The position numbers were made by a program, and so were the translations under genes. From the IMG/VR virus record IMGVR_UViG_2579779084_000004, positions 1 to 11,846 of that record: a DNA stretch of 11,846 nt. One strand, written 5' to 3'. The notes beneath the pieces are model-generated. The model was not told where the DNA came from, made no database searches, and saw only the letters and a list, made by a program, of their open reading frames with translations. Positions within the stretch are counted from its first letter, which is position 1. Each line of letters starts with the position of its first letter. Below are positions 1-11,846 of the stretch, in pieces. Origin of the DNA: a virus (Duplodnaviria > Heunggongvirae > Uroviricota > Caudoviricetes).

Positions 1-176
1 GCGGTTTTTGTCAGTTTTTTGGATGCCAGCAACTGATTGAACATATTTCCTGGTTTGCCACCACCTATATACGACCAACGCCCCCACATCCGTAATTTCC
101 CCTGGATCCAGACGGCTTCCAGCGTTTTTAGACGTAAATGCTCGCCGCTTTTGCCTGTAATTTCCGGGTATATCAT
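1..176 (-). CDS. Partial CDS (N-terminal 58 codons, continues past window start): possible late-gene antiterminator Q-like protein
   Basis: ATG at 176 (minus) reads open to position 1: MIYPEITGKSGEHLRLKTLEAVWIQGKLRMWGRWSYIGGGKPGNMFNQLLASKKLTKT. The WG-W motif and the position immediately downstream of rusA fit lambdoid Q genes. No clear SD; assignment from memory of Q N-termini only. Confidence 0.35.
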   Translation of the reverse strand, partial: MIYPEITGKSGEHLRLKTLEAVWIQGKLRMWGRWSYIGGGKPGNMFNQLLASKKLTKT

Positions 177-184
177 ATTTACGA

Positions 185-550
185 TCACTCACTCTCAATT
201 TTGTAAATCTTCACGCCCAGCCGCCCCCCAGGAACGAGCTGACCGCGCACAATATTGATTTCATCAAACTGCTCGTCGTCTATGAGAAGTCCGGCATGCG
301 TCAGCGCATCCAGTGGTGCTTTCAGGATATTGTCCAGGTCACGACGACGTTTATCCGGTGGCTCTGCAATAATCTTTATCGCCAGCCTTCCGGACAGGTT
401 TAATTTCAGCCGCTGCTGGCGAACAATAAGCGCCACATCACGGCGATAACGCTCACCGGCTTTTGATACAAAATATGTGCTGCCACGACGTCGCCAGTAA
501 GTGTTCACCGTTGGCGGGTAAGGCAAAACAAATTCTATGCGTTCAGTCAT
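185..550 (-). CDS. rusA: RusA-family Holliday junction resolvase (crossover junction endodeoxyribonuclease)
   Basis: 121-aa ORF with ATG start; contains the DKRRRDLDN motif and overall resemblance to E. coli RusA. Its ATG directly abuts the upstream stop (TGAATG), typical nin-region context. Confidence 0.88.
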   Translation of the reverse strand: MTERIEFVLPYPPTVNTYWRRRGSTYFVSKAGERYRRDVALIVRQQRLKLNLSGRLAIKIIAEPPDKRRRDLDNILKAPLDALTHAGLLIDDEQFDEINIVRGQLVPGGRLGVKIYKIESE

Positions 551-1609
551 TCATGCTTTCCACTTCAGGACACCCGAATTTCTCGCGTGCATTAAAAAAC
601 GAATCAGCAACAACAGCTGGCTGCCGTGTTTTTCTTCAAAATCTTTTACCCCGGCGTGTAGTTCGCTATGGCATTTACGGCACAGCGGAATAACAAACAA
701 ATCATCAGCCTTTGTTCCCATCCCTCCCAGTCCATGACCCATGATATGATGCGGATCATCTGCCTGATTGCCACACGTCATGCATTTCTGCGTTTTTACC
801 CAACGCGTGTATACAGGCATCTCTTCCCGTTGTGGTTTCTGGCGCTGGAGATACTGAGCCGGTGACTCCGGATCAACGGCAATGCTGACCACCGTCTTTT
901 CCTGTGGTGGATTCTGTTGCTGGTGGGCGTGAGGCAACGGCGCAATATTTTTTGTGCGCTGCTTCAGTATGCTGATGGCGGTCTGCTCTCCCGGTACGAT
1001 GTCGCTCTCGCGGTATACTGAGCGGATTTTTTCACCCGGAAGCTTCAGGATTCGACGCGCCATATTTTCGGTCATGGCATCCACTACATCATTTACAGAA
1101 GCCCAGCAGCACAATTCAGCCAGCGATAATTCCCGCTCCTGCGTGCCATTCACTGCATGGCGTATGACGTCAATCATCCATGCTGACAGGTTTTGATGAG
1201 CAAGTTGCCCGAGTGATTCGGAGGTCTGGTCACGCAGCTGGTTGTCGCAGTGCCAGCACAACACCATTGCGCCGATACCATAACGATGTATGACGGTTTC
1301 GCTGTGATGATAATCGCCGTGTGGCCACTGGCAGGATTTAACGTGGCGTAACAGCCAGTCAGACAGCGCACCAGCACCGCCAGCAGCACGAATCACCCGC
1401 TCATCGCTGAAAAATGGCAGTAGTGATTTATCCTCCGCCAATGGCTGGCGAACGGCAGGAACGACTCCGGACGGCAGACCGCGCATGCTTTTCGGTTCCG
1501 GCTCCACCAGTACACGACCGCTGCGGAATACCTGCATGGATTCACGACCAGGCTTAAGGACCACCAGCCCAAGTTCCGGTACCGGAACAGATCGAAGTAA
1601 TACCCGCAC
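551..1609 (-). CDS. DUF968-like phage protein with Cys/His-rich (HNH/zinc-finger-like) segment
   Basis: 352-aa ORF with GTG start at 1609 preceded by GGAGG at 4-5 nt spacing. Contains CMTCGN...HHIMGHG...CRKCHSELH; sits immediately upstream of rusA as DUF968 genes do in E. coli prophages. Confidence 0.65.
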   Translation of the reverse strand: MRVLLRSVPVPELGLVVLKPGRESMQVFRSGRVLVEPEPKSMRGLPSGVVPAVRQPLAEDKSLLPFFSDERVIRAAGGAGALSDWLLRHVKSCQWPHGDYHHSETVIHRYGIGAMVLCWHCDNQLRDQTSESLGQLAHQNLSAWMIDVIRHAVNGTQERELSLAELCCWASVNDVVDAMTENMARRILKLPGEKIRSVYRESDIVPGEQTAISILKQRTKNIAPLPHAHQQQNPPQEKTVVSIAVDPESPAQYLQRQKPQREEMPVYTRWVKTQKCMTCGNQADDPHHIMGHGLGGMGTKADDLFVIPLCRKCHSELHAGVKDFEEKHGSQLLLLIRFLMHARNSGVLKWKA

Positions 1610-1610
1610 G

Positions 1611-1883
1611 TTACCTCCAGAACCGTTGCTGGAATGTGCGGGACGGACGCGGTGGGCGTTCGGAATAAGGGAGTCTGACGTAGATTATCCAGTGACGATA
1701 ATCGAGGCTGAGGGCTTTCTTAATCTCGTATCCGTGTCTGCGGTAGCGCTGAATCAGCCATTCGGCCTGTTCTTCAGTACATGGTGGGTGTTGGTACCAG
1801 TCGGTTTTAAATGCGTGTGAACGCCGCCCATGCCGGATGGCAAGGGCGGTATCAGAATTGTGAAATTTGGTTTTGTGCGCCAT
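1611..1883 (-). CDS. Hypothetical phage nin-region protein (90 aa)
   Basis: ATG at 1883 (MAHKTKFHNSD...), downstream of a terminator hairpin; stop sits 1 nt before the DUF968 GTG. The track's longer GTG start at 2042 would place the terminator inside the gene. No strong SD. Confidence 0.4.
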   Translation of the reverse strand: MAHKTKFHNSDTALAIRHGRRSHAFKTDWYQHPPCTEEQAEWLIQRYRRHGYEIKKALSLDYRHWIIYVRLPYSERPPRPSRTFQQRFWR

Positions 1884-1952
1884 CGGTTGTCTCTGCTGGC
1901 GCAGCAGGTGCCAGTTGTTCAGGCTGGCGTGCGAATTGTAAACCAGAATGCC

Positions 1953-1983
1953 AGGAAAAAACAAAACCCGCCGAAGCGGGTTA
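1953..1983 (-). terminator. Rho-independent terminator (probable 3' end of the hok mRNA)
   Basis: Plus-strand aacccgc-cgaa-gcgggtt (1965-1982) is a 7-bp stem with tetraloop; on the minus strand it is followed by TTTGTTTTTTCC. Lies about 70 nt downstream of the hok stop. Confidence 0.55.
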
Positions 1984-2050
1984 AGTGCGGGTGCGTTGAG
2001 GATGCCTGACTCATCAGAGGTGGCGAGGGATTTCTCCCTCACCTGGTCTC

Positions 2051-2206
2051 TTACTCCTCAGGTTCGTAAGCTGTGAAGACAGCGACCTCCGTCTGGCCGG
2101 TTCGGATTCGTACCTCGCAGAGGTCTTTCCTCGTTACCAGTGCCGTCACTATGACGGTTAAACAGATGACGATCAGGGCGATTAACATCGCCTTTTGCTG
2201 CTTCAT
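2051..2206 (-). CDS. hok: Hok/Gef-family type I toxin (51 aa, HokD/RelF-like membrane peptide)
   Basis: ATG at 2206 gives MKQQKAMLIALIVICLTVIVTALVTRKDLCEVRIRTGQTEVAVFTAYEPEE, which I recognise as Hok family: single TM helix plus the conserved C-terminal TGQTEVAVF motif. Confidence 0.85.
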   Translation of the reverse strand: MKQQKAMLIALIVICLTVIVTALVTRKDLCEVRIRTGQTEVAVFTAYEPEE

Positions 2207-2263
2207 AGCCTGCTTCCCCTTGCCTTTCGGCACGTAAGAGGCTAACCTACATTTGTGAGACAT
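2051..2263 (-). CDS. mok: Mok-like in-frame leader reading frame (70 aa) overlapping hok
   Basis: ATG at 2263 with GAGG 8 nt upstream; the N-terminal extension MSHKCRLASYVPKGKGKQA- is in frame with hok, as in chromosomal mokC/hokC. Confidence 0.45.
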   Translation of the reverse strand: MSHKCRLASYVPKGKGKQAMKQQKAMLIALIVICLTVIVTALVTRKDLCEVRIRTGQTEVAVFTAYEPEE

Positions 2264-2330
2264 AGATTGGGCCTCAGATTAATGTTAAGCGTCTTGCAGG
2301 ACGCGTAATGTTAACTGGGGCTTTTCTCTA
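2230..2330 (+). ncRNA. sok: Sok-like antisense RNA region (boundaries approximate)
   Basis: Inferred from hok/sok architecture: antisense to the hok leader and mok initiation region. A plus-strand TTGCCT...TAACCT promoter-like pair lies near 2219-2247. No clean terminator identified, so ends are uncertain. Confidence 0.3.
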
Positions 2331-2375
2331 TCTGCCTTTTGGTGTTCATGCCTGAGACAGATAGCCTCAAGCACC

Positions 2376-2420
2376 CGCAGTTATTCTACTTAACTAAGAT
2401 TTCCCCGCAAACCGTTTTTG
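2376..2420 (-). promoter_or_regulatory. Probable hok mRNA promoter and 5' end
   Basis: Minus strand reads TTGCGG-16 nt-TAGAAT (-10 at 2383-2388). The predicted transcript start GGGUGCUUGAGGCUAUCUG... resembles the 5' end of R1 hok mRNA as I recall it. Confidence 0.35.
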
Positions 2421-2465
2421 TCCGGCACAGTAAATATCCAACTAAACCAATGGCGTTCGCTGTAT

Positions 2466-2645
2466 TTACCGCCAGTATTCAATGCACATGACCGCCATGA
2501 ACACCCCTAAAAAAAGGGCATTTATATGTCCAAACATTAATATCAAAACATCAATTTTTTCCATATACCTTGCTGTGAAGATGATGGGCATACATGATGC
2601 GAACAACCAGAACGCAACAAACAAAAACTGCAATGCGTTTTTCAT
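2466..2645 (-). CDS. Putative small hydrophobic membrane protein (59 aa) in AT-rich island
   Basis: ATG at 2645 preceded by GGGGG with 4-nt spacing; MKNALQFLFVAFWLFASCMPIIFTARYMEKIDVLILMFGHINALFLGVFMAVMCIEYWR has two hydrophobic stretches. AT-rich codon usage; no homolog recognised. Confidence 0.3.
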   Translation of the reverse strand: MKNALQFLFVAFWLFASCMPIIFTARYMEKIDVLILMFGHINALFLGVFMAVMCIEYWR

Positions 2646-2765
2646 TATTCCCCCTACAATCAATGTGCAATAACATTTAAACACACCTCAATTTGGCCGG
2701 ACATATAAATATCTAAACCAGAAAAAATCACTTACATAGCGTTACAAACTCTTTAGTCTAAATAT

Positions 2766-3281
2766 TCATCGTAAAACATCCTCCACGCTTATCAGTCCAT
2801 TTGGTTTCAGGTAATCCATCGCCTTCTCCGGTAATTTGCAGTCCGGCTGAGCTTTTTTCAGTTGACTGACCAGTCGTTTAACCCACATTGTTAATTCGCT
2901 AACCTGATTGCCGGATGCTGGTGGATTGTCGGCTTTACCCAGAATGGCAGCGCAGCAGGCCTCTCTGAGCACCCAGTCAACAGCATCCTTCCATGCTCCT
3001 GTTTCGACTGGCGGATTCTCACGCTTTACCTGTTCATAAAAGCGCACGGCTTTAACCAGTCCTTCTGATGTCACCGGGACTGGCGGGCCGATGAATAAGG
3101 CCTGAATTTCATAGTTCGGCCTGTCGTTACAATCCTCTTTTGTCGGTACATATTTCCAGTCACCAGCCCACGGCTTCCCCTGAAAGTCTGTAACGTCTTT
3201 TTTCACGTAGCGATATCGCCATGCAACTGGTTTTGCCTGCCCTGCCGTTTCATGCCCTTCCTGATAATTAATCTCGCTCAT
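2766..3281 (-). CDS. Hypothetical phage protein (171 aa)
   Basis: ATG at 3281 overlaps the upstream stop (ATGA); long ORF with normal composition. No family recognised. Confidence 0.55.
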   Translation of the reverse strand: MSEINYQEGHETAGQAKPVAWRYRYVKKDVTDFQGKPWAGDWKYVPTKEDCNDRPNYEIQALFIGPPVPVTSEGLVKAVRFYEQVKRENPPVETGAWKDAVDWVLREACCAAILGKADNPPASGNQVSELTMWVKRLVSQLKKAQPDCKLPEKAMDYLKPNGLISVEDVLR

Positions 3282-3454
3282 TCATCGCCCCACTCATCAC
3301 AATATGCTTCGATCGGAGTTTTTCCTGCTTCATAATCATCACGCCATGCTTCAGCATCAGCAGCACTGCCACCACGTAACTCTGCATAGTCCATTAACAG
3401 TTCATGCCATTCTTCAAAACTGACGTTGTATTTAGTTGAACCAAAATCAGCCAT
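3278..3454 (-). CDS. Small acidic protein (58 aa), absent from the ORF track (below length cutoff)
   Basis: Hand translation from ATG 3454: MADFGSTKYNVSFEEWHELLMDYAELRGGSAADAEAWRDDYEAGKTPIEAYCDEWGDE. GAGGAAG SD lies upstream; start overlaps the upstream stop (ATGGCTGA) and the stop overlaps the next ATG (ATGA). Confidence 0.45.
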   Translation of the reverse strand: MADFGSTKYNVSFEEWHELLMDYAELRGGSAADAEAWRDDYEAGKTPIEAYCDEWGDE

Positions 3455-3629
3455 TTTGTTCTTCCTCTTCGTCTTTTATTTCGTGATATGAGTAATTGCA
3501 GTAGTTAAAGAAAATATCTTTTGCTTCGTCATGTATTTCATCAGGCGTCGCATCATCATCCACTTCGAATTCATCCTCGAAATCTCCACCGGCTATTCCC
3601 GTTTCAATAATTATTTTAAACTTTCGCAT
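3447..3629 (-). CDS. Small highly acidic protein (60 aa; about 20 Asp/Glu against 5 Lys/Arg)
   Basis: ATG at 3629; AGGAGG SD at 3653-3658 is separated from the ATG by a 16-nt GAAA-tetraloop hairpin. Sequence MRKFKIIIETGIAGGDFEDEFEVDDDATPDEIHDEAKDIFFNYCNYSYHEIKDEEEEQNG. Confidence 0.5.
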   Translation of the reverse strand: MRKFKIIIETGIAGGDFEDEFEVDDDATPDEIHDEAKDIFFNYCNYSYHEIKDEEEEQNG

Positions 3630-3636
3630 TTAACTA

Positions 3637-3652
3637 CCGCCCTTTCGGGCGG
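3637..3652 (-). promoter_or_regulatory. Stable hairpin (CCGCCC-GAAA-GGGCGG) between SD and start codon: split ribosome binding site
   Basis: Perfect 6-bp GC stem with GNRA-type loop on the mRNA strand, flanked 5' by AGGAGG and 3' by 7 nt then ATG. Confidence 0.5.
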
Positions 3653-3722
3653 CCTCCTGATGTTCTGAGGGTGCAGAAATCCCTCCGGTTAAGGATTAAA
3701 TTTTTAACAGAGCTAAATTTAA

Positions 3723-4079
3723 TTATTCAGTTCTGGATTTTGTCGCCCTGCGTATCCGCGCTTTCGCGTTACGCTCAATCTGAATTAGCTTTTCTATATT
3801 TTTTCGCCTTTCCCGCTCCTCCTGACGCAAGAGCCTTACATCATCTGCCAGTCTGGTTTCTCTTTTCGCCACAGAGAGCATCCAGTCAAATGGCTCCACA
3901 ACTGCACCGCATATTTTACAGCGGACCTGACGCTCTTTTTCGTCAACCCGGACAGAGGCGTGATGACAATATGGTCTTTCCGATGGCTCATAAAGAAAAT
4001 TAACCTGATTACGAGGGTCATCCTCTTTTACCGGAAATAAAACGATATTGCTTAACTCATCCTCTGGTTTTATTTCCAT
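3723..4079 (-). CDS. Hypothetical protein (118 aa) with Cys/His cluster and basic coiled-coil-like C-terminus
   Basis: ATG at 4079 with GGAGAGGAG upstream; YCHH...CKICG cluster and a C-terminal Arg/Lys/Glu-rich segment. Overlaps the upstream gene by 23 bp. Confidence 0.55.
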   Translation of the reverse strand: MEIKPEDELSNIVLFPVKEDDPRNQVNFLYEPSERPYCHHASVRVDEKERQVRCKICGAVVEPFDWMLSVAKRETRLADDVRLLRQEERERRKNIEKLIQIERNAKARIRRATKSRTE

Positions 4080-4518
4080 GCTCCTCTCCTTTGATGCGAA
4101 TGCCAGCGACGCGTAATGCGTGTTCTAAGTCAATCAGGTAAAGCCAACTGCCATTTTCTTTAGGTATCATGACATGTCGCTCATCTGCATTTATCGGGTG
4201 TCCATATCGAAGGTCGTAGCGAGTCGGTAATTGAACTTCCCGCGCTTCCAGTTCAGCAATACGCTTGCTCCCATCAGAGATAACGCCTTCGTAATACTCA
4301 CGCTGCTCGTTGAGTTGTGATTTTGCTTCTTCCAGTCCATCCAGCAAATCAGCGATAATATCCGCTTCCCGATGACGGATGTGACGCTTAAACGCAGCAA
4401 GAGCCGCATCACAATCCCGTTCAGCATTTGGGCTGTCCGGGATAGCCTGATACCACGCCAGCGTCGACTGATAGTTTTGTGCTGCCTCACGAAGCGCCTC
4501 ATAGTTAACCTCTCTCAT
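4057..4518 (-). CDS. Hypothetical phage early protein (153 aa)
   Basis: ATG at 4518 preceded by AGGAGGTGG; ATGA overlap with the upstream gene. No family recognised with confidence. Confidence 0.55.
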   Translation of the reverse strand: MREVNYEALREAAQNYQSTLAWYQAIPDSPNAERDCDAALAAFKRHIRHREADIIADLLDGLEEAKSQLNEQREYYEGVISDGSKRIAELEAREVQLPTRYDLRYGHPINADERHVMIPKENGSWLYLIDLEHALRVAGIRIKGEEHGNKTRG

Positions 4519-4811
4519 TGAGCCACCTCCTGATAAATCACCGCATGCCCCAGTTTCTCCGCCAGTGCCAGCTCTGCCTTAGCGCCCGCTGACCGCTGCC
4601 AGCCTTTCAGCATGTAAATCGCATCCACACAACGAATCATTGCCATGCAAATATCCATGTAGTGCGGCTGTGTCAGCCCGTCCGGAAGTACTGCCGGGTT
4701 CAAGACTGTATGCCCTTCCCGTTTCAGTTCCTCTTCCGCCTTGTGGAACGCCTCACGGTTGAAATTTTTATACCCGGTCATTGGACCGGCAATATAAACT
4801 CTCACCCTCAC
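4515..4811 (-). CDS. DUF4406-like protein (nucleoside 2-deoxyribosyltransferase-like fold), 98 aa
   Basis: GTG start at 4811 (GTGA overlap with upstream stop); N-terminal YIAGPMTG...NF..F...AEE.L...GH.V.NPA pattern recalled for DUF4406 proteins. Confidence 0.55.
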   Translation of the reverse strand: MRVRVYIAGPMTGYKNFNREAFHKAEEELKREGHTVLNPAVLPDGLTQPHYMDICMAMIRCVDAIYMLKGWQRSAGAKAELALAEKLGHAVIYQEVAQ

Positions 4812-5125
4812 TCCTGAACTCTCCTGTCGAAATAAACGTAGTTATTCACTGTGCGCAACGGCATTCCAAATTTTCTGGCGATTTCTCTCCTGGGTACGCC
4901 ACGCTGATGCAGCTGTCGCGCCAGTTCAATATCACTCTGCGGATATTTTGTTGACTGGTGATAATCACCCCGTAACATCAGGCTGACACCCAGTTCCCGC
5001 GCTTTCGTTCTGACAGCATCACCTGTACGACCGGTCAGCCTCCCAATGCTTTCGACCGTCATCGTTCCCGCACACTGCCGGAGTATCATGATTTCAGCCT
5101 CGTACCACTTCTTCCAGCCACTCAC
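4808..5125 (-). CDS. Small helix-turn-helix DNA-binding protein (105 aa)
   Basis: GTG start at 5125 (GTGA overlap) with GGAGAG upstream; HTH-like segments [21 protein letters not shown] and [19 protein letters not shown]. Confidence 0.5.
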
Positions 5126-5883
5126 CGCTGCAGCTCTCCGGTCGCGGTAATATCACGAAGAATATCCCGGTGCTTGTTCAGCTCCCGCAGCGCGGCGCAG
5201 ACTCGTTCCCACTTCTGGACATGACTTTTCGCCCGACGCAGTTCGAGGTTTGCCATATGCAGCGATGGTAAAATCAGGTCATCCGCTCGCGTTTCAGTAA
5301 ACGATGGCAGCGACTGCACAATGCCCGCTACAGTTTCTGTTTTAATTTCTTCCTGTGTTGCGGCTTCCCGGACTGGTAACGCAACACCTGCTGGCTGAGG
5401 AAAGGCCTTACCATCATTTTCCGTTACCGATGCTGCTTTCGGCTCTGCTGGTAAATTACCGCCCGGCATGCAGTAACGAAATTTACCGCTCTGATTAACG
5501 CGTGCCAGCCGCCCCGTTGCAGTTACCACCGCCAGCGTGGAAGCAACCTTGCGAGTACTGATGCCGAACTTACCCGCCAGTTCCTCACACGTTTTAGCCC
5601 CATCCTGACCGATAAACTCAATCATCATGTCTGCTGTAACTTTTTGTTCGACCTCCCCGGTCAGCATATCCTGTGCTTCAGATTTTACTGGCCGCTCTTC
5701 GGTTACCAGGGATTCACTTTCGCCAGCCAGAAACCAGGTGTGACCAGTTTTATCAACGACGCCATTTCTTTTGAGTTCCCACAGCTCGTTGAGAACCTCT
5801 TCACGACTGATATCAAGTCGCGCGGCCAGTTCTACCGATGTGGCTTTTCCCATTGCTTTCAGTGCGTCAAAAACGGTTTCCAT
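5122..5883 (-). CDS. Phage protein with tandem winged-helix-like segments (253 aa; DUF977/DUF1627-like, occupying the Rac ydaW position)
   Basis: ATG at 5883 with GGAGGAAA SD 5 nt upstream; two HTH-like segments ([27 protein letters not shown] and [23 protein letters not shown]). Family name uncertain. Confidence 0.6.
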
Positions 5884-5904
5884 TAAAATTTCCTCCGGAC
5901 AAAA

Positions 5905-6651
5905 TTACTTCACAACCCTCAGGTGTCTGACATTCGAACGCCAGCTCTCCCAGTTAAAATTCACCCAGCGACCACCGTTCATGACCATGCGGTCCATCAC
6001 ACGCTCGCCAAGAAGCGTACTCATCGCTACGTGGTTCAGGTTCGTCAGCATTCCGACACTACGCATCGAAGCCGTTCTGCGGTCGACTATCTGGTTCAGT
6101 GTGACCTGCTCGTTGCGCGTATCCCGCTGCATTCCGATTTCATCCAGGACAAGCAGGTCAACATCACACAACCCCTGTAAAAATTTTTCGCCTGAGTTTT
6201 TGTTGTCGTAGCTGTTGTGTAACGCCAGCATCACATCAGCCACCGTTATCACAATCACGCTGCGACCTTTCGCCAGAAGATGATTGCCAATGGCGGCTGC
6301 AAGGTGGTTCTTTCCGGTACCCGGCTTACCGCTGAACACAAAATTCGTGCACCCGGTCATCAGTTCGTCAGCGATGGATTTTGCCTGGCTCAGCGCATGT
6401 TTTTGCCCGTCGTTCTGCACCTGATAATTCGCAAACGAGCATTTGCTGTGCAGAGGCTGGATGCCCGAACGATTCAGGATTTTTTCCACCCGCAACTGGC
6501 GATTCTGGCGGTTGATCTCCTCGCTACGTTTTCGCCCTTCTGCCAGTTGCCACTCGCGCCACTCGTCCACTGTCCGGTACGGCGCGATTACATGCTGCGG
6601 GGTCAGCTTACGGATACGCTCAAGAACACCACCTGTCGCGATATTTTTCAT
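5905..6651 (-). CDS. DnaC-like replicative helicase loader (AAA+ ATPase; Rac YdaV-like)
   Basis: 248-aa ORF with Walker A GKPGTGKNHLA and Walker B LLVLDEIG; resembles DnaC/IstB-type loaders and sits immediately downstream of the initiator gene. Confidence 0.88.
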   Translation of the reverse strand: MKNIATGGVLERIRKLTPQHVIAPYRTVDEWREWQLAEGRKRSEEINRQNRQLRVEKILNRSGIQPLHSKCSFANYQVQNDGQKHALSQAKSIADELMTGCTNFVFSGKPGTGKNHLAAAIGNHLLAKGRSVIVITVADVMLALHNSYDNKNSGEKFLQGLCDVDLLVLDEIGMQRDTRNEQVTLNQIVDRRTASMRSVGMLTNLNHVAMSTLLGERVMDRMVMNGGRWVNFNWESWRSNVRHLRVVK

Positions 6652-6657
6652 GGCCCG

Positions 6658-7623
6658 TTACCCCCTGAACCCCGGCGGAATTTCGGTATCCGGCTCAGAA
6701 ATATGATTCACGCAACGCTGTACAGACGAACGCCCCAGGCGGATAACCAGTTCATCCCATTTTTCGCGAAGCTTTGACGGACTCATGATATTTTTTACCC
6801 AGAATGGATCCCGCTGCGCCCGACCAAACATTTCACAAATTTGTCTGTGAGTTCTGCCATCCAGCATCCGCATTGTGCGCACGTCGTTGGCCCATGCGGT
6901 CCAGTTGGGTTCTTTCGGTCGCGAAATCTCGCCATCATCGCTGGCGGCCTGCTCGTAAAGACTCACGATTCGTCCCCAGATCCACTGCGCACACGCCAAA
7001 TCTTCCTGGTTGCCCCACTGGCGTTTTTTTGCACTGAACACAACCGCGTCAGGGTGTCGGGTTAAAAAATCCTGTTCAACCGTCTGCGGGTCCGGTTGCG
7101 AAGCTTCCGGACGAGAAGTGTTTTTATTCTCTGTAGTAATCTCTGTTGTATTCTCTGTAAGATCATCAGGCCATTTTGACCCGATGACATTGAGTCGTTT
7201 TGAACCAATGGAACGTGCCATTTTGGCCCCTTCCATCGTGTCATTCTGACCTGATGGAGCAGCGCATTTTGACCTGATGGATTCGCTCACTTTGCCACCA
7301 TTTAAAAGCTCGCTCTCGTAATTAATCGTGTAAAAATTAGTCATATCACGCTTTGATTTATTGAGCTTTTCGCAACGCAAAAGCCCCAGCGTTTTCAGAC
7401 TTGCAAATGCGCGTTTTAACGTTGACTCTGACCAGAACGGGAACTGCTCCAGCCATTGTTCTGTTGTGTTATAAATCCAGCGAACACCATCACATTCCAT
7501 GCCGGAACCGGTATCTCTCAACCAGTAATGCAACTGCTGCAACACGATGGCTTCGTTCAGACCAATTTTCATCGCCAGCTGCGTGTTTATAACCAGCGGA
7601 CGTTCAGCAAAAAGGAGCTTCAT
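6658..7623 (-). CDS. Replication initiation protein (lambda O-like replisome organizer), 321 aa
   Basis: ATG at 7623 (MKLLFAERPLVINTQLAMKIGLNEAIVLQQLHYWL, typical phage replisome-organizer N-terminus). The central low-complexity region is encoded by DNA iterons; the C-terminal domain precedes the DnaC-like gene. Confidence 0.78.
   Translation of the reverse strand: MKLLFAERPLVINTQLAMKIGLNEAIVLQQLHYWLRDTGSGMECDGVRWIYNTTEQWLEQFPFWSESTLKRAFASLKTLGLLRCEKLNKSKRDMTNFYTINYESELLNGGKVSESIRSKCAAPSGQNDTMEGAKMARSIGSKRLNVIGSKWPDDLTENTTEITTENKNTSRPEASQPDPQTVEQDFLTRHPDAVVFSAKKRQWGNQEDLACAQWIWGRIVSLYEQAASDDGEISRPKEPNWTAWANDVRTMRMLDGRTHRQICEMFGRAQRDPFWVKNIMSPSKLREKWDELVIRLGRSSVQRCVNHISEPDTEIPPGFRG
7172..7375. 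repeat. Probable origin of replication: five ~23-bp-spaced iterons plus adjacent AT-rich segment, inside the initiator gene
   Basis: Direct repeats of consensus CATTTTGACC(Y)GATGGA starting at 7172, 7196, 7219, 7242 and 7265, followed by an AT-rich stretch around 7300-7375. Confidence 0.6.
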
Positions 7624-7643
7624 CCCCCCCCCAGAACACGTTA

Positions 7644-8069
7644 TCAATGCGCCACCACGGCATTTCCCGCCGGACCACCACGATTCATCTGATCGAACAA
7701 CACGATCGCTGCCGCAACAAACTCATCGATATCTTTCACCAGGCGCTCCCGTCGCTCGACAAGCTCCCGGTGATATTCCGAACTGTGGCTGCGCATTCGG
7801 GCCACCAGTGGAGGCGGCATTGCTTTTTCGATCGCCGGTAACAACGCCTGAATTTTTTTAACCGCATCAGGGGTGTCTTTTTCTACCCAGCGGAAAATTT
7901 TCTGGGTATTACGAGACAGGGCTTCCGGATGGCTGTCGTCATACAGTTCAGGAAACGTCATCCCCAGTTCGAAATAAGTCCGGGCTATTTCAGCTGCAGG
8001 AACTTTCTCACCATCAGGGTATGCCCAGGCATTCATCGCCATGCGGATGTGCTCATGTTTGATTTTCAT
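7644..8069 (-). CDS. ydaT: YdaT-like protein (CII-like regulator of Rac-type prophages)
   Basis: 141-aa ORF beginning MKIKHEHI, which I recall as the Rac YdaT N-terminus; immediately downstream of the Cro-like gene. Confidence 0.75.
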   Translation of the reverse strand: MKIKHEHIRMAMNAWAYPDGEKVPAAEIARTYFELGMTFPELYDDSHPEALSRNTQKIFRWVEKDTPDAVKKIQALLPAIEKAMPPPLVARMRSHSSEYHRELVERRERLVKDIDEFVAAAIVLFDQMNRGGPAGNAVVAH

Positions 8070-8376
8070 GAATCATTTGCCTCTTGATGCTTCGGGTATG
8101 ATCGTTTTCGTCATTTGGTTGCTTCATCGACATATTCTGCGAATAACATGACGAGCGTCGTAAGTATGTCCAATCAACATCAGGACGAAGTTCTTCACAC
8201 AGGACACCACCTTTTGTTGCTCGTTCAATCGCAGGACATCTCTCAGCAGGTAACTGACGTACACCTTTGATCCATTGATTTACGCTTGGAGGAGATACAC
8301 CTAAAAGCCTAGCCATTGCTGATTGCCCACCGACAACAGCACAAGCTCGTTTGAATGAATAGTTATCTTTTTTCAT
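8053..8376 (-). CDS. ydaS: YdaS-like Cro-type HTH repressor
   Basis: ATG at 8376 with GGAG 8 nt upstream; MKKDNYSFKRACAVVGGQSAMARLLGVSPPSVNQWIKGVRQLPAERCPAIERATKG closely resembles Rac YdaS. Divergent from the CI-like gene. Confidence 0.8.
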   Translation of the reverse strand: MKKDNYSFKRACAVVGGQSAMARLLGVSPPSVNQWIKGVRQLPAERCPAIERATKGGVLCEELRPDVDWTYLRRSSCYSQNMSMKQPNDENDHTRSIKRQMIHENQT

Positions 8377-8403
8377 CGAATGAACTCCAAAAAACACGCA
8401 ACA

Positions 8404-8474
8404 ATATTAGGCTTAGCCTAATGAAATTGTCAATAGGCTAAGCCTAATACATCGGGAGTAGGGATTGCCTAACG
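8404..8474. promoter_or_regulatory. Divergent immunity control region: three 17-bp palindromic operators (TTAGGC-N3-GCCTAA) overlapping a PR-like promoter for ydaS and the racR promoter
   Basis: Operators at 8406-8422 (perfect palindrome ATTAGGCTTAGCCTAAT), 8432-8448 and 8458-8474 (one mismatch). Minus-strand promoter: -35 TTGACA (8428-8433), 18-bp spacer, -10 TAATAT (8404-8409). Confidence 0.6.
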
Positions 8475-8500
8475 CGATGCGCATAGGAGACTATTAAGCA

Positions 8501-8977
8501 ATGCTTAGTGGTAAAGACTTAGGCCGAGCGATAGAGCAGGCCATTAACAAAAAAATTGCATCAGGAGCCGTCAAATCAAAGGCGGAAATCGCACGTCATT
8601 TCAAAGTCCAACCACCATCAATCCATGACTGGATTAAGAAAGGTTCGATAAGTAAAGACAAACTTCCAGAACTATGGCGTTTCTTTTCTGATGTGGTTGG
8701 TCCAGAGCATTGGGGGCTTAACGAATACCCCATACCAACCCCATCCACTTCAGATACAAAAAGTGAACTTTTAGACATAAACAGCCTTTATCAAGCCGCC
8801 TCTGATGAAAAAAGAGCAATTGTGGCTTTCATCTTATCTGGAAATGCTACGGAGCCTAGTTGGGTTGATCATGACGTTCGCGCCTACATTGCCGCAATGG
8901 AAATGAAGGTAGCTAACTATCTGAAAAATCAAGAATCAAAACGGAAAAGCCAGAACATCACCAAGACAGGAACTTAA
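8501..8977 (+). CDS. racR: RacR-like prophage repressor (CI-like, 158 aa)
   Basis: MLSGKDLGRAIEQAINKKIASGAVKSKAEIARHFKVQPPSIHDWIKKGSISKDKLPELW... matches Rac RacR as I recall it; N-terminal HTH; AGGAG SD upstream; divergent from the Cro-like gene. Confidence 0.82.
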   Translation: MLSGKDLGRAIEQAINKKIASGAVKSKAEIARHFKVQPPSIHDWIKKGSISKDKLPELWRFFSDVVGPEHWGLNEYPIPTPSTSDTKSELLDINSLYQAASDEKRAIVAFILSGNATEPSWVDHDVRAYIAAMEMKVANYLKNQESKRKSQNITKTGT

Positions 8978-9070
8978 ACTTATATGGTCCGACGGGAAAT
9001 TCCTAGTTCCCGTTAGTTAACTCCTACTACCTCTTCCACAAACCATCACCTATTAGGTTGCGCCCAAATT

Positions 9071-9114
9071 ATTAGGCATAGCCTATTGACAAGTAATTAG
9101 GCATTTCCTATAGT
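9071..9114 (+). promoter_or_regulatory. PL-like early promoter with overlapping operators
   Basis: -35 TTGACA (9086-9091), 17-bp spacer, -10 TATAGT (9109-9114). Operator ATTAGGCATAGCCTATT (9071-9087) overlaps the -35; a second copy (9095-9111) overlaps the spacer/-10; a degenerate third lies near 9051-9067. Confidence 0.65.
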
Positions 9115-9295
9115 TTTCCCATACCAACCCATCCCGTCCCACACAATACAGGGCAATACCTCGAGTTACCAGGCAGTGGTCAGGGGTTAAGTAGCCAGCC
9201 CGAGGCGTAAGAACATGACGGCAGGGTTCAACTTTAATAACTATGCAGCAGGTTTTTGTTCCGCTACCCCGGCGTTAAGGGGAAATGAGGTCAAC

Positions 9296-9451
9296 ATGGA
9301 TACTATCGATCTTGGCAACAACGAATCTCTGGTATGTGGCGTGTTCCCCAACCAGGACGGTACGTTCACCGCGATGACGTATACCAAAAGCAAAACGTTT
9401 AAAACCGAAAATGGTGCCCGTCGCTGGCTGGAAAGAAACTCAGGTGAGTGA
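9296..9451 (+). CDS. ydfA: Small protein, YdfA/YdaF-like (DUF1391-type, 51 aa)
   Basis: ATG at 9296 with GAGG 6 nt upstream; MDTIDLGNNESLVCGVFPNQDGTFTAMTYTKSKTFKTENGARRWLERNSGE. First gene after the PL-like promoter, as in the Qin dicB operon. An in-frame ATG at 9215 would give a 78-aa alternative. Confidence 0.6.
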   Translation: MDTIDLGNNESLVCGVFPNQDGTFTAMTYTKSKTFKTENGARRWLERNSGE

Positions 9452-9452
9452 T

Positions 9453-9581
9453 ATGGATTTCGACACAATCATGGAAAAGGCTTACGAAGAATACTTCGAA
9501 GGCCTTGCCAAAGGCGAAGAAGCTCTCAGCTTCAGTGAGTTTATACAGGCGCTTTCCAGCTCGGCAAAATCTAACGGCTGA
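9453..9581 (+). CDS. ydfB: Small protein, YdfB/YdaG-like (42 aa), absent from the ORF track
   Basis: Hand translation from ATG 9453: MDFDTIMEKAYEEYFEGLAKGEEALSFSEFIQALSSSAKSNG; AGGTGA SD 5 nt upstream; starts 1 nt after the preceding stop. Confidence 0.55.
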   Translation: MDFDTIMEKAYEEYFEGLAKGEEALSFSEFIQALSSSAKSNG

Positions 9582-9610
9582 TAAGCGAAGCAGCACCGCG
9601 AGGAATCAGT

Positions 9611-9850
9611 ATGCAGAAACGAGAACCCGTCATCATCGCGCCAGACTATACCGATGATGAACTTTATGAGTGGATGCACCAGAAAATTAAGGCTGCGCAG
9701 GACCTGAAATGGGCCAATGAAGCCAGGGCTAAGCAAGCTGAAAATCTGTCCGCTCTGGAGCAGGATATCACCAATCTGGAAAAAGCAGCGGCATTAAGCA
9801 TTGCCAAGAATGATTACATACCCACGTTAATGGCTAACCAACGAGGCTAA
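9611..9850 (+). CDS. Small protein, YdfC-like (79 aa)
   Basis: ATG at 9611 with GAGGAA SD 5 nt upstream; coiled-coil-like AKQAENLSALEQDITNLEKAAA. Position matches ydfC in the Qin dicB operon; length differs from what I recall, so no symbol assigned. Confidence 0.55.
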   Translation: MQKREPVIIAPDYTDDELYEWMHQKIKAAQDLKWANEARAKQAENLSALEQDITNLEKAAALSIAKNDYIPTLMANQRG

Positions 9851-9852
9851 TA

Positions 9853-10260
9853 ATGGAATTTAAAGATTTACCAAAAGAAATCCAGATAATTGCTGCAACG
9901 ACACTCGGTGATAGTCTGCTGAAAATTGACCCGGCATACACCAAAAAAGAAACCATCGATAATATGGTTCGTAATGTGCGCAATGCTTTTTCAGGGCTAT
10001 ATGGTTCTGATAATCAAAAACAGGAAAACGATATTGATGAACGGGTAATTTCTGTTTGCCTGAATGGTCATGTTATTTCAGCAATCAGAACAGAAACGGC
10101 AACTGCTTTTGATTATCTCTGCATGATTCAGAGTCTTGCTGATGTTCTGTTGAAATCAAAAGATTTAGAAAACGATGCAAATTTACAGGGGCGCACAATA
10201 GCACATCCATATGCACATACTTTAGGCTCTGTGGATATCAAAGATCCCACAAATCTTTAA
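9853..10260 (+). CDS. Hypothetical protein (135 aa), AT-rich, no recognised family
   Basis: ATG at 9853 sits 2 nt after the ydfC-like stop with GAGG 6 nt upstream, so it is co-transcribed with the early operon. Composition is markedly more AT-rich than flanking genes. Confidence 0.55.
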   Translation: MEFKDLPKEIQIIAATTLGDSLLKIDPAYTKKETIDNMVRNVRNAFSGLYGSDNQKQENDIDERVISVCLNGHVISAIRTETATAFDYLCMIQSLADVLLKSKDLENDANLQGRTIAHPYAHTLGSVDIKDPTNL

Positions 10261-10471
10261 TGAAATAGTTAACGCGAATTGTACTTGCTCTTTCAGTTGC
10301 TTTCAGAATACGCGTTGAAACTGCTGGCGGTAATTTAGTATTCCATTTATTAAAATCATGCCCGGAAAAGTACTCTTCGAAAATACTTTTAACTGCAGAC
10401 TCGCCTATTGAAATGCTGCTTACCATGCGATTTTGATAAAGGCATTTAGCAATAAGAGTTGATTTTAACAT
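10238..10471 (-). CDS. Hypothetical protein (77 aa), convergent with and overlapping the 3' end of the 135-aa gene
   Basis: ATG at 10471 preceded by AGGAGGG at 4-nt spacing; AT-rich; 23-bp 3' overlap with the plus-strand gene. No family recognised. Confidence 0.45.
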   Translation of the reverse strand: MLKSTLIAKCLYQNRMVSSISIGESAVKSIFEEYFSGHDFNKWNTKLPPAVSTRILKATERASTIRVNYFIKDLWDL

Positions 10472-10794
10472 TCACCCTCCTGAGGGTTGGTAATTAAGGA
10501 GTTCTCCACGGGTGAGGTGGAGTGCGTGCGCCGGACACGGGTGAGCATCCGGCACTGACAGTTTACTGAAAGGATATATCCCTGAAAAGTCAGGGCATAA
10601 CACGAAAGCGTACGGCGAAGGCCTTCACCTATGAGGCTTGTCGTTAAATTTAATTCGACCGTACGCTTCCGGTTGTGGCAATCCGCGAAATGGCGCGGCG
10701 GTAAGTATGGCAGGGGTACTATTCTCCCTCCCCTGTGGAGCACCGGGTTGTCAGGTTGACCATACGCTTAAGTGACAACTCCGCTGCAACAACC

Positions 10795-10857
10795 CATGCT
10801 GATTACCTTTTGGCGGGTATCCGTTTTTTGTTTTCCCTTGTGATACCCGCCCTTTTT
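10795..10857 (+). ncRNA. dicF: DicF-like small RNA (divergent variant) with intrinsic terminator
   Basis: UUUGGCGGGUAUC...GAUACCCGCCCUUUUU forms a 10-bp stem (10812-10821 with 10842-10851) plus U5 tail, resembling the K-12 DicF 3' region as I recall it. Lies about 180 nt upstream of dicB, as in Qin. Confidence 0.5.
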
Positions 10858-11040
10858 AAAGTGAATTTTGTGATGCGGTGAATGCGGCTCAGCGCACGCG
10901 GAACAGTTAAAAAGGCCAGTTGACTTCCGTATTGGTTCTTATGGGTGGGTTCTCTGTATCCGGCGTTAATTGTTAACTGGTTAACGTCACCTGGAGGCAC
11001 CAGGCGCCGCATCACAAAATTCATTGTTGAGGACGCGATA

Positions 11041-11229
11041 ATGGAAACGTTATTACCAAACGTCAATACGTCTGAAGGTTGTTTTGAAATTGGTGTCAGA
11101 ATCAGTAACCCTGTATTTACTGAAGATGCCATTAATAAGAGAAAATACGAACGGGAGCTATTAAATAAAATATGCATTCTTTCAATGCTGGCCCGTTTAC
11201 GCCCGATGCAAAAAGGATACTGGCAATGA
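11041..11229 (+). CDS. dicB: DicB cell-division inhibitor (62 aa)
   Basis: ATG at 11041 with GAGGA SD; METLLPNVNTSEGCFEIGVRISNPVFTEDAINKRKYERELLNKICILSMLARLRPMQKGYWQ is near-identical to K-12 DicB as I recall it. Confidence 0.85.
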   Translation: METLLPNVNTSEGCFEIGVRISNPVFTEDAINKRKYERELLNKICILSMLARLRPMQKGYWQ

Positions 11230-11429
11230 ATACTGCTATTGCCCTCACTCTGACTGTTTTTCTTAATACTGGCGAGCCTGTTGACATGGTTATTAACATT
11301 TACGGTTCAATGAAAGAATGCATAGCTGCCGCAGCAGAACAAAAAATTCCCGGTAACTGCTATCCGGTCGATAAAGTTATTCACATGGATAATAACGAAA
11401 TCCCGGCAGGACTTAAAACAGCGCCGTAA
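11226..11429 (+). CDS. ydfD: YdfD-like small protein (67 aa; hydrophobic N-terminus), translationally coupled to dicB
   Basis: ATG at 11226 overlaps the dicB stop (ATGA); MNTAIALTLTVFLNTGEPVDMVINIYGSMKECIAAAAEQKIPGNCYPVDKVIHMDNNEIPAGLKTAP; position as ydfD in Qin. Confidence 0.55.
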   Translation: MNTAIALTLTVFLNTGEPVDMVINIYGSMKECIAAAAEQKIPGNCYPVDKVIHMDNNEIPAGLKTAP

Positions 11430-11508
11430 TTAATATCCGGTTTCATTTTATATGCCAGCAATGGCAGGGATTTGTTCACCCTTAAATCTGTAATGAGGTT
11501 AAAACAAC

Positions 11509-11846
11509 ATGAGTAAAGTCTTTATTTGCGCCGCTATTCCGGACGAACAGGCAATAAAGGAAGAAGGTGCAGTCGCTGTAGCCACTGCCATTGAAGCTGG
11601 CGACGAACGCCGCGCCCGTGCCAAATTTACCTGGCAATTCCTGGAGCAATATCCGGCTGCTCAGGACTGCGCTTATAAATTTCTTGTTTGCGAGGATAAA
11701 CCCGGTATACCCCGCCCTGCCCTCGATTCCTGGGATGCTGAATATATGCAGGAAAACCGCTGGGATGAGGAGTCAGCTTCCTTTGTCCCGGTTGAGACTG
11801 AATCAGATCCGATGAACGTCACTTTTGACAAGCTGGCCCCTGAAGT
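11509..11846 (+). CDS. Partial CDS (N-terminal 112 codons, runs off window end): probable RecE-like exodeoxyribonuclease VIII
   Basis: ATG at 11509 with GAGG upstream; open to the window end (MSKVFICAAIPDEQAIKEEGAVAVATAIEAGDERRARAKF...). The N-terminus resembles prophage exonuclease VIII annotations as I recall them, and the position matches recE in Rac. Confidence 0.45.
   Translation, partial: MSKVFICAAIPDEQAIKEEGAVAVATAIEAGDERRARAKFTWQFLEQYPAAQDCAYKFLVCEDKPGIPRPALDSWDAEYMQENRWDEESASFVPVETESDPMNVTFDKLAPE

Follow-up and report, generated by a model that had tools for sequence, protein, structure and literature searches.

The hok gene in this prophage DNA raises two questions: whether it belongs to a complete, stand-alone toxin–antitoxin locus, and whether the short hydrophobic reading frame just upstream is a gene that travels with it. 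We addressed both in the window (the whole 11,846-nucleotide stretch of DNA analysed here) and conclude that two adjacent minus-strand units—a hok/mok/sok locus and a gene for a 59-amino-acid (aa) membrane protein—probably form one old module. This reading is based on the elements found, their folds, homology, linkage and protein-level constraint; expression, toxicity and physiology we infer. The locus is flanked by replication genes on one side and by ydfU/rusA/Q-like genes on the other, a position that corresponds, in this lambdoid E. coli prophage, to the nin region that the initial annotation had proposed.

The minus strand from 2410 to 1955 carries a complete hok/mok/sok locus, with the Sok gene on the plus strand. 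The initial annotation had described a promoter, an R1-like leader, mok, hok and a terminator, and profile searches bore this out. The leader (2376..2201, minus strand) matches the Rfam sok family (RF01794) with 120.1 bits (gathering score, 59; E = 1.6e-27), and the 51-aa Hok (2051..2206, minus strand; RefSeq hokD, WP_000813254.1) matches Pfam HOK_GEF (PF01848; 81.6 bits against a cut-off of 22; E = 3e-23) and PHROG 251, ‘MokW-like host killing’ (7.7e-33). The 70-codon mok leader frame (2051..2263, minus strand) is in frame with hok, as previously noted, and both open reading frames (ORFs; 2263..2051 and 2206..2051) end at one stop; the homologous mokW of phage 933W is annotated in the same way. 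The putative hok promoter, likewise read from the sequence (2383..2410, minus strand; −35 TTGCGG at 2410–2405, 16-nt spacer, −10 TAGAAT at 2388–2383, +1 at G2376), fits both position 2376, where the Rfam model begins, and the alignment with 933W and R1-type loci. On the plus strand, the putative Sok promoter, also read directly from the letters (2220..2248; −35 TTGCCT at 2220–2225, 17-nt spacer, −10 TAACCT at 2243–2248), aligns with the R1-type locus, and its −10 hexamer (complement TAGGTTAG) is the one that was replaced by primers for the promoter-less sokW construct. A strict consensus promoter scan of 1850–2900 called nothing, these two sites included, and both assignments draw on homology. 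Within the same interval, the terminator scan returned a single terminator-like site (1982..1965, minus strand, plus a T-run), which serves as the putative intrinsic terminator of hok (AACCCGCTTCGGCGGGTT then TTGTTTTTTC; 1955..1982, minus strand). Taken from the Rfam start to this terminator, the full-length hok (mok_hok) mRNA would be about 417 nt long (1957..2376, minus strand).

Comparison with reference loci, as envisaged in the initial annotation, placed tac, fbi, ucb and Sok through the Rfam alignment, the alignment with 933W and R1-type sequences, and folds; the element definitions were taken from PMC9841398. The full-length mRNA is predicted to fold stably (−169.3 kcal/mol, z = −6.86), and in both the minimum-energy and centroid folds its 5′ end, tac (GGGUGCUUGAGG; 2376–2365, minus strand), pairs with the fold-back inhibitory element fbi (CCUCAACGCACCC; 2001–1989, minus strand), an element that K-12 hokD also keeps. 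With the 3′ end removed, the single-sequence fold of the truncated RNA pairs tac with the sequence just downstream in a local ‘metastable’ hairpin. The alternative partner of tac, the upstream complementary box ucb (AAGCCCC; 2317..2323, minus strand), appears in the consensus of the Rfam covariance-model alignment and in an alignment fold of eight leader alleles, for which only the prophage rows were used. The mok Shine–Dalgarno sequence (SD; GAGG, 2275–2272), the mok AUG (2263–2261) and dcb (GCCUC, 2242–2238) lie in one predicted hairpin (2238..2275, minus strand; −12.1 kcal/mol, z = −3.4) that is kept in six divergent alleles and is the Sok target region. Sok itself, about 70 nt long (2255..2326, plus strand; the sokW annotation of 933W maps to about 2255–2325), is predicted to begin with a single-stranded 5′ tail that covers the mok start, followed by a long hairpin and then a U-rich tail (−31.1 kcal/mol, z = −4.6). 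A stem-loop in the 3′ untranslated region (UTR), GGUGAGGGAGAAAUCCCUCGCCACC (2019..2043, minus strand), is present in both full-length and truncated folds and, by analogy with R1 (PMC9841398), is probably the protective 3′ hairpin of the processed hok mRNA. A sub-threshold isrK match also falls on the hok 3′ UTR.

With a Hok/Gef toxin ORF, a mok that has its own SD and overlaps the hok start, a cis-antisense Sok, and tac/fbi closure plus tac/ucb and mok-SD/dcb pairings seen in sequence and folds, the locus is, on sequence grounds, a canonical type I toxin–antitoxin locus of the hokW/hokD lineage. By analogy with HokW/sokW (PMC8621323), its Hok would be toxic and its Sok would neutralize it. This part of the module is already known, as RefSeq annotates the coding sequence as hokD. 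It is a stand-alone hok and not the relBEF arrangement of Qin, again as initially stated: neither relB nor relE occurs upstream of hok in the ORF list or the RefSeq annotation of the window, and the full leader is present.

The flank upstream of hok is AT-rich, with a GC content of 0.35–0.40 across 2400–2900 (200-nt windows) and, by part, of 0.32 in the spacer IG1, 0.38 in the 59-aa ORF and 0.46 in the spacer IG2, against 0.48 for the whole window; 3300–3700 and 9800–10500 match it in AT-richness, and the segment is thus not unique within the window. IG1 (2655..2765, minus strand) runs from the stop of the upstream gene (2768–2766) to the SD of the ORF, and IG2 (2411..2465, minus strand) from the stop of the ORF to the hok promoter. 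Between them lies the 59-aa ORF (2466..2645, minus strand; ATG 2645–2643, TAA 2468–2466), preceded by an SD of GGGGG (2654–2650) and the 4-nt spacer AATA (together 2646..2654, minus strand). The product is hydrophobic (GRAVY, 1.20), and a single-sequence AlphaFold2 model has helices at residues 2–24 and 28–58 (mean pLDDT, 80.5); both the AT-rich flank with a two-helix hydrophobic ORF (GC, 0.32–0.38 for IG1 and ORF) and the G-rich SD were thus read correctly at the outset. Consensus and terminator scans found no promoter or terminator of the ORF's own: the consensus scan of IG1 gave no promoter-like or terminator-like site, and neither the scan nor the fold of IG2 (z = 0.1) gave a terminator between the ORF and hok.

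The module has sharp edges, at 1957–1963 (a boundary in other prophages as well) and at 2846/2912/2931. Among related phages, the ORF segment is present in 640R1, 813R8 and PhiR42_1 and absent upstream of hok in Evi, HannyBb, mEp460, Tritos and 933W. Such presence and absence, together with the GC content (0.32–0.38 versus 0.48), are traits of a moron, the label that the initial annotation had applied. The label would suit hok, which has a terminator and a homology-supported promoter, but fits the 59-aa ORF less well because neither signal was detected for it.

What kind of protein the ORF might encode was approached by annotation, family and structure searches. RefSeq/PGAP never annotates it, in this lineage (lineage A) or in the second lineage described below (lineage B); searches of Pfam, PHROG, NCBIfam, PADLOC and PDB profiles gave no match, a Foldseek search of the viral structure library BFVD with the AlphaFold2 model returned nothing better than matches with E > 2 to generic two-helix proteins, and a literature search with the peptide sequence returned no papers. 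A type I toxin—a small hydrophobic peptide under the control of an antisense sRNA gene that adjoins or overlaps it—was considered and rejected: the peptide is hydrophobic, but neither an antisense RNA promoter/terminator pair nor an RNA-family match was found over 2420–2765, and the ORF has two helices rather than the usual one. A class II holin or pinholin—defined by two transmembrane domains, a charged C-terminal tail and a gene in the lysis cassette—was likewise rejected: the two helices are there, but the C terminus is only EYWR, the holin and endolysin genes are separated from it by over 4 kb and lie past the Q-like gene, and no holin match was found in PHROG or Pfam.

A word-index protein search with the 59-aa ORF returned only E. 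coli and Shigella copies with identities of 75% or more. It missed a second, diverged lineage, and an exhaustive HMMER search was therefore needed; run against 1.84 billion proteins, it retrieved lineage B, which is also 59 aa long and aligns without gaps at 44% amino acid identity. Both lineages share the motifs S17-C18-x-P20-I-I-x-T24, F38-G39, N42-A-L and E56-x-W-R, and lineage B has the SD AGGGA at the aligned position. The family consists of these two lineages and is restricted to E. coli and Shigella, and a scan of one genome per species gave matches in these alone, plus two chance matches in planctomycetes. Lineage A occurs in about 29% and lineage B in about 19% of complete E. coli genomes, the latter in 1045 E. 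coli genomes, each with one copy on the chromosome.

Is the ORF a gene, or a frame open by chance in AT-rich DNA that serves as spacer or regulatory sequence and moves together with the hok promoter? Its absence from PGAP annotation, the lack of a known family and of its own promoter, and the polymorphism within lineages would suit a chance frame: all 11 within-lineage polymorphic sites (9 in lineage A and 2 in lineage B) are nonsynonymous, which means that recent purifying selection is not evident, and the population test in lineage A (9 nonsynonymous versus 0 synonymous; P = 0.08–0.16) is uninformative or mildly against constraint. Nor does intactness alone prove much, because copies within a lineage differ so little (identity of 95% or more): the ORF is intact in 112/113 lineage-A copies, sampled by an anchor outside the ORF and not by ORF identity, and in all nine lineage-B copies sampled. 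The comparison between lineages speaks against a chance frame. Lineage B keeps all 59 codons with start and stop, and this frame is the only one open in both lineages, whereas it stays open in only 2% of trials in which the 72 nucleotide differences between the lineages are placed at random. The observed BLOSUM score is 160, against 64 ± 17.5 after randomization (0/20,000 trials reach 160); codon-position identities are 58/71/49%, and pN is 0.33 versus a pS of 0.71 (Fisher P = 2e-4). The ORF aligns with z = 12.5, whereas the flanks have diverged so far that they score little above shuffled sequence (z = 2.3 for IG1 and 4.3 for the other flank); a gapped flank identity of 0.75, above that of the ORF, equals the shuffled baseline and was discarded as evidence. 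An SD is retained in both lineages (in the 113 anchor-sampled lineage-A copies, GGGGG in 58, GGAGG in 53 and a longer G-run in two). A 63-aa plus-strand antisense ORF, which some phage records name ‘hornerin’ or hypothetical, is interrupted by two stops in lineage B and was rejected. A 72-aa GTG-extended form was also rejected as the conserved product: in lineage B, an in-frame TAA precedes the ATG by six codons. A chance frame thus seems very improbable, and the comparison of the two lineages suggests that the 59-aa ORF is very probably a genuine gene that encodes a real membrane protein.

Taking it as a gene, we considered whether it works with Hok. Linkage in lineage A is essentially absolute: hok lies downstream at 80/80 ORF-anchored loci, and 1557 genomes have the ORF segment joined without a break to the hok leader, compared with 1552 genomes that carry the segment. 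In lineage B, too, the ORF is immediately followed by hok sequence, here a remnant that is 80% identical to hok nt 69–134. Judged from its place upstream of hok in two diverged lineages, the small ORF has long accompanied hok; the AT-rich segment, whose absence from related prophages had been suspected initially, is indeed missing from some, but it is not a recent independent insertion. Such linkage, the open path from the ORF into hok, and the prediction that both products are inner-membrane peptides would accord with a three-gene functional unit, in which the 59-aa protein modulates Hok or read-through modulates hok mRNA folding, and in which the protein could be an immunity, timing or helper factor. 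We regard this as unlikely, in the general form and in these specific roles. Tight linkage over 60 bp can be plain hitch-hiking, R1 hok/sok and hokW–sokW work without the 59-aa ORF (PMC8621323, PMC9841398), about 84% of hok leaders lack it (about 9900 places versus about 1600), and it is intact in those copies (25 of the 94 sampled) from which an insertion sequence has removed hok, as it is in lineage B beside a hok fragment. Absence from most hok leaders and intactness where hok is destroyed argue against an obligatory partnership. The other unit of the module poses its own question, as the hok locus of the window could, despite its complete look, be a silent or decayed copy like the chromosomal hok loci of K-12. 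Its rare leader allele occurs just once among about 94 sampled copies, and its hok SD region (AAGGGGAAG; 2221–2213, minus strand) has GGGG where almost all other copies have GGAG; in the predicted full-length fold the CCCC of ucb pairs with this GGGG, which could over-sequester the SD. Inactivation of hok is also frequent: 27% of the sampled copies carry an insertion sequence at its ATG, and K-12 has only a truncated hokD locus. Yet pairing with the anti-SD is kept with GGGG, and every defining element is intact, with scores far above threshold. The coding sequence does not differ from that of K-12 hokD, and several clinical isolates carry loci that are identical or 99.9% identical, which leaves silence or decay with little probability.

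For the module of a hok/mok/sok locus and a small membrane-protein gene, R1 hok/sok and the hokW–sokW of Sakai prophage 5 (Sp5) suggest how the hok part would operate. The hok mRNA of about 417 nt would be made constitutively and kept inert by tac–fbi end pairing. Slow trimming of the 3′ end would take off fbi, upon which the 5′ end could refold (tac–ucb) and render the mok SD/AUG hairpin accessible. The unstable Sok of roughly 70 nt would then bind this hairpin and the duplex would be destroyed; otherwise mok would be translated, with coupled translation of the 51-aa Hok and damage to the inner membrane. Once Sok synthesis stops—through loss of the element, transcription shut-off or prophage induction—viability would be lost and, in the case of induction, lysis and phage release could be faster, as shown for HokW. 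The gene for the 59-aa helical-hairpin inner-membrane protein would be transcribed by read-through of the early rightward operon, mainly during lytic growth, and such transcripts would run on into hok. If the protein is real, we lean towards independent action as an accessory membrane factor, and an obligatory coupling to Hok appears doubtful. It is quite unlikely, although conceivable, that some prophage hok/sok loci have this protein as an unrecognized third component, kept beside hok in two anciently diverged lineages because it tunes Hok at the inner membrane or because its read-through transcript tunes the folding of hok mRNA during prophage induction; with equally small probability, such tuning by protein or transcript might, for example, set the timing of lysis or protect the lysogen.

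The hok/sok part is textbook biology and already annotated, and its value is therefore mainly that of a clean example, showing in complete, ancestor-like form the locus that K-12 has as a truncated hokD. The added value, which is modest, lies in the neighbouring small membrane-protein gene, a candidate skipped by the RefSeq pipeline, under protein-level constraint and never apart from hok. Should its product affect Hok killing, lysis timing or phage exclusion, it would give a toxin-plus-RNA system a protein partner; even otherwise, the gene is a candidate for an overlooked small membrane protein in pathogenic E. coli (ST131, ATCC 25922 and Shigella).

Among known systems, hokW–mokW–sokW of the Stx2 phages (933W and Sakai prophage 5) shares about 92% DNA identity over 1979–2419, and 47/51 residues of Hok are identical to HokW (92%). 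As in the window, 933W has mok in frame with hok and the same Sok position, −10 TAACCT, 5′ leader and fbi. However, its locus lies near the genome end rather than in a nin-equivalent region, other sequence follows fbi in place of the terminator found here, and no 59-aa ORF lies upstream of hok. HokW has a toxicity that sokW counteracts, and it contributes to the release of Sp5 (PMC8621323); for this closest prophage homologue, the only demonstrated role is phage release on induction (PMC8621323), not the stabilization or abortive infection brought up in the initial annotation. The R1 hok/mok/sok locus (parB) has the same order throughout—promoter, tac, ucb, mok SD/AUG hairpin, dcb, hok SD, hok, 3′ stem-loop, fbi and terminator, with an antisense Sok that has its own promoter. 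R1 Hok and HokW are 44% identical (PMC8621323), and in R1 the tac and fbi sequences differ from those here, although mutual complementarity is kept. The R1 locus is on a plasmid whereas this one is in a prophage, and mok, as read from the R1-type sequence, is out of frame with hok in R1 but in frame in the window.

Lineage B (for example P0042), in a prophage remnant between ttcA and uspF of B2 strains such as ABU 83972, resembles the window in its 59-aa length, predicted two hydrophobic helices, SD at the same place and hok sequence directly downstream. The remnant is decayed, with integrase, DUF1627, hok and metal-transporter genes all fragments, and the hok promoter, leader and first 22 codons deleted. 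In the Qin prophage of K-12, hokD (relF, of relBEF) has a coding sequence that is 100% DNA-identical, a nearly identical 3′ UTR, fbi and terminator, and the same downstream neighbours (rem, ydfU and a Q-like gene). Homology to K-12 hokD begins at the hok SD (about 2223), upstream of which relB–relE replace the promoter, tac, ucb, mok start and Sok; the locus of the window, unlike that of Qin, has the complete regulatory leader and no relBE.

The window comes from a lambdoid E. coli prophage with genes directed along the minus strand. In the annotation of a RefSeq chromosome 99.9% identical to it, an HTH repressor-like gene, a transcriptional regulator and a YdaT-family gene are followed by two replication genes, a series of small genes without known function, the region containing hok and a 59-aa ORF, a rem-like gene, DUF968/ydfU, rusA, a Q-region gene, tRNAs and lysis genes. 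This order places the hok/59-aa ORF region between replication and late control, in the nin-equivalent region, as the initial annotation had proposed. The immunity region (7644–8397(-) and 8501–8977(+)) has an arrangement of the Rac/ydaS-ydaT type, in which the HTH repressor-like gene is divergent from both a small regulator gene and a YdaT-family 'toxin' gene. On its upstream side, the module formed by the ORF and hok has recombination boundaries (2846, 2912 and 2931) that fall inside the 3' end of the preceding gene (2766–3281), within its last 80–165 nt; the C-terminal tail of this gene is common to several otherwise different PHROGs (660, 924, 8171 and 30109) and looks like a conserved linker sequence serving mosaic exchange.

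The hok/mok/sok locus (2410–1955(-)) is real and complete. The Rfam sok model scores 120 bits over 2376–2201(-) (gathering score, 59), Hok (51 codons, 2206–2051(-)) matches Pfam HOK_GEF (3e-23) and PHROG 251 ('MokW-like host killing'), and the leader ORF mok (70 codons, 2263–2051(-)) shares its frame and stop with hok. The terminator at 1982–1965(-), followed by a T-run, is the only terminator-like site in a terminator scan of 1850–2900. Element names and the hok/sok mechanism follow PMC9841398. In the RNA fold of 2376–1960 (z = -6.9), the extreme 5' end, GGGUGCUUGAGG, pairs with CCUCAACGCACCC at 2001–1989, a predicted pairing that represents the tac/fbi lock, and the 5' end is predicted to refold locally once the 3' 44 nt are removed from the hok mRNA. 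The tac/ucb stem is given by both the Rfam consensus and the consensus fold of eight leader alleles, and the AUG of mok, its SD (GAGG) and dcb (GCCUC) share one predicted hairpin. The predicted antisense RNA Sok (2255–2325(+)) corresponds by homology to sokW as annotated in 933W, and its computed structure (z = -4.6) combines a long hairpin with a single-stranded 5' tail and a U-tail; its -10 element (TAACCT, 2243–2248(+)) is the hexamer that Takada et al. (PMC8621323), to judge from their primers, swapped out to make sokW promoter-less. Because a strict promoter scan calls neither the hok nor the Sok promoter (weak consensus matches), both rest on homology to R1-type and 933W loci. The initial claims of a complete locus with in-frame mok thus hold.

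Variation within the locus is greatest in the mok-start/Sok-target hairpin (2275–2238(-)), for which at least six alleles all yield the same hairpin (-12 to -13.5 kcal/mol, mok SD paired with dcb), suggesting that Sok specificity has diversified among the 2–11 hok copies per genome. The commonest allele carries a net -1 frame change, so that mok stops at the hok ATG and is not in frame with hok. The hok SD (2219–2216(-)) is GGGG in the window versus GGAG in nearly all other sampled copies, and the predicted fold of the full-length mRNA pairs it with ucb CCCC. In phage PhiR42_1 (L086) and in 25 of the 94 copies sampled by anchor, the hok start codon (window 2204–2207) is the exact site of an IS481-like insertion sequence (446-aa HTH plus rve transposase). 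The junction is identical (in locus L078, from 3441 onward), and the insertion looks like a single ancestral inactivation that later spread widely. The hok 3' UTR and terminator (2042–1961(-)) give a sub-threshold Rfam match (24 bits, gathering score 50, E 0.008) to the Salmonella prophage sRNA isrK, which binds Hfq.

Upstream of hok, the 59-aa ORF runs from an ATG at 2645 to a TAA at 2466(-), with GGGGG in front (2654–2650). GC content is 0.32 in the spacer upstream of it and 0.38 in the ORF versus 0.48 for the whole window, in which two other parts are equally AT-rich, and a single-sequence AlphaFold2 model (pLDDT 80) predicts two helices (residues 2–24 and 28–58), bearing out the initial description of an AT-rich flank with a two-helix ORF and a G-rich SD. 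The segment is present in 1,569 of 5,426 complete E. coli genomes, always at an identity of at least 95%, and in none of them does PGAP call a gene in it; GenBank and UniProt submitter names are 'hypothetical protein' or 'membrane protein'. The ORF has no family match in Pfam, PHROG, NCBIfam, PADLOC or PDB, and no significant Foldseek match in BFVD.

Sequence evolution indicates that this ORF is very probably a real protein-coding gene. Among window-type copies (lineage A) sampled by an anchor outside the ORF, 112 of 113 are intact, the SD is GGGGG (58) or GGAGG (53), and all nine polymorphic sites are nonsynonymous; diversity is so low that lineage A gives weak evidence for a gene. Decisive support comes from a second, diverged version (lineage B), found by exhaustive HMMER search as a single, likewise unannotated chromosomal copy in 1,045 genomes, where ttcA and uspF flank the decayed prophage remnant that contains it. 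It too encodes 59 aa and aligns with lineage A without gaps at 44% identity, with 20 invariant columns (including S17-C18-x-P20-I-I-x-T24, F38-G39, N42-A-L and E56-x-W-R). Identity by codon position is 58/71/49%, pN is 0.33 versus a pS of 0.71 (Fisher test of nonsynonymous against synonymous changes, p = 2e-4), and the 59-aa frame is the only one open in both. When the 72 nucleotide changes were placed at random, the frame stayed open in only 2% of trials; BLOSUM scores over the trials were 64 ± 17.5 versus 160 observed (reached in 0 of 20,000). Alignment z is 12.5 for the ORF, with flanks (2.3 and 4.3) near the shuffled baseline. One caveat is recent polymorphism, with 11 nonsynonymous and 0 synonymous changes across both lineages.

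In B2-type strains (L212, E. coli ABU 83972), the remnant spans ~2 kb at the Rac attachment region; in ABU 83972 it holds fragments of an integrase, DUF1627 and hok, a frameshifted metal ABC permease and the lineage-B ORF, its sole intact reading frame. The antisense ORF annotated over the 59-aa ORF in some phage records (2482–2673(+), 'hornerin' or hypothetical) was rejected, being broken by two stops in lineage B, and looks spurious, as does a plus-strand call over the hok terminator (1830–2009(+), 'hypothetical' or 'mobile element protein').

Only the constant association of the ORF with hok is mildly novel. A hok leader lies directly downstream in all 80 ORF-anchored viral loci, the junction of ORF, intervening spacer and hok leader occurs in 1,557 complete genomes (1,552 carry the segment), and lineage B retains a homologous spacer followed by a hok fragment 80% identical to hok nt 69–134. 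Such linkage could reflect functional coupling to Hok, which we consider unlikely: the reverse linkage fails, with ~84% of hok leaders having no such ORF and other cargo occupying its position in phages such as Evi (the absence from relatives that the initial annotation had asked about), and the ORF is intact without hok in lineage B and in the insertion-bearing copies, from which the hok CDS is gone. On these grounds we think it more likely that the ORF has an accessory membrane function of its own and that the linkage arises from hitch-hiking or shared expression context. Neither a promoter nor a terminator was detectable for the ORF (scan of 1850–2900; fold of the intervening spacer); it would be transcribed by read-through from the early operon, with transcripts continuing into hok. 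The initial observation is confirmed and its interpretation supported, the companion ORF being in all likelihood a genuine, overlooked small membrane-protein gene.

The hok/sok core itself is ordinary and was known before. A query with 1900–2800 found some match in 4,957 of 5,426 complete E. coli genomes (median, two places per genome), in most of them to the hok part, which is known already given its RefSeq name, hokD, and a studied homologue, hokW-sokW. The K-12 Qin hokD CDS is 100% identical to that in the window, with a nearly identical 3' UTR, fbi and terminator; homology starts only at the hok SD, with relE and relB upstream, so the window, with its full leader, represents the full regulatory form and K-12 hokD its truncation, and the locus was correctly distinguished from relBEF. 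Among studied systems, the nearest is hokW-sokW of Sp5/933W (~92% DNA identity; Hok, 47/51 identical), in which hokW is toxic and neutralised by sokW, and which doubles phage release after mitomycin C (PMC8621323). The only role demonstrated for the closest prophage homologue is a lysis aid on induction, rather than stabilisation or abortive infection.

Follow-up and report, generated by a model that had tools for sequence, protein, structure and literature searches.

A Shine-Dalgarno-hairpin cassette shared among gene junctions of E. coli prophages, and its possible role as a split ribosome binding site of a small acidic protein gene

The locus and its two acidic protein genes

The window, i.e., the whole 11.8-kb stretch of DNA analysed here, comes from an E. 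coli lambdoid prophage, where it makes up the early-right (nin) accessory region, and its genes are on the minus strand. Among them are RusA, DUF968, hok/sok, a zinc-ribbon protein, Ead/Ea22, DUF4406, DUF1627, replication genes, and cII/cro/cI-like genes. Within the window lie two genes coding for very acidic products of 60 and 58 aa, the first of which is preceded by a 93-nt leader with an unusual start site (Table 1). Both are very common, uncharacterised prophage genes: a 561-nt region around the start site and the acidic genes had matches in 2556 of 5426 complete E. coli genomes (~47%), and it is also present in Stx2a-converting and other coliphages. Scans for wider loci in genome contigs and in metagenomes yielded only two loci each.

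Table 1 Features of the acidic gene pair and of the leader, with positions in the window
Feature	Position	Strand	Description
58-aa acidic protein gene	3278-3454	minus	PHROG 519, RefSeq
Overlap of the 60-aa stop with the 58-aa start, ATGGCTGA	3447-3454	minus	8 nt
60-aa DUF7167 gene	3447-3629	minus	Pfam PF23768, PHROG 1997, RefSeq
A/U-rich spacer UAGUUAA (TAGTTAA)	3630-3636	minus	7 nt from hairpin base to AUG; in-frame TAA
Junction cassette TCAGGAGG-CCGCCCGAAAGGGCGG-TA	3635-3660	minus	26 nt; repeat family D4 in locus L001
Hairpin CCGCCC-GAAA-GGGCGG	3637-3652 (reads 3652-3637)	minus	Perfect 6-bp all-GC stem
Shine-Dalgarno AGGAGG	3653-3658 (reads 3658-3653)	minus	23 nt before the ATG (3629)
Rest of the 93-nt leader	3661-3722	minus	Weaker hairpin, GAGGG (3686-3682) with CCCTC (3672-3668)

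The 60-aa protein was assigned to the Pfam family DUF7167 (PF23768; E = 7.9e-15, 55.1 bits against a gathering cut-off of 24.4), with a full-length match of its residues 2-53 to profile positions 1-60, and to PHROG 1997 (E = 9e-31), and its ORF has a RefSeq entry (WP_001224662.1, "DUF7167 family protein"). An exhaustive profile search retrieved 224 cluster representatives of the family at E ≤ 0.001, nearly all of them ~55 aa long, acidic (mean net charge -11.8), and beginning with M-R/K-K-F/I-K, which establishes the ATG at 3629 as the true start. Residue counts bore out the initial annotation, which had given about 20 Asp/Glu against five Lys/Arg and an EEEE tail: there are exactly 20 acidic (nine D, eleven E) and five basic (four K, one R) residues, a net charge of -15, and a tail reading DEEEEQNG. 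The AF2 model (pLDDT 87.8, 51-sequence alignment) predicts a beta-hairpin (residues 2-8 and 17-23) and a helix (29-43, with acidic residues at 30/31/34/35/38) followed by the acidic tail. Fusions of the DUF7167 domain, namely with YopX, with DUF7446 by read-through, and as tandem copies, were in no case informative. One Klebsiella homolog is labelled "PD-(D/E)XK", a label that sits on a 55-aa CDS and was read as a misannotation, not as a fusion.

The 58-aa protein, for which the search against Pfam gave no match, belongs to PHROG 519 (E = 2.9e-22, over its C-terminal part), and the RefSeq entry of its ORF is a "hypothetical protein" (WP_000753058.1). It had been described as strongly acidic, as indeed it is (16 acidic against four basic residues, net charge -12), and also as missing from the ORF track, which was an error, the ORF being present in the mechanical ORF list. 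Its family comprises 156 homologs in a profile search (mean net charge -9.1) and was found in 198 phage records, mostly ~157-kb virulent phages of Salmonella, Klebsiella, and Escherichia. A three-helix bundle is predicted for it (AF2 model, pLDDT 88.6). The two overlapping genes of the initial annotation are therefore both real, as attested by DUF7167/PHROG 1997 for the one, PHROG 519 for the other, and RefSeq for both, and 165 of the 202 copies in the E. coli clade retain the 8-nt overlap. The 58-aa gene in turn overlaps the following 171-aa gene by 4 nt, and the SD scan located its SD-like element, GAGGAAG, inside the EEEE codons of the 60-aa gene; translation of the 58-aa and 171-aa genes would proceed by coupling through the 8-nt and 4-nt overlaps.

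In spite of this arrangement, the two proteins are members of two unrelated phage families that are mostly found apart. DUF7167 is found in phages of Klebsiella and Enterococcus that lack the 58-aa family, next to a gene for an exonuclease (Klebsiella Guernseyvirinae, Enterococcus Kochikohdavirus phages) and in two cases overlapping one. The 58-aa family occurs without DUF7167 in the ~157-kb virulent Salmonella, Klebsiella, and Escherichia phages (e.g., Det7 and PhiSH19), after Ead/Ea22 in Enterobacter lambdoid prophages, and after gpA in P2-like Salmonella prophages. An obligate two-protein system was ruled out because the 58-aa family is found alone in these virulent phages, P2-like prophages, and Enterobacter lambdoids.

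The start site of the 60-aa gene and its conservation

The anatomy initially reported for the start site, with AGGAGG 23 nt from the ATG, a perfect hairpin between them, and about 7 nt remaining after folding, agrees with both the sequence and its predicted folding. The hairpin occupies 16 of the 23 nt and leaves 7 nt, or 5 nt when a G3653.U3636 pair extends it to seven pairs. Its pair probability in the ensemble is ≥ 0.995, and the folding energy of the 41-nt start-site segment (-15.5 kcal/mol) comes essentially all from it. The SD is a strong one, forming a duplex of -10.3 kcal/mol with the 3' end of 16S rRNA. At canonical distance, GGGCGG (-8.3 kcal/mol, 7 nt before the ATG) is the single candidate; it forms the 3' arm of the stem, with a pairing probability of ~1.0. 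Among the 17 window genes scanned, the 60-aa gene alone has a strong SD at a distance above 15 nt from the start; where other genes have a clear SD-like site, it lies at 0-10 nt. A random 23-mer of the composition of the window would contain a perfect hairpin of ≥ 6 bp with P = 0.0066, and the all-GC 6+4+6 hairpin at this start site is the only one in the 11.8-kb window.

Further upstream, the leader segment AAUCCUUAAC (about 3698-3689) contains a UCCU (about 3695-3692) able to pair with the SD, which is ~50% paired with it in the predicted ensemble; RNAalifold suggests the same pairing. This pairing was rejected as a part of the core unit because the segment is absent in L019-type loci, where the unit of SD and hairpin is intact. 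A scan of positions 3000-4300 on both strands for promoters and terminators found no sites, and Rfam has no family at the leader of the 60-aa gene, its sole match in the window being sok (2201-2376).

Variation was assessed in 197 copies of the start site, which form a redundant sample. The stem is perfect in 148 of them, contains only G.U wobbles as changes in another 29, and carries a compensatory A-U pair in two (CCACCC/GGGTGG, the single compensatory stem pair seen), i.e., all six pairs are Watson-Crick or G.U in 179 of 197 copies (91%). Stem mismatches were found in 13 copies (about 7%), and five have lost the SD through a 14-nt deletion. In the other copies and in relatives the SD is kept or nearly kept (AGGAGA, AGGGGG, and CGGAGG occur), loops other than GAAA are seen with the stem intact (GGCA, GAGA, GTCA, and TAAA), and the spacer varies in sequence (TAGTGAA, TAACATA, TAAACCA, TAATGA) with a constant length of 7 nt, once 6 nt. 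At 74-80% protein identity, relatives keep both stems and a spacer length of 6-7 nt while differing in loops and spacer sequence. By hand count, there are ~20 substitution events in 72 leader columns, only one of them, a wobble, in the 24 stem columns, and the substitutions in relatives fall almost all in loops, spacer, and linker. Covariation was not significant (paired cells 96.0% observed vs. 96.0% shuffled, 42 distinct leader haplotypes), so that a split-RBS function of this element can only be inferred.

Distant DUF7167 genes have ordinary SDs with stop/start coupling, and the putative split layout is restricted to one sub-clade of the family. In L019-type loci a mosaic junction lies ~3 nt 5' of the SD, and SD and hairpin therefore travel with the 60-aa gene.

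A cassette at several gene junctions

A 30-nt query centred on the SD and hairpin was found at 4375 places in 2528 of the 5426 complete E. coli genomes and is annotated in none of them. The contexts of its copies were obtained by scanning the fetched loci for an SD followed by a hairpin, a short spacer, and a start codon, as well as by searching IMG/VR for the 21-nt core next to other right-hand flanks. Copies of 24-26 nt, consisting of the SD plus the hairpin, stand at several gene junctions with different flanking genes on each side, and thousands of sites, also at unrelated junctions, have an identical 21-nt core. By its sequence distribution, the SD-hairpin is a shared junction cassette of the accessory regions of E. 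coli prophages, with at least six partners on its right-hand and at least three on its left-hand side.

Right-hand partners that lack an SD of their own include a 43-aa ORF (8 nt to the start, four copies), a putative gene starting MAELIGE (8 nt, one copy), and a DUF4014 variant (6 nt, one copy). In the prophage of ATCC 25922 the cassette reads TCGGGAGGCCGCCCGAAAGGGCGGTA (positions 3037-3062 of locus L001) and lies 6 nt before the ATG of the DUF4014 gene, whose start is confirmed by the Pfam alignment (1-72/72) and which has no SD of its own. Other copies are placed differently. A Q-antiterminator-like gene (28 copies) starts 11 nt downstream and has its own SD, GGAGA, 5 nt before the ATG; one copy lies within a P2-type small-terminase ORF, at its 5' end; and eight have no same-strand gene downstream, the L256-type loci carrying an AT-rich convergent two-gene insert at this place. 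Two copies of the cassette can be present in one prophage.

On its left side, the cassette is preceded by a leader of the type found in the window, by the stop codon of a 70-aa gene, or by unrelated sequence. The leader of the window aligns with the RBS region of the 70-aa gene (L019), where the GGAGG of the leader is the SD of that gene, and the repeats D2 and D3 of locus L001 correspond to the leader segment 3661-3722. Because of this alignment, the segment looks like an empty-site remnant left after loss of the 70-aa gene that other prophages carry. The initial annotation, which dealt with the 60-aa gene and its neighbour, had not noticed that the element is common to several junctions.

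Possible roles of the hairpin and of the acidic proteins

Hairpin-bridged ribosome binding sites are, to our knowledge, known from few cases, chiefly genes 38 and 25 of phage T4. At these two sites the structure shortens the distance between SD and AUG from 22 to 5 nt (gene 38) and from 27 to 11 nt (gene 25), and mutations that destabilise it reduce initiation (PMC3014915). The start of gene 38 (NC_000866) reads AAGGAG-AGGGGC UUCG GCCCUU-CUAAAU-AUG and folds with -16.7 kcal/mol over 50 nt, to be compared with -15.9 kcal/mol for the equivalent 50 nt at the start of the 60-aa gene. The two share a strong SD abutting a GC-rich stem of 6-8 bp, a stable tetraloop (UUCG in T4, GAAA here), and an A/U-rich spacer of 5-7 nt before the AUG, and the reduction in spacing, from 22 to 5 nt in T4, would be from 23 to 5-7 nt here. 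Gene 25 resembles the site of the 60-aa gene in that a structure shortens the distance and also in its distribution, since the passages of PMC3014915 on this gene describe a split site confined to a sub-clade, with distant relatives using ordinary sites, as is the case in DUF7167. The T4 gene 38 site has been validated experimentally, whereas the present one is known from its sequence and predicted folding. For the gene 25 structure of T-even phages, the review names as support a phylogenetic comparison, fusions to reporters, and probing with DMS (Nivinskas 1999; Malys and Nivinskas 2009, via PMC3014915), and this phylogenetic support differs from the non-significant covariation at the 60-aa gene. 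A further difference concerns the context, as the gene 38 site serves one gene, while the cassette is common to several unrelated genes and lies at mosaic junctions.

We regard a split, hairpin-bridged RBS as the best explanation for the translation of the 60-aa gene, at about an even chance of being correct. As at T4 genes 38 and 25, a 30S subunit spanning the hairpin base would then bind SD and AUG. The comparison with gene 38 made in the initial annotation holds as far as geometry and stability are concerned. The split-RBS reading is further favoured by the start codon established from the family, by the lack of another SD apart from the paired GGGCGG, by the linkage of SD and hairpin to the gene across a mosaic junction, and by the SD-less DUF4014 gene at 6 nt, and is weakened by the covariation result and by the ~7% of copies with a mismatched stem. 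Its other suggestion, that translation depends on structure, stands in part: such dependence is expected of a split RBS, but the stem is so stable that the hairpin would belong to the RBS as a structural element and would not act as a switch or thermosensor. Extending the same reading to the other junctions, the chances are even or slightly better that the cassette serves as a portable hairpin-bridged RBS for accessory genes without an SD, because three unrelated SD-less ORFs start 6-8 nt downstream of it and because it resembles the validated T4 site. Translation cannot account for every copy, given the Q-like gene with its own SD and the contexts with a convergent insert. Besides acting as an RBS, the cassette would also be the short identical sequence at which prophage modules recombine.

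If these readings are right, they would extend hairpin-bridged RBSs to temperate lambdoid phages, with a putative example that about half of the sequenced E. coli genomes carry and that is unusual in being common to unrelated genes and coincident with mosaic junctions. The cassette would in this way join two questions, namely how newly shuffled accessory genes are expressed and where the shuffling takes place.

Boundary or linker sequences at the junctions of lambdoid modules are reportedly part of the modular theory of Susskind and Botstein and of the work of Clark et al. (2001) on HK620. The cassette resembles them in that one short intergenic sequence recurs identically in different phages, with other genes on its flanks. 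The main rival to a portable RBS is that the SD-hairpin is such a module-boundary linker, or a hairpin for mRNA stability or processing, without effect on translation or inhibiting it, so that DUF7167 would be translated poorly, or by standby binding, or from the weak GGGCGG when the stem breathes. Inhibition is conceivable since this 3' arm is a weak SD-like site at the ideal distance. The number of partners on either side of the cassette, which include an SD-bearing gene and a convergent insert, speaks for a linker, as do the absence of significant covariation, the persistence of alleles with stem mismatches or the deletion, and the proposal of identical short sequences as one route to lambdoid mosaicism (PMC2327257). 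Nevertheless, a pure recombination linker would need neither a perfect AGGAGG nor a place 6-8 nt ahead of where three unrelated ORFs without an SD begin, and it leaves aside that the spacer's length is conserved and its sequence is not, and that the layout can be almost superimposed on that of the validated T4 gene 38 site. Unlike the lambdoid boundary sequences, the cassette has a perfect SD and a stable hairpin whose distance to start codons is fixed, and this defined RNA-level anatomy suggests that it is kept for a function and not merely as recombination homology. We consider a linker or stability element possible, if rather unlikely.

A weak transcription terminator, a pause site, or a nut-like site of the nin region that is read through by antitermination is very improbable. 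Lambda nin regions contain terminators, and a GC-rich stem with a GNRA loop superficially resembles boxB. However, there is no U-tract on either strand (the tail reads UAGUUAAAUG), the terminator scan of 3000-4300 was empty, no boxA-like motif was found near 3637-3700 on the minus strand, Rfam gave no match, and the start codon follows directly downstream; nut sites are moreover promoter-proximal by definition, and the hairpin lies deep in the nin region. That a hairpin between SD and ATG is a coincidence without function is scarcely credible, as the look-elsewhere effect of free scanning, which tempers the P value of a random 23-mer given above, has to be set against a 21-nt core that recurs without change at thousands of sites as well as at unrelated junctions, and against stems that persist in diverged relatives whose loops and spacers vary.

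With regard to the proteins, Pfam DUF7167, PHROG 1997, and PHROG 519 are already catalogued families of unknown function, and membership in them therefore gives no mechanism for either protein. The initial annotation had suggested, from charge alone, that both might act as DNA mimics against restriction or other host defences. Apart from the charges of the two proteins and of their families, which are acidic throughout, this idea draws on the DUF7167 positions E22, D25, E31, and D38 (conserved in 88-96% of members), on the acidic residues of the predicted helix, which would share one face of it, and on the location of the genes in early or accessory regions and, for DUF7167, next to an exonuclease gene. 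T7 Ocr, ArdA, and T4 Arn are likewise small, strongly acidic proteins of early or accessory phage regions, but neither of the two proteins has homology or a fold match to them. Searches with both against PDB sequences, folds, PADLOC, and NCBIfam gave no match to a known mimic or anti-defence protein, and a literature search on the two families and the hairpin returned nothing relevant, only unrelated mentions of phrog_519. DNA mimicry appears improbable. The best guess, a tentative inference from charge, position, and size, is that each of the two would act by binding, and thereby blocking, a protein of the host or of a competing element that is basic or binds nucleic acids, and both are reasonable candidates for anti-defence screens.

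The most far-reaching combination, in which the cassette would be a dedicated mobile plug-in module for split-RBS translation and recombination, and its cargo new inhibitors of host proteins for nucleic-acid-targeting defence or repair, seems improbable as well; were it true, the plug-in cassette would let E. coli prophages swap in accessory genes without an RBS of their own. The start site also affects annotation, since in alleles without the upstream stop codons gene callers extend the 60-aa ORF to 87-146 aa.

Start polymorphism and extended or truncated DUF7167 calls

A T/G polymorphism at window position 3632, -3 from the ATG of the 60-aa acidic gene (DUF7167), gives TAA in 28 haplotypes vs. 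GAA in 42. The change opens the upstream frame, and as a result gene callers report "DUF7167" proteins of 87–146 aa; these extended calls (P0002, P0003 and P0143), which include an apparent fusion with DUF7446, are probably annotation artefacts. Among the 202 DUF7167 copies in IMG/VR, 20 were cut to 36 aa, either by a frameshift or by an internal mosaic joint.

Neighbouring genes and the leader

The features considered here are listed in the table below. In the window, the type I toxin-antitoxin locus was recognized by the Rfam sok model (positions 2201–2376, 120 bits) together with an ORF whose equivalent in ATCC 25922 is annotated as hokD. The zinc-ribbon protein encoded upstream of DUF7167, in the same reading frame, has a very basic C-terminal tail, and is a conceivable partner of the acidic proteins. 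The leader, empty in the window, corresponds to the space filled in L019 and in the ATCC 25922 prophage (L001) by a 70-aa gene, the product of which (MLNTQKAINAEKYNEW...) had no Pfam match; the gene's Shine-Dalgarno sequence, GGAGG, is found in the window as the 5' arm of the weaker of the two hairpins, the upstream one. In two further loci (L079 and L134), the ATTTCTGCA loop of this hairpin is replaced by runs of 8–10 G, which may reflect either an error of sequencing or a tract prone to slippage.

Features of the window and of the comparison loci
Feature	Location	Strand	Remarks
hok/sok type I toxin-antitoxin locus, complete	window 2051–2376	-	Rfam sok and Hok-like ORF
Hok-like ORF	window 2051–2263	-	
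118-aa zinc-ribbon protein gene, upstream of DUF7167	window 3723–4079	-	PHROG 1621
70-aa gene	L019 1254–1466; L001 2822–3034		
Convergent two-gene insert, AT-rich, directly 3' of hairpin cassette	L256 12067–13550; also L261		some prophages
21-nt cassette core, identical, inside 5' end of P2-type small-terminase ORF	L255 11415–12071		
Distant DUF7167 genes overlapping exonuclease gene	L221 3001–4525; L222 2471–3171; L224 2501–4025		
58-aa family gene overlapping end of replication gene gpA	L217–L219 2501–2689		P2-like Salmonella prophages

Other settings, relatives and host labels

The two genes of the convergent insert found beside the hairpin cassette code for a multi-pass membrane protein of 184 aa and a protein of 310 aa; the insert resembles a moron or putative defence cargo. 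Within the terminase ORF, a setting seen in one metagenomic contig only, the cassette core (GGAGGCCGCCCGAAAGGGCGG) codes for QEAARKGG. The phages in which DUF7167 overlaps an exonuclease gene belong to the Klebsiella Guernseyvirinae and the Enterococcus Kochikohdavirus, an arrangement that may point to a connection with the metabolism of DNA ends. The gpA-overlapping relatives of the second acidic gene (58 aa) sit in a variable region, where one locus adds an nSTAND/AAA protein. Finally, an "Actinobacillus" phage record (PP818812.1) and a "Collinsella" MAG contig (L082, JAIHTM010000290.1) carry the E. coli prophage region at 95–98% identity, their host labels likely reflecting host mis-assignment or binning contamination.

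Follow-up and report, generated by a model that had tools for sequence, protein, structure and literature searches.

Does the initiator gene of this prophage contain its own origin of replication, and if so, which bases would be bound and which would be opened? The locus lies in a window of 11,846 nucleotides (positions 1 to 11,846 of IMG/VR record IMGVR_UViG_2579779084_000004), from which an earlier note, made from the sequence alone, had proposed a lambda-style origin with iterons followed by an AT-rich unwinding region. Four lines of evidence support the central proposal well: the layout is collinear with that of oriλ and the P22 origin, the C-terminal half of the initiator is homologous to λ O, conservation is seen at the DNA level, and the arrangement recurs across the initiator family. 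Positions ~7090-7302, in the linker-coding part of the gene, very probably serve a lambdoid E. coli prophage as its replication origin, with an oriλ-like build.

An iteron array inside the initiator gene

The gene, its domains, and its neighbors are laid out as follows, in the order of transcription.

8404-8433, minus strand: pR-like promoter, TTGACA-18-TAATAT (consensus scan only)
6658-7623, minus strand: O-like replication initiator gene, 321 aa, with its ATG at 7623 and the stop codon included
7294-7623, minus strand: N-terminal winged-helix domain, aa 1-110, which presumably binds the iterons (AlphaFold model, pLDDT 84.8)
6742-7068, minus strand: λ O-like C-terminal domain, ~aa 186-294 (BLASTP against λ O: 35% identity over 148 aa, E 9e-28)
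6661-6726, minus strand: C-terminal tail SVQRCVNHISEPDTEIPPGFRG, DnaT-like (NCBIfam NF002770 DnaT positions 158-179 of 179, E 0.003)
5905-6651, minus strand: DnaC-type AAA+ helicase-loader gene, 248 aa (NF009043, PF01695 IstB_IS21, PHROG 50)

The initiator gave a full-length match to PHROG 391, "replication initiation O-like" (E 9.8e-96; aa 18-321 on 13-298 of 298). A Pfam search of the protein returned no family at E up to 0.01, including neither PF04492 (Phage_rep_O) nor RepA_N. Its relatives are annotated as "hypothetical protein," "DNA replication protein O," or "Primosomal protein I," and RefSeq uses the first of these.

Inside this gene, the window holds five contiguous 23-bp imperfect palindromes at 7164-7279 (minus strand) with the consensus CATCGGGTC-AAAAT-GACCCGATG. 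The features of the region, again in transcription order, are listed below.

7300-7359, minus strand: AT-rich stretch of the earlier note; codes for the end of the N-domain and is not conserved as an origin element
7280-7302, minus strand: degenerate sixth iteron, the most upstream; AATGGTGGC-AAAGT-GAGCGAATC; 23-bp register kept; 9 mismatches to the consensus
7257-7279, minus strand: iteron 1; CATCAGGTC-AAAAT-GCGCTGCTC; arm complementarity 5/9
7234-7256, minus strand: iteron 2; CATCAGGTC-AGAAT-GACACGATG; arm complementarity 7/9
7211-7233, minus strand: iteron 3; GAAGGGGCC-AAAAT-GGCACGTTC; arm complementarity 7/9
7188-7210, minus strand: iteron 4; CATTGGTTC-AAAAC-GACTCAATG; arm complementarity 7/9
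7164-7186, minus strand: iteron 5, nearest the AT-rich array; CATCGGGTC-AAAAT-GGCCTGATG; 2 mismatches to the consensus; arm complementarity 7/9
7125-7160, minus strand: AT-rich array of three 12-mers (TTACAGAGAATA, CAACAGAGATTA, CTACAGAGAATA); proposed DNA unwinding element
7090-7112, no strand assigned: palindrome GTCCGG-(11 nt)-CCGGAC, past the 12-mers

The five repeat starts given earlier on the plus strand (7172, 7196, 7219, 7242, and 7265) were recovered, and the claimed phasing of about 23 bp agreed with the spacing measured between unit centers (23, 23, 23, and 24 bp). The lag-23 self-similarity of 7164-7302 was 0.53, compared with a mean of 0.33 (sd 0.024, maximum 0.42) for 1143 other segments of the window, each taken at its best lag between 15 and 31. 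A scan with the 23-mer consensus, itself derived from the same iteron copies, found five sites with at most five mismatches, all in the iteron register, and none in any of 100 dinucleotide-preserving shuffles. Complementary arms at seven of nine positions, present in four of the five iterons, are reached by only 0.19% of all 23-mers in the window. The periodicity and palindromy of the iterons are far beyond chance. Iteron 3 has arms unlike those of the other units and retains the core and the register; the 3′ half of this third copy departs from a direct-repeat consensus, yet the copy fits the palindrome model. At the position of the sixth iteron, relatives carry a clearer unit with the core GTCAAAGTGAC. 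Tandem Repeats Finder (TRF) missed the 23-bp iterons because of their divergence and reported the 12-mer array as its sole find.

As proposed earlier, the iterons encode the linker between the two domains: 7164-7302 corresponds to aa 108-153. The peptide motifs said to mark the repeats (SIRSK, SIGSK, and VIGSK) were found for three units, whereas the other two are read in other frames as PSGQN and GAKMA. The units fall in different reading frames because 23 is not a multiple of 3, and the initiator gene uses three frames across the iterons. Among 10 relatives, third-codon-position identity was 0.82 in the iterons and 0.56-0.62 in the flanking code. Conservation at synonymous sites is much stronger in the iterons than in the flanking code, and the constraint therefore acts on DNA.

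The AT-rich 12-mer array and its recurrence

The AT-rich array, to which TRF assigned a period of 12, has a GC content of ~0.30 and starts 4 bp past iteron 5, on the promoter-distal side. It is contained in the least stable 40-bp duplex of the initiator gene (z 2.5), and its third-codon-position identity among the same 10 relatives was 0.98, again compared with 0.56-0.62 in the flanking code. A 51-mer spanning the array matched ~100 phage records, and the annotated features among the 60 listed were all replication-type or hypothetical genes. In the alignment with λ O, the peptide encoded by the 12-mers stands opposite the peptide encoded by the λ AT-rich region. We propose that 7125-7160 is the positional homologue of the AT-rich region of λ and P22 and a candidate unwinding element. 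Of 54 relatives, 36 carry an inverted repeat (5 bp or longer) within the 64 nt past the array (a count made without a chance control). Taken in transcription order, the five to six palindromic iterons, the 12-mer array, and the palindrome are conserved as DNA beyond what coding needs. Literature searches with the literal 12-mer sequences and the peptide TENTTEITTE returned only unrelated primer matches, and a search for in-gene phage origins bearing the CAGAGA motif returned no relevant description.

To survey the family, we drew full-length homologues from genome loci; the 120 protein matches listed for the 110-aa N-domain were all shorter than ~195 aa. An exact CAGAGA cluster followed a 21-24-bp iteron array in 53 of the 78 genome loci with the N-domain (97-48% identity, many phyla), and only one such cluster was found elsewhere in 400 kb searched on both strands. 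The exact cluster was absent from the other 25 family loci, several of which carry degenerate versions. The N-domain family is present across many phyla, and the layout of N-domain, type-specific iterons, and CAGAGA 12-mers was found in phages from Staphylococcus to Bacteroidota. Iteron cores vary with the N-domain clade and C-domain types are swapped within the family (λ O-C-like, Phg_2220_C, and DnaB_2), while the 12-mer array stays nearly invariant as iterons, N-domains, and C-domains diverge or are exchanged. The plasmid pBSG3 of Bacillus carries an iteron and CAGAGA array upstream of rep, its only annotated gene; this array is overlapped only by an unannotated 63-aa ORF with a TTG start, and no cognate initiator gene lies within the 2.3 kb examined.

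A broader reading, which we hold tentatively and consider rather doubtful, is that the (T)AC-W-A-CAGAGA-W-TAC array is a sequence-specific origin element of a very large winged-helix initiator superfamily, in phages and some plasmids, and not merely a tract that melts readily. Its single-stranded or distorted form would be recognized either by a conserved region of the initiator or by some universal component of the host replisome. The superfamily in question ranges from Enterobacteria to Staphylococcus, Bacillus, Acinetobacter, and Bacteroidota. Such an element would have analogs in the DnaA-trios or 13-mers found at bacterial and plasmid origins.

The analysis provides base-level coordinates for a predicted prophage origin (iterons, unwinding array, and palindrome) within a gene that RefSeq lists as a hypothetical protein. 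It also makes a widespread N-domain without a Pfam model recognizable by a DNA signature, type-specific iterons and then CAGAGA 12-mers, which permits the prediction of in-gene origins in phages of pathogens (Staphylococcus aureus, Acinetobacter baumannii, Klebsiella, and Stx phages). How a phage initiator opens DNA and passes it to the helicase becomes testable through the 12-mer array, which is nearly invariant.

Alternative readings of the repeats and of the opening flank

One point of the earlier proposal in need of correction was the unwinding region, which had been placed after the iterons on the plus strand (~7288-7375), that is, upstream of them with respect to the gene. Opening at this stretch, or at both AT-rich flanks, would agree with its low GC content in the window (0.25-0.30 at 7300-7359) and with a 40-mer at 7321-7361 whose instability nearly equals that of the 12-mer array (z 2.4 vs. 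2.5). However, the AT-richness is lost in relatives: the homologue of 7300-7359 has a GC content of 0.38-0.45 in eight of nine and of 0.30 in the closest. The changes there are synonymous, third-position identity (0.59) is like that of ordinary code (0.56 for the whole N-domain), the stretch codes for a conserved structural portion of the N-domain, and the AT-rich regions of λ and P22 sit on the opposite flank. By this comparison, ~7300-7375 is ordinary coding sequence and opening on that side is quite improbable; the conserved AT-rich element is on the other flank, and the flank to examine for DNA opening is corrected to the 7125-7160 side, which falls outside the interval given in the earlier note (7172-7375). 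Even less probable, to the point that we give it hardly any weight, is that the repeats are a mere by-product of a repetitive, low-complexity linker of the SIRSK type without a function as DNA. They do encode the interdomain linker, and 140 of 149 CAGAGA units in the family stand in one frame (T-E-x-T). Nevertheless, the 23-bp period spreads successive units over three frames, synonymous sites are conserved in iterons and 12-mers alike, eight loci mix CAGAGA frames within single genes, and the pBSG3 array, upstream of rep, is overlapped only by the short TTG ORF, which reads CAGAGA in a third frame (LQRL). The 12-mer array, moreover, prefers codons that are minor in E. coli, with ACA for four of its five Thr and GAG for all three Glu.

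A less remote alternative, although still an unlikely one, grants that the initiator binds the array but takes its main role to be regulation or exclusion, whether by autoregulation, by titrating the initiators of related phages, or by incompatibility; or else it sees an inactive relic in a defective prophage. Ectopic copies of the λ ori are reported to inhibit λ (PMC4488673, PMC3349717); the array on pBSG3 is an orphan; and the window is part of a mosaic prophage region, pieces of which occur in most E. coli genomes. Against this stands the maintenance of the tripartite λ-like layout together with an intact initiator ORF in 21 distinct sequence variants among 34 close relatives, and the same initiator is carried by the isolated phages PhiR42_1, HannyBb, and mEp460. 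We favor a replication origin, with the proviso that the prophage may be defective and its origin not firing in this strain.

Initiator, loader, and relation to known origins

As judged from its sequence organization, the element is a further case of the well-known oriλ type of in-gene origin. In λ, with its annotated iterons, as here, the origin is embedded in the initiator gene, in the part that separates the N- and C-domains; each iteron is an imperfect inverted repeat, with about two turns from one to the next (20-24 bp in λ, 23-24 bp here); an AT-rich region with an A-rich strand comes directly past the last iteron and is followed by a palindrome, GTCAGAG-(14 nt)-CTCTGAC, at a position equivalent to that of 7090-7112; and the gene belongs to a pR-type operon behind cro-like and cII-like genes. 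The λ iterons are 19-bp imperfect inverted repeats, two of which with the adjoining AT-rich tract are enough for unwinding, and λ O binds AT-rich single-stranded DNA (PMC7466680). The number of iterons varies among lambdoid origins (PMC7466680); those of the Stx-converting 933W and P27 type have six. The two systems differ in that λ has four iterons of 18-19 bp, whereas five or six of 23 bp and of different sequence are present here; the λ AT-rich tract consists of ACAAAAGA-type repeats instead of three regular CAGAGA 12-mers; the partner gene is λ P instead of a DnaC-type gene (DnaC/IstB AAA+); and the initiator here, unlike λ O, ends in a DnaT-like tail. The name "O-like protein" used earlier suits the C-terminal half, which is homologous to the P-interacting half of λ O, but not the N-domain, which belongs to another winged-helix family. 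The N-terminal DNA-binding domain of λ O is unrelated to it in sequence, and hhalign of the N-domain family profile against λ O found no relation (probability 0.3).

P22 has an annotated rep_origin within its O-like gene 18, where iterons are likewise followed by ~12-nt A-rich repeats (TACAAAAGACAA twice) and then by a CCCCCT...AGGGGG palindrome. P22 gp18 combines a λ-type N-domain with a different C-domain and is paired with a DnaB-type helicase, the product of gene 12. In phages such as Stx1_14040, the gene for a non-λ "O" has the same CAGAGA array (40 bp, 97.5% identical) immediately past the iterons of that gene, and the N-domain of this "O" is a distant relative of the one here (hhalign E 3.6e-5); iteron sequences, C-domains, and downstream helicase genes of the Stx-type phages differ from those here.

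The best PDB matches to the N-domain model were the initiator N-domains 4pql, 5kbj, and 4pt7 (TM 0.54-0.63, with weak E values of 2e-3 to 7e-2), which belong to RepA_N plasmid initiators of Gram-positive bacteria. In RepA_N plasmids, too, iterons lie inside the rep gene, in the stretch that separates a DNA-binding N-domain from a host-specific C-domain. These are plasmid rather than phage systems, with no sequence-level match to the N-domain and a fold match that is weak even at its best (TM 0.63, E 2e-3). From position, fold, and covariation, we infer that the N-domain binds the iterons. The correlation between iteron type and N-domain clade is only suggestive of binding because the two are physically linked, and linkage alone predicts covariation.

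From the pR-like promoter, transcription would run through the cro-like and cII-like genes, the initiator gene with the origin, and the loader gene; no terminator-like sites were seen between the promoter and the origin. DnaA boxes were not enriched, and none lay in the origin. An RNA-element reading of the origin region was dropped, as an Rfam search over the whole window gave no match there and found only sok RNA at 2201-2376. In the mechanism that we propose, dimers of the N-terminal winged-helix domain would bind each palindrome, and units 23 bp apart (~2.2 helical turns) would build an O-some-like nucleoprotein complex. Strain from this complex, together with rightward transcription from the pR-like promoter, would open the array of 12-mers at 7125-7160, where the duplex is of low stability. 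The λ O-like C-terminal domain and the DnaT-like tail would then recruit the host DnaB helicase, by way of the phage DnaC-type loader where present and presumably of host DnaC where it is absent.

The loader scored 499.5 bits against NF009043 (cutoff 389; positions 1-248 of 248) and 66.9 against PF01695 (cutoff 24.1). Its score against NF005931, the E. coli DnaC equivalog, was 316.6, under the cutoff of 357, and the loader is therefore a paralogue and not DnaC itself. The earlier note had described a self-contained module of initiator, iterons, and DnaC loader; a DnaC-type gene does follow the initiator here, but one lies within 2.5 kb in only 21 of 72 close relatives. As far as gene content indicates, the adjacent DnaC-like gene is optional for the same initiator. 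The last 22 residues of the initiator, ending ...SEPDTEIPPGFRG, match the C terminus of E. coli DnaT (primosomal protein I), a likeness confined to the tail, which also matches the DnaT chains 2ru8, 6aep, and 9zbt in the PDB; a 2026 paper on the DnaT preprimosome (PMC13377028) assigns no role to this extreme C-terminal part of DnaT. A DnaC-like gene that is optional and a tail that is DnaT-like point to a way in which initiators of this type might engage the host DnaB-DnaC system directly. In the window, the dnaC-type gene follows the initiator as dnaC follows dnaT, and dnaT and dnaC share one operon (PMC13377028).

Phased iterons within the initiator gene

All five repeats of the lambda-style origin that the earlier note had proposed at 7172–7375 were found in the window. 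Read in the orientation of the initiator gene, they form five contiguous 23-bp imperfect palindromes, and these belong to a tripartite DNA layout of iterons, AT-rich 12-mers, and a separate palindrome.

7302–7280, minus strand: degenerate sixth iteron, in register and clearer in relatives
7279–7257, minus strand: iteron 1, CATCAGGTC-AAAAT-GCGCTGCTC
7256–7234, minus strand: iteron 2, CATCAGGTC-AGAAT-GACACGATG
7233–7211, minus strand: iteron 3, GAAGGGGCC-AAAAT-GGCACGTTC
7210–7188, minus strand: iteron 4, CATTGGTTC-AAAAC-GACTCAATG
7186–7164, minus strand: iteron 5, CATCGGGTC-AAAAT-GGCCTGATG
7160–7125, minus strand: 12-mer array, TTACAGAGAATA-CAACAGAGATTA-CTACAGAGAATA (TRF period 12)
7112–7090: palindrome GTCCGG-11-CCGGAC, downstream of the 12-mers

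The arms of the iteron consensus, CATCGGGTCAAAATGACCCGATG, are fully complementary, and four of the five copies retain complementarity at 7 of 9 arm positions; of all 23-mers in the window, 0.19% reach this level. Self-similarity of the array at lag 23 was 0.53, compared with a maximum of 0.42 among 1143 other segments at any lag from 15 to 31. The consensus, derived from these same five copies, had five matches with at most five mismatches at the array and none in 100 shuffles.

The repeats had also been read as a protein linker of SIRSK, SIGSK, and VIGSK motifs. That reading fits three of the units; translated in order, the five give SIRSK, PSGQN, GAKMA, SIGSK, and VIGSK. A 23-bp period is not divisible by 3, so the iterons are read in three frames, and a peptide repeat therefore cannot account for the DNA repeat. 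Conservation is likewise seen at the DNA level: across ten aligned relatives (72–97% N-domain identity), third-codon-position identity to the window was 0.56 in the N-domain, 0.82 in the iterons, 0.98 in the 12-mer array, and 0.62 in the sequence after the array.

The AT-rich 12-mer array

The AT-rich stretch first put forward as an origin element (7300–7359) behaves as ordinary code, with a third-position identity of 0.59. The stretch codes for the winged-helix domain's conserved end, and its GC content, 0.30 in the window, rises through synonymous changes to 0.38–0.45 in eight of nine relatives. The 12-mer array lies on the opposite flank, starting 4 bp past iteron 5. It sits inside the 40-bp duplex with the lowest stability in the gene (7321–7361 is almost as unstable), keeps a GC content of 0.30–0.37 throughout the relatives, and is nearly invariant across them. 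In a BLASTP comparison, the C-terminal half of the initiator matched λ O (35% identity over 148 aa, E 9e-28), with the 12-mer-encoded peptide DLTENTTEITTEN aligned to DTKDTITKEKRKD, which is encoded by the AT-rich region of λ. Instability, low GC, invariance, and the λ O alignment together mark the array as a functional element, predicted to be the site of unwinding; this putative unwinding element falls outside the interval of the earlier note.

At the position equivalent to the GTCCGG-11-CCGGAC palindrome, λ has GTCAGAG-14-CTCTGAC, and the annotated rep_origin of P22 runs in the same order, from iterons through TACAAAAGACAA-type repeats to CCCCCT...AGGGGG. Given this shared order, the window is collinear with classical lambdoid origins. 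An origin within the initiator gene is textbook for lambdoid phages, and so is the arrangement in which a common AT-rich region is combined with a type-specific N-domain and the iterons that match it. The present origin fits this pattern but differs in its N-domain family and iteron sequence.

The initiator, its loader, and the prophage setting

The window is an E. coli lambdoid prophage region in which all genes near the origin lie on the minus strand.

8433–8404, minus strand: pR-like promoter
8053–8397, minus strand: Cro/YdaS-like gene
7644–8069, minus strand: cII/YdaT-like gene
6658–7623, minus strand: initiator, 321 aa
5905–6651, minus strand: DnaC-type AAA+ loader

The best chromosomal matches (97–98% identity) label the initiator "hypothetical protein," and the isolated phages PhiR42_1, HannyBb, and mEp460 carry the same gene at 90% DNA identity. 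The protein belongs to no Pfam family; it has a full-length match to PHROG 391 ("replication initiation O-like"). Residues 1–110 form a winged helix in the AlphaFold model (pLDDT 84.8), whose best PDB neighbors, 4pql, 5kbj, and 4pt7, are N-domains of staphylococcal plasmid initiators (a weak match; TM 0.54–0.63, E 2e-3 to 7e-2). The family profile did not match the N-half of λ O; the initiator is therefore λ O-like in its C-half only. This N-domain (7294–7623) is widespread, with 370 database matches and 139 phage records that carry it (Staphylococcus, Vibrio, Bacillus, Listeria, and others), yet no Pfam-A model describes it.

The last 22 residues (aa 300–321; 6661–6726, minus strand), ending ...VNHISEPDTEIPPGFRG, match the E. 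coli DnaT C-terminus, whose extreme end, ...VNTVSEPDSQIPPGFRG, is nearly identical. The IPxGFRG end recurs in several relatives whose C-domains differ greatly, which suggests a portable motif for coupling to the DnaB–DnaC system; one DnaT paper contains no statement on the role of this tail. A dnaC-type gene follows the initiator here, as dnaC follows dnaT. Its product scored above the NF009043 cutoff and below that of the E. coli DnaC equivalog model, classing the gene as a predicted DnaC paralogue. The loader gene adjoins the initiator, but the proposal of a self-contained initiator–iteron–DnaC-loader module claims too close a link: among 72 viral contigs from close relatives that share the λ O-C-type initiator and extend far enough downstream, only 21 carry a DnaC-like gene no more than 2.5 kb from the initiator. 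Such a gene is missing from PhiR42_1, mEp460 (mEp460_4F5), and four close genome loci, and in the two phages unrelated genes follow the initiator. By this comparison, initiator and origin make up the core unit, to which the loader is accessory.

Published work on λ reports that the iterons are recognized as inverted repeats, that unwinding needs no more than two of them together with the AT-rich tract, and that O binds AT-rich single-stranded DNA (PMC7466680). By analogy, N-domain dimers on the palindromes would build an O-some-like complex, the neighboring 12-mer array would melt, and the C-domain and tail would bring in DnaB via the phage loader or host DnaC, with transcription from the pR-like promoter running through the origin.

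The cro- and cII-position genes (7644–8397, minus strand) match Pfam YdaS_toxin and YdaT_toxin; the former also matches Pfam P22_Cro and the latter PHROG 163 ("CII-like transcriptional activator"), and the "toxin" names may be misleading in a phage setting. Divergent from the cro-like gene, a 158-aa ORF (8501–8977, plus strand) without a Pfam or PHROG match occupies the repressor position, where the closest genome, which covers only 82% of the window, has a different helix-turn-helix gene. A sok RNA at 2201–2376 (minus strand; Rfam RF01794, 120 bits) and ORF 2051–2263 mark a hok/sok-type type I toxin–antitoxin locus; in the closest genome, a hokD-like gene is annotated at the corresponding position.

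Conservation across phages and an orphan array

An alignment scan with the N-domain, taking one genome per species, gave 80 loci (97–48% identity) from Enterobacterales, Pseudomonas, Acinetobacter, Thiothrix, Desulfuromonas, Hydrogenimonas, Taibaiella, Bacillus and relatives, and Staphylococcus. In most, the N-domain is followed by ∼3–8 palindromic units at 21- to 24-bp spacing, with cores that vary by clade (GGTCAAAATGACC, GGGCAATTTGCAC, GGACAATTTGTCC, GTGCCAAAATGGCAC, GTTCAAAATGAAC). A CAGAGA cluster (two to five exact units spaced 9–14 nt, mostly 12; unit consensus A-C-W-A-CAGAGA-W-T-A-C) comes directly after the iterons in 53 of 78 loci; elsewhere in 400 kb, both strands included, there was only one. 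At eight loci, the units fall in differing frames inside a single gene. Behind the same N-domain, iterons, and 12-mers, the C-domains are swapped among λ O-C-like, Phg_2220_C, and DnaB_2 (DnaD-like) types.

The 51-bp array of the window, used alone in blastn, matched ∼100 phage records; among the 60 matches listed, all annotated features were replication-type or hypothetical genes. As an unbiased sample, we took 119 arrays found by pattern in viral contigs. All but two (117/119) lie inside ORFs of at least 150 aa, 83 of these 117 with this N-domain; most remaining ORFs have different N-domains in which the sequence motifs conserved in this one also occur, many with phased repeats of their own upstream. 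The (T)ACWACAGAGAWTAC 12-mer array is conserved as DNA, in every case immediately behind type-specific iterons (relative loci L085–L164 and L168–L286) in Enterobacteria, Staphylococcus, Bacillus, Acinetobacter, Thiothrix, and Bacteroidota, while iterons, N-domains, and C-domains diverge. This near-invariant, cross-phylum array is the one feature that a specialist might find notable; the literature open to searching yielded no description of it, although one may exist.

The 8.4-kb Bacillus plasmid pBSG3 (L166, NC_014104.1) carries, at 740–845 and upstream of rep, its only annotated gene, three CCTACAGGGAAA units ∼22–23 bp apart followed directly by three CAGAGATTAC units (TTACAGAGATTACTACAGAGATTACTACAGAGATT). 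The sole overlapping ORF is an unannotated 63-aa TTG ORF that reads CAGAGA in a third frame, as LQRL, and the 2.3 kb examined contains no cognate winged-helix initiator gene. The array is an orphan phage-type origin signature and could be a decoy or a hitch-hiking site.

Follow-up and report, generated by a model that had tools for sequence, protein, structure and literature searches.

Introduction

In the pore-forming colicin operons, the colicin gene is under SOS or repressor control and a small convergent immunity gene lies downstream of it. The gene pair that we consider here, ORF135 and ORF77, is like these operons in architecture only, with a larger SOS/repressor-controlled gene met tail to tail by a small gene on the opposite strand, presumed to be constitutive. 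The likeness extends to a polymorphic C-terminal domain that is matched by a cognate small gene. It ends with the proteins: the colicin immunity protein is an integral inner-membrane protein, whereas ORF77 is helical and looks soluble; ORF135 has no translocation, receptor or pore domain and no sequence or fold similarity to colicins; and the pair is without secretion or lysis logic, ORF77 being more conserved than its partner.

Polymorphic toxin-immunity systems (CdiA-CT/CdiI, Rhs) share with this locus a conserved N-terminal region, swappable C-terminal domains with their own small neighbour and the character of mobile AT-rich cargo; here, however, there is no toxin, signal or delivery domain, and the proteins, at 124-212 aa, are far smaller. 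Type II toxin-antitoxin (TA) systems are likewise two-gene cognate modules, but they are bicistronic and co-directional, whereas the present genes are convergent and overlap in all 103 overlapping-pair loci; no toxin fold or domain and no antitoxin DNA-binding domain (RHH, HTH, AbrB, Phd) is recognisable in the pair. Convergent units overlapping at their 3' ends within a prophage developmental switch are found in type I TA systems and phage switches (txpA/RatA and bsrG/SR4 of B. subtilis, cII/OOP of lambda, pR/pL of coliphage 186), and phages 186 and P2 and lambda, with cII/OOP, are established cases of convergent-promoter switching. In contrast to type I TA systems, both strands here encode conserved folded proteins, with neither a small hydrophobic toxin nor a non-coding antisense RNA.

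Exclusion systems with self-immunity (lambda rexAB-ren, lambda/P22 sieB-esc, BstA-aba; PMC8585504) adjoin the repressor or lie inside the PL operon, as does this pair, and they are alike in logic, that of a lysogen-expressed factor that has to be neutralised during the phage's own lytic growth. They differ from it in being co-directional and in having effectors that are large or membrane proteins, or an antidote in the form of a DNA element or of an internal start. Neither protein showed homology to SieB, RexA or RexB in the Pfam and PHROG scans; the genomic position alone is analogous.

By homology, the cassette consists only of PHROG families of unknown function, and it lacks the defining traits of each of the systems to which it can be likened. 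No family of PADLOC-DB v2.0.0 matched ORF135 or ORF77 at E<=1, and no publication on the pair came up in literature searches on its gene names, accessions and PHROG ids. What is new is an unusually rigid convergent-overlap geometry and two folds that match no known family. Going by its architecture, the cassette may have a toxin-antidote, exclusion or anti-defence role.

The early operon and the convergent pair

The window, that is, the whole stretch of 11,846 nucleotides that was analysed (IMG/VR record IMGVR_UViG_2579779084_000004), holds the early-left and immunity region of a DicB/Qin-type lambdoid E. coli prophage (Table 1). A strong promoter-like site between the repressor gene and ydfA would drive ydfA-ydfB-ydfC-ORF135 and continue to dicB, an operon logic that we assign to it from the precedent of the K-12 dicBF operon, which is one single transcript and whose products DicF, DicB and YdfD are toxic (PMC5069750). 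To reach dicB, the early transcript would have to pass through ORF77 in antisense; a terminator scan of the window gave no terminator-like site on the + strand before 10812, and thus none between 10260 and 10812. The first PL gene was also considered as an N-like antiterminator, a reading that was rejected as it has no arginine-rich motif.

Table 1. Features of the early-left region in window coordinates
Feature	Position	Strand	Basis or remark
cro/YdaS-like gene	8053-8397	-	gene order
HTH repressor gene	8501-8977	+	gene order
PL/PdicB-like sigma-70 promoter, TTGACA-17-TATAGT, 11/12	9086..9114	+	promoter scan (predicted)
ydfA, ydfB		+	gene order; downstream of the 9086-9114 promoter, ahead of ydfC
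ydfC	9611..9850	+	directly 5' of ORF135; stop codon 9848-9850
ORF135	9853-10260	+	135 aa, ATG start
ORF135 N-terminal domain, aa 1-55, predicted helical hairpin	9853..10017	+	PHROG split, AF2
ORF135 C-terminal partner core, aa ~61-135 (~70 aa), beta-hairpin and helices	10033..10260	+	conserved ORF77 cognate
Dual-coding 3' overlap, 23 bp	10238..10260	both	ORF135 ...IKDPTNL*, ORF77 ...IKDLWDL*
ORF77	10238..10471	-	77 aa, ATG start; stand-alone five-helix small protein, uncharacterised family phrog_10348
ORF77 Shine-Dalgarno sequence AGGAGGG	10475..10481	-	sequence inspection
Inverted repeat CTCCAC-N7-GTGGAG	10504..10522	.	33-51 nt upstream of ORF77 ATG, in K-12-shared backbone; analogous to the repeat of other genera
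Candidate ORF77 promoter TTTTCA-17-TAAACT, 8/12, weak	10560..10588	-	relaxed scan; sole sigma-70-like candidate in the window
DicF-slot element, divergent hairpin and U-run	10794..10850 (approx.)	+	context, outside the cassette
Structured leader, then dicB, then DUF1482/ydfD gene	dicB ~11041-11229		3' side of the pair

A preliminary description of this DNA had reported the two open reading frames, their convergence and their coordinates, all of which hold. ORF135 is packed behind ydfC with a Shine-Dalgarno sequence of its own, as had been said: it starts 2 nt past the ydfC stop, and GAGG at 9843-9846 lies 6 nt before its ATG. The AGGAGGG ascribed to ORF77 is read from 10475-10481 on the complementary strand and lies 3-4 nt from the start codon, and the two genes do share 23 bp at their 3' ends. 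The AT-richness, put at a rough reading of under 40% GC, comes to 36.8% GC over 9853-10471, where the window as a whole has 48.3%; ORF135 and ORF77 both have a GC3 of 0.28. The overlap was also considered as a bidirectional terminator hairpin; this was rejected, since shuffled sequences fold as well as it does (z = 0.01), and in that comparison no stable hairpin or significant secondary structure was found in 10238-10260.

An alignment with K-12 Qin shows the pair as a clean indel of ~630 bp directly behind the ydfC stop, and homology resumes at ~10486, 13 nt upstream of the ORF77 ATG, where the cassette-specific sequence ends. Of the location first given, between a ydfC-like gene and DicF, the former half stands, with the insertion directly after ydfC; the latter has to be amended, as the downstream neighbour is a divergent DicF-slot allele and not canonical DicF. 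The flanks of this slot align to the K-12 dicF flanks and its core differs; the DicF covariance model (Rfam RF00039) has no match at the gathering threshold in the window and none at E<=5 over 9000-11846.

The ydfC-dicF backbone is present in 4332 of 5426 complete E. coli genomes, and the pair in 646-648 of the 5426 (~12%, 646 being the genomes in which PGAP called both genes), O157:H7 and many ETEC strains among them. Most of the remaining genomes with the backbone have an empty K-12-like junction, and some have another two-gene cassette of similar size. The proposal that the pair is variable cargo is thus borne out by the comparison across prophages, in which the site is empty or holds either this pair or other cassettes. 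The pair is also found in deposited phage genomes (Evi, PPompW prophages), where it is annotated as hypothetical.

ORF77 and its family

ORF77 matches phrog_10348, a PHROG without functional annotation, over its full length (E = 2.7e-46, 1-77 of 77). Homologues of ~77 aa at 53-71% identity occur in Klebsiella, Serratia, Dickeya, Yersinia, Xenorhabdus, Morganella, Salmonella, Proteus and Photorhabdus; a genome-contig scan gave 3 loci only, and an exhaustive profile search brought the family to 158 clusters at 50% identity. Among the representatives listed, members are mostly 74-80 aa, and those that are longer are extended at the N-terminus or have unrelated tails. Trp43 never varies, Cys10, Leu11 and Ile71 hardly do, and the start codon, the Shine-Dalgarno sequence and the 77-codon length are conserved across genera. 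Read in the ORF77 frame, the sequences give a pN/pS of 0.13-0.20; the three frames of the opposite strand give 0.2-3.7. Moderately diverged orthologues have a saturated pS of 0.58-0.78 for a pN of ~0.10-0.12. ORF77 is under strong purifying selection, and ORF135 and ORF77 are both protein-coding genes under selection.

The AF2 model of ORF77 is a compact, all-helical, five-helix globule (pLDDT 96.6), and the sequence has no hydrophobic stretch of transmembrane length and looks soluble. A profile built from 75 family members found no match in PDB or Pfam, and a Foldseek search of BFVD returned an uncharacterised family member as its sole match. Neither ORF77 nor ORF135 has a match in Pfam, NCBIfam, PADLOC or PDB sequences, by profile or sequence searches, in keeping with the initial statement that neither protein was recognised. 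No protein fusing ORF77 and partner domains was found. A distant relative, P0217 (locus L124), has no partner and lies co-directionally after a membrane-protein gene.

The two domains of ORF135

The PHROG matches divide ORF135 at about residue 55, and this two-domain build, in which the C-terminal core alone is the conserved partner of ORF77, was overlooked in the preliminary description. The protein matches phrog_1363, a family of unknown function (E = 1e-41 over 1-130 of 139), its residues 1-55 match phrog_9419, phrog_2151, phrog_6937 and phrog_33007, and the partner also matches phrog_23433 (E = 3.6e-10), to which no function is assigned. The entries for phrog_1363, phrog_23433 and phrog_10348 mention neither the pairing nor the domain structure nor the polymorphic locus. 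In the AF2 model (overall pLDDT 72), the N-domain is made of helices at 8-22 and 32-47 (pLDDT ~70), residues 52-60 form a disordered linker, and the core has a beta-hairpin at 65-79 and helices at 85-111 (pLDDT ~80). The model has no match among PDB folds. The conserved residues of the partner include an LExEAN-SGKT motif. A P-loop was looked for by eye in the partner, and its EANASGKT does not fit [AG]x4GK[ST].

In Serratia, Dickeya and Klebsiella prophages, the convergent partner is only 77-79 aa long and aligns to residues ~60-135 of ORF135 at 34-40% identity, and stand-alone partners of 75-80 aa without any N-domain are found. A profile search collected 82 relatives of the partner core, and what precedes the core is nothing, the E. 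coli helical domain, a ClpX-type C4 zinc finger (PF06689) or a YdfC-like coiled coil. In the last case (loci L093 and L094), the YdfC-like domain is in frame with the partner core, with BLASTP values of 6e-11 to the YdfC of the window and 1e-13 to the ORF135 core, and this fusion links ydfC, the adjoining upstream gene, functionally to the partner core.

Conservation of the pairing

We fetched 113 loci, some contigs being fetched twice, and found the convergent overlapping pair in 103 of them. When only different sequences are counted, these hold 28 ORF77 proteins, 30 partner cores and 37 pairs, and they come from Escherichia, Serratia, Klebsiella, Dickeya, Proteus, Yersinia, Xenorhabdus and other genera. 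The sample is redundant, E. coli 135-aa alleles making up 65 of the 103. Of the overlaps, 95 measure exactly 23 bp and 6 measure 26 bp, and there is one each of 20 and 51 bp. The flanking genes differ between loci and the tail-to-tail geometry stays, and the pair is retained where ORF77 identity has fallen to 36-41% (L126 and L127, partner-core E-values 3.5e-20 and 2e-6). It is also present in Citrobacter, where the gene caller of the record missed the ORF77 homologue. Broken copies are found on one side: ORF77 is disrupted next to an intact partner in two E. coli contigs (L080/L081) and in Photorhabdus (L015), and no partner-null allele with an intact ORF77 was seen among the fetched loci. 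There is also a common E. coli allele of 201 aa in which the core is kept and ORF77 is absent.

The comparison shows that the partner core and ORF77 have been inherited together, 3' end to 3' end, over deep divergence and in many genera of gut bacteria, and the pair is far older and wider than the Rac/Qin-type prophages, a point that had been overlooked. We regard it as very likely that it is a real coupled two-gene cassette, widespread in lambdoid prophages.

Alternative cassettes at one site

The identical N-terminal ~55 aa are carried by at least 5 C-terminal domains, and four of these five variants have distinct convergent small genes. Besides ORF135 (phrog_1363) and ORF77 (phrog_10348), with their 23-bp overlap, a 201-aa protein (phrog_1363 over aa 1-130) overlaps by 23 bp a 63-aa gene (phrog_2605), which has the same Shine-Dalgarno-bearing upstream sequence as ORF77; a 212-aa protein (phrog_2151) abuts a 69-aa gene (phrog_4274); a 179-aa protein (phrog_1363 over aa 1-92) overlaps by 20 bp an 80-aa gene (phrog_10133); and a 124-aa protein (phrog_6937) has no convergent small gene. 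Compared by hhalign, the ORF77 family shows no relation to the 63-, 69- and 80-aa convergent proteins. The proteins of the alternative cassettes have no Pfam domain in any variant and nothing meaningful in PADLOC.

N-domain, core and ORF77 recombine independently of one another in E. coli. There are two alleles of the N-domain (pS 0.31, pN/pS 0.75) and two of the core, the latter ~20% apart (pS 0.32, pN/pS 0.41-0.43), and ORF77 is nearly identical across alleles with differing cores.

Regulatory context

The placement of ORF135 behind a repressor-controlled PL-like promoter, proposed at the outset, fits the predicted site of the window and recurs in other genera: in Serratia, Klebsiella, Dickeya and Proteus prophages, the partner comes directly after an S24/CI-type repressor and a PL-like promoter, and in L127 it follows a cro-like gene. 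The partner gene is thus in a repressor-controlled early operon, usually as its first gene, and ORF77 is antisense inside this operon, with its own ribosome-binding site, in all the overlapping-pair contexts examined.

A block of ~85 nt upstream of ORF77 is conserved in at least four genera (Serratia, Klebsiella, Yersinia and Proteus) and contains TTTTCA-18-TGgTATCTT (extended -10) and an ACCAC-N8-10-GTGGT inverted repeat in the spacer. In E. coli, the dicF-leader backbone replaces this block, and a standard scan of the window gave no ORF77 promoter at 9/12. Independent transcription of ORF77 is plausible from the candidate promoters, and least secure in E. coli.

Interpretation

We find it fairly probable that the two products are functional antagonists; a point in favour of a cognate pair is that, at this E. 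coli site, alternative C-terminal domains of the N-domain are accompanied by convergent small genes of their own. The reading that we favour as the most economical, tentatively and at less than an even chance, is that ORF135/ORF77 is an antagonistic cassette wired into the lysogeny/lytic switch, with ORF77 as the effector and the partner as its antidote. In the lysogen, the early promoter would be off, and ORF77, expressed from its own promoter, would act as a resident effector, for instance in exclusion or host modulation. Upon induction, early transcription would run antisense through ORF77 and its promoter and shut it down, and the partner, made simultaneously, would bind or neutralise the pre-existing ORF77 protein, so that lytic growth becomes possible; the variable N-terminal additions of the partner could be oligomerisation or adaptor modules for this neutralisation. 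We favour this polarity because ORF77 is more constrained than the partner (pN/pS 0.13-0.20 against 0.41-0.43), because the partner survives the loss of ORF77 and the converse is not seen, because the partner is the very first early gene and because it gathers adaptor-like N-terminal modules. Against the mechanism count the best E. coli promoter for ORF77, unconvincing at 8/12, and the partnerless, co-directional P0217. The near-invariance of ORF77 opposite core alleles 20% apart argues against tight co-evolution of an interface, and the core without ORF77 in the 201-aa allele points to some ORF77-independent role of the partner core.

The opposite polarity, colicin-like, would make the early-operon protein a toxic or host-takeover effector released on induction and ORF77 a constitutive immunity protein on the opposite strand, shielding lysogens when expression leaks or when superinfecting relatives bring that effector in. 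We think it rather unlikely; it is nevertheless a serious rival, because one N-domain carrying at least five C-domains, four of them with unrelated convergent small genes, is the pattern of a polymorphic toxin/immunity architecture. The small convergent gene 3' of an SOS/repressor-controlled gene, as in pore-forming colicin operons, points the same way, as does the toxicity of DicF, DicB and YdfD from the same operon (PMC5069750). It sits badly, however, with the tolerance of ORF77-null alleles next to an intact partner and of the 201-aa allele without ORF77, with an immunity protein far more conserved than its toxin, with the stand-alone partners of 75-80 aa that have no N-domain, and with the lack of a detectable toxin domain. 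A broader proposal, which we hold to be improbable, takes the site after ydfA/ydfC (or PL elsewhere) as a polymorphic locus of an effector and its cognate antagonist, similar to colicin and immunity but intracellular: in each allele, the early-operon protein would be opposed by a small neutraliser specific to it and expressed in the lysogen, a resident prophage would block the lytic programme of superinfecting relatives of the same allele, and its own induction would escape through antisense transcription across the antagonist gene.

Readings that dispense with antagonism are less likely than the antagonistic ones. The position of ORF77, antisense in the early operon in every context examined, its conserved upstream element with an operator-like inverted repeat in the promoter spacer and the convergent-promoter precedent of phages 186, P2 and lambda cII/OOP would all suit a cis-regulatory device, in which transcription from the ORF77 promoter is an interference or antisense brake on the early operon, curbing leaky read-through into dicF/dicB (or into recombination genes in other genera), and the proteins have only a minor or regulatory part in the lysis-lysogeny decision. 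We judge it to have a low probability, as the purifying selection on the ORF77 protein, its invariant Trp43 and its confident fold speak for a role of the protein, and the overlap has no structured element. Just as low is the probability of two unrelated accessory genes, or morons, co-travelling only through adjacency and a shared recombination boundary. The mosaic character of the region, where N-domain, core and ORF77 recombine independently in E. coli, would allow it, and so would the partner without ORF77 (201-aa allele) and the distant ORF77 relative without a partner; but independent genes would be expected to separate on the time-scale over which the same tail-to-tail linkage is kept in 37 distinct pairs, in many genera, down to 36% identity and with differing flanks. 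Finally, ORF77 could be a spurious antisense frame in AT-rich DNA, with ORF135 as the sole gene, which would agree with the lack of a recognised promoter in the window and of a family annotation. The conservation data have effectively refuted this reading, whose probability is vanishingly small: length in codons, start codon and Shine-Dalgarno sequence are kept across genera, pN/pS is lower in the ORF77 frame than in those of the opposite strand, the model is of high confidence, and the family has 158 clusters.

Significance

About 1 in 8 complete E. coli genomes carries this cassette, yet none of the databases searched has a functional annotation for either of its proteins. In many Enterobacterales, relatives occupy the position in lambdoid prophages that is most sensitive to regulation, and in pathogenic strains the cassette alters the 5' context of the dicF/dicB transcript. 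It is a strong and well-delimited candidate for experiments. If the two genes are an antagonistic pair coupled to the switch, they would add a new small-protein family pair to the toxin/antidote or exclusion/self-immunity repertoire; the antagonism would explain the hotspot of swap-in and swap-out at this site and would offer a compact and testable model for the way in which convergent overlapping genes keep lysogenic and lytic expression mutually exclusive. Should the intracellular colicin-like locus prove true, it would represent a new, allele-specific layer of competition between prophages, built on two folds without known relatives.

Alternative cassettes and a suggested link to YdfC

The site that holds the convergent gene pair in the E. 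coli prophages also carries alternative cassettes, all of them without annotation, that retain the N-terminal domain of ORF135 (the 135-aa member of the pair) and join it to different C-terminal domains. The convergent small genes of these cassettes encode proteins of 63, 69 and 80 aa (phrog_2605, phrog_4274 and phrog_10133), which are unrelated to ORF77, the 77-aa antisense member of our pair, and a 124-aa allele at this site has no convergent small gene. An identical copy of ORF135 is recorded from only one contig, 11846 nt long, so that the window seems to be a complete contig from a draft assembly, derived from an E. coli prophage.

At two loci, a single reading frame joins a YdfC-like domain to the partner core, the conserved C-terminal ~70 aa of ORF135. 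Because such a fusion is a Rosetta-stone link, it suggests that YdfC acts together with the ORF135 core. The hosts of the fusions are Yersinia-like prophages.

Coordinates of the features discussed (locus-own numbering outside the window)
Feature	Location	Strand	Remark
YdfC-like domain–partner core fusion	L093 4212-4793	-	193 aa
YdfC-like domain–partner core fusion	L094 4212-4823	-	203 aa
Alternative cassettes, same E. coli site	L115 4001-4775; L119 3001-3849; L120 3001-3763; L122 3001-3375		
ORF77 homologue	L118 4370-4606	-	78 aa; Citrobacter prophage
Distant ORF77-family member and 285-aa predicted membrane protein	L124 2147-3228	+	ORF77-family member at 36% identity
Counterpart inverted repeat	window 10504-10522		
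DicF slot, divergent allele	window ~10794-10850	+	flanks almost as in K-12
STnc100 sub-threshold match	window 10864-11018	+	within dicB leader
hok/sok-type type I toxin-antitoxin locus	window 2051-2376	-	

RNA elements of the window

The 53-nt DicF core of K-12 is here replaced by another hairpin followed by a U-run (-14.4 kcal/mol, z -2.8), and the Rfam model of DicF finds no match in the window, even at E<=5. The sRNA from this slot probably differs from K-12 DicF in its seed and its targets. L115 has a third allele of the slot. The match to STnc100, an sRNA family (28.5 bits, below the gathering score of 47; E 0.0013), covers a stretch also kept in K-12. Elsewhere, a match to the Rfam sok model (120 bits against a gathering score of 59) overlaps a Hok-like ORF (…MKQQKAMLIALIVICLTVIVTALVTRKDLCEVRIRTGQTEVAVFTAYEPEE).

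The ORF77 family in other genera

Upstream of the ORF77 homologues, a non-coding block of ~85 nt is kept across genera (L002/L007/L013/L084/L085/L087/L093). It contains an extended -10 promoter-like motif, TTTTCA-18-TGgTATCTT, whose spacer holds the inverted repeat ACCAC-N8-10-GTGGT, possibly an operator. The E. coli counterpart, CTCCAC-N7-GTGGAG, lies in backbone common to K-12.

The Citrobacter homologue shares a 51-bp overlap with a ClpX-zinc-finger-partner gene and is missing among the gene calls of its record; annotation thus under-reports the family's small antisense genes. At L124, the partner core is absent beside the distant relative, which a 4-nt overlap couples translationally to the predicted membrane protein, and this arrangement may be another deployment of the same small protein.

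What the first reader, a model, noticed from the sequence alone, without database searches (positions are those of the whole stretch)
10480..10800. About 320 bp with no credible ORF but dense local secondary structure and a short direct repeat, between the 77-aa gene and DicF
Several independent hairpins are visible: CCCTGA-AAAG-TCAGGG (10581-10596), GCCGGA-N13-TCCGGC (10530-10554), CAGGGG-N14-CCCCTG (10711-10736), and a 10-bp inverted repeat AAGCGTACGG/CCGTACGCTT (10606-10615 with 10659-10668). CACGGGTGAG occurs twice (10507 and 10537). The only ORF on the track here (10465-10743, minus) is Arg/Cys-rich and implausible. The region could be a structured precursor upstream of DicF, the 5' leader and promoter of the divergent 77-aa gene, or an independent structured RNA.
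Basis: seen in the sequence. Interest (0 to 1): 0.58.

Follow-up and report, generated by a model that had tools for sequence, protein, structure and literature searches.

The report
Conserved structured RNA leader before DicF
The gene-free 320 bases are the conserved, heavily folded, non-coding stretch of a prophage early operon that precedes the DicF-type small RNA and its terminator; it is known in E. coli K-12 as an uncharacterised spacer, and part of it is a portable RNA module also found right after early promoters of phage P1 and other phages.

Summary
All four hairpins and the 10-nt direct repeat exist (coordinates off by at most 1 nt), and both strands fold better than shuffles (z -3.5 and -3.8).

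The region is not orphan sequence. It is 88% identical to the ydfC-dicF spacer of the K-12 Qin prophage, the "long untranslated region" of the dicBF operon transcript. A match occurs in 4429 of 5426 complete E. coli genomes.

It has two parts:
- A 5' domain (about 10524-10671).
- A 3' module of about 120 nt (10672-10790): a closing helix, three hairpins and a probable pseudoknot.

Covariation and a G:U excess (123 G:U against 33 A:C) place the module's fold on the + (operon) strand. The module is optional and portable. It sits within about 30 nt of the P1/P7 Pban start and in the PL leaders of cdtI, Stx2c and F1055 phages. In 126 of 127 loci an sRNA-like hairpin with a T-run follows it, although that hairpin's sequence varies widely.

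No Rfam family matches, there is no similarity to HK022 put, and I found no paper on its function.

Best reading: a cis-acting leader of the DicF/dicB transcript. The mechanism (antitermination-like read-through, or precursor scaffold) is inferred, not shown. The window's "DicF" is a divergent variant that Rfam's DicF model does not recognise.

The parts
10472..10523 (+). Variable 5' flank, containing hairpin 1 (CTCCAC 10504-09 / GTGGAG 10517-22), the first CACGGGTGAG copy (10507-16) and the complement of the 77-aa gene's ribosome-binding site. It is a mosaic junction, not part of the conserved core.
   Evidence: Other lineages have unrelated sequence or an unrelated hairpin here (A4). Hairpin 1 is paired in only 69% of cells. 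Column conservation rises only from about 10500.
10524..10671 (+). 5' domain core. It contains hairpin 2 (10530-35/10548-53); a conserved stretch predicted unpaired, ACTGACAGTTTACTGAAAGG (10554-10573), within 10554-10579; hairpin 3 (10580-85/10590-95); the CATAAC motif (10596-10601); and long hairpin 4 (CG 10603-04, AAGCGTACGG 10606-15 and CGA 10616-18 pairing with TCG 10655-57, CCGTACGCTT 10659-68 and CG 10670-71) with a hypervariable tip.
   Evidence: It is 88% identical to the K-12 spacer. On A4, 91.7% of cells are paired against 24-39% in slid controls, and 4 pairs show compensatory change. The diverged 'type-2' version keeps hairpins 3 and 4 through changes on both sides.
10672..10790 (+). 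Portable 3' module. It consists of closing helix P1 (GTTGTGGC 10672-79 / GCTGCAAC 10783-90); hairpin A (10683-87/10694-98); the junction GGCGGTAAG; a candidate pseudoknot (GTATGG 10705-10 / CCATAC 10760-65); variable hairpin B (10711-16/10730-35); and hairpin C (GGGTTGTCA 10745-53 / TGACAACTC 10773-81) with a conserved 19-nt loop.
   Evidence: Model R1 found 70 matches, 68 of them distinct. 96.1% of cells are paired, 7 pairs show compensatory change, and 0-1 of 500 shuffles reach the observed values. G:U cells number 123 against 33 A:C. Pseudoknot pair 42:102 reads UA 63, CG 3, UG 2. The module is also present in P1/P7, cdtI, Stx2c and F1055 phages.
10596..10677 (+). Alternative 'extended hairpin 4'. 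CATAAC (10596-601) pairs with GTTGTG (10672-77), the same strand that forms the 5' arm of P1, so the two helices exclude each other.
   Evidence: Mean base-pair probability is 0.81-0.97 for the extension against 0.00-0.10 for P1 whenever the 5' domain is present. P1 forms in the cdtI context, which lacks the 5' domain. The extension is conserved but barely covaries.
10791..10857 (+). Spacer plus DicF-slot small RNA and intrinsic terminator (GGCGGGTATC 10812-21 / GATACCCGCC 10842-51, T5 at 10853-57). This is a divergent DicF-like variant.
   Evidence: It aligns in position with K-12 DicF, but the sequence differs. Rfam DicF does not hit it at E<=10, whereas K-12 and M15 score 76.7 bits. A hairpin with a T-run follows the module in 126 of 127 loci, in at least 7 sequence types.
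10864..11021 (+). Downstream structured spacer closed by a 15-bp long-range helix (AATTTTGTGATGCGG 10864-78 / CCGCATCACAAAATT 11007-21), just before dicB (11042).
   Evidence: The helix is read directly from the sequence. The region gives a partial Rfam STnc100 match of 28.5 bits, below the gathering score of 47. Its position fits the reported RNase III cut that yields the 72-nt DicF (PMC5069750); that link is my inference.

Best explanation
The stretch is the conserved non-coding leader of the DicF/dicB part of a repressor-controlled early-left operon in an N-less lambdoid (Qin-type) prophage. It is transcribed on the + strand as part of the polycistronic message. It folds into two RNA domains: a 5' domain built around a long hairpin, and a ~120-nt four-helix, probably pseudoknotted module.

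It most likely acts in cis on the fate of that transcript at the DicF-type terminator and processing site that directly follows it. My preferred mechanism is that the folded module modifies or assists the elongating RNA polymerase. A useful fraction of transcripts would then pass the DicF terminator and reach dicB, exo, xis and int, or ban in P1. That would be a put/EAR-like antitermination role. The same RNA also forms the structured 5' flank of the DicF precursor.

What is shown: homology to the K-12 spacer, conservation, the + strand fold of the module, portability, and the constant arrangement module then terminator then operon genes.

What is inferred: any effect on polymerase, termination or processing.

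Confidence in the identity (cis-encoded structured leader of the DicF precursor) is about 0.85. Confidence that it controls transcript fate at the terminator or processing site is about 0.5. Confidence in antitermination specifically is about 0.3. The single confidence number given for this explanation (0.5) refers to the middle claim.
For: Identity and distribution:
- 88% identity to K-12 L002 1501-1804, which lies between ydfC and the Rfam DicF hit at 1822-1873.
- The literature says this untranslated region is part of the polycistronic dicBF transcript, that RNase E makes the DicF 5' end, and that both terminated and read-through, RNase III-processed products exist (PMC5069750, PMC9438474, PMC6582626).
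- A match occurs in 4429 of 5426 E. coli genomes.

Module structure:
- 96.1% of cells paired, 7 compensatory pairs, and slid controls at 37-63%.
- G:U 123 against A:C 33.

Architecture:
- In P1 the module starts about 25-35 nt after the C1-controlled Pban start. An 8-bp stem with T6 follows it, ahead of the tRNAs, tciABC and ban.
- In cdtI, Stx2c and F1055 phages it lies about 275 nt after an 11/12 PL promoter, before a terminator and the first ORF, with no N ORF.
- A hairpin with a T-run lies within 150 nt after hairpin C in 126 of 127 loci, while that small-RNA slot exists in at least 7 unrelated sequence types. The conserved partner is therefore not the small RNA.
- None of the 99 loci carrying the 5' domain and the module gave a tblastn N hit, and none of the annotated operons I inspected carries an N gene.
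Against: - There is no experimental or transcript data for this window.
- The module is absent from 30 of 129 DicF-motif loci. That includes 27 'type-2' loci that also lack N, so it is not a required substitute for N.
- There is only one copy per phage, with no PR-side counterpart as HK022 has.
- It shows no sequence or covariance-model similarity to the HK022 immunity region that holds the put sites.
- Partial read-through of the K-12 DicF terminator is already reported, so no special device is strictly needed.
- Thermodynamically the closing helix P1 loses to the extended hairpin 4 whenever the 5' domain is present, so the module's full fold in this window is uncertain.
- Covariation for the 5' domain is weak, and its G:U 18 against A:C 13 does not settle the strand.
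- All homologs come from a narrow group of E. coli and Salmonella phages, so many of the substitution counts are few events inherited by many sequences.
Confidence: 0.5

Rival explanations
1. Precursor scaffold and stability element. The folded RNA has no effect on polymerase. It insulates the DicF-slot RNA so that the slot folds independently of upstream sequence. It also positions RNase E or RNase III cuts, with the ~21-bp extended hairpin 4 as a possible RNase III site. After cleavage it caps the 3' end of the upstream ydfABC message. Finally, it keeps Rho off a 570-nt untranslated stretch.
For: DicF is known to be cut out of this transcript by RNase E and RNase III. The module always sits 5-35 nt upstream of the small-RNA hairpin. 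In K-12 the spacer pairs with the DicF 5' end around the cleavage site (GUUAUCA/UGGUGAC). The extended hairpin 4 is long, conserved and highly probable. A second long-range helix lies 3' of DicF.
Against: Insulation, Rho shielding or 3' capping would need structure only. They would not need the near-invariant loop and junction sequences (GGCGGTAAG, AGGTTGACCATRCGC) or a pseudoknot. DicF-type RNAs exist without the module in 23% of loci. A plasmid-borne dicF without flanks makes functional DicF (PMC6582626).
Confidence: 0.3
2. Body of a larger functional RNA. The module together with the DicF-slot hairpin would be one RNA of about 190 nt, as in the P1 Pban-to-terminator transcript. Its conserved fold would bind a host protein or RNA in trans, and the 53-nt DicF would be only its processed tail.
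For: In P1 the promoter, module and terminator form a compact unit of about 190 nt. Loops and junctions are conserved. No phage protein is consistently adjacent across the P1, Qin-type, cdtI and F1055 contexts.
Against: In Qin-type operons there is no promoter-like site directly upstream on the + strand. No matching Rfam family or reported stable RNA was found.
Confidence: 0.15
3. Ligand-sensing attenuator (riboswitch-like). The four-helix junction would bind a small molecule and switch between the extended hairpin 4 and P1, so setting termination at the DicF-slot terminator.
For: The features resemble an aptamer: a closing helix next to a terminator, conserved junction bases and a pseudoknot. 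There are two mutually exclusive conserved helices that share GTTGTG.
Against: I found no antiterminator pairing with any of the at least 7 unrelated terminator types (reading). No known riboswitch class matches. The module also works in contexts that lack the competing 5' strand (cdtI, P1).
Confidence: 0.07
4. DNA-level role for the divergent gene. The first ~100 nt would carry the promoter and 5' UTR of the minus-strand 77-aa gene, and the apparent RNA structure there would be incidental.
For: At least 10 unrelated minus-strand small-ORF families start 51-91 nt upstream of the hairpin 2 anchor, in 28 of 67 type-1 loci, so any promoter must lie inside the element or beyond it. A candidate TTTTCA (10588-83) - 17 nt - TAAACT (10565-60) has nearly invariant hexamers and keeps a 17-18 nt spacing in divergent variants (reading).
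Against: The candidate promoter matches only 8 of 12 positions, and the promoter scan did not report it. The element is equally conserved where + strand ydfC abuts it, as in K-12 and 36 of 67 loci. This role cannot account for 10600-10800, nor for the + strand G:U pattern of the module.
Confidence: 0.2
5. Degraded coding remnant, or a recombination linker with no RNA function.
For: The region lies at a mosaic junction of lambdoid prophages, and a 92-aa ORF can be drawn on the minus strand.
Against: The ORF has no family. Compensatory changes keep the helices intact. The module moves as a unit between unrelated phages at 76-84% identity with its pairing maintained.
Confidence: 0.03

Closest known systems
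The ydfC-dicF untranslated spacer of the dicBF operon, Qin prophage, E. coli K-12
   Same: Direct homolog: 87.8% identity over window 10485-10790, in the same position between the promoter-proximal small genes and the DicF slot, followed by dicB and a DUF1482 gene (ydfD in K-12). It is known to be part of the polycistronic precursor that RNase E and RNase III process.
   Different: In this window a 135-aa gene and a divergent 77-aa gene are inserted between ydfC and the element. Hairpin B, the tip of hairpin 4 and the whole DicF slot differ. I found no paper describing a structure or function for the K-12 spacer.
The 'dicF-like region' in the Pban leader of phages P1 and P7
   Same: It shares the 3' module (76-80% identity, 91.6-95.1 bits with model R1), followed by an intrinsic terminator, on the sense strand of a repressor-controlled early operon.
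   Different: It has no 5' domain. The module starts within about 30 nt of the transcription start. The closing helix and the small-RNA slot have different sequences, and the downstream genes are tRNAs, tciABC and ban.
HK022 putL/putR processive antiterminator RNAs
   Same: They are cis-acting folded RNAs just downstream of early promoters, in a lambdoid phage that does not use N-type antitermination. They sit upstream of terminators and act without a phage protein (PMC9378689). The element here has the same position in the operon and the same logical need.
   Different: put is about 70 nt with two stem-loops and occurs at two sites per phage. Here the module is about 120 nt, with four helices and a pseudoknot, at one site per phage. 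There is no sequence or covariance-model similarity. No functional data exist for this element.
EAR (Bacillus eps operon) and canT (Tn916) antitermination RNAs
   Same: They are structured RNAs inside operons or leaders that let polymerase pass downstream terminators. This matches the mid-operon position seen in Qin-type prophages. (EAR is from my own knowledge; the Tn916 paper, PMC11658703, appears, but I did not read it.)
   Different: They are unrelated in sequence and host range. Nothing here has been tested.
Lambda nut sites (boxA + boxB with N)
   Same: Same position in the early-left operon. Hairpin 3 (CCCTGAAAAGTCAGGG) superficially resembles boxB (GCCCTGAAAAAGGGC, from memory).
   Different: There is no N gene in these operons. 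No conserved boxA is present: only a GTGCTCTC(TT/AG)C motif in the cdtI and F1055 leaders. Hairpin 3 covaries as a plain stem and is replaced in type-2 loci.

Membership tests
K-12 dicBF operon ydfC-dicF spacer (sequence homologs) | Nucleotide homology and the same position between the ydfABC-type genes and the DicF slot, upstream of dicB | tested here: met
   87.8% identity over 304 nt to BW25113 1643319-1643622. The annotation shows ydfC, the match, the DicF hit and dicB in that order, and the alignment is A1.
Rfam DicF (RF00039) | A covariance-model score at or above the gathering score of 48 bits | tested here: not met
   No DicF hit in window 10200-11100 even at E<=10, whereas K-12 and M15 loci score 76.7 bits. 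Neither the finding region nor the window's DicF slot is a member under Rfam's model.
Any Rfam 15 family (riboswitches, ribozymes, C4, isrK, tRNA-like and others) | A match at the gathering score, or a credible E-value | tested here: not met
   The only gathering-level hit in the window is sok at 2201-2376. In 10200-11100 the only hit below E=1 is a partial STnc100 match at 10864-11018 (28.5 bits, below 47). Nothing falls on the homologous elements in six other loci. ARAGORN finds no tRNA or tmRNA.
HK022 put antiterminator RNA | Sequence or structure similarity to putL/putR (about 70 nt, two stem-loops) | tested here: not met
   blastn with word size 7 finds nothing against HK022 24000-31000. 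Model R1 with filters off scores at best 9.3 bits, E 0.48. I did not have the put sequences themselves.
HK022 put antiterminator RNA | Located on the sense strand downstream of an early promoter and upstream of terminators, in a phage that does not use N-type antitermination | tested here: met
   P1; cdtI, Stx2c and F1055 phages; Qin-type operons.
HK022 put antiterminator RNA | Suppresses pausing and termination by binding the RNA polymerase beta' zinc-binding domain | not testable with these tools
   This needs in vitro transcription and rpoC mutants.
Lambda-type nut site | A boxA consensus plus a boxB hairpin, and a cognate N protein encoded at the start of the operon | tested here: not met
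   None of the 99 loci carrying the 5' domain and the module gave a tblastn N hit. None of the annotated operons I inspected has an N gene, and the ORF lists show none. No conserved boxA appears in A3 or A4.
Transcription-attenuating riboswitch | A conserved aptamer whose closing helix competes with an antiterminator or terminator pairing | tested here: inconclusive
   The fold is aptamer-like and there are two exclusive helices. However, I saw no complementarity to the terminator arms in any of the slot types. A ligand cannot be tested here.
Rfam STnc100 (for the stretch 3' of the DicF slot) | A score at or above the gathering score of 47 bits | tested here: not met
   28.5 bits, E 4e-4, model positions 21-154 of 206. 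This is a partial relative only.

The most novel reading that the evidence does not exclude
The ~120-nt four-helix, pseudoknotted module (10672-10790) would be a new class of protein-independent processive antiterminator RNA, unrelated in sequence to HK022 put. N-less lambdoid prophages of E. coli and Salmonella, and phage P1/P7, would use it to carry early transcription through the DicF-type terminator into the cell-division inhibitor, recombination, excision or ban genes. The competing extended hairpin 4 would gate its folding.
Probability: 0.2. Interest if true: 0.8.

Novelty: new member of a known kind. Interest (0 to 1): 0.5.

Why it matters
DicF is one of the oldest known bacterial small RNAs. 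The dicBF operon affects cell division, metabolism, phage resistance and EHEC virulence. Yet the ~300 nt upstream of DicF are better conserved than DicF itself, occur in about 80% of complete E. coli genomes, and have no described structure or role.

Showing that part of this stretch is a portable RNA module shared with the P1 ban leader and with the PL leaders of N-less phages gives a concrete, testable handle on two questions. First, how do these phages get early transcription past a built-in terminator? Second, how is the balance set between the terminated small RNA and the read-through dicB message?

If the module only scaffolds processing, the result is a useful annotation: a new RNA family for Rfam, and a warning that Rfam's DicF model misses several DicF-slot variants.

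Tried and rejected
- Rfam, at gathering score and at E<=10, on the window and on six related loci: nothing on the element.
- ARAGORN: no tRNA-like gene.
- HK022 put: no similarity by blastn or by model R1. A search for the put sites through inverted repeats in HK022 gave nothing usable, and the cryo-EM paper's text does not hold the sequence.
- The idea that the module replaces N: rejected as a rule. 27 module-less type-2 loci also lack N, although 2 of the 3 module-less type-1 loci do carry an N-like gene.
- Small ORFs: the SD-like TAAGGAG at 10496-10502 has no start codon at a usable distance, and that stretch is replaced in other lineages. The + strand ORFs 10631-10759 and 10638-10775 start in the hypervariable tip of hairpin 4.
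- boxA: only a partial GTGCTCTC motif in the cdtI and F1055 leaders.
- The single genome-contig scan used too loose a pattern (18 specified bases). It returned almost only chance hits; only E. albertii and E. ruysiae were real.
- Phage D6, a P1 relative, keeps the terminator but has no significant module (10.4 bits, E 0.21).
- Literature: eight searches and several papers gave nothing on the spacer's function. Faubladier & Bouché 1994, Lobocka 2004, Murashko 2017 and Melson 2019 are not held.
- Simple promoter scan: no site inside 10472-10800 on either strand.

Full report
**Context.** The window is an exact match to a lambdoid prophage inserted next to potC in E. coli ATCC 43886. On the + strand lies a repressor-controlled early-left operon, in this order:
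- an HTH repressor;
- DUF1391 (ydfA-like), ydfB and ydfC (9612-9830);
- a 135-aa gene (9853-10260);
- a divergent 77-aa gene on the minus strand (10238-10471);
- 570 nt with no annotated gene;
- dicB (11042-11230), a DUF1482 gene, an exonuclease, xis and int.

No N-type antiterminator is annotated in this operon.

**The observation.** The direct repeat CACGGGTGAG is at 10507 and 10536, where chance would give 0.01 copies. The 329-nt stretch folds better than dinucleotide shuffles on both strands (z -3.49 and -3.76). The 92-aa minus-strand ORF has no Pfam or PHROG relative. The flanking 77-aa and 135-aa genes belong to phage families of unknown function.

**What it is homologous to.** The stretch is not peculiar to this prophage. 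Window 10485-10790 is 87.8% identical to the DNA between ydfC and DicF in the K-12 Qin prophage. A match occurs in 4429 of 5426 complete E. coli genomes, with a median of two copies. [quoted passage not shown] RNase E makes the 5' end of DicF. Intrinsic termination gives the 53-nt form, and RNase III cutting of read-through RNA gives the 72-nt form (PMC5069750, PMC9438474, PMC6582626). I found no paper that assigns a structure or a function to the ~300 nt upstream of DicF. Rfam 15 has nothing on it, in the window or in related loci.

**Anatomy.** Comparing about 130 related loci from viral contigs, phage records and E. coli genomes shows that the element is modular.
- 10472-10523 is a mosaic flank. 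Hairpin 1 and the first repeat copy are replaced by unrelated sequence or by an unrelated hairpin in other lineages. In two lineages the 29 nt between the two repeat copies are deleted. The repeat is therefore real but lineage-specific.
- The conserved core starts near 10524. The 5' domain runs from 10524 to 10671. It holds hairpin 2, a conserved stretch predicted to be unpaired, hairpin 3, a CAYAAC motif and long hairpin 4 with a hypervariable tip.
- The 3' module runs from 10672 to 10790. It consists of closing helix P1, hairpin A, the junction GGCGGTAAG, variable hairpin B, and hairpin C with a conserved 19-nt loop.

**Support for the 3' module's structure.** I built a covariance model from 25 diverse copies. 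It recovered 70 copies, 68 of them distinct.
- 96.1% of cells are standard pairs, against 37-63% when partners are slid by 1-3 columns.
- Seven pairs show changes on both sides.
- Only 0-1 of 500 shuffles reach the observed values.
- Hairpin B keeps its stem through at least five different sequences.
- G:U cells outnumber A:C cells 123 to 33, so the fold belongs to the + strand, which is the sense strand of the operon.
- GTATGG (10705-10) can pair with CCATAC (10760-65) in the loop of hairpin C. That would be a pseudoknot. One position reads U:A in 63 sequences, C:G in 3 and U:G in 2. This is thin support, because my search pattern fixed part of that segment.

**Support for the 5' domain's structure.** The evidence here is weaker. 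91.7% of cells are paired, four pairs show compensatory change, and G:U 18 against A:C 13 gives no clear strand signal. A diverged "type-2" version does keep hairpins 3 and 4 through changes on both sides. All of these counts come from a narrow group of E. coli and Salmonella phages, so they represent few independent events.

**Two helices compete for one strand.** GTTGTG (10672-77) can pair with the upstream CATAAC, which extends hairpin 4 to about 21 bp. It can also pair with the downstream GCTGCAAC, which closes the module. In this window and in K-12, base-pair probabilities favour the extension (0.81-0.97 against 0.00-0.10). P1 forms where the 5' domain is absent, as in cdtI. Both pairings are conserved. 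The shared strand is nearly invariant while its P1 partner varies between wobble and Watson-Crick pairs. This may be a switch, or it may be a by-product of mosaic joining at a short shared sequence. I cannot decide between these.

**The module is portable and optional.**
- In P1 and P7 it begins within about 30 nt of the start of the C1-controlled Pban promoter. An 8-bp stem with T6 follows it, ahead of the tRNA genes, tciABC and ban. The P1 record annotates part of it as a "dicF-like region".
- In cdtI, Stx2c-converting phages and Salmonella phage F1055 it lies about 275 nt downstream of an 11/12 PL promoter that follows cI. It comes before a terminator-like hairpin and the first ORF, with no N ORF between.
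- Among 129 loci that share the conserved motif 3' of the DicF slot, 99 have the 5' domain and the module. Three have the 5' domain only, with P1 capped by a five-base loop. Twenty-seven have the type-2 5' domain and no module.
- Wherever the module occurs, a hairpin with a T-run follows within 150 nt (126 of 127 loci). That small-RNA slot exists in at least seven unrelated sequence types.
- The window carries one of the rarer slot types. It is positionally equivalent to DicF, but Rfam's DicF model does not detect it.

**Inference on function.** The constant arrangement is: early promoter, then folded conserved RNA, then a variable intrinsic terminator, then the operon's genes. It recurs in three phage groups that lack N. 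No phage protein is consistently adjacent. This points to a cis-acting role involving a host factor at the terminator or processing site. I rank two mechanisms about equally.

*(a) Antitermination-like read-through, as with HK022 put, Bacillus EAR or Tn916 canT.* This explains the position, the conserved tertiary-looking fold and the indifference to terminator sequence. The following points count against it:
- the module is missing from a quarter of DicF loci, including N-less ones;
- there is one copy per phage;
- it has no similarity to put;
- the K-12 terminator is already known to be leaky.

*(b) A precursor scaffold.* It would insulate the small-RNA slot, present RNase sites (the extended hairpin 4 is long enough for RNase III), cap the upstream message and keep Rho off a long untranslated stretch. 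This fits the known processing, but it does not explain the sequence-level conservation of loops and junctions.

A larger trans-acting RNA, or a ligand-sensing attenuator, remains possible but has less support. I saw no antiterminator pairing with any terminator type.

**The divergent gene.** The 77-aa gene is one of at least ten unrelated small minus-strand genes whose start codons lie 51-91 nt upstream of the hairpin 2 anchor in different prophages. There is no room for a promoter between them and the conserved core, so their promoter should lie inside the element or beyond it. A conserved but weak candidate (8 of 12 matches) is TTTTCA (10588-83) - 17 nt - TAAACT (10565-60). It overlaps the stretch that is predicted to be unpaired in the RNA. 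This could give the first ~100 nt a second, DNA-level role. It cannot explain the conservation of the whole element, which is the same where + strand ydfC abuts it.

**Verdict.** The feature is real and non-coding. It is the structured leader of the DicF/dicB transcript. The region is known in K-12, but its structure and function are uncharacterised. The new points are its two-domain architecture, the portable pseudoknotted module shared with P1 and with N-less lambdoid PL leaders, and the competing helices. Its function remains to be tested.

Noticed in passing
Rfam DicF does not hit it even at E<=10, whereas K-12 DicF scores 76.7 bits. Across related loci the slot has at least 7 unrelated sequence types, so its targets may differ from those of K-12 DicF.
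   Followed up: partly
window 10864-11021: A 15-bp long-range helix (10864-78 with 11007-21) closes a structured spacer between the DicF slot and dicB. The region gives a partial Rfam STnc100 match (28.5 bits, below the gathering score of 47). Its position fits the RNase III cut reported to give the 72-nt DicF.
   Followed up: partly
window 10238-10523 and related loci (L003, L247, L266, L274, L275, L098, L093, L025 and others): The 5' edge of the element is a hot spot for divergently oriented small genes. At least 10 unrelated families (59-169 aa) start 51-91 nt upstream of the hairpin 2 anchor. The window's 77-aa gene is phrog_10348 and the neighbouring 135-aa gene is phrog_1363; both have unknown function.
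   Followed up: partly
window 10560-10588, minus strand: Candidate shared promoter for those divergent genes: TTTTCA (10588-83), 17 nt, TAAACT (10565-60). Only 8 of 12 positions match, but both hexamers are nearly invariant and the 17-18 nt spacing is kept in divergent variants (L036, L247).
   Followed up: no
L251, L255-L285 (type-2 loci), about 200 nt upstream of their DicF slot: The diverged 5' domain contains a candidate H-type pseudoknot: ACCACC-GAAG-CCCGG-A-GGTGGT-GAAATAAAA-CCGGG, with an A-rich third loop. A second variant (GCCTG...CAGGC) keeps both stems.
   Followed up: no
window 11038-11066, minus strand: A promoter-like site TTGACG-17-CATTAT (9 of 12 matches) lies inside the start of dicB. 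It points back across the DicF slot and the element, and would give an antisense transcript.
   Followed up: no
window 2201-2376, minus strand: A full-length sok antitoxin RNA (120.1 bits) lies next to the gene annotated as hokD in the source genome.
   Followed up: no
L007 and L283 (viral contigs), position equivalent to window 10507-10545: The 29 nt between the two CACGGGTGAG copies are deleted, as recombination between the repeats would produce. This removes hairpin 1 and the 5' arm of hairpin 2.
   Followed up: partly
L005 2640-2790 and L248 2700-2800 (cdtI and F1055 phages): A second long hairpin (a 13-bp stem ACAGAGAAGAGCA/TGTTCTTCTCTGT with about 55 nt of loop, then TTTT) lies between the DicF-like terminator and the first ORF of the PL operon. 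Two terminator-like structures therefore stand in tandem.
   Followed up: no
PP818812.1 6143-6262 (phages collection): A record named Actinobacillus phage vB_Apl-pPE4 holds a 92.5% identical copy of the 3' module. This is an unexpected host for an element otherwise confined to E. coli and Salmonella phages.
   Followed up: no
L005 40-228, minus strand: Phage cdtI carries Rfam C4 antisense RNA (68.4 bits) and isrK (60 bits) side by side next to its antirepressor gene.
   Followed up: no
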